Part shown: piece by piece, positions 1-43,597 of the stretch
Numbering within the stretch: position 1 is the first letter of the stretch
Layout of the letters: each line of letters opens with the position of its first letter
Translations under genes and position numbers: made by a program
The notes under the pieces: model-generated
Database searches by the model: none
Seen by the model: the letters and a program-made list of their open reading frames with translations, nothing else
Told to the model about the DNA's origin: nothing
Origin: a virus
Lineage: Duplodnaviria; Caudoviricetes
IMG/VR virus record: IMGVR_UViG_3300034130_000039
Coordinates: 1 to 43,597 of that record
Strand: one strand, 5' to 3'
Length of the DNA: 43,597 nucleotides

Positions 1-127
1 GGCGGCAAGCGACAATTCTTTGGCCGGCTCGACCTCGAAATGGAAACCGGATCTGCGCCCGCGGGCTTGCCCACGATCACCTACGACTACTCCGACGACC
101 GCGGCGTCACATTCATCAATCCGCGCG
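1..127 (+). repeat. Terminal direct repeat copy 1 (assembly circularisation overlap)
   Basis: ggcggcaagc...ccgcgcg is identical to 43471-43597. 127 nt is a typical assembler k-mer length. Confidence 0.95.
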
Positions 128-285
128 TGGCCGCGGTCGCGGCGCCCGTGGATCCATCGGCGACGCGCGTGTACTGGCTGCGCAACGGAGAGAGCCGCGG
201 CCGGATTCCCCGCTTCTCGGGCAACGGTCAGACCCGCGTCGCGCTGATCGATCTTCAGTGCGACCTGGTGGTCGGCACAGTCTGA
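1..285 (+). CDS. C-terminal part of P22 gp10-like tail hub / DNA stabilization protein (continues from 42007)
   Basis: In frame with the ORF from 42007 across the join. LDLEMETG...YSDDRGVTF...RVYWLRNGESRGR is the typical gp10 C-terminus. Confidence 0.85.
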   Translation, partial: GGKRQFFGRLDLEMETGSAPAGLPTITYDYSDDRGVTFINPRVAAVAAPVDPSATRVYWLRNGESRGRIPRFSGNGQTRVALIDLQCDLVVGTV

Positions 286-758
286 TGCCCGCCATCATCA
301 CCATCCCGCCGCAGAACGTTCCGCTCGATACCGGCGGCACTACGCTGTTCTCGAAACCTTGGTGGCTCGCGCTCAGTTCGCTGTTCGGGCAGGCCTCCAC
401 GCCCGGCACGGTTTCGGCGGACGGCTATTACATCGTGCCGATCATCACCGCCGGCCCGCTGTTCTCTGCGACGCCCGACCTGGGGCAAGGGCTCAATCAG
501 GAAGTGGACCTGGTGGACCCGCTGACCGCGATCATCACGCCGGCGAATCAGGCGACGGCGCAGACCTGGACCTTGCACCTGGTTCAATCGGGCGCGGGCG
601 GTTCCGCGGTTAGCTTCGACGCGGGCTATGCCGGCGCCGTGGCAATCGTCGGAATGCTGGACACCACGCTCGGCACCTATTGTTCGCTCACGTTCGTGGT
701 GCGTCCGGACGGTTTAAACGCGCTCACGGCCATCACCACCGGGCTCCCGATTCTATGA
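285..758 (+). CDS. Virion protein following gp10 (tail needle/adaptor position)
   Basis: ATG overlaps the gp10 stop (TGATG). The N-terminus IPPQNVPLD...SKPWW resembles proteins at this position in P22-like phages. Confidence 0.6.
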   Translation: MPAIITIPPQNVPLDTGGTTLFSKPWWLALSSLFGQASTPGTVSADGYYIVPIITAGPLFSATPDLGQGLNQEVDLVDPLTAIITPANQATAQTWTLHLVQSGAGGSAVSFDAGYAGAVAIVGMLDTTLGTYCSLTFVVRPDGLNALTAITTGLPIL

Positions 759-2797
759 AAATTCTTCTGATACTCGCGATCGCGGCGGCACTCGCCGAAG
801 GCCAAGGGACGTCCCGCTTCCAGACCTTCGAGCAAAAAGGCGGCCAGATCCGGACGGTCCAGTCGAAGCTCACCGACACGATATCGGTTAAGGATTTCGG
901 CGCCACCGGCAACGGCGTCACCGACGACACGGTAGCGATTCAGACGGGCTTAAACGCGGCGTGCGGCGGCACGCTCGCGATCACCGCAACCACGGGCGCC
1001 GCAGTGTCCCCTATTGTCGTCACGACCGCGGCGCACGCGCTAGTCAACGGAGTTATCGTAACGATTTCAGGCGTCGCCGGCAACACCGCGGCCAACGGCA
1101 CCTGGTCAACGGTGTCCCTCACGACGACCACCCTGGCGCTCTATTCGGTGGCGACGGGCGCGGCCTCGACCGGCAACGGCGCCTGGATTTCGGGCGGCAC
1201 TCTGATCGCGCCGTCGACCCCGCGGCTTTACTTTCCGGCCGGCACCTACAACATCAGCACACGCCTCAAAACCGGCTGCGCCATGTTCCTCTCGGGCGAC
1301 GGACCGACCGCGAGTATGATCGTGCAGACCCGCATCGCAAACTTGAACGGCGGCATCCTTTCGAATTTCTCGATATGGATTCAGGACCTCGCCATCAACA
1401 CCGCGCCGCTCGTGACGCAACAGTTCATGATCGCAGTCGAAGTGGGTGACAGCGTGGCGGCGGCGCCGATGCTCGGCTACACCGTGACGTTCCTTCGCTT
1501 CAATTCATCGGGCTTCAACTTCGGGATGGACGTGAACGGCACCAGCGAAACGGACCTCCTCGCCTCGATTACCGTGCGCGACTGCAATATCGCGGTGAGC
1601 GCGCCGGCGGGCGCCGTGGCGGAACCCATCAACGCGGCCAACGCGGTCTTTCTGACGGTCGAGGATTCCACACTCAGCGGCAACAGCAACACACCCCCCG
1701 GCACGGTCATGAACGACCACGGCATCTACACCCTGGCGATCCGCGGCGTCCTTATCCAAAACAACCTGATCCAGAACAACGGCGACTCGGCGGTCAAGCT
1801 GCTCCAGGGCGGGTTCGCCTCGGCGTCATGCCCGACCATCCAGGACTACACCTCGTGGACCGTGACCAACAACCGGCTGCTCAATAACAAATTCCCGATG
1901 GTCGCGTATTCCTACTGCGCGCTCATCCTGCCGGCCGTGACGTTCACCAACAACCTGGTCCTCAATTCCTGGGATACCTACCTCGGCAACACGGCGGCCT
2001 TCACCGTCCAGGCGAATTGCCAGTCGGTGATCAGTAAGGTGACTCTCGCCGGCAACACGTTCCAGAACATCGGCCTGGGTGCGATCTACATGCAAAGCCA
2101 AACGCAAGGGGTGCCGTGCGCGAACCTCACCGCGGTCGGCACCATCTCGAATTTTTCGAGCACCGGCGATACGATCATCAACTTCTCGCAAAGCTCGCCA
2201 GGCACGTTTCCCGCGATCAACTCCTCGGGCCCCACCACGGCGCAACTCCGCGCCTCTGTCGCGCAGCTCCGCGTCGACGGCGGCGGGACCGGCAACGCGG
2301 CACTCAATCTCCTGGGATTCCTGTTCGCGAGTGTCGTCGATACCGTCGAAGTCAACACGACGGCGCCCCTGTCCGCGAGCCCGAACATGGTGCTCATGCA
2401 ACCCGCTGCGGGCGTGGCGGTTCATCGCACGATTATGGCCGCGTCGCCCACCGCGAACGCCTGGGAGATCAAGGATTACCTGGGCAACACCATCGCGGCC
2501 GTTGACCCGGCCATGAATTTGCTTTTCCCGAACTCGCCCGGAATTTATTTCTCGAACGGCGTGAAGGCCGGGCCCGCCGGCGCACACATGGTCATCGGCC
2601 ACTACGGGCTCACCCTCGGGACCGTCACCGTCAACTTCACCGGCGCGGCCGTCTTTACCAGCTCCACCAGCTACGACTGCACCGGCTCGAACAACACCTC
2701 GGCCCTGGCGTTCAACATTGCGCTCGTTTCAGGCTCTCAGGTCATCATCACCGGGACCGGCACTAATACGATCTCGATGATATGCGCGGGCTCGTGA
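755..2797 (+). CDS. Tailspike-like beta-helix (pectate lyase-like) protein with N-terminal Sec signal peptide
   Basis: ATGA-coupled start at 755. Signal MKILLILAIAAALAEG-Q. RTVQSKLTDTISVKDFGATGNGVTDDTVAIQ and LYFPAGTYNI motifs, Asn-rich beta-helix coils, and an FCCH-like insert (PIVVTTAAHALVNGVIVTISGV). Confidence 0.85.
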   Translation: MKILLILAIAAALAEGQGTSRFQTFEQKGGQIRTVQSKLTDTISVKDFGATGNGVTDDTVAIQTGLNAACGGTLAITATTGAAVSPIVVTTAAHALVNGVIVTISGVAGNTAANGTWSTVSLTTTTLALYSVATGAASTGNGAWISGGTLIAPSTPRLYFPAGTYNISTRLKTGCAMFLSGDGPTASMIVQTRIANLNGGILSNFSIWIQDLAINTAPLVTQQFMIAVEVGDSVAAAPMLGYTVTFLRFNSSGFNFGMDVNGTSETDLLASITVRDCNIAVSAPAGAVAEPINAANAVFLTVEDSTLSGNSNTPPGTVMNDHGIYTLAIRGVLIQNNLIQNNGDSAVKLLQGGFASASCPTIQDYTSWTVTNNRLLNNKFPMVAYSYCALILPAVTFTNNLVLNSWDTYLGNTAAFTVQANCQSVISKVTLAGNTFQNIGLGAIYMQSQTQGVPCANLTAVGTISNFSSTGDTIINFSQSSPGTFPAINSSGPTTAQLRASVAQLRVDGGGTGNAALNLLGFLFASVVDTVEVNTTAPLSASPNMVLMQPAAGVAVHRTIMAASPTANAWEIKDYLGNTIAAVDPAMNLLFPNSPGIYFSNGVKAGPAGAHMVIGHYGLTLGTVTVNFTGAAVFTSSTSYDCTGSNNTSALAFNIALVSGSQVIITGTGTNTISMICAGS

Positions 2798-3210
2798 CGA
2801 CGTTTTCACGCTCCGAGGACTACGCGCTGATTCGGGACATTTTGACCGACGCGCGGTGCTGGCGGCGCATGACGAAAGAGGAACCGGGCTCCCTCTCGGG
2901 ATTTATGCCCGGCCCAACACACGGAAGAATTGCTTACATCGTAGCGCGCGAAGGCGCGGCGGCCGCGGCCGTGTTCCTCATCGTGGACGGCCTAGAGATC
3001 CATTTTTGCTTCCGGCCGCGGACGTGGGGCAGGACCGAACCGATCGCGCGCGCCTTTCTCGAGTGGGTTTGGCGCGAGACAGACGCGACGCGGCTCGTCG
3101 GGCCCGTCCCGAAACACAACCGGCTCGCATTGCGCCTGGCGCGCGCTGCCGGCTTCACAGAATTTGCAGCCACCGTCGACCACGTGCTGCTCGAAATCAG
3201 GAAACCATGA
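2794..3210 (+). CDS. GNAT-fold P22 gp14/DUF2824-like protein
   Basis: EIHFCFRPRTWG and NRLALRLARAAGF motifs. Lies between tail and ejection genes. GTGA-coupled start. Confidence 0.75.
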   Translation: MTTFSRSEDYALIRDILTDARCWRRMTKEEPGSLSGFMPGPTHGRIAYIVAREGAAAAAVFLIVDGLEIHFCFRPRTWGRTEPIARAFLEWVWRETDATRLVGPVPKHNRLALRLARAAGFTEFAATVDHVLLEIRKP

Positions 3211-4445
3211 CGAAGAACCAACTGCTCGAACTCTTTCCGCTCGGGGATGCGTTCGAGCCGAACCGCCCCGGCGCCCGCGTCCACGATCCTATTTCCGCCA
3301 TCACCGGCGCGGTATCGGCGGGCACCAGCCTGCTCGGCGGACTATTCGGATCGAACGCGGCCAAGAGCGGAGGCAAGCTCATCAACACGGCCGATCAGAA
3401 CGCTGCGCAATCGACCCTCGACACGACCTCGGGCGTAAATACGAGCGATCTTGCCGCTTCGACTCAAGCGGGAACCGATGTAAAAAACCAAGCCACGGCG
3501 GGAACGCAAATCGTCAATGATGCGACGACCAAGGCCAATCAGGGCGTCACGGATACGCAGGGGCAGGGTGCTCAGGCGGTCACAAATTCGGCCTCGACGG
3601 GCGCAGGCCAAGTCAGCGACGCCACGAAGACGGCGAATGCTCTCCTGGACCCTTACGCGCAATCGGGAGCCGATGCGAATAAGGTTCTCGACGCCGGCAT
3701 CGCACCTGGCGGGCAGTTCGATTCGACCCCGACTCTCTCGCAACTCCAGATGGACCCCGGCTATGCGTTCCGCTTGCAGCAAGGATCGACGGCGCTCGAC
3801 CGTTCGGCCGCGGCGCGCGGCGGCGTGACCTCCGGAGGCGACATCAAAGCGCAGACCGATTACGCGCAAGGATCGGCCTCGCAGGAATATCAGAATGCGT
3901 TCAACCGCTACGAAACGGCGACGCAGAACAACTACGCCAACGTCAGCGGCGTGGCGAATCGCGGGCTGACGGCCGGAACCCAGATGGGCACAAACGACAT
4001 CAATTCGGCGACCTACGGCTCGAACCTCAACTACAACGCGGCGCAGTATGGCGCCACCACCGCGAACACGGCCGCGCAGTGGACCGGCCAGCAGGACATC
4101 AATTCAGGCGAATTCAACACCAACAGTCTGAACAACGCCCAGCAGTATGCAAGCAACATGGACGTGAACGAGCACAACCTGACCGGCCAGCAGACCATCA
4201 ACGCCGGCAACACCGCGAACAATTACCGCGTGGCCGGATCGACCGCCATCGCGCAAGGCAACATGGGCGCGGCAAACGCGTGGAGCGGCGCGCTCAACGG
4301 CGTCGGCAACGCGGCGCTCTATTCGGGCAACCCGTACAACAACAGCTCCCGAGGCTACAACGGAAACGGCACGGGCAGCTATGACGGCACGCCCGGCATT
4401 GGCAGCGGCTTCGGCCACCAGAATGCTCCTGGCTCGGGCTACTAG
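3207..4445 (+). CDS. DNA ejection protein, P22 gp7-like
   Basis: Leader followed by DPISAITGAVSAGTSLLGGLFGSNAA. DPGYAFRLQQG...SAAARGG motif. Gly/Ala/Asn-rich. Confidence 0.8.
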   Translation: MTKNQLLELFPLGDAFEPNRPGARVHDPISAITGAVSAGTSLLGGLFGSNAAKSGGKLINTADQNAAQSTLDTTSGVNTSDLAASTQAGTDVKNQATAGTQIVNDATTKANQGVTDTQGQGAQAVTNSASTGAGQVSDATKTANALLDPYAQSGADANKVLDAGIAPGGQFDSTPTLSQLQMDPGYAFRLQQGSTALDRSAAARGGVTSGGDIKAQTDYAQGSASQEYQNAFNRYETATQNNYANVSGVANRGLTAGTQMGTNDINSATYGSNLNYNAAQYGATTANTAAQWTGQQDINSGEFNTNSLNNAQQYASNMDVNEHNLTGQQTINAGNTANNYRVAGSTAIAQGNMGAANAWSGALNGVGNAALYSGNPYNNSSRGYNGNGTGSYDGTPGIGSGFGHQNAPGSGY

Positions 4446-4475
4446 GGCGGCTAAACCGCCGCTAAAGGAAACTCC

Positions 4476-6149
4476 ATGCACCCACAAGACACTTCTTTCC
4501 TCGTGAACGGGTTCAAGCCCACGATTGCGGCGGCGCAGCCGCAAGATGTCGCGTTGTTCCAGATGCGGCAGCAGCTCGGCGCGCAGCAGCTTCAGCAAGG
4601 CTCGATGGACCTCCAGCAGAAGCAAATCGAGCAGCAAAGCGATCAGGCGACCCGGCAATTATTCGCGCAGCACGCGCAGGCCGGGACAGAACCGACCGAT
4701 GCGGACATTATGAGCGCGGCCGGCCCCAAGGTAGGCACGGGAATCATCAAGGCGCGCCTCGACGCCAAAGACACCTTAGCAAAACTACAGGAGACGCAGG
4801 GCAAGCTGGCAGACCAGGAACACGACGCGATGGGCGCGCAAGGCGCGCTGATCGCGTCCCGCGGTTACACTCTGGAAGCATTCAACGACGCGATGCAGGC
4901 CGGCACGCAGCTTGGCTACGGCGCGCACCTGGCGCCGATGATCGCGGCCGTGAAACAGAACCCGGCGCTCATCAAGCAATACGCGGACGGCATGATTACG
5001 ACGAGCGCGGAGCAGCAGAAACAGCGGGCGGCGAAGGACACGGCGGACGCGCGCAAACTGACGGCGGACACGGGCGCGACGAAGGAAGCCGCCGAACTGC
5101 CCGGCCAACAGGCGCAGTCGTTCATGCTCGCGACCAAGCAGGGTGCGGGCGTGCTCGACAGCGCCACCGGCCAGCTCGATTACACCGACAAATACGGCAA
5201 GCTGACGCCGGCCGTGGCCGCGCAATTCTCGCCGCAGTTCGACGGCTCGCCCGCGGCGCACGCCGCGATCAATCGCGTCGGCATGAGCCCCGCGGAGAAA
5301 CAGGCCGCGGACCAGAAGACTAGCGAGATGGCTGAGACGATCAAGCGCGACGCCGAAACCAACCGCCACAACCTTTCGACCGAATCGAACGCGAAGCTCA
5401 ACAACGCGATCGCCGGCGGCCGGCTCGCGATCGAGCGGCAGGTCAACGGCATGAAGTACGGCACCGGCACCCAGGAATACTGGGTGCAACAGCTCGCGGA
5501 GAATCCGGACTCGATCAAAGAGATGCCGGCCGAGCTTCGTTCGATCGTGGGCCAGAAATTCAAGGCCGCGACCGGGCTACCGCTCCCGACTCCGCTCACC
5601 GGCACCGCGGCCACGCAGGAAACCGCGGCGCGCACGACTCTCGACAATGCGCAATGGTTGTCCAATGCCATGAAGAACCCGCTCATCGCCGGGCAGACCG
5701 GCGCGCTGATGGGACGGATCGGTGAGGCGTCGCAATCGCTCGGTACCGCTGTCGGATTGTCACCGGAAGCCGAACGGTTGGGACAGGAATTTCGGACCCG
5801 CGCGCGGCAGTTCATCCTCCAGGATGCCAAGGCGATCTCCGGCGGACGCGTCACGAAGCAGGTCCTCGACCAGCTCCAGGCCTCCAGCGCGAATTCGAAG
5901 ATGGACCCGAACATCATGCAAGGCGCGCTCGACGGCGCCACCGGCAACGCGCAGCAGATTATGGACAACGCCGACAAGCAACGCTTCGGCGGACAGTCGC
6001 GGACGCCGGCACAGCGCGGCATGAAGCCGCAGGCGGCGGCGCCCGCCGGCGGAATTCCGACGCCGGCAAGCCAGGCCGAATTCGGCGCGCTCCCGAGTGG
6101 CGCGGCGTTCAAGAAGCCCGGCGACCCGAAGACGTACTACAAACCCTAA
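4476..6149 (+). CDS. DNA ejection protein, gp20-position
   Basis: 557 aa, Gln/Ala-rich helical protein between the gp7-like and large ejection genes. AAGGA RBS. C-terminal LPSGAAFKKPGD motif. Confidence 0.65.
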   Translation: MHPQDTSFLVNGFKPTIAAAQPQDVALFQMRQQLGAQQLQQGSMDLQQKQIEQQSDQATRQLFAQHAQAGTEPTDADIMSAAGPKVGTGIIKARLDAKDTLAKLQETQGKLADQEHDAMGAQGALIASRGYTLEAFNDAMQAGTQLGYGAHLAPMIAAVKQNPALIKQYADGMITTSAEQQKQRAAKDTADARKLTADTGATKEAAELPGQQAQSFMLATKQGAGVLDSATGQLDYTDKYGKLTPAVAAQFSPQFDGSPAAHAAINRVGMSPAEKQAADQKTSEMAETIKRDAETNRHNLSTESNAKLNNAIAGGRLAIERQVNGMKYGTGTQEYWVQQLAENPDSIKEMPAELRSIVGQKFKAATGLPLPTPLTGTAATQETAARTTLDNAQWLSNAMKNPLIAGQTGALMGRIGEASQSLGTAVGLSPEAERLGQEFRTRARQFILQDAKAISGGRVTKQVLDQLQASSANSKMDPNIMQGALDGATGNAQQIMDNADKQRFGGQSRTPAQRGMKPQAAAPAGGIPTPASQAEFGALPSGAAFKKPGDPKTYYKP

Positions 6150-6152
6150 GCC

Positions 6153-9100
6153 ATGCCCGACGCCATTGATTACGGTCAATCTTCGACGACCCCGCCGGCA
6201 GCCCCGCCCGCGGGACCGATCGACTATGGGCAGTCTTCGACGGATCGGCCCGCGGACAAAGGTTTTTTCTCGGGCATGGTGAAAGGCTCCTCAATCCTCA
6301 CCGCCCTCTCGCACCCGCTCGACACGCTCGCGAGCATGACCGGCGCCGACAAGATTCAGGAAGCGAAAAAGGACTACGACGCCGGCGACAAAAAGGGCGC
6401 GGCGCTCAAGCTGATGCAGTATGCGCAGCACACGCTGAACGGCGGGCCCGCCGGCGACATGGCGCAAGGCCTTCTCGACGCATCGAAGGATCAGGGAAGC
6501 AAGGCCTGGGACGCGTTCAAGTCGGGCGACTACCATAAGGCCGCGAACCACGCGGCGGCGGCGATGGTGCCGATCTTCGCGCCGGCGGCCGAAGGTGCTG
6601 ACCAGGTGAACAAAGGCCTGGCGGACCTCAAGGCGGGCCCCGACTATCCCAACCAGACCGCCGGCGAACGGCTGTCGGCGGTCTTGGACAATCCCGACGT
6701 GCGCGAGGGAGTCGGCACGGTGGCCGGCAACGCGTTCGACTTCGTTGCGCCCGAGCTGGGAGGCAAGGTAGTCGAAGCGGCGCCGGCGGCCGGCAGGATC
6801 GTCGCGGACGCCGGCAAGGGCGCCTGGAAGGGCGCCACCGCGCCGACCACGCTGCCAATCAAGATCAAAGGCGTACCGCTTGGCGAAGTGAACGGCTTGC
6901 CCGCCGCGGTCACGGGCGCGGCCACGGGCGCGGGCGTCGGCGCGTTCGTTCCAGGCGTCGGTCCAGTGGTAGGCGGCGCCGTAGGCGCGGCCGTGCCAGT
7001 TGTGAAGGGCGCGATCGCCGGCGTGCGAGAAGGAATGGCTGCGCGCGCGGCCGGCCCCTCGACCCTCGCTCAGCGACTCGCCGAAGGGCGCGTCGCGGTT
7101 GCCGCGACCGACGCGGCAGCCGGGACAGCGGCACCCGCCGCGGCAGCCATCCGTCCCGAGTGGAACCAAATCGCGAAGCAGCTCGGCGGCAAAGACTACG
7201 CGTCCATGAGTGGGGCGTGGCAGGACAAAATTCGCATGATGGCCGGCGAACCGGCCGCGGCCACGCCTCCACCGCTCCCGCGGCCGGCAGCTCCCCCACC
7301 GCTCCCGCAGGAACCGGCCGCCACGACGCCAGCCGAACCGGAACCAGCCGCCACCGGCCCCCGCACCCCCTACGAAATCGCGGACGAGATCATGGCGCAG
7401 CGACGCGCGGAAGCAGCCGCGGCAGCTCCACCGCCGGCAGCTCCACCGGAACCGACCGCGGCGCCAGCTCCACCGGCGGCAGCTCCCCCGGAACCCGCCA
7501 CCGCCGCGGCGCCTCCCGCAGAAACGCCCTCCGAACCCCCGGCACCTGTACCCTCGGCACCCCCCGCCGACGCGCCACAGCCCGCCGAATCCGCCCATTA
7601 TGCGGCTTTACGCAAAACCGCCGGCGATCGCGGCGCGGATGCGGCGATCGCGAAAGACCAGGTCATCGTCGACTGGATCAGAAAGAACCACCCCGAGTGG
7701 ACCGGCGCCGACATCAAACCGGGCCAAGCCTTTAAAGACATGGTCGACGGGACCAAATTCGAAGCGGGCATTAAGAACCCGAACGGCAAGTCGGGCAAAT
7801 TCACGACGCGCATAAACGACGCGGACCACGTCGATCGAGTGCAAGCCGTGGCGGACGAGCTCGACCGGAAGATCGCGCGCGCGAAGATCAACGACGCCGG
7901 CACCGCGGCGCGCGCAGCCGGCGCTCCGGACCAGCTCATCGAAGCCCGTGAGCGCCTCGGACGAGCTACAGTAGGAGACCCCAATGCAACCCCCGACAGT
8001 GGACAAACCGTTCAAGCTCCCACAGGAGCCCAAGGAGCCGCAGGCGCCGAAGGTGCACCTCCCGTTGCCACCGCACCCGCCGCAGGCGTGGACGCCGGCG
8101 CAATTGGAACACGGCAAGCACTTCCAGAGCAGGTTCGCGCAGGCGGCGAAGGTTCACCTGGTGCGAGTGTCCAAGGCAACCGCACCCGCATCGACGTCCC
8201 CGGCGAAGCCCGCAGCTATCAAGGGCATTACGAAGTTGGAGAATTAGCCGACAGCCAGCCGTCGCACCACGGAGCGACGTTTCAGAAAAACCCCCGCTAC
8301 CAGCTCCGCAACGACCGCAACTACGACAACCCGGTCAATCAGGGCAAGATCGTCAATTGGTCAACCGCGGATCCCGAAACCGGCTACAAGCCCGCCAACC
8401 TGATTAACACCGCGCCCGATTCTTCGAGCGGTCCGCCCGTTCAAGATTCCGCCGGCAACGTGCTCGGCGGCAACGGCCGCACCATGATCCAGCAGCGCGT
8501 AGCGGCCTCGAACCCGGCCGGCGCCCAGGCCTATCGCGCCTTGCTCGACCAGAGCGCGGCGCACTATGGCATCGACCCGGCCAGCTACGCGCACATGAAA
8601 GAACCTTTCCTGCGCCGCGTGGTAGACGACGCCGAATTCTCGAGAACGGGTTCCAAGCAGGACGCGGTCACCAACTTCAACAAGAGCGGCACCGCGGCCC
8701 TGACGCCCTCAGAGCAGGCCGTGGCCGATTCGCGGCGCGTGTCGCAAGGAACGCTCGAGGAACTCGCGCAACGGCTCGATGCGAAGGGACCGGACGGCAC
8801 GCTCGCGCAAGTGCTCGAAGGAAAAAGCGGCCTCGAAATGCTTGGCAAGCTCGTCGACGACGGCGTCATCAGCCCGCAGGAGCACGCGAAGCTGGCAACT
8901 GAAACGCAGCTCACCAAGGCCGGCAAGGAACGCGTCTCGGGCCTCATGCTCGGCCGCTTCTTTGAGAACTCCGAGCAGATGGACGTGCTCCCCGCGGAAC
9001 TGAAGAACAAAATCGAGCGCATCGCGGCGCCGGCGGCGCGCGTCGAAGGCGGCGACTATTCGCTCTCGCCCACGCTGAAGAAATCGCTCGGGCTCATCGA

Positions 9101-9959
9101 ACACGCGCAGGCGACGGGCATGAGCATCGACGACCACTTGCAACAGACCGGCATGTTCTCGGACGATAAGTACCCGCCGCAGGCCGTGGCACTCGCGAAG
9201 CAGCTCCAGTCCCGCGGCGCCATCAATCTCACCGACGCGGTGCGCCAGTACGCAGAGCGCGCGAAATACGCGGCCGAATACCAGGGCCCAGGCATGTTCG
9301 GCGAGTTTCCAGAACCGCACACGCCGGCGCAGGCCTTCGAGGAAAGTTTCGGACCGAAAGCGCTCGCCGATGAAGCCGCGGCAAAGATTGCGGCCAAGGC
9401 CGCGAAGCAGCCGGCGGCCGAACCGGCGCCTGGGCTACTCGATCGAGTAATGCAGGGCGCCAAAGAGCTGCTCATCGACAAGACCGGCAGCGTCCGGATC
9501 CGCGGCAAGTCGAGCGCGGCAGCCTACGACGACGCGCACCAGACCAGCATGTTCGGCGATCCGGAACCGGCCGCAACGCCGGCAGGCGACGCAGGCACGG
9601 CCGCGGCGCTCAAGGATGCGATGACCAAGCAATTGAAGTACGGCGGGCCCCCCAGCGGGCGCACCATCGGCGGCCCCTTGTTCGATCAGCAGGAGGGCAT
9701 GTTCGGCGCGCCGGCGGAAGCCGTTCAAAAAACCGCGTCGGCGCTCAAGGACGGCCCGCACCCTGCCAGCGGACAAGAGAGAATCATCGACGCGATTCAG
9801 GCCAAGGGCTTCAGCCGCGTCGACGCGCTCAAGGCGGTCCAGACAATGCTAAAAATGAAGGTCGCCAAGTTTGATGCGCTGGGCCAGTTCAGCGTCAAGC
9901 ACGGCATGTTCCTCGAACCGGACGTGATTCGCAACGCGATCGCAGCGTGGAAGCCTTAA
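6153..9959 (+). CDS. Large ejection (gp16-position) polyvalent protein with DdrB-like ParB domain
   Basis: 1268 aa with a Pro/Ala linker. YEVGELADSQPSH...RNDRNY...GPPVQDSAGNVLGGNGRTM matches my recollection of the ddrB-ParB domain of phage polyvalent proteins. Confidence 0.75.
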   Translation: MPDAIDYGQSSTTPPAAPPAGPIDYGQSSTDRPADKGFFSGMVKGSSILTALSHPLDTLASMTGADKIQEAKKDYDAGDKKGAALKLMQYAQHTLNGGPAGDMAQGLLDASKDQGSKAWDAFKSGDYHKAANHAAAAMVPIFAPAAEGADQVNKGLADLKAGPDYPNQTAGERLSAVLDNPDVREGVGTVAGNAFDFVAPELGGKVVEAAPAAGRIVADAGKGAWKGATAPTTLPIKIKGVPLGEVNGLPAAVTGAATGAGVGAFVPGVGPVVGGAVGAAVPVVKGAIAGVREGMAARAAGPSTLAQRLAEGRVAVAATDAAAGTAAPAAAAIRPEWNQIAKQLGGKDYASMSGAWQDKIRMMAGEPAAATPPPLPRPAAPPPLPQEPAATTPAEPEPAATGPRTPYEIADEIMAQRRAEAAAAAPPPAAPPEPTAAPAPPAAAPPEPATAAAPPAETPSEPPAPVPSAPPADAPQPAESAHYAALRKTAGDRGADAAIAKDQVIVDWIRKNHPEWTGADIKPGQAFKDMVDGTKFEAGIKNPNGKSGKFTTRINDADHVDRVQAVADELDRKIARAKINDAGTAARAAGAPDQLIEARERLGRATVGDPNATPDSGQTVQAPTGAQGAAGAEGAPPVATAPAAGVDAGAIGTRQALPEQVRAGGEGSPGASVQGNRTRIDVPGEARSYQGHYEVGELADSQPSHHGATFQKNPRYQLRNDRNYDNPVNQGKIVNWSTADPETGYKPANLINTAPDSSSGPPVQDSAGNVLGGNGRTMIQQRVAASNPAGAQAYRALLDQSAAHYGIDPASYAHMKEPFLRRVVDDAEFSRTGSKQDAVTNFNKSGTAALTPSEQAVADSRRVSQGTLEELAQRLDAKGPDGTLAQVLEGKSGLEMLGKLVDDGVISPQEHAKLATETQLTKAGKERVSGLMLGRFFENSEQMDVLPAELKNKIERIAAPAARVEGGDYSLSPTLKKSLGLIEHAQATGMSIDDHLQQTGMFSDDKYPPQAVALAKQLQSRGAINLTDAVRQYAERAKYAAEYQGPGMFGEFPEPHTPAQAFEESFGPKALADEAAAKIAAKAAKQPAAEPAPGLLDRVMQGAKELLIDKTGSVRIRGKSSAAAYDDAHQTSMFGDPEPAATPAGDAGTAAALKDAMTKQLKYGGPPSGRTIGGPLFDQQEGMFGAPAEAVQKTASALKDGPHPASGQERIIDAIQAKGFSRVDALKAVQTMLKMKVAKFDALGQFSVKHGMFLEPDVIRNAIAAWKP

Positions 9960-10046
9960 AGAGGCTTCTCGGAGAGTGTCCGAAAGTGCGACGCACTTTT
10001 GCGTGGTTTTTCCGCCACACTCTGTTTCTTCACTTTCTCCCCCTCC

Positions 10047-10229
10047 TTATCGCGTGCGGAACCAGTACTGGTGCCCCTGGACGCACCGGAACAGCTTGAA
10101 CTCGTGCCCGTTCACGTATTTGTTTTGCCCCATATAAACCATCGAACTGTCGTCAACCGGGCAGGTGAAGCTCTGCGCGAAAGCGACCAAAGCTCCGAAG
10201 AGGAGCGCGGCGGCCAGTAATTTTTTCAT
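10047..10229 (-). CDS. Small secreted protein (signal peptide, two Cys)
   Basis: MKKLLAAALLFGALVAFA-Q signal; GAGGG RBS. Confidence 0.75.
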   Translation of the reverse strand: MKKLLAAALLFGALVAFAQSFTCPVDDSSMVYMGQNKYVNGHEFKLFRCVQGHQYWFRTR

Positions 10230-10260
10230 ACTGCCCTCATCGACCGCCGCGCCCGCTTTG

Positions 10261-10506
10261 TTAGGATGCCTTGCGCCGCTCCAACTCGGAAAGCCTCTGC
10301 TCCATCAGCGCGAGCCGCTCATCGAAACCCATCACGACGCTGGTCATTCCGTTGACTCGAATCTCCATCGGTCGCGCCCAGCCGTGGAACGCCGTCAAAA
10401 GCTTCGTTTCCACACGCTCCAGGTCTTCTTTTGTGGCGCACCTTTCGAATCGTTCGTGGATCCGTGCGAAATTGTCGTCTAGGTATTGCTTTAGCTCTTG
10501 ATCCAT
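10261..10506 (-). CDS. Small coiled-coil protein (MDQELKQYL family, paralogue 1)
   Basis: Heptad pattern; coupled to the upstream gene stop. Confidence 0.8.
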   Translation of the reverse strand: MDQELKQYLDDNFARIHERFERCATKEDLERVETKLLTAFHGWARPMEIRVNGMTSVVMGFDERLALMEQRLSELERRKAS

Positions 10507-11042
10507 CACTTCCCCTTCGCCGCCTTTTTCACTTCCCCGTTCACTCGCGCCAACGCGTCAGGCACGCTCAGCTCGGGCGGCTGATCGCGCAGCATGGTCG
10601 CGAGCCGCGTCAATTCTTCGTTCGCCTCGACGTTGCGGCTGGCACGTTTCTCATAGCGGTCCGCAAACGCTAATAACTGCCCCACGTTGACGCGCTCCAA
10701 GGGCAGGGAACTGCGGCTGACGCGAATCCTTCGGGGCAGGTGCTCGAAGCCGGGCAGCGTGAATTGTGCGGCATCAGAGGCGGCGCGTTCCTGGCGCTTC
10801 ATCGCGCGGGAAAGAAGCTCGGCGAGCCGGTCATTCGCGAGCATCGCCTGCATCGGCTCCCACAGATTCGCATTCAGCAGTTTGCGGCGAAACGCTTTGT
10901 AGAAGACATGCGTTTCAAACGCAGGTGGGCCCGGAAAATTATCAACACTTACAGACGAATCCTCAAGTGTTGCGCGAACCCAAGCACGGATTTCCGCATC
11001 GAGTTTCGCCCTGAGTTGCACCTTCGCCGCGTCGATTTTCAT
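10506..11042 (-). CDS. Hypothetical protein, 178 aa
   Basis: Protein-like composition; coupled to the downstream gene. Confidence 0.75.
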   Translation of the reverse strand: MKIDAAKVQLRAKLDAEIRAWVRATLEDSSVSVDNFPGPPAFETHVFYKAFRRKLLNANLWEPMQAMLANDRLAELLSRAMKRQERAASDAAQFTLPGFEHLPRRIRVSRSSLPLERVNVGQLLAFADRYEKRASRNVEANEELTRLATMLRDQPPELSVPDALARVNGEVKKAAKGK

Positions 11043-11093
11043 TTTCCCGCCTTCTTTTTCCCCGGCAACCCCTCGTCCGCCGCCCGCACATTT

Positions 11094-11402
11094 TTAGCGT
11101 TTCCCGCCTTCGAGCTTTTCCAGTCGTTCCTGGAACGCCGCAAGCTCCCGAGCCGTCCGCTCGCTCTGAACGTCCAACTTTTCGGACCACTTGTTCATGC
11201 GATTTGTCCAGCGGCTTCCCGTCTGAATCAGTGCCGCCTGACGGTCCAGCCGGATCGCCTGCGCATCGAAACGCAGCGCGATGCTGTTGATCTGACGTTC
11301 CAGGCTTTCCTTCACGTCATTCAGTAGCACGTTCATCGCGTCGAATTTCGTCGTGGTTCGCGCTTCCATTCCTTCGAGGTATTGCTTTAGCTCTTGGTCC
11401 AT
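11094..11402 (-). CDS. Coiled-coil protein (MDQELKQYL family, paralogue 2)
   Basis: Same first 9 aa as 10261-10506. Extended -10 TGGTAGAAT 5 nt upstream of ATG (leaderless). Confidence 0.8.
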   Translation of the reverse strand: MDQELKQYLEGMEARTTTKFDAMNVLLNDVKESLERQINSIALRFDAQAIRLDRQAALIQTGSRWTNRMNKWSEKLDVQSERTARELAAFQERLEKLEGGKR

Positions 11403-11418
11403 GATCTATTCTACCATA

Positions 11419-11703
11419 CGCTAGTTAGCATCGCTCACTTTTTCTTCGTTTTCCCCTTCTTTTTCTCCCACCTTGCCGCCGCCGCTTTTTTGGCAGCCGC
11501 GCTCCTCTGCTCAGGTGTAGTCCCCGCCTGTCGCGCGTCGGCCATCAACTTGCCGTGCGCGGATTTCTCTTCATCGCTCATCCCCGCCAACCGTCTTCGC
11601 GCCATTTCCTGCGCGGCTCGCATCGTCATGCCGACAGTATAGCCTATTTGCGCTAGATTGCATACCCCGTCGAATTCCCTTGCTATCTCGCGCTAGATAG
11701 CAT
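11419..11703. promoter_or_regulatory. Three operator-like sites CGCTAGWTWGCAT (11419, 11651, 11691)
   Basis: cgctagttagcat, cgctagattgcat, cgctagatagcat. The third lies within the palindrome TGCTATCT-N6-AGATAGCA (11681-11702). Each overlaps a predicted promoter. Confidence 0.7.
11435..11629 (-). CDS. Small basic protein with TPEQRSAAAKKAAAARW motif; candidate repressor
   Basis: 64 aa, Lys/Arg-rich. TATACT 6 nt upstream of ATG. Divergent from the early rightward operon. Confidence 0.75.
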   Translation of the reverse strand: MTMRAAQEMARRRLAGMSDEEKSAHGKLMADARQAGTTPEQRSAAAKKAAAARWEKKKGKTKKK

Positions 11704-11708
11704 ACTAT
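11680..11708 (+). promoter_or_regulatory. Sigma70-type early promoter
   Basis: TTGCTA-N17-TACTAT upstream of the 11749 gene (AGGA RBS). Confidence 0.7.
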
Positions 11709-11748
11709 TATCTCAGGCCAACACAGCGGCCTAACAGGAAAAAACCAG

Positions 11749-11976
11749 ATGACTTGCAACGAAACCGGATACCGCGACGACTACGACGGACTCGACGCGC
11801 AAGAGGAAAACGACGCCGAACTCGCCGCCATTTTCCCCGAGATGACCGACGCGGAGCTGGACACCATGTTCCTGGCGTGCGCCCCTAACGACTGGGACGA
11901 CGTCGCTTGGGAGTCGCGCCGCGAAAGCCAGCGCGAGCTGGCCGACCTCGACTACGACGCGCGGAGGGCAGCATGA
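11749..11976 (+). CDS. Highly acidic small early protein
   Basis: 75 aa, D/E-rich; first gene after the early promoter. Confidence 0.75.
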   Translation: MTCNETGYRDDYDGLDAQEENDAELAAIFPEMTDAELDTMFLACAPNDWDDVAWESRRESQRELADLDYDARRAA

Positions 11977-12509
11977 CGCCGGCCACCGCAATCATCAAAT
12001 TCGAGGTCAACAAACCCCAGGTCCTCGCCCTCGCCTACGCGGAGGGCAAGCCCTCGCAGTCGCGCTACTCAGGCGACCAGCTCATGTTCACCACCACCAC
12101 GGGCGACCGCTTCTTTGTCGAGCCGTATGTGGGCGATCGCATCGCCGCGGCGGGCATCACGGTCGGCAAGCCGTTCGAGATTTGCAAGCGCGAAACGATG
12201 GCGGGCAACCGCCGCGTTGTTGACTTCCAGGTGCGCGCGATCGCGCCGCCGCCGTTGCCGCAACCGCCGCCAATGCCGCCGGCGCCGCGAACCTCCGCGC
12301 CCTCCGCGCCAGTGACAGCCACCGCGCCCGTGAACGGGGCAGGGCAGACCGCTGCCGAAATCATGGCTGAGTGCTACCGGGTCGCGGTGGACATCGCGGT
12401 CAGCACGCAGGCTTACGCACACGAGAACGGCCTGAACCTCGCGCCCGTCTTCGAAGACGTGCGCACGATGGGCACGGCCCTCTTCATCCAGACTCAGGGG
12501 CGCCGCTAA
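11973..12509 (+). CDS. Hypothetical protein, possible OB-fold ssDNA-binding protein
   Basis: ATGA-coupled, GGAGG RBS. Beta-rich N domain, Pro linker and helical C-end. Precedes the nuclease. Confidence 0.6.
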   Translation: MTPATAIIKFEVNKPQVLALAYAEGKPSQSRYSGDQLMFTTTTGDRFFVEPYVGDRIAAAGITVGKPFEICKRETMAGNRRVVDFQVRAIAPPPLPQPPPMPPAPRTSAPSAPVTATAPVNGAGQTAAEIMAECYRVAVDIAVSTQAYAHENGLNLAPVFEDVRTMGTALFIQTQGRR

Positions 12510-13409
12510 ATGACGCCCTCCCTCGAAGAAACCCTCACCGCGTCCATCGCATTGGTGGACGCGCGCAAGGCAGCCGATAAGGAAGCGGTGAGCGCGAATC
12601 TCTTCCTGATGCCTAACCCGCCGCCGGCGCCCGCGTCCGAGGTTCCGCGCGTATTGTCGCCTTCGAGCGTCAACACCTACCTCGACTGCTCGGTGAAGTG
12701 GTTCTACCGCAAGGTGCTGAAGCTACCCGAAACCCGCGGCGCCGCCCTCGCGCTCGGGACCGCGGTGCACCACGCGCTGCTGGAGAATTTCCGGCAACGC
12801 ATCGAGACAAAACAGGACCTGGACGACAACGGAGTCGGCGCGCTTTTCGTCAACGCGCTCTGCGATGAACTGGACGCCGGAACGAAGCTACAGAAAGACG
12901 AGTCGTGGGACGATTTGAGGGAAGCCGGCGAAACGATGTGCCGGGTGTTCATGGAGCAAGCCGCGCCCTTGATCGAGCCGGCCGCGGTCGAGTCGCTGGT
13001 AGAGGGGTTTGTGGGCGACGTACCCGTTCATGGCTACATCGACGTGCGCGACGTTCACGGCCGCGTTATCGACATCAAGACCGCGAAGAAAAGGCCCTCG
13101 GGCATGATGCCGGCGTATCGGTTGCAGGTCGCGACCTACGCCATGCTGGACCCGGAAGCGAACGGGCAAGCCACGCTCTCGACGCTCACGAAGACGAAGA
13201 CGGTCGCGCTGCATCAGGAAACCATCGCGATTACGCCGGCCGACGAGAAGCTGACCACGCGCCTCTACTCGATCGCGCGCGATCAAATGGCGGCCGGCAT
13301 CTACTCGCCGAACCGCGGCTCGATGCTTTGCTCGCGCAAGTATTGTCCGCATTGGGAGCGGTGCGAAGACGAGTACGGCGGGCAGGTTTCAGGCGAGGCC
13401 TCCGTATGA
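12510..13409 (+). CDS. PD-(D/E)XK RecB/Cas4-like exonuclease
   Basis: LSPSSVNTYLDC, GTAVH, GYID, IDIKT, QVATY and C-terminal CSRKYCPHWERC. Confidence 0.9.
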   Translation: MTPSLEETLTASIALVDARKAADKEAVSANLFLMPNPPPAPASEVPRVLSPSSVNTYLDCSVKWFYRKVLKLPETRGAALALGTAVHHALLENFRQRIETKQDLDDNGVGALFVNALCDELDAGTKLQKDESWDDLREAGETMCRVFMEQAAPLIEPAAVESLVEGFVGDVPVHGYIDVRDVHGRVIDIKTAKKRPSGMMPAYRLQVATYAMLDPEANGQATLSTLTKTKTVALHQETIAITPADEKLTTRLYSIARDQMAAGIYSPNRGSMLCSRKYCPHWERCEDEYGGQVSGEASV

Positions 13410-13516
13410 GCGGCCACGCGATCGGCACGGCCTTGATCGTGGCGGGCGCCGCGTGGCTCATCCCTGCCGGGGTCCACGCGTTCCGCGAACTGATCCGGAT
13501 GACCCGGAAGCGTTAA
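13406..13516 (+). CDS. Small single-TM protein (36 aa)
   Basis: ATGA-coupled; MSGHAIGTALIVAGAAWLIPAG hydrophobic stretch. Confidence 0.5.
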   Translation: MSGHAIGTALIVAGAAWLIPAGVHAFRELIRMTRKR

Positions 13517-13740
13517 CGCGCCGCGCCTTGCGACATGCCCATTTCGACGATGGACTGGTTGCCCCACATGACCGACTCGCGCAAGGCGGTGAACGCCTGG
13601 TCGAGCGCGGGCCCGGCCGGGCAGATGTCGGCGAGCCCCGTCGCGTAGGTTTGAGCGAGAGCCGCAAGCGCGTGCTGCGTGTCGAGCTGCTTCGAGTTCG
13701 GCGTGTGCAGCGCGAAATTGGGAGCGTTTTGTTTCGGCAT
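13513..13740 (-). CDS. Acb2/Tad1-like helical hairpin protein (possible cyclic-nucleotide sponge)
   Basis: FALHTP...ICPAG..LDQAFTALRESVMWGNQSI resembles the FxYHxP...CPxSRExSLAxTKLEEAxMWANxxI family. Confidence 0.65.
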   Translation of the reverse strand: MPKQNAPNFALHTPNSKQLDTQHALAALAQTYATGLADICPAGPALDQAFTALRESVMWGNQSIVEMGMSQGAAR

Positions 13741-13779
13741 GGCTTTATACTACTCCTGACCGTGAGCGCCGACAAGACC

Positions 13780-14403
13780 ATGACAGCCGCGATCTATGCC
13801 CGCGTGAGCACGACCGACAAGGGGCAGGAAGTCGAGAACCAGCTCGTCCAGCTCCGACGCTACGCGCGGACGCAGCACTGGCAGATCCGCGAATTCGTCG
13901 ACCACGCCACTGGCAAGCATTCGGACCGCGAACAATTCCAGGCGATGTTCGAAGCGGCGTCGCGTCGCGAGTTTTCCGTCGTCGTCGTGTGGGCGCTCGA
14001 TCGCTTCACGCGCGAAGGCATAGGCGAAACGTTCGCACACCTGAAGCGGCTGCGCGGATACGGCGTCCAGTTCGAGAGCTTCAGCGAGCCACAGTTCCGG
14101 ACGACCGGCCCGTTCGGTGAATTGTTCGCCGAGCTGATGATCGCGCTCGCGGCCTGGTACGCGAAGACCGAGCGGCAGCGCATCTCGGATCGGACGAAGG
14201 CAGGCCTGGTCACGGCACGCGCGAAGGGCAAAACACTCGGCCGGCCCTGGAAGGTCTTTCCCCGCGATCGCGCGATCGCGCTTCGAAAAGAGGGTGTGAG
14301 CTGGCGCGATATCGCCCGCGAATTAGGCGTCGGGGAATCGACCATCCGGCACGTGCTGAAAAGTGCGCAACAAACGTCTCCCAAAAAACGCGGGAAACGC
14401 TAG
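13780..14403 (+). CDS. Small serine recombinase (resolvase/invertase) with C-terminal HTH
   Basis: YARVST, VVWALDRFTR, ERQRISDRTKAGL..AR.KG..LGRP and SWRDIARELGVGESTI. Real start is ATG 13780. Confidence 0.93.
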   Translation: MTAAIYARVSTTDKGQEVENQLVQLRRYARTQHWQIREFVDHATGKHSDREQFQAMFEAASRREFSVVVVWALDRFTREGIGETFAHLKRLRGYGVQFESFSEPQFRTTGPFGELFAELMIALAAWYAKTERQRISDRTKAGLVTARAKGKTLGRPWKVFPRDRAIALRKEGVSWRDIARELGVGESTIRHVLKSAQQTSPKKRGKR

Positions 14404-14462
14404 GCAAACAAAAGCAACAAGTTAGCCCGTTTTCGGCGTCCGTATACGGTCGTTTGATGCGC
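14365..14462. promoter_or_regulatory. Candidate res site
   Basis: Inverted pair gcgcaacaaacg / cgtttgatgcgc (11/12) flanks an AT-rich IHF/HU-like aagcaacaagtta and the palindrome ccgtatacgg. Confidence 0.45.
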
Positions 14463-14596
14463 GGTTTGGCACCATAAAAGGTCGATTTTATTGACTTTTC
14501 CGCGCGTTTGTTCACCGCGCCCGGGTGGACGCCGCTTGCTTGAACGGCGCGGCCGCGCGAACAAAAGTCCACACGCAGAGCCACCCTGGAAACTTT

Positions 14597-15016
14597 TCAA
14601 CCCTTGCGCGCGCCCTCGATCATCACGCGCGTCGCGTCGAGCCCGTCGACCAGCTCTTGCAGCTCCGCGGACGCTTCAGGCTCCATGCGGGCTTCCATCG
14701 CGTCGGCGTCGGCGATCGCGCCGCGGACCAGCTCCTCGATCTCGGCCACGAACGGGTCAGGCGGCACCGGGACCAGGTTGGCCGGGACGAAGGCCCAGGA
14801 GTCCATCATCCGGTTGATCGCGCCGACCGCGTAGTCTCTCTCCCACAACGGGCAACCATACACTCCGCAAATCGGGCAAAGGTCGTACGCCGGCGCGACC
14901 GGCGGCGGCACGATCGCGGGCGCCGTGTACTCGGGCGTGGCCTGCTCGAACACGACCGCGCCGTCGTCGGCCACGTGCGGCAGCATGTCGACCGGCTTGA
15001 CGGCCGCGGGTTTCAC
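14597..15016 (-). CDS. Hypothetical protein with CPICGVYGC motif
   Basis: GTGA-coupled start at 15016 with GGAGG RBS. Confidence 0.65.
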   Translation of the reverse strand: MKPAAVKPVDMLPHVADDGAVVFEQATPEYTAPAIVPPPVAPAYDLCPICGVYGCPLWERDYAVGAINRMMDSWAFVPANLVPVPPDPFVAEIEELVRGAIADADAMEARMEPEASAELQELVDGLDATRVMIEGARKG

Positions 15017-15279
15017 GGCGCGGCCTCCCAGTCCTCGATCGCGGCAGCCAGGCGCGCTTCGCTCCAAGCCGGCTCGCCGATTAGGCTCGCGCGCTCGTTT
15101 AGCCGTTCCAACGTCGTCGACTGCCAGCCTTGGCACCTGTCCTCGCCGCAGGCGCATGGCGCGACGACGCGGCCGGCGGCGCGCGTCTCGGCAACCGCGT
15201 CGTCGATCTGCTCGCGGGTCATGTCGCGGCCTTCGGACACGTAAAACCGTTCGAACTCGTCGGCGGTAAGCTCTGGCAT
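15013..15279 (-). CDS. Hypothetical phage protein (PCACGEDRCQGW)
   Basis: GGAG RBS; Cys motif of a common small phage protein type. Confidence 0.7.
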   Translation of the reverse strand: MPELTADEFERFYVSEGRDMTREQIDDAVAETRAAGRVVAPCACGEDRCQGWQSTTLERLNERASLIGEPAWSEARLAAAIEDWEAAP

Positions 15280-15409
15280 TTCTGCTCCCTCCCCAAGCGT
15301 AACGGGCGAGTTCCCACGCGTCCATGTTGCCTATCCTACAAAGCAAACCGGGGAGAACCCGCGTCCTATTCAGGAAGCGGACCCGGCCGTGCGTGCAATC
15401 TCACCCTAG

Positions 15410-16033
15410 TCACGGTAGCAGTACGACGGGCCACGAGGACGACGGCAAAACCTTGGCGGCGGGGAACGCCCAGAGCATGAGGTTCGAGCCGTCGCTTTGG
15501 ACCAGCCTCACCAGTTGGAGCGTCGCGCAGCTCGGGATCGGGCCCGTTGCGTCGGCGCACAGCGACCACGTGAACGGCAGCGGCGACACGAAGATTTCGG
15601 ACACAATCGCGTTGCCGGCCGTGGCAGCAAACTGCAAGTGCAGCACGCCCGCGCCGACGAAGGCCAGCATCGGGAAAACGTAAGGCTTGTTGACGCCGCC
15701 GGCGAGGGTGAACACGTCCAGCGGCGCCGATGTTTGCCCGTTCGCGGTGATGGTGAACACGCGCTGGCCCGCCGCCGTTTTGTTCGGCTCGGTCAGGGTC
15801 ATCCAGACCGAATACATCCCGTTGGCGAGCGGGATGTTGTAGCTGAAGGAGCTGCCGTAGCGCAGAAACGCCAGAGGCGCGGCCAGCGGCATTGGCCACG
15901 CCCCTATGCCTCCCACGAAGTATTGATCGCTGGGCGAGCCGCACGCGATGGTCACATTGCCGGGAGGAGCGGCCGCGGCGGCCGGGAGCGCGAGGAGAAG
16001 GAAGACGGCTGCGAGCCCCGCCCTCGTCCTCAC
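15410..16033 (-). CDS. Secreted malectin-domain carbohydrate-binding protein
   Basis: GTGA-coupled start; signal peptide. RYG..FSYNIPLANGMYSV...EP....GQRVFTITANG....LDVF..AGG.NK is the malectin signature. Confidence 0.8.
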   Translation of the reverse strand: MRTRAGLAAVFLLLALPAAAAAPPGNVTIACGSPSDQYFVGGIGAWPMPLAAPLAFLRYGSSFSYNIPLANGMYSVWMTLTEPNKTAAGQRVFTITANGQTSAPLDVFTLAGGVNKPYVFPMLAFVGAGVLHLQFAATAGNAIVSEIFVSPLPFTWSLCADATGPIPSCATLQLVRLVQSDGSNLMLWAFPAAKVLPSSSWPVVLLP

Positions 16034-16626
16034 GCCCTCGGAGGCCACGTCCAGAAGCCCACCTCGGGCGGATGCGCCGGGTTCGTCCATTCCGCGGCGC
16101 TCGGGATCAGCTTGTGCACCGCGAACATCGTCGTGACAGCCAGGCGCAGCGTGCCGTCCGGATTCACCTTGAGGACCTGCGCCGGGAACTCCGTGACCGT
16201 GACCTTGCCGTTGACCCCGTGATGGTGATTGAACGTCTCCGGGTCGGCGTGGAAGATAACGCGGTCGCCGATCCTCGGGTGGTATGGGGCGGCCGTGCCG
16301 TGGACCTGCCTGCCGGCCTGCGTCGCGTTGCGCGGATCTCCAGGCGGATATGCCGACGCGGGCGGCGCCGCTCCGTCGTGGTACGCGGGCTCGTCGACGC
16401 GCATGCCGGATTGCGCCAGCCCCGCGTTCTGCCTTTCGTTTTGGCGCTGGTCTTGCGCCAGCGGATTGTTCGGGTCGTTGCGCTGGATGTCGCCGCGCGT
16501 CGGATCGGGATGGGCCTGCGTCGCGTTGCCCTGCTCGCTCGGCGGCGGCGGAACACGCGAATCGTTCTTGGCGGCTTGCGCATCGGCCTCGCGCTGGCGT
16601 TGCGCCTTTTGCTCGGCGGGTGTCAC
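16030..16626 (-). CDS. Hypothetical phage protein (disordered N-term; PRIGDRVIF...PAQV...WTWPPR domain)
   Basis: C-terminal domain resembles the common phage PxVGRxVxY...PAxV...WxWPxR family. Confidence 0.7.
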   Translation of the reverse strand: MTPAEQKAQRQREADAQAAKNDSRVPPPPSEQGNATQAHPDPTRGDIQRNDPNNPLAQDQRQNERQNAGLAQSGMRVDEPAYHDGAAPPASAYPPGDPRNATQAGRQVHGTAAPYHPRIGDRVIFHADPETFNHHHGVNGKVTVTEFPAQVLKVNPDGTLRLAVTTMFAVHKLIPSAAEWTNPAHPPEVGFWTWPPRA

Positions 16627-16712
16627 TTCGCGGTGGCCTTTTTCGCTTTGGCGGCGGCGGGTTTCTTCGCGGGCGCGGTCTTTGTCGGGGCGGGCGGCTT
16701 GGGTTTGCTCAT
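16623..16712 (-). CDS. 29-aa Lys/Ala/Pro-rich histone H1-like micropeptide
   Basis: MSKPKPPAPTKTAPAKKPAAAKAKKATAK. GTGA-coupled to the next gene; CATACT 7 nt upstream. Confidence 0.55.
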   Translation of the reverse strand: MSKPKPPAPTKTAPAKKPAAAKAKKATAK

Positions 16713-16762
16713 GTTTCCGAGTATGCGCCCGGCCGCCCGAAGTGTCTAGGGAAAAAGCTGAA

Positions 16763-16972
16763 TCAGTCGACCGACACGTCGTAGAACCACAGCAGCGTGT
16801 GGCGGTCGTCGTAGCAGAGCGCGCCGCCGTCGCGTTCCCATTCCTCGCGCGTGGCTTCGCGCAGGATCGCCATCGGCACGGTCGGGTCTACCAATTCGCC
16901 TTCGCCCCATCTGTAGCGAACACGGCGGACGGTGGATCCCACCTTTTGCGGAGTGTCGAAGGCCCACACCAT
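16763..16972 (-). CDS. Hypothetical protein
   Basis: Immediately follows the upstream stop (TAA-ATG). Confidence 0.65.
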   Translation of the reverse strand: MVWAFDTPQKVGSTVRRVRYRWGEGELVDPTVPMAILREATREEWERDGGALCYDDRHTLLWFYDVSVD

Positions 16973-17101
16973 TTACAGCCGCGCGATCCTCTCCAGTTCG
17001 ACCGTGTCCTTCCAGCCGGCGATGTCGCGCAGCATCCGGCGCACAAAGACCGCATGCGCGTCGAACGTCGTTTTCATGAGGCGGATCTCGTCGTCGGTCA
17101 C
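16973..17101 (-). CDS. Hypothetical 42-aa protein
   Basis: VTDDEIRLMKTTFDAH...ERIARL fills the gap and is coupled at both ends. Confidence 0.55.
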   Translation of the reverse strand: MTDDEIRLMKTTFDAHAVFVRRMLRDIAGWKDTVELERIARL

Positions 17102-17325
17102 AGGAAAAACGCCCTCACGGTTCTGACGGCGCGCAGGTGCGTCCACCACCACACGCGCGTCCGGACCGGCAGCGCGCGACGTTGCTCGCGACGTTCGGCG
17201 GCGGCGACGACGGCCGCCAGCCCGCTTCCAGGAATGAACCGCGCCCTCGGCCGAAACTGGCGTTCGAAGTTTTCGAGCACGATCACGGCGCGCTCGGCGC
17301 GGTGTTCAAAGTCGTCGTCGTGCAT
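17098..17325 (-). CDS. Hypothetical protein
   Basis: AAGGAG RBS; in operon. Confidence 0.6.
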   Translation of the reverse strand: MHDDDFEHRAERAVIVLENFERQFRPRARFIPGSGLAAVVAAAERREQRRALPVRTRVWWWTHLRAVRTVRAFFL

Positions 17326-17345
17326 GGCGGCTCCTTTTCACGATT

Positions 17346-17570
17346 TTAGAGAATCATGCGCAGCGGAAAGCATTCGAGCGCGGCGTCGGACGGAGGTGTC
17401 ATCTCTACCAGCTCGTTTTCGAATTCCGTCGCGTCGTCGTTTCTGTGGACCGCAATCCGGGTGATCGCGCAGTGTACGGCGATGCCGCTTTCGGTTTTTC
17501 CTTCCCATACGCGAGCAAGTTGTCCGTTGATTTCGACAAGCAGGCTGGTGTTTTCTATGGTGATCTTCAT
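17346..17570 (-). CDS. Hypothetical phage protein (ARVWEGKTESGI)
   Basis: GGAGGAG RBS; familiar small phage family motif. Confidence 0.75.
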   Translation of the reverse strand: MKITIENTSLLVEINGQLARVWEGKTESGIAVHCAITRIAVHRNDDATEFENELVEMTPPSDAALECFPLRMIL

Positions 17571-17938
17571 TCGCTCCTCCCTAGTTTTTCGAACGCCCCG
17601 CCGAACGTGGTGGCGAGTTTTTCAAGCAGCGGCCGCGCCGCGTCCTTCCGGACCGACCGCGTCCGTTTGTGGAAGTTCGCGTCGGCGGCCAAGTGACAGC
17701 TACGGCACAGCCACCGCAGGTTTTCCGGCCGGTCGTCGCCGGCGACGTTGTTCACGTGCGACGCGCCGCACTGCACCAGTACCTCGCGGTACGGCCATAC
17801 ATCGAAGCGGAAATATCTGTCACCGTTCGGCGCTCCGCAGGCCTCGCACTTGTCGCCGGCGCGATCGCGGCACGCGGCGCGCGCGGCCTTGTATTCGGCG
17901 GTCACGTAGAAGTGGCGCAGCTCCTTACGAATCGGCAT
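17567..17938 (-). CDS. HNH endonuclease-like protein
   Basis: MPIR...RAGDKCEACG...HVNN....DRPENLRWLCRSCH. Start ATG 17938 with GGAGG RBS. Confidence 0.8.
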   Translation of the reverse strand: MPIRKELRHFYVTAEYKAARAACRDRAGDKCEACGAPNGDRYFRFDVWPYREVLVQCGASHVNNVAGDDRPENLRWLCRSCHLAADANFHKRTRSVRKDAARPLLEKLATTFGGAFEKLGRSE

Positions 17939-18243
17939 CACGCCTCCTTCAATAGCGGCGGCGCGTCTTCTTCGCGCCACAGGTCGCCCTGCTTCGCTTG
18001 CCGGCGTCCGACGTATTCGGCCCGGACGTTGCGCGCCACGCAAAACAGATCTCGAGAACGGGAAACCGGCGGCGCGCCTGGCGCGGTCACTTCGGTCGCC
18101 CACAGCAGCCCACCGTCGCGGGTCCGGTATTCGAGGATGCGGCCGTTGGCGTCGCTCGGGTGGAACGAAGTGGCGAAGTAGTCGCCGAACGCTTCGTGCT
18201 CGGAGAACCAAAGATCGAGCGGTGGTTCACTTCGCGGCGGCAC
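17938..18243 (-). CDS. Hypothetical protein
   Basis: GGAGG RBS; in operon. Confidence 0.6.
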   Translation of the reverse strand: MPPRSEPPLDLWFSEHEAFGDYFATSFHPSDANGRILEYRTRDGGLLWATEVTAPGAPPVSRSRDLFCVARNVRAEYVGRRQAKQGDLWREEDAPPLLKEA

Positions 18244-18448
18244 GGCGGGCGGCCTCCTTTTCTATCATTTCGAGATCTCGCGTCAGGACCTCGCGGACGT
18301 GGCGCTCGGCCTCCGGGTCGTCTATCGCCCTCGCGCAGAAGATCAGCGGGTTGAATCCGCACTCGGTCATGGTCAGGCAGGTTTGCATCGCGGCACGGAA
18401 CGCCGTCAACGCTATCAGCACCTCGCGGTCGGTGAGTGGCGCGGCCAT
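18227..18448 (-). CDS. Hypothetical protein
   Basis: TGATG-coupled start MAAPLTDREVL. Confidence 0.6.
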   Translation of the reverse strand: MAAPLTDREVLIALTAFRAAMQTCLTMTECGFNPLIFCARAIDDPEAERHVREVLTRDLEMIEKEAARRAAAK

Positions 18449-18636
18449 CACGCACCCGCCTTTTTCGTCATCGCCTTTTGCGTGGCGCGAAAACACGGCG
18501 CGCAAATGTTCAGCGCGCCTTTCTCCTGGACGCACCGCGCGCAGTTGCAGCAGCACTTCCCGCACGTCTCGCAGTACCCTGCGGCGGCGACGTCGGTCGT
18601 GATCGCGCCTTTGTACTCGCGGTGCGCCTGCGTCAT
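18448..18636 (-). CDS. Cys-rich zinc-finger-like protein
   Basis: CETCGKCCCNCARC...CAPC; GGAGGAG RBS. Confidence 0.6.
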   Translation of the reverse strand: MTQAHREYKGAITTDVAAAGYCETCGKCCCNCARCVQEKGALNICAPCFRATQKAMTKKAGA

Positions 18637-18998
18637 GCTCCTCCTCCCGCGGCGAACGCCCGTCTCGATTCGAGCGGCGGCGCCGCCGGAATAATATATC
18701 GCGTGTTGCGGTCCGCGCCCTCGATCCGCCACACGCGCCTGCGTTGCTTCATGACGGCTACGATGTCGGCCGAGTTGTAGTCGTCGGCGTTGACCATGCG
18801 CACGACCTCGGCTTGGCCAAAGCCGACCGCTAAATCTCCGTCGCGGCGCAGCTTGAACTCGCAAAACTTTAAACTCAGTCCCTCGTCAATCTCGAAACAC
18901 GCGTGCGCCGTGTCGCGGAACAGAAAACGGGCGCGAACGCGCTCGCCTCGGGACTCGAGCGTCACGGTTTCGTTAGGGCAAAGGTCCCAGTGTTTCAT
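18633..18998 (-). CDS. Hypothetical protein
   Basis: GGAGGTG RBS; coupled to the rep stop. Confidence 0.65.
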   Translation of the reverse strand: MKHWDLCPNETVTLESRGERVRARFLFRDTAHACFEIDEGLSLKFCEFKLRRDGDLAVGFGQAEVVRMVNADDYNSADIVAVMKQRRRVWRIEGADRNTRYIIPAAPPLESRRAFAAGGGA

Positions 18999-20278
18999 CC
19001 GTCACCTCCTGCGGCTTTGGTATCGATTCCGAGAATCTGGCGCGCGAGCTGCTTGTCTTCGGGCCCGGCGCGCGGGTCGTCCAGCAATTCCTGCGCGCCA
19101 CGGCGGGCTTCTTGGTGGGCGTGGGCGTCACTGGCCGCCTGGGCGTCGGCGGCGCGTTGGCGCGCGCCTTCACCGGCAAGCCAGGCCCTTCCTACCGCTT
19201 GCGCGTAGTCTCGCAGGATGCCCAGACTGGTCGCTTTGCGGATTCGCGCGGGTGTCAGATAGGCGCGCAAGTGTTCGAGCGGCGCGCCCTTCATGTCGCC
19301 GATGACTTGCAGGCTCAGCGAGCGTTGCGGAATGTCGTGCAGGTGCCCGAGCTTGTCGGTGACCAGTCGCTCGATGGATTCGACGCGCGCGTCTTCGGGT
19401 TTGAGGTTCGAAGGGAAGGGGATTGGGTCGGTCGGTCGGTCCTGTTCGGGGCTGCTCTCTACTACTGACCGACCGACCGACCGCTTTAAGTCTGTGTCTG
19501 TGTCTGAAGACAATAATGATGCGGCCGCCGCGGGCGGTTTGTGCGAACCGTTTTTCGCTCCGTGCAAAGTCGGTTCCATGCTTTGTACCAACTCCGCAGC
19601 GACCTCGGGATCGTAACTCTGTACGAATTCTGGCGCGGCCATCAGCTTGAGCTGGAACATTTGCGGCGTTTGCGGCGCCCGCTTCTTGATGCGCTTTTTC
19701 TTTGCGCCCCACCCGGCGAACATGGTATCTTTGACCCGTTCCGCTATGCCTCGCCCCGACCTCATCAAGTCCGCCAGCATCGCCTCCTCCCACGCCTTAC
19801 AGGTAAGGGCCTGTTTTTCGCGAATTTTCCGTTCTTCCGCTGGTAGCGACTTAATGAATTCATACACTTGCGGCCCGACATAACTTTGTACAGAGTTAGA
19901 ATCGGTCTTAGCTTTGGGCGAATCCGCTGCCGGTTGGACCTCGAATCCGGCCACGTACCAGATCCGTTTGTGCTCGTGATCCAGTCGAATCCGGCCCTCC
20001 TTCTCGACCGCGTTTAAGACGTTCCGCGCCGTCTGTTGCTTCCATCCCATGTCGGCGGCGAGATGCTGAATCCAGAGCGCGGTCCCACGCTCGCTTACGC
20101 AGAAAGGTGAGCGGCTCATGTGCGTCGTCTTCGATTTCACCCACGCGACTGTCTGATCGTTGGGCGCGCCGTGCTCAAGAACGAAACGCCATTGGGACGG
20201 GTCTTCCGGGTCGTATGCACCCGTTTTCGATCCGGCGAGCGTCATCAGCTCCTTGTTGTCGTACCGTTTCCGCCTCAT
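18995..20278 (-). CDS. Probable replication initiator (winged-HTH N-term, low-complexity linker, helical C-term)
   Basis: IQHLAADMGWKQQTARNVLNAVEKEGRI wHTH. The DTDTD/SVGRSV/DRPTD linker is typical of lambda-O-like initiators. Leads the small-gene operon. Confidence 0.65.
   Translation of the reverse strand: MRRKRYDNKELMTLAGSKTGAYDPEDPSQWRFVLEHGAPNDQTVAWVKSKTTHMSRSPFCVSERGTALWIQHLAADMGWKQQTARNVLNAVEKEGRIRLDHEHKRIWYVAGFEVQPAADSPKAKTDSNSVQSYVGPQVYEFIKSLPAEERKIREKQALTCKAWEEAMLADLMRSGRGIAERVKDTMFAGWGAKKKRIKKRAPQTPQMFQLKLMAAPEFVQSYDPEVAAELVQSMEPTLHGAKNGSHKPPAAAASLLSSDTDTDLKRSVGRSVVESSPEQDRPTDPIPFPSNLKPEDARVESIERLVTDKLGHLHDIPQRSLSLQVIGDMKGAPLEHLRAYLTPARIRKATSLGILRDYAQAVGRAWLAGEGARQRAADAQAASDAHAHQEARRGAQELLDDPRAGPEDKQLARQILGIDTKAAGGDG
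19426..19506. repeat. (GGTC)4 / (GACC)4 inverted repeat plus TCTGTG repeats; candidate origin
   Basis: 16-bp perfect IR at 19426-19441 and 19467-19482 inside the rep linker. Confidence 0.5.
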
Positions 20279-20319
20279 AGGCCGGTCCGGTTCATGGGCT
20301 CGCGCCTGGTCGTTTTCAT
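20275..20319 (-). CDS. 14-aa leader peptide coupled to rep
   Basis: MKTTRREPMNRTGL with AAGGAG upstream; its TGA overlaps the rep ATG, which has no clear RBS of its own. Confidence 0.45.
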   Translation of the reverse strand: MKTTRREPMNRTGL

Positions 20320-20391
20320 GATGGGGAAAACTCCTTTTCTTTTTTCTGCCGGGTGGGTCTTGCTTTTTCGGCGGGCGTGCTTAAAAATGGA

Positions 20392-20444
20392 AGGAACCAA
20401 ACCGTAAGTCGTGCGAACACACGTATGGCCCGGTTGGTTCTTTT
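20392..20444 (+). ncRNA. Candidate counter-transcribed antisense RNA upstream of rep
   Basis: TTGCTT...TAAAAAT promoter-like sequence (20360-20388), then stem gaaccaaaccg/cggttggttc with an inner hairpin and a U-run. Confidence 0.35.
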
Positions 20445-20606
20445 CGTTGGTTTGTGGCCCTTTTTCGCGCCGTTTCGTCCGCCAAGAAGAATCCGGGGCG
20501 TTGAAGGAATGAACTACTGAAAGGCTGGGATCGCCTCTGGCGAGCCCTACCGGGGAGAATCCCCGGTTACCGATAACGTATAGCCTGTAAACTTCGCGCC
20601 CGAGCC

Positions 20607-21212
20607 TCATTTGAGCCCCGCTTTCGCGTGCTTGAAGTCGAGCACCTTGCCCGTCGCTTCGAGCACTTCGCGCAGCCATCCCGTCTTCAAATCGCCCGCG
20701 ACTCGCTCGATCAGAGCCAGGTCCGGAGCGGGCGCGGTGTAAGACGGGTTGAAGAACACGCCGTCGAACGCGATGGCGCGCTCGCCCAGGCCGTTCTTCG
20801 CGGCCCGATAGCCACGGGGCAGGGCATCGGCGTCTTCGGGCAGGTGCGCGGCGAGCTGCTCGCCGATGCAGTGAAGCTCGAACTGGAGCTTAGCCAGGTT
20901 CGCGTCGGTGGCGGGCGTGCGCGTCAAGAAACGGACGGCGGCGTTGAACTGGTTGGCGCGTCTCGTCGCCCAGGCGTTGCTCAAACTGGTTGCTGCGTCG
21001 GTTTCATCAAACGGACCCCCGATTCCCTGTCGGAGCCTGAGCCGGGCGGCGTCAGGAAATACCTCGGCTGGGAGCCTCGGCACGCCGCCCGTTCTCAATG
21101 CCTTGTTGCCAACCCGCGAGGCTTGCAAACCCAACGGATCGACGTAACTGTAACCGAAGACGGACGCGGAAAGCAAGTCCGCCGTTTTGCCGCTTTGGAA
21201 GCCCCCCATCAC
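20607..21212 (-). CDS. Hypothetical protein, 201 aa
   Basis: Long ORF in the early leftward arm; start uncertain. Confidence 0.6.
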   Translation of the reverse strand: MMGGFQSGKTADLLSASVFGYSYVDPLGLQASRVGNKALRTGGVPRLPAEVFPDAARLRLRQGIGGPFDETDAATSLSNAWATRRANQFNAAVRFLTRTPATDANLAKLQFELHCIGEQLAAHLPEDADALPRGYRAAKNGLGERAIAFDGVFFNPSYTAPAPDLALIERVAGDLKTGWLREVLEATGKVLDFKHAKAGLK

Positions 21213-21298
21213 GACCTTGCGCGCGGCTCCTCTCAGGAACGCGCCATCATCGCGTGCGGGCGTCTCAAAAAAAACGCGCGTGATTCGAGACTACTACA

Positions 21299-21328
21299 TT
21301 GCAAGGGAAAGAAAAGGCGGGCTATACT
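21299..21328 (+). promoter_or_regulatory. Sigma70-type promoter with no downstream sense gene
   Basis: TTGCAA-N18-TATACT; flanking genes are on the minus strand. Confidence 0.55.
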
Positions 21329-21448
21329 TCTGACGAGACGCGCGAATTCAGGAACGGTGCGGGCCGGGCGCCCATCACGCTCAGCCCCCACCGGGCCGCT
21401 CCCCTAACCCAAACGAGTGTCCGAGGAGTGCGACTCCCAGCTTACACC

Positions 21449-21997
21449 TCACGCGCAAAGCCGGGCTGCGAACGTGTCGTGCAGGACCCCCAGGACCTTC
21501 ATGCGGTGCGAGCGTTCGAGCGGCTTCAACTCGCCGTCGAGAAACGACGCGATGCGGCCGGCGATCGCGGGCAGGTCGGGCATGACCTCCAGATTGCCGC
21601 CACGCGCCTCACGCAGCGCGCGCACGGCGATCGGCCGCAGCTCGACGGCCCATTCCCACGCAAACGAGATGGCGCGCCCCAGCTCGCGCCAGCTGTTCGA
21701 GTGGTCGTCGTAGCGCCACAAAATGTAAATCGAATCGGAGCGTTTGCGGCCGGGGATTCCGTAAGCGGGTCCGCGCATGTATTCGAGCGCGATGGGCACG
21801 ACGGGAAACGCATCGGTGGGACGCAGCTCGGCGTCGGTGAGTGTCGCGCCAGGGCGGTAGAACGCGCCCTCGAAACCGAAGCCGTGTTCGGCTTCGGGAT
21901 CGACGGAAGAAAGCAGCTTGACGAACTTCTCCCGGCTAGTGCGCGCAGAGCTGCACGGGAGCTTGACGCCGCCGCGCACGACGACGTTGTTGTGCAT
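21449..21997 (-). CDS. Hypothetical protein, 182 aa
   Basis: GAGGT RBS; globular composition. Confidence 0.75.
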   Translation of the reverse strand: MHNNVVVRGGVKLPCSSARTSREKFVKLLSSVDPEAEHGFGFEGAFYRPGATLTDAELRPTDAFPVVPIALEYMRGPAYGIPGRKRSDSIYILWRYDDHSNSWRELGRAISFAWEWAVELRPIAVRALREARGGNLEVMPDLPAIAGRIASFLDGELKPLERSHRMKVLGVLHDTFAARLCA

Positions 21998-22062
21998 TTA
22001 ACACCTCAAGCTTGCGCGGGCAACGTGTTTTTGAAAAGGGCCGCGCGTACTAGGTAACCACC

Positions 22063-22599
22063 CTAGTTCTTCCCGTATTCGTCGAGACTCGCTCGGCTGA
22101 TGCGCCACGTCACGGGCCCGCGTCCGATGTGGTTCACCTGATCGGTGCGCAGCAGATTCGCGATGAACGGCTGAGGCAGGCCGCAGTATCGCGATGCTTC
22201 CTCGATGGTTAGAAAGGCCTTGGGTCCTTCGCGCGCGGCGGTCGTCAATGCCGCCAGGTGCTCCGTCAGTTTCGCGAGGTAATCCGCAAGCGCTCGCGCG
22301 CTATCGATCTGCACTCCATTCACGGCGGCCGCCTGGGCTTTTCGCGCGTCTATTTTCTCGATGACTCGCTCAACCTGGAGTTTTTGAAATTCCTCCTGTT
22401 GTGCGGCGCCGCGTGTCGCGCTGAGTTTTTCGATTACCTCCTCGCGGAATAGTGCCCGCCCCTGCGCGTCCTTCGTTTTCTCGAACTTTTCCAACTGCGC
22501 GATTCGCTCCATTTGGCGAAGGCTCACTCCCAAAACCTGAGCGGCTTCTTTCTTCGTGAGCCAGTTCGCGGTATCTTTAGCGGCGGCTGTGGTTGCCAT
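22063..22599 (-). CDS. Double HTH_17 (Xis/MerR-like) DNA-binding protein
   Basis: WLTKKEAAQVLGVSLRQM and FLTIEEASRYCGL...WRISRASLD; GGAGG RBS. Confidence 0.8.
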   Translation of the reverse strand: MATTAAAKDTANWLTKKEAAQVLGVSLRQMERIAQLEKFEKTKDAQGRALFREEVIEKLSATRGAAQQEEFQKLQVERVIEKIDARKAQAAAVNGVQIDSARALADYLAKLTEHLAALTTAAREGPKAFLTIEEASRYCGLPQPFIANLLRTDQVNHIGRGPVTWRISRASLDEYGKN

Positions 22600-22610
22600 T
22601 TAGTCCTCCC

Positions 22611-22679
22611 CGACATTGCGCCGCGACGCACTGAGTCTGACGTTGATAATGTCGCACTCAATGTCGCGGTCCATGTCAG
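22611..22679. promoter_or_regulatory. ATGTC repeat array in the divergent intergenic region
   Basis: aatgtcgc 22648, aatgtcgc 22660, catgtcag 22672 (12-bp period); inverted cgacattg at 22611. Confidence 0.5.
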
Positions 22680-22758
22680 GGGTCGATTGTACCCGCCCGT
22701 CCGCCCGCCCGTCAAGACCCAGCCCTGTCGGGCATTCCGGCTGCTGAGAGAGACTGGT

Positions 22759-23349
22759 ATGTATGTATCCCCATCGATACTGCTGATCGTCAAAGCTCGC
22801 CCACCGCCGCCCGTAATCGCCATCGATTCAGGCGGACACCGCGCTCGTTTCCTCGCGAAACGCGACGCGCTGGTGGAAGCAAACCTGCACCTGGTCGCTC
22901 CGATAGCCAACCGCATTTTCCGCAAGCTCCCGCCCTCCTTCGACCTCGACGACCTCCTCGCCACCGGCTACCTCGCCCTGCTACACGCCGCCACGCGCTA
23001 CCGGCCGCGAGAACACGGCGGCACGCCGTTCTCGGCTTTTGCCCGGCCACGCATCAACGGCGAAATTCTCAATTCCATCCGGCGGAAGAACTGGGACGAG
23101 AACACGCGTCCGCCCCTGGACGACGCGCCCGAGCCGAGCACCGGACCGATGGACACCCGCTTTGACGAGCGGCGTTTGAGAAAACGGCTGTTGCGGGCGA
23201 TAGACGGCCTCCCAGCGCGTCCGCGCGACCGCGCCGGGCACTTCCAGAGCACTGCCGCGAAACTCGCCGAGGTCCACGAGTGGCGGGCCGCCGGCGAACA
23301 CGTCGAAGCGATCGCAACACTCAGGCGTGAGCTAAAGAGAGCGGCTTGA
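22759..23349 (+). CDS. Truncated FliA/WhiG-like sigma-70 family factor
   Basis: Region 2 RDALVEANLHLV..IA...LPPSFDLDDL...G..AL..AA.RY...FSAFARPRI.GEIL..IR. Region 3 absent, region 4 degenerate. Start uncertain. Confidence 0.8.
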   Translation: MYVSPSILLIVKARPPPPVIAIDSGGHRARFLAKRDALVEANLHLVAPIANRIFRKLPPSFDLDDLLATGYLALLHAATRYRPREHGGTPFSAFARPRINGEILNSIRRKNWDENTRPPLDDAPEPSTGPMDTRFDERRLRKRLLRAIDGLPARPRDRAGHFQSTAAKLAEVHEWRAAGEHVEAIATLRRELKRAA

Positions 23350-23350
23350 T

Positions 23351-23554
23351 GTGGAGGCCACACGTCTGGTGCGGGTCTACCGCATCCGTCCGACCATGCG
23401 CCTGTCCGACCTCACCTACGAGGCGAAGGTGTATTTGCGCGGCGCCGGGCTCTATCGGCTAGGGCTCGTGGGATCGCTCGAAATCTGGTGTAGGCGGGAA
23501 GGCAAGCACGTCACGGCCGCGGGTCCGACCTGGCGGTCAATTGCCGGCCCGTGA
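23351..23554 (+). CDS. Hypothetical protein
   Basis: Short ORF after the sigma gene; weak support. Confidence 0.4.
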   Translation: MEATRLVRVYRIRPTMRLSDLTYEAKVYLRGAGLYRLGLVGSLEIWCRREGKHVTAAGPTWRSIAGP

Positions 23555-23950
23555 ACGCGTCCTGATCCGAATCCAAAGCGAAGAAGGCCGCCGCGGCGAG
23601 TAGAACAGCGACAAATCCCGCGCGAGTTCCGCAACGAACTCGCGCTCGATCACCGGCCCGCCCAGCCACGACTCGCGCAACCGCGCGGCGATCCGGTAGC
23701 AGAAAACCATGTCGGCGTCGCTCGCCTCCTCGCCCGGTCCCAGCACTCCGAGCATTCGAAGCGCGTCTTTGGTCATGTCGCGCGTGATGACGAAAGACCA
23801 CGGCCCGGTCGTGCGGGTCTTCGCCGGCGCCGGCGACGGTATCGAACGCGCGACGACGGGCGTGGCGACCGTGCTGATCGCGCCGGCCAAGAGGCCGCGG
23901 AAGAAGCCGCGGCGCGAATTGTGAGGATTTTGAGGATTGTGAGACGGCAT
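23537..23950 (-). CDS. Tat-signal protein with gp4 adaptor-like domain
   Basis: SRRGFFRGLLAGA twin-arginine signal. TRDMTKDALRMLGVLGPGEEASDAD...LRESW...LARDL..FY parallels 40559 and 41254. GAGG RBS. Confidence 0.7.
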   Translation of the reverse strand: MPSHNPQNPHNSRRGFFRGLLAGAISTVATPVVARSIPSPAPAKTRTTGPWSFVITRDMTKDALRMLGVLGPGEEASDADMVFCYRIAARLRESWLGGPVIEREFVAELARDLSLFYSPRRPSSLWIRIRTRSRAGN

Positions 23951-23962
23951 GGTGGACCTCTG

Positions 23963-24002
23963 AAAAAGTACGGGCGCCTCGCGGATACAACGGGGCGCCC
24001 GT
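23963..24002 (-). terminator. Intrinsic terminator
   Basis: GC stem acgggcgcc/ggcgcccgt followed by ACTTTTT on the minus strand. Confidence 0.6.
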
Positions 24003-24059
24003 CGCGGGCCAGAAAAAGGAAATGGGTCAGGGTTGGGCCCGCACGTTGAGATAAGTCTA

Positions 24060-24407
24060 TTACGGCGTCGGCACCGGCGTGATAGGCACGGGCTGACCAA
24101 CAGGAGTTGTCGAGATCGCGTTCATCTGCGCGAGGACGGCATTGCCCGCCGCGATCGCGCTATCGAGCGAGGTCTGATCGGCGGCGCTGATCGGGCCAGG
24201 CGAATTGTTGATGTTCGCCAGTTCGGTGACGATAATCAACACGGCGGCGGCGAGATTCGACAGCGCCGCGCCCTCGGCAATCTGTAGCGCGTTCATCTTC
24301 GTCGCGAATTGCTGGATCGCGTCGGGAGCAGTGGAGCACCGGCCCGTTTCGAGAGCCAGGCCACGCGGCGCGTTCGCGAGCCGCGAGTAAAATTCCAGTT
24401 TTTTCAT
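24060..24407 (-). CDS. Hypothetical Ala-rich helical protein
   Basis: AAGGAAG RBS; followed by a terminator. Confidence 0.7.
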   Translation of the reverse strand: MKKLEFYSRLANAPRGLALETGRCSTAPDAIQQFATKMNALQIAEGAALSNLAAAVLIIVTELANINNSPGPISAADQTSLDSAIAAGNAVLAQMNAISTTPVGQPVPITPVPTP

Positions 24408-24452
24408 GATGGGACTTCCTTTTCTTTCGAATCGCCGGCTGTTTGGCCGGGC

Positions 24453-24620
24453 TTAAGCCGCGCGGAGCGGCGGCGGCGCCGTTGAGATCGCGGCTTCCTG
24501 TTTGACCAGCGCTTCCTCTTGTGCAAGCACGGCTCCGAGCTTGGACGCCGCCGAGCCCGTTATCAAGTCGAGGATCGCGTTCCCGATGGCCACGTCCGTG
24601 ACCACGAAGACGAACAACAT
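24453..24620 (-). CDS. Hypothetical 55-aa protein
   Basis: MLFVFVVTDVAIG...LRAA; TACTCT 6 nt upstream (leaderless). Confidence 0.5.
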   Translation of the reverse strand: MLFVFVVTDVAIGNAILDLITGSAASKLGAVLAQEEALVKQEAAISTAPPPLRAA

Positions 24621-24778
24621 AGCTCAAGAGTACGCCGGGCGGCGGCCGAAAGATACAAAATTTGAGAGAGCCCCGTTGACTGCCCGGCGATTCCTTCCAT
24701 GACGGGGCAAGCGGGAAGGTAACTTTACACGCCACCCGTATCTCGCCGGGGCAAAGGCGGACGTCTCAGTCGGGCTAC

Positions 24779-24800
24779 TGGTGACTATAACAGTGCATGG
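24779..24800 (+). promoter_or_regulatory. Putative late promoter 1 (TGGTGACTATAACAGTGC-ATG)
   Basis: 20/22 identical to 26078-26099; runs into the start codon. Confidence 0.65.
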
Positions 24801-25201
24801 CAACACCGAAACCCGCAAAACCGACCCTAACGCAGTTCGCTCCGCTGGTGGATGAACTGGGCGCACTCGAAGTCGAGATGGCGCCGCACGCGCAAAAACT
24901 AAAGCGCATCGACGCGCTGCGCAAGGCCCTCCGCGGCGCCTGTCCCGCGAAGCCCGCCGCCCAATGGACCGTCGACGGCAACCGCTTCATTGCCGTCCTC
25001 GGGCCCTGTTCGAATCAACGGCTGGTCGACATCCCGGCGCTCGTCAAAGCCATCGGCGCGACAATGTACGCTAAATTCGCGACGTGCTCGCTAAAGGACA
25101 TAGAAGAATACGTCGCGCCCGCTATCGTGGCGGCGGTCGTCACCGATCACGCGAGCGGCTCGCGTCCGCTCGAAACGTTCCAGAAGCCGGGCCTGCTGTG
25201 A
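24797..25201 (+). CDS. Hypothetical protein, first late gene
   Basis: 134 aa; helical N-term LVDELGALE. Confidence 0.75.
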   Translation: MATPKPAKPTLTQFAPLVDELGALEVEMAPHAQKLKRIDALRKALRGACPAKPAAQWTVDGNRFIAVLGPCSNQRLVDIPALVKAIGATMYAKFATCSLKDIEEYVAPAIVAAVVTDHASGSRPLETFQKPGLL

Positions 25202-25437
25202 TGACGCCTGAAATCTTCATGAGCTTCGCGACGCCGCTCATCACGCTGCTCGCGGTCACCGTCTCGCACCTGATGACCGAAGCCCGCGACGCCAAGACAG
25301 CCGCCGCGGACAAGGCCGCGCATGACGCCGTGATCCGTCAGGTGGAAGCTTCGAGCGCGAACAATGCCCAACAGAGCGCATCGCTGACCGTCCAGGAACT
25401 TGCGCCCGCAGTGGCGAAGATCGTCGACGGAGTCTGA
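25201..25437 (+). CDS. Small N-terminal TM protein (holin/antiholin candidate)
   Basis: TGATG-coupled; FMSFATPLITLLAVTVSHL hydrophobic segment. Confidence 0.55.
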   Translation: MTPEIFMSFATPLITLLAVTVSHLMTEARDAKTAAADKAAHDAVIRQVEASSANNAQQSASLTVQELAPAVAKIVDGV

Positions 25438-26073
25438 ATGGATCAGTCGCAAGCCGTGGCGCTCCCCTCCGGATGGTCCGTTGACACTCTCAAGGAGTCG
25501 GTCTTCGCGCTCATCCATGACCGCGACCAGACGGCCGCGCTCGAACGCGCGCACATTCTTCGCCTGATCGACGAACGCGACCGGCTTTACATGACGAAAT
25601 TCGAGGCGACGATCCACGCGCGCCAGGAGGCGTTCACTGCGCAGGACAAGGCCGTGACCGCCGCGTTCCTCGCGTCTGAAAAGGCCGTGCTCAAAGCGGA
25701 GCAGGCGCAAAAAGAATACAACGAACGCTCGAACGAATTCCGCGGCCAGCTCGACGACCAGGCCAAGACGCTTATGGCACGCACCGAAACGCTGTCGATG
25801 TTTAAGGCAGTCGAGGAGAAGCTCCAAGCACACGTCTCGACGGCGCACAACGACCTCGAAATGGCGAAGGCCTCGACCGAAAAGCAGCTCGACATGCTAC
25901 AAGCCGAGATCGTGAGTCTTCGCGAGACACGGTCGGCCGGCGGCGCGAAGGACGCGGCGGCCGACGCATCACGGTCGCAACGGAACTGGACCATCGGCCT
26001 CATCGTCGCCATCGCGCTCGGCGTGCTCGCGTCGCTGGTCGAAGTGGGCGTGGTTATGGTGTTCCACAAATAG
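25438..26073 (+). CDS. Coiled-coil protein with C-terminal TM helix (lysis-region membrane protein)
   Basis: AVTAAF.ASEKAV.KAE...NEFRGQL.DQ motif; C-terminal TM WTIGLIVAIALGVLASLV. Confidence 0.7.
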   Translation: MDQSQAVALPSGWSVDTLKESVFALIHDRDQTAALERAHILRLIDERDRLYMTKFEATIHARQEAFTAQDKAVTAAFLASEKAVLKAEQAQKEYNERSNEFRGQLDDQAKTLMARTETLSMFKAVEEKLQAHVSTAHNDLEMAKASTEKQLDMLQAEIVSLRETRSAGGAKDAAADASRSQRNWTIGLIVAIALGVLASLVEVGVVMVFHK

Positions 26074-26077
26074 CAAG

Positions 26078-26099
26078 TGGTGACTATATCTGTGCATGG
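26078..26099 (+). promoter_or_regulatory. Putative late promoter 2 (TGGTGACTATATCTGTGC-ATG)
   Basis: Near-duplicate of 24779-24800, directly before the NusG-like gene. Confidence 0.65.
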
Positions 26100-26791
26100 T
26101 GCTTCTTTCACTTCCTGTGACTGAGACGGCTTCGCGCGTCCTAACCCCGCGCCCGATGCGGGAGGCGCCCCGGCCCAGCGTCGTAAGGTCCCTCCCCCGT
26201 GCGTATGATCATCTTCTGTCGGTCGAAGCACTGGCGGCGGAACGGCGGCGGCGCTTCATCGAAAACGACCCGCTCCTTCGCGGCGGCGATACGAGCTGGT
26301 TTGCGCTGCGCGTGAAAAGCAACATGGAGTTCAAAGTTCGCGCCTCGCTCCAGGGTTTCTTGATCGAAACGTTCCTGCCGACATGGTCGGAGGACGTGCG
26401 GTGGTCGGATCGCGTAAAGCGCACCGAGCGGCCATTATTCCCCGGCTACCTTTTCGTTCGCATCGCGCCTGGCCCCGACTTCTATCGGTCGATTCAAACG
26501 CGAGGAGTCATTCAAATTTTGCCCAACTCGTTTAACCCCGCGCCGATCGACGAAAAAGAAATCGAAGCCGTGCGGCTCGTCGTGGCTTCCAAGCTACACA
26601 CCGCGCCCTGCTCGTTTGAGGCGGGCGAGCTGGTCACCATCGAAAGCGGACCGCTGGCGGGCGTGAAAGGCGTAATCACGAAAACGAAAGGCGCGCTGCG
26701 CGTCGTCGTTTCGGTCGAACTCTTGCGGCGCTCGATCGCGGTCGAACTCGACGCGGACACCCTACTTAAAGTGCAGGTAGAGGCGGCATGA
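26096..26791 (+). CDS. NusG paralogue (UpxY/LoaP/RfaH-like) transcription antiterminator
   Basis: NGN domain WFALRVKSNME...FLP....WSDR....PLFPGYLFV; KOW domain GELVTIESGPLAGVKG. Confidence 0.9.
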   Translation: MVLLSLPVTETASRVLTPRPMREAPRPSVVRSLPRAYDHLLSVEALAAERRRRFIENDPLLRGGDTSWFALRVKSNMEFKVRASLQGFLIETFLPTWSEDVRWSDRVKRTERPLFPGYLFVRIAPGPDFYRSIQTRGVIQILPNSFNPAPIDEKEIEAVRLVVASKLHTAPCSFEAGELVTIESGPLAGVKGVITKTKGALRVVVSVELLRRSIAVELDADTLLKVQVEAA

Positions 26792-26916
26792 CCATCAAGG
26801 AAACTCTCGAAGTGTGGGCGATCTATGGCGGCGGCGCCTTTTCGCTGTGGGCGGCCACGTGTGTTTTCACGGCGTATATGACCGCGAAGTTTCTGCAGCA
26901 CTGGATCAAGAAATGA
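26788..26916 (+). CDS. 42-aa TM peptide (holin candidate)
   Basis: MTIKETLEVWAIYGGGAFSLWAATCVFTAYMTAKFLQHWIKK; coupled at both ends. Confidence 0.5.
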   Translation: MTIKETLEVWAIYGGGAFSLWAATCVFTAYMTAKFLQHWIKK

Positions 26917-27107
26917 CGCCAGCTCAACGAACGCGAATCGCCCGCAGCATCGCCACGCCCCCGGTCGCGCCGCCTCAAGAGCCCGCGCCGTTCGTGTTCC
27001 CCGACCTGCGCGCCCTCGAACAAATGCGCGAGCGCCTGTTCACTCTGCCAACCTCCGATCCGTTCGGCGACGACGAAGAGGATGAAGAGGAAGACGCGAT
27101 CTTATGA
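26913..27107 (+). CDS. Hypothetical protein with acidic tail
   Basis: ATGA-coupled at both ends. Confidence 0.55.
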   Translation: MTPAQRTRIARSIATPPVAPPQEPAPFVFPDLRALEQMRERLFTLPTSDPFGDDEEDEEEDAIL

Positions 27108-27466
27108 CGCTCGCGGAAGCTATCGCGCGGCAGGAAGGATTCGGAAAACCGAAAACCATCGCCACGCTGAACCACAACCCCGGCAACATCATCGCCGGCG
27201 CTTTCTCGGCGGGCACGGGCGCGACGGGAAAGGTCCACGGCTATGCCGTCTATCCGACCGATGCGTTCGGCTGGGCGGCGCTGACGGAGCTGCTCACCGG
27301 GCCCGGCTACCGCGGCCTAAACGTCGAGCAGGCCATCAACAAGTTCTGCCCGCCGCCCGATGGCTCGGCACTGACCGCGGGCAACGAACCGGACGTCTAC
27401 GTCCAGAACGTTTGCGCCTGGCTCGGCGTCTCGCCTTCGACGCCCATCGCGGGGCTGCTCGCATGA
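27104..27466 (+). CDS. Lysozyme-like endolysin candidate (NPGNI family)
   Basis: AIARQEG...NHNPGNI...YAVYPT...GWAAL...INKFCPP...N.PDVYV. Confidence 0.7.
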   Translation: MTLAEAIARQEGFGKPKTIATLNHNPGNIIAGAFSAGTGATGKVHGYAVYPTDAFGWAALTELLTGPGYRGLNVEQAINKFCPPPDGSALTAGNEPDVYVQNVCAWLGVSPSTPIAGLLA

Positions 27467-27558
27467 GGCAATTCTTAACAGTGTTCGCCGGCGCTTTTCT
27501 CGGGAGCGCGCTGTGCATCTTGTTCTTCCGATCGCTCGCCATGAAAGGCTGGCTGTGA
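27463..27558 (+). CDS. 31-aa TM peptide
   Basis: MRQFLTVFAGAFLGSALCILFF; coupled. Confidence 0.5.
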   Translation: MRQFLTVFAGAFLGSALCILFFRSLAMKGWL

Positions 27559-27764
27559 AAAGTCTGTCGAAAATCACGGGCCCGATCCCGTGCTGGAAAT
27601 GCGGACAAGCACTGCCCGAGGAACGGACCGGCGGATTGTGCGCCGGCTGCTATCTGGACGGGCCGCGGCCTCTCGGCGGTTCCTACCAGCAGGCCCTGCT
27701 CGATGGGGACAGAATCTTCGCGGGACTTTGCGCGCGCACGCTGCCGGCTCCGAGGTGTGCCTGA
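27555..27764 (+). CDS. Small zinc-ribbon protein
   Basis: CWKC...CAGC; GTGA-coupled. Confidence 0.5.
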   Translation: MKSLSKITGPIPCWKCGQALPEERTGGLCAGCYLDGPRPLGGSYQQALLDGDRIFAGLCARTLPAPRCA

Positions 27765-28042
27765 TGCCCTGGCTGTCGAATAAATCTTACGCGCGGCTGA
27801 CCCGCGACATCGACGACCTCGGCCACCGGCTCTACGAAGCGCTCCAAAGGGGTGCCGAATTGAGCGACAAAAACGCGCGCCTCGTGGCCCGCGTCCGTTC
27901 GGCCGAACGCCGCGTCCAGGAACTCACACTGCTCTGCGGCATGAAGGGCTACGCCGTCGAAATGACGCCCGACACGCCGGCCACGCCGTTCATACCGGGC
28001 GTGCCGACGTTGACCAAAATTCAAAAAGGAAACCAACCATGA
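27764..28042 (+). CDS. Coiled-coil hypothetical protein
   Basis: GAGGT RBS; TGATG-coupled. Confidence 0.6.
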   Translation: MPWLSNKSYARLTRDIDDLGHRLYEALQRGAELSDKNARLVARVRSAERRVQELTLLCGMKGYAVEMTPDTPATPFIPGVPTLTKIQKGNQP

Positions 28043-28251
28043 ACCCCGAAGACAACCAGCAGACCCAGGCGCCGATTGAGGTGTCGCCTTCCCTCGGCGC
28101 CGCGATCAACGCGCTCGGCCTTGCCGAAACCGCGCTCAATGGCGACCCGGCCGGCATGTCCGACGACGAACTCGCCGACTACAAGATTCTCTACGCGGCC
28201 GTGACCACGATTCAGGGCCTCGTCACGAAGTACCAGGCCAAGGGCGAGTAA
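28039..28251 (+). CDS. Hypothetical protein
   Basis: AAGGA RBS. Confidence 0.7.
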   Translation: MNPEDNQQTQAPIEVSPSLGAAINALGLAETALNGDPAGMSDDELADYKILYAAVTTIQGLVTKYQAKGE

Positions 28252-29865
28252 TTGGCCGCAAGCACAAAACGCCAGCTCGGACAAGTCCGAGCTTGTCCGA
28301 GTCGGTCCGAGTTGGCGTCCGGGTTGGCCATCGAGCTGTGGCCGATCGCCCGGCCGCAACCGTATGCGAAGAACGCTCGCACGGTGACCGCGCGGGCGAT
28401 CGATAGCGTGGCGGCTAGTCTTCAGGAATTCGGCTGGCGGCAGCCCATCGTGGTGGACGCGAAGGACGTCATCGTGGCGGGCCACAAGCGGCTGCTCGCG
28501 GCTCAGAAGCTCGGCATGACCGAGGTTCCAGTCCACGTGGCGGCCGGCCTCACCGCGGCGCAGTGCAAGGCCTACCGGCTCATGGACAATCGCTCGAACC
28601 AGAACAGCGAGTGGGACATGGAGCTGCTCCAGTCCGAGATGCAGGAAATGGTCGGAAAAATTGACCTTTCTCTCACCGGATTTGAAGCTGAAGAAATCCG
28701 GCGAATGCTCGAAGAATCGTCGGCGGCCGATCCGGACGCCAGTCCGGACCCGCCGGCGGCGCCCGTATCGCGCACTGGCGACCTGTGGCAGCTCGAAGGG
28801 CACCGGGCCCTTTGTGGCGACTCGACCAAGCCCGCGGACGTGGCACGGCTCGCGGAAGGCGCCGTCTCGTGCCTTTTGCACGCGGACCCGCCGTATGGAA
28901 TGGGCAAGGAAGCGGTCGGCGTCGAAAACGACAATCTGAACCAGGCGGACCTGGCGACGTTCCAAATGCTGTGGTGGGCGGCTTACCGGCCGTTCCTCAC
29001 CGCCAACGCCAGCGTCTACGTGTGGGGCTCACCGGCCGGCCTGTGGCGGCTCTGGTACTCGGGCGGCTTGCAGGCGTCGGAACGCATGACGCTCCGCAAC
29101 GAGATCGTGTGGGACAAGGGCGCCGGCCGCGGTCAGAACTCCGACGAGATGCGCAGCTACGCGGTCATGACCGAGCGGTGCCTGTTCTTCATGCTGGGCG
29201 AGCAAGGTTTCGGCAACACGAACATGGAGGACTACTGGGAAGGGTTCGAGCCGATCCGCGGCTGGATGGAGCAACAGGCCGGTTTGATGAAGTGGGGCCC
29301 GCGGGACGTTCGACGCATCACCGGCGTCGGCATGTTCTCGCACTGGTTTTCGAAATCGCAATGGGTGATGATCCCCGAGGTGCATTACGCGAAGCTACAG
29401 GCCGCGGCCAACGGCAACGCGTTCAAGCGACCCTACGCGAAGTTGCGCGCGCTCTACGACGGCGGGCTCGCCGACGACGGGCACCTGGCGGCGAAGCAGG
29501 AGTTTTACGGAACGCGGGCGTTTTTCGACAACACCCACGACAACATGAACGAAATATGGTCGTTCCCGCCGGTACTCGGTGAGGAGCGGCAAGGTCACGC
29601 CACGCCGAAGCCGGTCGACCTGATAGCGCGTGCCGTCAAGTCATCGGCGCCGGCCGGCGAAGTGGTACTCGAGCCGTTCGGCGGAAGTGGATCCACTTTG
29701 ATCGCGTGCGAGAAATCCGGCCGGCGCTGCTACTCGATGGAACTCGACCCCGGCTACGTCGACGTCGTCGTTATGCGGTGGGAGAAATTCACCGGCAAGA
29801 AAGCCACGCTCGGCGGACGAACGTTCGAGCAAGTCGCGGCCGATCGCGCGAAAGGGAAAAAATAA
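28252..29865 (+). CDS. ParB-N domain fused to N6/N4 DNA methyltransferase
   Basis: PYAKNAR...FGWRQPIVVD....VAGHKR; DPPY; HATPKP; EPFGGSGST. The start may be TTG 28312 or 28324. Confidence 0.9.
   Translation: MAASTKRQLGQVRACPSRSELASGLAIELWPIARPQPYAKNARTVTARAIDSVAASLQEFGWRQPIVVDAKDVIVAGHKRLLAAQKLGMTEVPVHVAAGLTAAQCKAYRLMDNRSNQNSEWDMELLQSEMQEMVGKIDLSLTGFEAEEIRRMLEESSAADPDASPDPPAAPVSRTGDLWQLEGHRALCGDSTKPADVARLAEGAVSCLLHADPPYGMGKEAVGVENDNLNQADLATFQMLWWAAYRPFLTANASVYVWGSPAGLWRLWYSGGLQASERMTLRNEIVWDKGAGRGQNSDEMRSYAVMTERCLFFMLGEQGFGNTNMEDYWEGFEPIRGWMEQQAGLMKWGPRDVRRITGVGMFSHWFSKSQWVMIPEVHYAKLQAAANGNAFKRPYAKLRALYDGGLADDGHLAAKQEFYGTRAFFDNTHDNMNEIWSFPPVLGEERQGHATPKPVDLIARAVKSSAPAGEVVLEPFGGSGSTLIACEKSGRRCYSMELDPGYVDVVVMRWEKFTGKKATLGGRTFEQVAADRAKGKK
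28270..28328. repeat. GTCCGAG array with 10-bp period plus an inverted copy
   Basis: GTCCGAG at 28285, 28295 and 28305; GTCCGGG at 28317; CTCGGAC at 28276. Confidence 0.7.
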
Positions 29866-30020
29866 TGCTCATCCTGATTCTTCTCCTGCTCCTGCTATTC
29901 GGCGGCGGGTTCGGCTACTACGGCTACGGCGCGTGGGGCCCGGGCGCCGGCGGCGGCATCGGCCTCGGAACGATTCTGATTATCGTCGTCGTGTTTCTGC
30001 TCTTGCGTAGCGCGACGTGA
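29865..30020 (+). CDS. DUF3309-like small membrane protein
   Basis: MLILILLLLLLFGGGFGYYGY...GGIGLGTILII. Confidence 0.7.
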   Translation: MLILILLLLLLFGGGFGYYGYGAWGPGAGGGIGLGTILIIVVVFLLLRSAT

Positions 30021-30514
30021 GCCCGGCAGTCGCAAAGGCGCGCGCGTTCCTGGCGGCCTACAAGCTCACCGGCTCGGTAACACGCGCCGCGGACGCGGTA
30101 AAAATCGACCGCGCGCTCCATTATCGGTGGCTCCACCAGTCACCGAAATATGCTGGCGCCTTCAGGCGGGCCTCCGAGGAATTCGCGGACGCGCTCGAAG
30201 GCGAAGCGATCCGGCGCGCCAACGAAGGCGTGCTCGAAGCGGTGTTTTATCAGGGCGCTCCCTGTGGCGCGATCCGCGTCTACTCGGACGGCCTCACACA
30301 ATTTCTGCTGAAGGGAATGAAACCGGAAAAGTATTCCACGCGCGTTTCGGCCGAAGTGACCGGACCAGGCGGCGGCCCGATCCAGGTGACCATCCCCGAA
30401 CTCGCCGCGCTCACCGATGACGAACTCGACGCTCTTCTCGCAATTAACGCAAAACTGGATTCCGCCCGAGGACGTGCGGGCGGAAAAGACGCGCAGAAGC
30501 CGACGCAAGATTGA
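30017..30514 (+). CDS. terS: Terminase small subunit
   Basis: FLAAY..TG.V..AA....I.R...Y.W HTH; LE.EA.RRA.EG; YSD.L..FLLKG..PEKY; precedes TerL. Confidence 0.85.
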   Translation: MSPAVAKARAFLAAYKLTGSVTRAADAVKIDRALHYRWLHQSPKYAGAFRRASEEFADALEGEAIRRANEGVLEAVFYQGAPCGAIRVYSDGLTQFLLKGMKPEKYSTRVSAEVTGPGGGPIQVTIPELAALTDDELDALLAINAKLDSARGRAGGKDAQKPTQD

Positions 30515-31922
30515 CACGTTTTATCGCGACACCGGCCCGCTTCGCCGCGAGCTTTACGTCAAGCACCAAGAGTTTTTCGCGGCGGGCCTGAAACACACCG
30601 AGCGGCTCGCAATTTGCGGAAATCGAGTCGGCAAATCGGAAGGCCTGGGCGCGTATGAGATGAGCGTTCATGCCACCGGCCAGTATCCGCACTGGTGGAA
30701 GGGCAGGCGCTTCGATCACGCGATTCGAGCGTGGGTCGCAGGCAAGACAGGCGAGACGACGCGCGACATCATGCAGCAAAAGCTGCTCGGACAAATTGAG
30801 CGGTCACGAGACGCGCGCGGATTCAATGTGGGGCTCGGAACCGGGATGATCCCCGGCGACGCCATTGTGAGCACCACGCCGAAATCGGGCGGCATCGCAA
30901 ACGCCATCGACACGGTTTCGGTGCGGCACGTCAGCGGCGGAATTTCGACCATCGGGTTCAAGTCCTACGGCAAGGACCGCGACTCGTTCGAAGGAACTGA
31001 ACGTGACGCAATTTTGCTAGATGAAGAGCCGCCCAAAGAAGTTTACGACGAGTGCCTGATGCGCACGATGTCGACCGTGCCGGGTAAAGAGAGCGGCTTG
31101 TTACTGATCACGTTCACGCCGATTGAGGGCGACACCGAGATCGTTCGCACGTTCCTCGAAAACGACGGCGAGGACCCGGATAAGTATTTCGTCCAGATCA
31201 CCTGGGCGGACGCTCCGCACATCACGGAAGCCGAAATTTTGAAGATGAGCAGGAAGTACCTGCCATCGCAATTGCGCGCGCGATCGCAGGGCGAGCCCGC
31301 GCTGGGAGAAGGCGCTATCTACCCCATCGACGTGGAAGAACTGCTGGTCGACGACCTGCCGATCCCGAAGCACTGGCGGCGCGGATGGGCCATCGATTTC
31401 GGCAAGACCGCCGTCGTGTGGGGCGCGATCAACCCCGACACCGACGTGCTCTATCTCTATCGCGAGTATTACAGCGAAGAGTACAACGTGCTGCTGCACG
31501 CCACCGCGATCAAGGGAATTTCGGGCGAGGACGCATGGATACCGGGCGTCGGCGATCCCGCCGGCGGGCAGTCGTCGCAGATCGACGGACAAAAGCTCAT
31601 CGAGCTGTATCGCGGCCACGGCCTCGACCTGGTGGAAGCCGGTCACAAGCTCGTCGAGTCGGGGATAGCCGAAGTGTGGGAGCGCATGGTCACCGGCCGC
31701 TTCAAGGTGTTCCGCTCGCTGACGAAATGGCAGAGCGAGTTTTCGCGCTACCACCGGCGCAAGAAGGAAACCGAACTCGGAATGCAAAGCAAGATCGTCA
31801 AGAAATTTGACCATTTCCTCGACGCAACCCGCTACATGATCACCGATGGCCTCGACCGCATGATTACCAAACCCGTGCCGATCGCGTATCGGCCGCCGCA
31901 GTCCCGCGGCGTCTGGAGCTGA
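30417..31922 (+). CDS. terL: Terminase large subunit (P22-like, headful)
   Basis: Walker A GNRVGKS, Walker B LLDEEPP, TFTP, AIDFG and DHFLDATRY. Confidence 0.95.
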   Translation: MTNSTLFSQLTQNWIPPEDVRAEKTRRSRRKIDTFYRDTGPLRRELYVKHQEFFAAGLKHTERLAICGNRVGKSEGLGAYEMSVHATGQYPHWWKGRRFDHAIRAWVAGKTGETTRDIMQQKLLGQIERSRDARGFNVGLGTGMIPGDAIVSTTPKSGGIANAIDTVSVRHVSGGISTIGFKSYGKDRDSFEGTERDAILLDEEPPKEVYDECLMRTMSTVPGKESGLLLITFTPIEGDTEIVRTFLENDGEDPDKYFVQITWADAPHITEAEILKMSRKYLPSQLRARSQGEPALGEGAIYPIDVEELLVDDLPIPKHWRRGWAIDFGKTAVVWGAINPDTDVLYLYREYYSEEYNVLLHATAIKGISGEDAWIPGVGDPAGGQSSQIDGQKLIELYRGHGLDLVEAGHKLVESGIAEVWERMVTGRFKVFRSLTKWQSEFSRYHRRKKETELGMQSKIVKKFDHFLDATRYMITDGLDRMITKPVPIAYRPPQSRGVWS

Positions 31923-31929
31923 CAGTTCT

Positions 31930-32226
31930 ATGACTTCCGCAATTCTGCTCGCGATTATTCAATCGCAGATCAACCTCTTCGAATCGCTGATCGCGTCCCA
32001 AACGCCGGCGCAAAAGCTGCTGATGTGGGACCGCTACATCACGCTCACCGCGCCGATCCACGCGCTGCTGATGCGCATTGAGAAGGTCACGCCCGAGGAA
32101 ATCGCCGCAACGAACGCCGCAACGCTCGCTGCACTGGGCGGAACGATTGTCGCGCCGCCGGCGCCGCTGTTCAACACCGGCACCGCGGCGGCGGCGCCGG
32201 CCGCGAATCCGGCGGCGCCGAAATGA
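31930..32226 (+). CDS. Hypothetical protein
   Basis: GGAG RBS; between TerL and portal. Confidence 0.65.
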   Translation: MTSAILLAIIQSQINLFESLIASQTPAQKLLMWDRYITLTAPIHALLMRIEKVTPEEIAATNAATLAALGGTIVAPPAPLFNTGTAAAAPAANPAAPK

Positions 32227-32393
32227 ACATGCGCCTCGCCAAAGCGGACGGAGCACTCCAATTGGTGTGCGCGAAGTGTACCTACTTCGACCTGTTCCCC
32301 GGCGAGGACAAGCGAGCGGCTGAAATCTCCGCGACTGAAAAGGGCTGGACCCGGAAGAAAGGCAAGATCATTTGCCCGCGGTGCTCGAAGTGA
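32223..32393 (+). CDS. 56-aa zinc-finger protein
   Basis: CAKC...KGW.....ICPRC; ATGA-coupled. Confidence 0.6.
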   Translation: MNMRLAKADGALQLVCAKCTYFDLFPGEDKRAAEISATEKGWTRKKGKIICPRCSK

Positions 32394-32403
32394 GGTTGAA
32401 CTG

Positions 32404-34680
32404 ATGAACGACGAAGCCCTCCTGGACGAAATCAAAACCACCTTCGACTCTGATGTTTTGGAATGGGCTGATATCCGCACAGAGGGCAACGAGGACATGC
32501 GCTATATCGCGGACGGCCCGTGGACCGCGCAGGAGCGTAAGGACCGCAAAGCCGCCGACCGGCCGTGCCTGGTCTTCGACGAGCTGAGTCAATACACCTC
32601 GCAGGCCATCGGCGATATGCGCCAGAACAAGCGCGCCATCAAGGTCACCCCGAAGGGCAACGGCGCCACCGACGCCACCGCGCAAAAGCGCGCCGGCATG
32701 ATTCGGCAGATTGAGTACGAGTCGGTCGCCCAAATCGCCTACGCCACCGGGTTCGAATCCATGATCAAGCGCGGCTACGGCTACTGGAAGCTGACCACGC
32801 AATACAGCGGGCAGGGAGACAGCTTCGACCAGGAGCTGCTTATTCAGGCGATCGCCAACCCCGACACCTGTTACCTCGATCCGTTCGCCAAAAAAAGCGA
32901 CTGGTCCGACATGGGCCACGGCTTCCTGCTCGACTTTTTCAGCGAGAAGGCCTTCAAAAACCGATGGCCCGACGCCGAAATTCAGAGCTTCGAGGGTGAA
33001 CACATCCTCACCGCGCCGGCGTGGATTAAAGACAAGCGGATCCAGGTCGCGGAATACTGGCGCCTGGAAAAGAAATCGCGCGAGCTGCTCCTGCTCGACA
33101 CCGGCGACAAGGCCAACCCGCAGAAGATTTTTCTCGACGAGCTGCCCGAGGGCGCAAAAGTCAAAGACTCGAAAGTCCGGATCACGCTCAACGGCGCCAC
33201 TCACGACGTCCCGTTGCTCAATCACCGCAAGACCGAAACGCCGACTGTGATGCAGTACATCACCAACGGCCTCGAAATTCTGGAGCGGAACAAAACGAAG
33301 TGGAAAGAGGTCCCGATCATTCCAGTGTTCGGGCCCGAAGAATACGTCGACGACGGCGGCGGCTCGAAAAAGCGGCTGCTCTCGATGGTGAGAAAAGCGC
33401 GCGATTCCTACAAGGCCTACTGCTACGCGAAGACCAACGAAGTCGAAGTGATGGGCATGGTCCCGAAGGTCCTTTACATGGGCTACGAGGGCCAGTTCGA
33501 CACGAAAACGCCGTGGGCGGACGTGAACAAGCAGGCGCTCGCATACGGCGAAGTGAAAGCATTGACCGCGGCGACCGGCAAGGAAGTCCTGCCGCTCCCG
33601 CAGCGGCAACTCTACGACCCGCCACTTCAGGCGATGGAGATGGCGGCCAGCTCCTTCCGGCTTGCGGTGCAAAGCGCGATGGGCGTCGGCAACGGCATGG
33701 TCAACGGCAAGGGCGGCCAGAACTTCGACGCGAAGTCGGGCAAGGCCATCGACGCGCTCGACCGGCAGGAAGCGCAAGGCGTCTACCAGTTCATCGGCAA
33801 TTTCGAACGTGGCCTGGAGCGCACCGGACGCATGGCCGACGATGCACTCGACTGGGTGTATGACACGGCCCGCGAAGTCGGAACGCGCGCGCCCGACGAC
33901 ACGTATTCGGCCGAGAAGATTAACCAGCCCGTCCAGAACCCGCAGACCGGCGAGACAACGCAGTTCAATACGGCCGATGGCGATCACGGCACGACGATAA
34001 GCGTGGGCCCATCCGAACAATCGACGCGCGACGCGGCCGACGATTTCGTCGAATCGCTCATCGGCATGAAAGGATGCCCGCCGAAAATTCTGGCGCTCGC
34101 GGTCAAGCTCAAGAACCTGGGACCGATCGGCGACGAGATCGCGGAAGCGTTCGACCCTGGCGACCAGGAGATTCCGGCCGCCGCTCAACAGCAAATGGCC
34201 GGCATGAAGCAGGAACTCGACAAGGCGCACGCCCTGGCGCAGAGCCTGTTTGAAAAAATTCAGACCAAACAACCCGAGCTGCAGGTCCGGATCCAGATCG
34301 CGACGATGCAGGAAGAAACGAAGCGGGTCCTGGGCTTGGCGACGATCAACGCAGAGCAGGCACAACAGAAGCTCGACAAGGAATTGGGCATCGTCAACGA
34401 CAAGCTGGACCGGATACACGCCGGCAACATGCTGATGCAGGAACACGCGAACGCGAAAGATTTGCAGCAAGGCCAGCAGGCTGGCGATGCGCAAGCGCAG
34501 GCGGCAGATCATGGCGCCGCGGCAAGTGCGCAGGCCTCCGACCAGGCGGCCGACGCGGCCTCACAGGACAGCGCGCAGGGCCATCAGGCGACGCAGGCGA
34601 CGCAGGCGCAGGGCGCCGCCGCCGACGCGCAGCAGAGCGCGCAGGACGCCGCGGCCCAACAAGCCGACGAAGCGGCCTAA
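32404..34680 (+). CDS. Portal protein (P22 gp1-like)
   Basis: D.RY..GPW...R....RPCL; RQN...IKV.P; GYGYW; IPVFG; SGKAI; Gln/Ala-rich helical tail. Confidence 0.93.
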   Translation: MNDEALLDEIKTTFDSDVLEWADIRTEGNEDMRYIADGPWTAQERKDRKAADRPCLVFDELSQYTSQAIGDMRQNKRAIKVTPKGNGATDATAQKRAGMIRQIEYESVAQIAYATGFESMIKRGYGYWKLTTQYSGQGDSFDQELLIQAIANPDTCYLDPFAKKSDWSDMGHGFLLDFFSEKAFKNRWPDAEIQSFEGEHILTAPAWIKDKRIQVAEYWRLEKKSRELLLLDTGDKANPQKIFLDELPEGAKVKDSKVRITLNGATHDVPLLNHRKTETPTVMQYITNGLEILERNKTKWKEVPIIPVFGPEEYVDDGGGSKKRLLSMVRKARDSYKAYCYAKTNEVEVMGMVPKVLYMGYEGQFDTKTPWADVNKQALAYGEVKALTAATGKEVLPLPQRQLYDPPLQAMEMAASSFRLAVQSAMGVGNGMVNGKGGQNFDAKSGKAIDALDRQEAQGVYQFIGNFERGLERTGRMADDALDWVYDTAREVGTRAPDDTYSAEKINQPVQNPQTGETTQFNTADGDHGTTISVGPSEQSTRDAADDFVESLIGMKGCPPKILALAVKLKNLGPIGDEIAEAFDPGDQEIPAAAQQQMAGMKQELDKAHALAQSLFEKIQTKQPELQVRIQIATMQEETKRVLGLATINAEQAQQKLDKELGIVNDKLDRIHAGNMLMQEHANAKDLQQGQQAGDAQAQAADHGAAASAQASDQAADAASQDSAQGHQATQATQAQGAAADAQQSAQDAAAQQADEAA

Positions 34681-34688
34681 CACGATTT

Positions 34689-35312
34689 TTAAGGAGATTT
34701 CATATTAAGGCGGCGCGTGGCCAGCCTCTTTTTCTGCGAGGCGCTGTTCTCCTCAGGTGTTGTATTCGCTTTACCTTTTTTTGCCGATGCGCTTCGCTGT
34801 TCGGGCGTTTTGGCGGCCTCCCGCTTAGTCGCAATTTCAGACCGTTGCTGTTTAGAGAAGCGAGCCCAGCGATTGCGGGAGATTTCGGAGCGTCGTGCGG
34901 GAGTTATTCCAGCTTGTGCTTTTTTCCTCGTTGAGCTGCGCACTTCGAATGTTTTAGCTGCTTCTCTTTTTTTGGCTACTGCGCTGCGTTCTTCCGGGGT
35001 TCCCCAGACCGGAATCCCGTCCCCGCCGACTGTATCGTTCACCAGTCGATGGCCCTTTGCGCGATGAGACGCTATCCAGCGGCGTTCCGCTTCGGCCCAA
35101 CCGTCACCCGTCCCGACTTCAATGACTTCCAGTAAGGGGCGGAGGCCGAGGCAAAAAAGAGAACAGATCCAGCGATCTTTATGTGTTCGGGGCTGATGAA
35201 GTGATTTGTTGATGTGTTCAGTCAGCCTCCGCGCGGCGCGCCGCATTGTCCACCCCACATAGCGAATCTCCTTGGTTCGCGGGTGTTTTAGGACGTAAAT
35301 AATCCAGTTCAT
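34689..35312 (-). CDS. Free-standing GIY-YIG homing endonuclease-like protein with TPE(E/Q)RS repeats
   Basis: IYVLKHPRTKEIRYVG...RL.EH...AERRWI...LVN.TVGGDG. Opposite strand to neighbours and visibly lower GC. Confidence 0.85.
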   Translation of the reverse strand: MNWIIYVLKHPRTKEIRYVGWTMRRAARRLTEHINKSLHQPRTHKDRWICSLFCLGLRPLLEVIEVGTGDGWAEAERRWIASHRAKGHRLVNDTVGGDGIPVWGTPEERSAVAKKREAAKTFEVRSSTRKKAQAGITPARRSEISRNRWARFSKQQRSEIATKREAAKTPEQRSASAKKGKANTTPEENSASQKKRLATRRLNMKSP

Positions 35313-35433
35313 CGGACCTCAAGTGTGCCATCCGAACCCTTGATTTACAAGGGCCGGAAGTACCAGAGGCCCCCTCATTTTGCAAGAAGACCCCGGCGTA
35401 ACGCGGCATCGCCAACCGCAGGAGACAAAACGT

Positions 35434-36420
35434 ATGAATGACGAACAAACCGGAGCCTCGTCGACTCCCGAAGAATTGAACGCCGCGCAGGACGCGGCCC
35501 TCGCGTCCAACGATTTCGCCGCTTACGAGCAGGCCGAAAACGCGCGCGACCAGAACACGGCGCTCCCCGAGGTCCCGCCCGCCTCATCCGAAAACACCCC
35601 GGTCCCGGAACCCGGAACCCCCGACAAAGCAATACAGGAGAAGAAACCGAAGACCGGCGAGGACCGGAAGGTAGAACTTAGAAACGAGATCGCGGAGCTG
35701 CTCAGGCAGCGCGCGGAACTGCAAGGCAAAACGGACACAGGCGACAAAGCGGCCCCGCCCCCCGCAACCGTCACGCCCCCGGCAGCCGCGGCGCCGGCGA
35801 CCGATAAAACGGCCGCCCCGAAGAAACCGAGCCTGAATGACTTCGCCACGTTCGCCGAATACGACGCCGCCAACGACGCCTACATCGCGGACCTGGTGAC
35901 GTTCAAAGCCAGCGAAGCGATCGCGGCAGCCGAGACGAAGCGCGCCGCCGCCGAACAGCAGAAAACGCTGTCGGACGCGTGGCAGTCGAAGGTAGCCGTC
36001 GCCAAAGAGGAACACGCGGATTTCGCTGACGTCGCGTTCAGCAAGGACACGCCCATTACGAACGTGATGGACGGGTTCATCCTCAAAAGCGAACACGGCC
36101 CGCGCATCCTCTACGCGCTCGGCGAGAACGGCTCGGCCGAAGGAAAGCGCATCGCGGGTCTTGACCCCTACGATGCGGTCCGCGCGCTCATCGAGATCGA
36201 GGCTGCACTGCCCGGCCAGAAAGCCGCGGCAGCCGGCAGCAACCGAATCCACCTGGTCCCTCCTGTAAAGAAACACACCGCAGCTCCCCCGCCCGCAACC
36301 GACCTCGGTGGCCATGCCACTGAACCGGCAGACGGCGCGGCAGCGGCACTTGCCGCAGGCGATTTCACACGCTACGAAGCGCTCGAAAACGCTCGCGAAA
36401 TCAAAGCCCGCCGCGGCTAA
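35434..36420 (+). CDS. Scaffolding protein
   Basis: AGGAG RBS; P...DF.TFAEY..A...Y and GP.ILY.L motifs; between portal and coat. Confidence 0.8.
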   Translation: MNDEQTGASSTPEELNAAQDAALASNDFAAYEQAENARDQNTALPEVPPASSENTPVPEPGTPDKAIQEKKPKTGEDRKVELRNEIAELLRQRAELQGKTDTGDKAAPPPATVTPPAAAAPATDKTAAPKKPSLNDFATFAEYDAANDAYIADLVTFKASEAIAAAETKRAAAEQQKTLSDAWQSKVAVAKEEHADFADVAFSKDTPITNVMDGFILKSEHGPRILYALGENGSAEGKRIAGLDPYDAVRALIEIEAALPGQKAAAAGSNRIHLVPPVKKHTAAPPPATDLGGHATEPADGAAAALAAGDFTRYEALENAREIKARRG

Positions 36421-36438
36421 CGCGGCGAAGGACCCCTC

Positions 36439-37677
36439 ATGCCTAACAATTTCGTCTTCGCGGATTGGGTAGCAACCGAAACGCTGAGGACTCTGAAGAA
36501 CAAATCGCAAATCGCGCAGTTCTTCAACACCGACTACAACAAGGAATTCCAGAAAAGCTATGCCATCGGCGACACGGTACGCGTGAAGCTCCCGCAACGC
36601 TTTCTGATCACCGACGGCCTGAATTATCAGGAGCAGCCCATCGATCGCCGGTATACCACCGTCTCGATCGACCAACCTTTCGGCGTCCACTTCGGATGGG
36701 ACGACATCGAAGCCGCCCTCAAGCTGGAGCGCCCGAACTCGGAAATCAAAAAAGAGTACATCATCCCAGCGGCCGAACAGCTCGCCGCCGAGCTGGACTC
36801 TCGCTGCTCGCTGTGGGCCAAGAACAACACGAACAACATCGTCGGCGTTCTCGGTGTCACCCCGACCGCTCCGCAGACCTACGGCGCCGCCCGCACGCGT
36901 CTCAATGAAAACTCGTGTCCCACCACCGACCGCGGCCTGGTGATGACGCCGACGATGGAAGAAACCATCAGCGCCAACACGCTGGTGAACTTCAATCCGC
37001 AGCCTGACATCAGCAAACTGTGGAAAGAAGGAAGCCTGGGCAAATTCCAGGGCTTCGACACCTACGAATCGAACCAGCTCTACGCGCACACCGCCGGCAC
37101 CTGGGCGGGCGCGGTCACCGTCAACGGCGGCGGCCAGTCCGGAAGCAGCCTGTCGATCAATTGCACCGCGGGCGACACGTTCAACATTGGCGACACGTTC
37201 AACATGGTGCTCGTCAACAACGCGAACCCGGTGACCCGGCGCAGCGTGGGACGGCTGAAGCAGTTCGTCGTCACCGCTCCGCTGGTAGGCCTCGGCGCCG
37301 GCAACGCGGCCGACGTGCTCCAATTCCTGCCCGCGATCGAGCTGCCTGGCTCGCAGTATCAGAACGTCGACGCCGGGCCCGCCACGGGCGCCGCATTGAC
37401 CCTGTTCCCTGGAACCGCCTCGCCCAACGGCAAGACGGGCTTCGTCGGAATGGGCCTGACCAAATACGCATTCGCGCTCGTGGGCGTGAAGCTCGAAAGC
37501 CCCACCTCGCAAGAGATGGCCGGCCAGATGCGCGACCCCGCGACGGGCCTCTCGGTCCGCTTCGTGCGGTCGTGGGATCAGCAGTCGAGCTCGATGCGCA
37601 ACAGATTAGAGATGGCGGTTGGGTATGGCAACCTCTATCCGGATAACGCGGCCGTGAGGATTCTCTCCCTCAGCTAA
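36439..37677 (+). CDS. Major capsid protein (P22 coat family)
   Basis: NTDYNKEF....IGDTVRVKLPQRF; G...GFD.YESNQ; GLSVRFVRSWD. Confidence 0.93.
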   Translation: MPNNFVFADWVATETLRTLKNKSQIAQFFNTDYNKEFQKSYAIGDTVRVKLPQRFLITDGLNYQEQPIDRRYTTVSIDQPFGVHFGWDDIEAALKLERPNSEIKKEYIIPAAEQLAAELDSRCSLWAKNNTNNIVGVLGVTPTAPQTYGAARTRLNENSCPTTDRGLVMTPTMEETISANTLVNFNPQPDISKLWKEGSLGKFQGFDTYESNQLYAHTAGTWAGAVTVNGGGQSGSSLSINCTAGDTFNIGDTFNMVLVNNANPVTRRSVGRLKQFVVTAPLVGLGAGNAADVLQFLPAIELPGSQYQNVDAGPATGAALTLFPGTASPNGKTGFVGMGLTKYAFALVGVKLESPTSQEMAGQMRDPATGLSVRFVRSWDQQSSSMRNRLEMAVGYGNLYPDNAAVRILSLS

Positions 37678-37736
37678 CACGCGACGGGGCGTCTGGCGCG
37701 GCCATCCCCGTTTCGATTCAAAAGGAAAAAACAACC

Positions 37737-38456
37737 ATGAAAACCCTCAAGACTCTGACCCTGTTCGCCACCTTCGCCGCGCTCGCCGCGGCGCAAGCCA
37801 CGCTCGTGACGCAAAGCACCATCACCGCCGCCATGACCGCCACGCAGAACTATGCGGTGCTCGCCTCGGCGACCAATGTCGCCGCCGCCCGCATGATCCT
37901 CATCGATTCCGAGCTGATGACCGTGGGTAAGTATTACGCCAGCGGCCTGACCGTTCCCGTCACCCGCGACAACACGGGCAAAAAGAGTTCGCACGCCTCG
38001 GGCGCGATGACTCTCGTCGGCTTGCCTCGCGCATTCGCGGCCTACGATCCCTATGGCTCCTGCACGGCCACCACTACGGTGTCGACTCCGTGGATCACGA
38101 TTGCCACCTCGGCCATCGGCGGCGACGCCCGCCAATGGCTTTGTTCCACCGTCGTCAATCGGTGGGTTCCCGGCTGGAACAACGACTTCGTTCCCGCACA
38201 ACCGACCGCCGCTGTGGCCTCGGCCGCCGGCCTGATCACGCCTTCCGGCCAGCTCTTTCATATCACCGGCGCGCTCGCCATCACCGGGTTTAACATCCCG
38301 CTCGGCTTCGCCTATGGCTCTTTCACGGTGATCCCGGACGGTGCGTTCACGACCACCACCGCGAACAACATCGCGCTCGCTTCGACGGGCGTGGTGTCGA
38401 AGCCTCTCACGTTCACTTACGACGCGAACTCGGGCAAGTTTTATCCGAGTTATTAG
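37737..38456 (+). CDS. Post-capsid (decoration-like) protein with Sec signal peptide
   Basis: MKTLKTLTLFATFAALAAA-Q; beta-rich; ends GKFYPSY. Confidence 0.7.
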   Translation: MKTLKTLTLFATFAALAAAQATLVTQSTITAAMTATQNYAVLASATNVAAARMILIDSELMTVGKYYASGLTVPVTRDNTGKKSSHASGAMTLVGLPRAFAAYDPYGSCTATTTVSTPWITIATSAIGGDARQWLCSTVVNRWVPGWNNDFVPAQPTAAVASAAGLITPSGQLFHITGALAITGFNIPLGFAYGSFTVIPDGAFTTTTANNIALASTGVVSKPLTFTYDANSGKFYPSY

Positions 38457-38482
38457 CCGAAGCCCCGACTCCTTCCTTTTCG

Positions 38483-38513
38483 CGGGCGGTTAGCAAAGAC
38501 CGCCCGTCTTTTT
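38483..38513 (+). terminator. Intrinsic terminator within the late operon
   Basis: cgggcggt/accgcccg stem followed by TCTTTTT. Confidence 0.7.
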
Positions 38514-38534
38514 CCGACTTAGCCAAAGGAAACC

Positions 38535-39257
38535 ATGCGCACTCTCCGAGCTTTCGTTCTAACTTTCGCTTTAACTCTGACGCTTGCCGCGCAGAGCCTA
38601 AGCCCGATCTTCAACACTCAGGACCAGGTCCAGTTCAACGCGGCTTACAAAGCCTCGCTGCCTCCGGACCTGATCGCGTTCATGGCGCTGCCTTACAACG
38701 CGTCCGACTTCGGGATTTCGGCCACCACCCTCATCACCCGAACGACGCCCTCCGTGCTCTTGCCGATCGCGGGCAAGTATAAGCTCGACACGCAAATTAT
38801 GTTGTGGGGCTGGGACCCCTACATCACCGACCTGATCAGAATTGTGCAGGGCTACGCCTGGGTGCCGTCATTCGGCCAGGCCAACATCGCGGTCGGGCCC
38901 GGCATCTCGCCGGCGCTCGTGGCCGCGGCCGGTACCGCCGCTTACGATCCGGCGTCGCCGCCGGCGGGCTCCATCCTCATGCCCGTGGTGGACGCCTCGG
39001 GCAAGATGGCCCTGCCGCTCCCCTATTCGCCGCCCGTGCTGATCCTTCCCCCGATCACCACCGACCCGGTTGGATTTCTCGAGATGCCATTCGGCGCGCC
39101 TGGCGGAACGGGCGACTGGTATAGCGTCCTCACCGGCGACAAGAGCCCGGTCGGAACCGTGTCAAGCGACACCCGCGGCACGTTTCAAAAACAGTATGAG
39201 GGATTCGCCAACGTCGCCGACCCCGGCGTGGTGAGCGTTTTTTGGGTCAAGCAGTAA
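38535..39257 (+). CDS. Pro-rich protein with Sec signal peptide
   Basis: MRTLRAFVLTFALTLTLAA-Q; AAGGA RBS. Confidence 0.75.
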   Translation: MRTLRAFVLTFALTLTLAAQSLSPIFNTQDQVQFNAAYKASLPPDLIAFMALPYNASDFGISATTLITRTTPSVLLPIAGKYKLDTQIMLWGWDPYITDLIRIVQGYAWVPSFGQANIAVGPGISPALVAAAGTAAYDPASPPAGSILMPVVDASGKMALPLPYSPPVLILPPITTDPVGFLEMPFGAPGGTGDWYSVLTGDKSPVGTVSSDTRGTFQKQYEGFANVADPGVVSVFWVKQ

Positions 39258-39279
39258 AAGAAAAAAGGAAACCATCACC

Positions 39280-39537
39280 ATGTTCAAGAGACAAGACAAT
39301 CAGGCGCGCGACAAGCAGGTTCATCCGCGCCCATCTCCCGTTCCCGCCGGCACGAAAGAGTACCCGGCCGTTGTGTACCTCGGGACCGACGCGCACAAGA
39401 TCGTGAGAAACGAGAAGGAAGAAAACGACGCTACCGCGGCCGGCTGGTCGCGCACGGCTCCGAATCCCAATGCGCCGGCGAAGCCGAAGCCCGTCGCGCC
39501 CGTGGTAGTAGTCAATCCCACCGCACCGAAGGTCTAA
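39280..39537 (+). CDS. Hypothetical protein (EYP..VY...IV.NE.EE......GW)
   Basis: Small protein type commonly seen after capsid genes; AAGGA RBS. Confidence 0.7.
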   Translation: MFKRQDNQARDKQVHPRPSPVPAGTKEYPAVVYLGTDAHKIVRNEKEENDATAAGWSRTAPNPNAPAKPKPVAPVVVVNPTAPKV

Positions 39538-39541
39538 GCCA

Positions 39542-39757
39542 ATGCTGTACGACTCGTTCGGCCGGCGCATCCGGAAGCCGCACCTCTATGGCTTCGCCCA
39601 TGTTCCGGCCGTCGAGCCGCGGCGGCCGCCCAAGGAAGACGGGCTGGCCGATGCAATTGGATTCTCGGTCGAGATCTCGACGGATGACGATGACGACGAA
39701 AAGGAAGAAATAACAATATGCCAGCAGCAGCAGGGCCCCTCAAACACGGGCTCGTAA
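39542..39757 (+). CDS. Hypothetical acidic protein
   Basis: Fills the gap; overlaps the next gene by 40 nt. Confidence 0.45.
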   Translation: MLYDSFGRRIRKPHLYGFAHVPAVEPRRPPKEDGLADAIGFSVEISTDDDDDEKEEITICQQQQGPSNTGS

Positions 39758-39984
39758 GCACACCCGCGGTAAGCGCGGCGGCGATCACACCAAGCGATAC
39801 CGCGGACCTCCCCACGCCGACGCGCGGCATCTATGTCGGAGTGGGCGGCAACCTCACGGTGAACATGCTCGAAGACGATAACGTCGTTTTCGTAGGACTC
39901 CTGCCCGGAGTAATTCATCCGATTGCCTGCTCGCGAATTTTCGCCACCGGAACGACCGCGGCCAGCATCGTCGGGATTTTTTAA
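39718..39984 (+). CDS. Head spike base protein (RcGTA Rcc01079-like)
   Basis: AITPSDTADL...TRGIYVGVGGNL.V...G...PI...RI.ATGTTA..IV. Confidence 0.8.
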   Translation: MPAAAGPLKHGLVSTPAVSAAAITPSDTADLPTPTRGIYVGVGGNLTVNMLEDDNVVFVGLLPGVIHPIACSRIFATGTTAASIVGIF

Positions 39985-39985
39985 G

Positions 39986-40525
39986 ATGGGCGACTTTGCC
40001 ATCGGCATAGGCCTCGGCGTATGCCTGGGTCGCGCATTGCAAGGAACGCCGGCCCAGAATTTCATGGTGTGGAGTGAGGACTTCACGAATGCGGCATGGG
40101 CGAAGATCGCCATTACGGCAACGCCGGCCTACGCGGTGGGACCGGACGGCATCACAGGCTCCGCGCAACGGCTACAAATTCCGGCCAGCTCACAGTTGTA
40201 TCAGTATGTTACTCCGCTCGCCCTGGGCGCAGGCCCGTTCACGCTGTCGGTCTGGCTCAGAAGCAATACCGGAGGCAACCAGAGTTTGCGGCTGATGCTC
40301 TATGACGTCCTCAACAACTCCTTCTACTCGCCCAACCTTGTGGTGACTCCCAGTTGGCAGCGGTTTTCGGTATCCGCCACAACACCTGGAAGTCTTTCCT
40401 ATTCCGAATTGGTCAGAAACGACACCGGCAACGACGCGGCGGACGTTCAAGCGTGGGGCGCGCAACTCAACCGCGGCCTCTCCGTTATCACCTACAGCAA
40501 AACCACCTCGGCAATCAACCCGTAA
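39986..40525 (+). CDS. Head spike fibre-like protein (Rcc01080-like / CBM jelly-roll)
   Basis: IGIGLG anchor; N...WSEDF.NAAW.K; TLSVWLRS; WQRFSV; WGAQL. Confidence 0.7.
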   Translation: MGDFAIGIGLGVCLGRALQGTPAQNFMVWSEDFTNAAWAKIAITATPAYAVGPDGITGSAQRLQIPASSQLYQYVTPLALGAGPFTLSVWLRSNTGGNQSLRLMLYDVLNNSFYSPNLVVTPSWQRFSVSATTPGSLSYSELVRNDTGNDAADVQAWGAQLNRGLSVITYSKTTSAINP

Positions 40526-40558
40526 TGCCCGCGCCGTTTCGCGGCGCAAGGACCCCCC

Positions 40559-41254
40559 ATGCTCGTCAGTGACGTCATCTTCAACTCGTTCCTCGATATG
40601 GGCGCCGTCGCGCCCGGCGAGACGCTCACGGCCGCGGAATCCGCCGACGCGTTCGCGCGGCTCAACATGCTGCTGTCGAGCTGGTCGACCGAGGGCATCA
40701 CAGTTCCCTCGCTGCTTCACGGCCCGTTCACGGTCGCCGCCGGCACCAACAATTACACGTTCGGCGTGGGCGGCACGCTCGCTACCACGTCGCGGCCGAT
40801 CCGCGTCACTGGCGCGCAAAGCGTTTCCGGCAATTTCCGAATGGGCATGAAGGTCATGAGCTTCGATCAGTTCGCGCAAGAAGTCTCGGACCCGATCGCG
40901 TCTGCTTCCGTGCTGGCCGAAGTGCTCGCCGCGGACGGCTCTTTCCCGCTGATCAATCTTCGCGTTCATCCGATGCCGGCGGCATTGCCGGGTATTTTGT
41001 GGCTCGACTACTGGGCGGCGATCGCGCAGTTCGTCACCGTAGGCGACACGCTCAACCTCCCGGACGGCTGGCCCGACGCGCTGCACTTCAATCTCGCCCT
41101 CGCATTGCTGCCTCAATACGGGCGCGCGGGCGGGGCAGATCCGATGCTGCTCCAGAACGCGAAGCGCACCAAAGACGCGCTCAATAACCTGTACGCGCAG
41201 ATTAACCCGCTGCCGCAGGGCCCGCCGCAGCCGCAGCAGCAGGGAGGTCAGTAA
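40559..41254 (+). CDS. Head-to-tail adaptor, P22 gp4-like (copy 1)
   Basis: DVI...F...G..APGET...E..DA..RLN.LL.SW; LP.GW..AL..NLA..L.PQYG. Confidence 0.8.
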   Translation: MLVSDVIFNSFLDMGAVAPGETLTAAESADAFARLNMLLSSWSTEGITVPSLLHGPFTVAAGTNNYTFGVGGTLATTSRPIRVTGAQSVSGNFRMGMKVMSFDQFAQEVSDPIASASVLAEVLAADGSFPLINLRVHPMPAALPGILWLDYWAAIAQFVTVGDTLNLPDGWPDALHFNLALALLPQYGRAGGADPMLLQNAKRTKDALNNLYAQINPLPQGPPQPQQQGGQ

Positions 41255-42006
41255 TGGCCGACCCGACCATCACGTGCGCGCAGCTCATCGGCTCGGCTCT
41301 GAGGATCGCAGGCATCACCGGGCGGCCTGGACGCATCTCATCTCCGGACCAGTCCACCGAAGCGATCGCCGCGTTAAACAGAATGCTCGGTTCGTGGAAT
41401 TGCGACCCGCTGAAAGTCTTCGAGACGCAGGTTGATCGATACGCACTCACCCCCCAACAAACCGACTACTTCATCGGCCCGACCGGCGATTTCGTCGCGC
41501 CGCGTCCCATCAAGATCGTGCGCGCCAACATCGTGCTCACCGACGAAGCTCCGGAGCTGCACAAGCCCCTGCGCGTCGTCGAAGTGACCGACTGGGCCGA
41601 CATCGTATTCCCCGAACTGGAGGCCGGCGCATGGCCCGCGGTGCTCTATAACGACCACGCGATGCCCGACTCGAAGCTCTATCTCTATCCGCAACCGATC
41701 GCGGCAAACGACCTGGAGCTGTTCACGTTGAGCGCGATTCAGCAGTTCGTGGCACTCACCGACGTCGTGGAGCTTCCGGACGGCTACGAGGAAGCGATCG
41801 TCTACAACCTGGCGCTCCGCGTCGCCTCGCATTACCCGACCCAGGCGAGTCTCGCGCCCGAAGCGCCCGATCTCGCGAACGAAGCGCTCGCCCGCATCCA
41901 GTCGAACAACGCGCCGGTACCGCGGCTCCGCAACGACGCTGCCGGCCTCGGACACGGCGCGCGCAACGCCGACAGCCGCTGGTGGCTCTCGGGAGGCTTC
42001 GAGTAA
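41254..42006 (+). CDS. Head-to-tail adaptor, P22 gp4-like (copy 2)
   Basis: LI..ALR..GI..........EA...LN.ML.SW; LPDGYEEAIVYNLALR....Y. Confidence 0.8.
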   Translation: MADPTITCAQLIGSALRIAGITGRPGRISSPDQSTEAIAALNRMLGSWNCDPLKVFETQVDRYALTPQQTDYFIGPTGDFVAPRPIKIVRANIVLTDEAPELHKPLRVVEVTDWADIVFPELEAGAWPAVLYNDHAMPDSKLYLYPQPIAANDLELFTLSAIQQFVALTDVVELPDGYEEAIVYNLALRVASHYPTQASLAPEAPDLANEALARIQSNNAPVPRLRNDAAGLGHGARNADSRWWLSGGFE

Positions 42007-43597
42007 ATGAAAATCCCCCTGGTCGGCGAAGACTACGCGTCGCGCTCGCCGGCGGTCAGCGCGCAAACCTGCATCAACCTGTTTCCCGCGATGATCGACG
42101 ACCCGAATGAAGCGGCGGTCGCTGCTACCGCGATCGCGCCGGCGACGGGAAAGAACAAAGCGGTGCTGTTCGGCGTTCCGGGCAAGCACGGCTTCGGTGC
42201 GGCGGCTCTGGCGACCGCGGGCGCCGGCAATCCTCTCGGAGTATGGTCCGGAGGCGGGCGCTTGTTCGTCGTGTGCCTCCAAGCATCGGGCGCCGGCCCC
42301 TACATCATGATTGAGGTCAGTCAGGCCGGAGCCGCGATTTCGGTGTCTCTGTTCGGGCCCGGCGCGCCGCCATCGACGCCCGTTCAAATGTACGGCAACG
42401 GCAACCAGCTTTTCATCGTGGCCGGCGGCTTCGCCTACATCGCGAACCCGCCGGCGGCCATCACCGTGGTGCGCGTCGGAGATTACGTGGGCTATGTGAC
42501 CACGGCCGGAACCGCTGTCACCTGGGACCCCGGCAACGGCATCAACCAAGACGACCAATTCGACATCACCTGGGTCGCCGGCACCAGCATCCTGATCAAC
42601 CTGGTGGCATACTTCATCGCATCCGTCACGGACGCGACGCACCTGGTGCTTCAGTCCTCGGCCGGCATTCAAGCTCCCGTGGCCTACGCGGTATTCGCCG
42701 GCTTCAGCCTCGACGCGATCACCGGCGCCTATCTCGCCGACTCGTTCCTCGTCAACCGCGCGCGCGGCCTTACGCCCGACGTCGGCCGCCAAATCAATTT
42801 CTCTGCCGTGCTCGATGGCACCAGCTTCAACGGGCTCGATTTTTTCTCGAAGGAAACCTACGCCGATTACGTCCGGTCCATCCTCGCCGACTGCAACCAG
42901 CTCTACGTGTGGGGCGACGAAACGTTTGAAGTGTGGCAGGCGAACCCCAACACGACGCAGGATTCCAACGCCTTCATTCAAGTGTTCGGCGCCGCCGGCA
43001 GCTACGGCAACATCAGCCCGTGGGGGCAGGTCGCGATCGACGGCAAAGTCTTCTTTCTCGGCTCCAATCGCAAGGGCAACGTCTCGGCCTATTTTCTGAA
43101 CGGCTTCACGCCCGTGCGGATTTCAAACCACGCGCAAGAGGCAAGCTGGAAAGCAGCCGGCCTCGGACCAGGCGCGGTCAGCTATGCCTATTCCGAGGAC
43201 GGCCATTCGTTTTGGGTCATCAACTTCGGCGCGCAGACGTGGGTCTATGAGGCTGAAACAGGCGCCTGGCATCAGCGCGCCAAATGGGCGGCCGGCGTGT
43301 TCTCGCCGTACCAGACCAATCTGCACACCTTCATACCGGAGTGGGGCACCGGCGGAATGCACATCACTGCCTGGACCGGCGGGCCCGGCCTGTTCGAGTC
43401 GAGCCTCAATTTCTACGACGACGCCGGCACAGACATCGGCTGGCAGCGCGCGCTGCCTTATATCTACGCCGGCGGCAAGCGACAATTCTTTGGCCGGCTC
43501 GACCTCGAAATGGAAACCGGATCTGCGCCCGCGGGCTTGCCCACGATCACCTACGACTACTCCGACGACCGCGGCGTCACATTCATCAATCCGCGCG
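42007..43597 (+). CDS. P22 gp10-like tail hub protein, N-terminal part (continues through the join to 285; about 582 aa total)
   Basis: MKIPLVGEDYASRS.......CINLFP; Y.EDGHSFWVINF....W.Y...TG.WH.R. Absent from the ORF track because it wraps. Confidence 0.85.
   Translation, partial: MKIPLVGEDYASRSPAVSAQTCINLFPAMIDDPNEAAVAATAIAPATGKNKAVLFGVPGKHGFGAAALATAGAGNPLGVWSGGGRLFVVCLQASGAGPYIMIEVSQAGAAISVSLFGPGAPPSTPVQMYGNGNQLFIVAGGFAYIANPPAAITVVRVGDYVGYVTTAGTAVTWDPGNGINQDDQFDITWVAGTSILINLVAYFIASVTDATHLVLQSSAGIQAPVAYAVFAGFSLDAITGAYLADSFLVNRARGLTPDVGRQINFSAVLDGTSFNGLDFFSKETYADYVRSILADCNQLYVWGDETFEVWQANPNTTQDSNAFIQVFGAAGSYGNISPWGQVAIDGKVFFLGSNRKGNVSAYFLNGFTPVRISNHAQEASWKAAGLGPGAVSYAYSEDGHSFWVINFGAQTWVYEAETGAWHQRAKWAAGVFSPYQTNLHTFIPEWGTGGMHITAWTGGPGLFESSLNFYDDAGTDIGWQRALPYIYAGGKRQFFGRLDLEMETGSAPAGLPTITYDYSDDRGVTFINPR
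43471..43597 (+). repeat. Terminal direct repeat copy 2 (assembly circularisation overlap)
   Basis: Identical to 1-127. Confidence 0.95.

Follow-up and report, generated by a model that had tools for sequence, protein, structure and literature searches.

A short phage gene that joins a putative twin-arginine leader to a predicted gp4-type head-tail adaptor core

What use could a phage have for a trimmed head-tail adaptor fold placed behind an export-type leader? The question is raised by the ORF at positions 23537-23950 (minus strand) of the stretch of DNA analysed here, hereafter the window, with a length of 43,597 nt. With its 127-nt end repeat, the window represents a phage genome in circular form. 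It holds P22-type terminase, portal, scaffold and coat genes, ejection-type proteins and a tailspike, and it also encodes its own sigma factor, a NusG paralogue and a serine recombinase. A preliminary description had read the ORF as a Tat signal peptide fused to a miniature gp4 domain; its coordinates, its location on the strand opposite the late genes and the quoted motifs were all found to be correct. In a separate peat metagenome assembly, which may stem from the same source sample, the region is unbroken with 0 differences. Four small-share DNA runs left the ORF uncovered, and no RNA run was listed as containing the window.

The ORF starts with an ATG at position 23950 and encodes a protein of 137 aa, here called the mini-adaptor, composed of a Tat-type leader, a linker, a gp4-like core and a variable tail. 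The leader spans residues 1-34 (23849-23950, minus strand), with the arginine pair at residues 13-14 (23909-23914). It is followed by a Pro/Ala/Thr-rich linker (residues 35-52, 23795-23848) of low model confidence, the AlphaFold2 pLDDT being <50 for residues 21-48, and by the core (residues 54-120, 23591-23791) with predicted helices at residues 57-67, 78-94 and 102-117. The basic tail (residues 121-137, 23540-23590) is of low confidence and unconserved among the five family members. A coat-like nature of this tail was considered and rejected, as 204 of 1,000 shuffles scored as well.

Several coding signs were detected. A Shine-Dalgarno-like GAGGT (23956-23960, minus strand) lies 5 nt ahead of the ATG. 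The GC3 value is 0.80 for the ORF and 0.87 for the core, against 0.81-0.83 for four structural genes, and the codon log-odds is the top value of the six frames yet negative (-9.6 vs -22.9 to -120.5). Judged from its sequence, the ORF is a real feature with coding signs, and its expression is putative. Immediately upstream of the ribosome-binding site (RBS), a G+C-rich hairpin (9+3 pairs, 23970-24002) followed by five U occupies positions 23963-24002 of the same strand. The 141-nt region around it has a folding z of -3.2, and the hairpin was not listed by a consensus terminator scan. It is possibly a terminator or a 5' stabiliser; since a terminator-like element sits directly before the RBS, expression may need read-through. 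The leftward unit showed no sigma-70-type promoter.

The Tat consensus is an N-terminal S/T-R-R-x-F-(L/F), and a TATFIND-style rule asks for an uncharged hydrophobic stretch of at least 13 residues after the arginine pair. In the mini-adaptor the motif SRRGFFR is located at residues 12-18 and is followed by 16 uncharged residues ending in V-V-A, where V-x-A cleavage after residue 34 is possible. All five family members display RR-x-F/L-F and, after the arginine pair, an uncharged stretch of 13-22 residues, as the TATFIND-style rule demands. None of the five passed the cut-offs of TIGR01409 and PF10518: the 137-aa protein gave no match, and among its four relatives P0034 alone matched PF10518, below the cut-off (E 0.0034). 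In the wider leader class described below, the TIGR01409 cut-off was passed by two of eight tested members. The miss of the five family members weighs little because such short models overlook true signals. The motif thus supports a leader of the Tat type, and Tat targeting is putative. With Tat substrates the mini-adaptor shares S-R-R-x-F-F, the uncharged stretch and a possible A(-1) site; it differs from the known ones in that its passenger is a virion fold and not a cofactor enzyme, and in that the curated models are unmatched.

The identity of the core is less obvious from sequence comparison. The whole ORF has no match in Pfam, among the NCBIfam Tat models or in PHROG, and the PF11650 and PF24175 profiles gave no match above cut-off for the mini-adaptor. 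The phage has two adaptor genes of its own, both of the gp4/SU10 type, at 40559-41254 (plus strand, with a central insert) and 41254-42006 (plus strand), which served as references. The preliminary description had seen a likeness to these two genes by eye; the link to the gp4 fold stood, while the pairwise sequence likeness is weak (E 0.017 and 0.28), and against a profile of the two adaptors 7 of 2,000 shuffles scored above the mini-adaptor. For three relatives the best PHROG was 12985 (E 0.0096-0.18). In phmmer searches of 1.84 billion proteins, a repeat protein with PF11650 domains was matched at E 2.7e-4. A hhalign probability of 96 was obtained against insert-less adaptors, a partly circular value as 13 of the 21 comparators had been chosen by a motif derived from the family. 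A sequence search of the PDB with the family profile returned two weak unrelated rows only.

Structure prediction was more informative. The AlphaFold2 model, built on a five-row alignment, displays three helices with block pLDDT values of 77-93 over residues 51-120. Foldseek against the PDB and BFVD returned nothing significant (no E <1), and the highest probabilities (0.38-0.44) were those of P22 gp4 chains. VIA re-alignment covered 220 Foldseek candidate chains, and its top six rows are all head-tail adaptors, namely four P22 gp4 chains and two of cyanophages (Z 8.7-7.2, the next row being at 5.1). Residues 54-120 superimpose on residues 4-98 of P22 gp4 with Z 8.7 and an rmsd of 2.2 A over 67 residues at 19% identity; the adaptors of Pam1 and Pan3 are matched at Z 7.2. 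VIA Z values of this size can be ordinary among helical bundles, and given this caveat the gp4 assignment is carried by the clean ranking together with the independent Atlas and sequence links. In the ESM Atlas, seven of seven structure rows were mainly viral clusters on residues 53-121, with gp4/SU10 labels in four of them; the relative P0030 gave weak structure rows naming no adaptor family, and an ESM feature search produced no usable match. The SRRGFF motif together with VIA, Atlas, phmmer and hhalign supports the main proposal, a twin-arginine-type leader on a co-opted gp4 fold, with export putative. The models support a core with the three-helix gp4-type fold, shared with P22 gp4 and Sf6 gp7 (PF11650) and with the SU10-type adaptors (PF24175; PHROG 12985 and 637).

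What the mini-adaptor lacks is as telling as what it keeps. The preliminary description had stressed a missing central insert, and the insert is indeed absent; P22 gp4 itself is also without the long insert, however, which makes the absence of all that follows gp4 residue 98 the more telling. The alignment stops at this residue of 166, and the C-terminal 68 residues (99-166), which include the portal-binding arm, have no counterpart. The link between helices 2 and 3 is also shorter than in P22 gp4, and the N-terminal leader is added. The P22/Sf6 adaptor is described as a monomer that oligomerises only on the portal, its C-terminal arm inserting between portal subunits, and the tail hub as binding only the pre-formed adaptor ring (PMC9728967). 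The mini-adaptor is thus unlikely to be a neck adaptor, because the portal-inserting arm is absent. Its gene, unlike that of gp4, is located apart from the tail operon (coat to tail hub) and on the other strand, and the phage also has two adaptor genes that are intact. By its model the mini-adaptor may at best mimic gp4 behind an export-type tag, and it does not qualify as a gp4 adaptor.

Could the gene be what is left of a duplicated adaptor gene, decaying or neutral, to which a leader was added by chance? The phmmer search (1.84 billion representatives) returned nine rows: the query, four leader-plus-core proteins, the 958-aa repeat protein and three others. The latter, a trypsin-domain protein, a ferric reduction oxidase and a low-complexity insect protein, are all repetitive and were set aside as spurious. 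One of the relatives, P0039 (142 aa), was used in place of P0036, its shorter partner in a two-protein cluster. Conservation, which the preliminary description had made a condition of its proposal, was borne out by these four metagenomic relatives: they and the query display a common leader-linker-core layout at 33-52% identity, with 10 invariant core positions. P0030 ends in a stretch resembling the coat protein of the window (10 of 14 residues identical, E 2e-4).

Further searches did not enlarge the family. Word-index homologue searches gave the query alone or the four members already known, and no leader-gp4 locus was found in viral contigs (68 motif frames), JGI metagenome contigs or cultured phages. 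Nor did 401 genomes from the phylum to which the host probably belongs yield one; the two weak matches there were an ordinary adaptor gene and a 659-aa frame matched over model positions 6-61. In a tree of 48 columns and 44 rows, four mini-adaptors group together at 100/98, with the phage's own adaptors apart. For a group of all five the values are 74/82, by which it is neither established nor rejected. The well-supported clade of four, separate from these adaptors, points to a maintained family. When comparators were ranked against the core, the own adaptors came 44th and 53rd of 64, in a ranking that is biased since 30 comparators were picked by motif. By this ranking and the tree, a recent copy of the own adaptors was rejected. 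That the gene is a remnant agrees with the rarity of the design (five proteins among 1.84 billion representatives, none in the 401 host-phylum genomes or in cultured phages) and with the negative codon log-odds. It is nevertheless improbable, given an intact frame, an RBS, a genome-like GC3, a layout kept by five proteins at 33-52% identity and the recurrence of the leader-payload design with many payloads, as shown below.

Other unusual adaptor genes were noticed during these searches. The repeat protein (P0035/P0038, 958 aa, from other genomes) consists of eight tandem insert-less gp4-type domains (PF11650, E 2.8e-26); one source labels it 3-dehydroquinate dehydratase, apparently wrongly, and it might form an adaptor ring or stack from one chain. 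Many viral contigs (L126-L201) encode gp4/SU10-type adaptors with about 115 in-frame residues ahead of the first helix. The two own adaptors of the window (40559-42006) are tandem paralogues, 28% identical, and may build stacked neck rings; such a pair is also present in G001, G002, G005 and G008.

The surroundings of the gene were then considered. A co-oriented ORF of 115 aa (24060-24407, minus strand) lies upstream of it in the same slot. In the closest syntenic records, G001 (75% complete) and G002 (73%), the sigma, 24797-type and NusG genes around the slot are kept, and neither a match to the mini-adaptor nor such a leader was found in these partial records. As there is no match despite the kept flanks, the gene looks like an accessory passenger of its own descent in a variable slot. 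In the slot of G002, a minus-strand gene (L220:14125-14229) is a virion-piece fusion without the arginine pair: its first 35 residues are 49% identical (E 1e-6) to the probable N-terminus of the ejection protein at 2856-4445, and its C-terminal half resembles ORF 24060-24407, as judged by eye alone. The closest capsids in GTDB bins are those of an Acidobacteriaceae bin (58%) and a Bryobacterales bin (56%), and for this reason the host is likely to belong to the Acidobacteriota, as far as capsid sequences tell. Bins from other phyla contain four further capsids (47-51%), each on a short contig. The Acidobacteriaceae and Bryobacterales bins both contain TatC.

Some other genes of the window deserve mention. 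The sigma-70-type factor (22513-23349) and the NusG paralogue (26096-26791) precede the late genes and also occur in G001, G002 and G005. In the early-gene region, a malectin-domain protein (15410-16090, minus strand; PF11721, E 1.5e-9) has a hydrophobic N-terminal stretch. An ejection-type protein of 1,268 aa (6153-9959) contains a ddrB-like ParB domain, and a ParB-methyltransferase fusion (28252-29865) is located before the terminase.

The mini-adaptor has company in a wider class of leader genes. One narrow leader spelling, M-N-R-R-G-F-[LFI], is found in about 220 viral stretches. The scan gave 121 loci coding for 117 distinct proteins, of which the 112 with at least 30 aa were used for counting; the closed proteins (n=95) have a median length of 94 aa. 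PHROG matches to head, connector and tail families, with capsid, portal, connector and tail pieces among them, were obtained for 13 of the 112 at E<=0.01 (three of them cut by the locus end and one being the L010 gene again) and for 20 at E<=0.1 (two of them near-duplicates). L298 was not included in these counts, being a genuine capsid gene whose reading had started at an ATG within it. Among 50 adjacent co-oriented ORFs taken as control, six matched a PHROG at E<=0.01, and no structural match was seen at E<=0.1 (13/112 vs 0/50, one-sided Fisher p about 0.007). Many capsid payloads match over 25-60 residues only. PHROG 14307 (function unassigned, 137 positions) matches a leader-tail-collar protein, L336, from residue 1 (E 1.7e-34), which suggests that the class may also occur in isolated phages or in prophages, where its members would be open to experiments.

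Another scan, for a coat motif seeded by the tail of P0030, covered 119 loci of about 220 stretches and gave 118 frames. Four of these stop within 49 residues and all four begin with an RR leader, whereas the other 114 reach the end of the locus. Since an intact coat gene is present in each of the four records, the leader-coat genes are extra copies. Up to several RR-leader genes occur per phage, with five in G005, two in G007 and one in G006, the script behind these counts having missed the gene of G008; some of the mini-genes of L205-L207 (G005) and L214 (G007) stand as tandem pairs. Coat pieces are supported in L205:15994-16281 and L214:1774-2037 and weakly in L214:2046-2288. Three G005 payloads read by eye as gp4 insert, coat I-domain and nozzle were unconfirmed by phmmer, with one weak tail PHROG (E 0.23).

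The constancy of the leader raises the possibility that it is itself the working part, occupying or stressing the Tat translocase or the membrane, and that the gp4 core is merely a small folded passenger taken from virion genes. An uncharged run of at least 13 residues occurs in 95 of the 112 proteins and a hydrophobic segment in 99, whereas payloads vary freely and mostly have no recognisable source; one relative even carries a gp4 core plus a coat-like tail. This explanation is rather unlikely, as the identifiable payloads are nearly all virion proteins and not the equally detectable replication enzymes (13 matches at E<=0.01 against a single DNA-binding one among the 112), and as five divergent proteins all retain the core, in which 10 positions are invariant.

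If the core matters, where would it act? The preliminary description had placed it in the periplasm, as a superinfection-exclusion decoy for the tail or ejection machinery of an incoming phage or as a partner of exported virion parts. Such a location suits the ability of Tat to export folded domains, the predicted folding of the core and the possible cleavage site after the hydrophobic stretch; channels of the P22 type, moreover, are reported to span the periplasm, where SieA-type exclusion acts (10.64898/2026.09.03.749273). In the P22 infection structures described there, however, gp4 belongs to the assembly outside the cell, and it is gp20 and gp16 that build the channel through the periplasm and the inner membrane (10.64898/2026.09.03.749273). 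The partners of the adaptor, portal and hub, would be outside the cell and already occupied. The capsid and portal payloads of the sister genes have partners in the cytoplasm and none in the periplasm, which tells against exported virion parts as well. Both periplasmic proposals fared poorly and a role of this kind is improbable; a cytoplasmic target fits better with the sister payloads and with the extracellular position of gp4.

A candidate for such a target is offered by a 2026 study of STAND sensors, which describes recognition of capsid, portal, portal adaptor (Avs12), nozzle and tail proteins (PMC12803255). According to this study, Avs sensors bind monomers via the conserved core, leaving insertions and extensions generally unbound, and Avs12 responds to the portal adaptor by enveloping the globular fold of the monomer (PMC12803255). 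Tat is also established to carry untagged partners as hitchhikers (PMC10924467). It is tentatively proposed that the mini-adaptor is a bait pulling an Avs12-type cytoplasmic adaptor sensor to or across the membrane via Tat hitchhiking, a reading favoured because the mini-adaptor keeps the core of the Avs-bound type and Tat carries untagged partners. The folded core would bind a host protein recognising adaptor monomers, the leader would hold the complex at the translocase or export it as a hitchhiker, the sensor would be inhibited rather than activated, and the real adaptors of the phage would thereby escape notice. Loss of insert and arm with retention of the core is the pattern that Avs sensors reportedly bind, and the capsid, portal, connector and tail payloads of the class overlap with the Avs targets; both observations support the bait. 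So do the extra copies of coat behind leaders, the mini-adaptor clade at 100/98, the variable slot and TatC in both acidobacterial bins. Avs12 recognises the kind of core that the mini-adaptor keeps and is its proposed target, not its relative.

The main weakness of the bait is that a folded core is expected to activate an Avs sensor, so that removal by Tat must outrun activation. Capsid pieces of 25-60 residues are probably too little for shape recognition by Avs7/8/10. The missed curated Tat models, the 92 of 112 class members not counted as virion-piece carriers and the terminator-like hairpin before the RBS also count against it. The opposite effect, a tripwire or antigen shown on purpose and triggering or priming host defence against other phages, would draw on the report that Avs sensors can be activated by core folds and by truncated targets (PMC12803255) and on the hairpin, which suggests conditional expression. 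This is highly improbable: the export leader would clear the trigger from the cytoplasm, and a trigger left unchecked would be lethal to the carrier's own host.

A cytoplasmic target could also be another phage. As an assembly poison, the armless core would bind the adaptor rings, portal or hub of a co-infecting phage and the leader would tether or export them, in the manner of Tai/Tab. Prophage and satellite inhibitors of tail assembly (Tai) represent a known prophage strategy (PMC11364771), and the serine recombinase makes lysogeny possible for this phage. The class payloads are assembly proteins, and the core scores higher against adaptors of other phages than against the own ones (44th and 53rd of 64 in the motif-biased set), so that it could spare self. 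By description, Tai are small accessory genes of mobile elements acting against tail assembly, like the mini-adaptor in kind, and export-tagged copies of virion folds do not appear in the part of that description considered (PMC11364771). An assembly poison is nonetheless doubtful, since adaptors are reported to stay monomeric until they reach the portal through the very arm that is absent, the hub wants a pre-formed ring (PMC9728967), and capsid-piece genes are usually nearest to the coat of the carrier or of a near relative, with a risk of self-harm.

No matching family was found for the design of a leader on a trimmed virion fold, which lies outside the families tested. In the full-text literature searched, from which most subscription papers fall outside, Tat-tagged virion fragments were not found described, and the Avs study, as far as considered, describes no decoy of this design (PMC12803255). 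The design is common all the same, with about 220 viral stretches for one narrow spelling and up to five genes per phage. It is conceivable, if unlikely at present, that phages keep an arsenal of Tat-tagged, stripped virion baits shipping out cytoplasmic pattern-recognition proteins, with the mini-adaptor as the adaptor-specific member. Because the payload is a whole foldable core of known structure with a reported sensor in Avs12, the decoy idea is directly testable in E. coli; short capsid pieces are harder to test in this way. If true, the bait would give phages a general means of countering sensors that read conserved phage folds, Tat hitchhiking would have been put to a new use, and the payloads of the class would map the virion surfaces that hosts detect.
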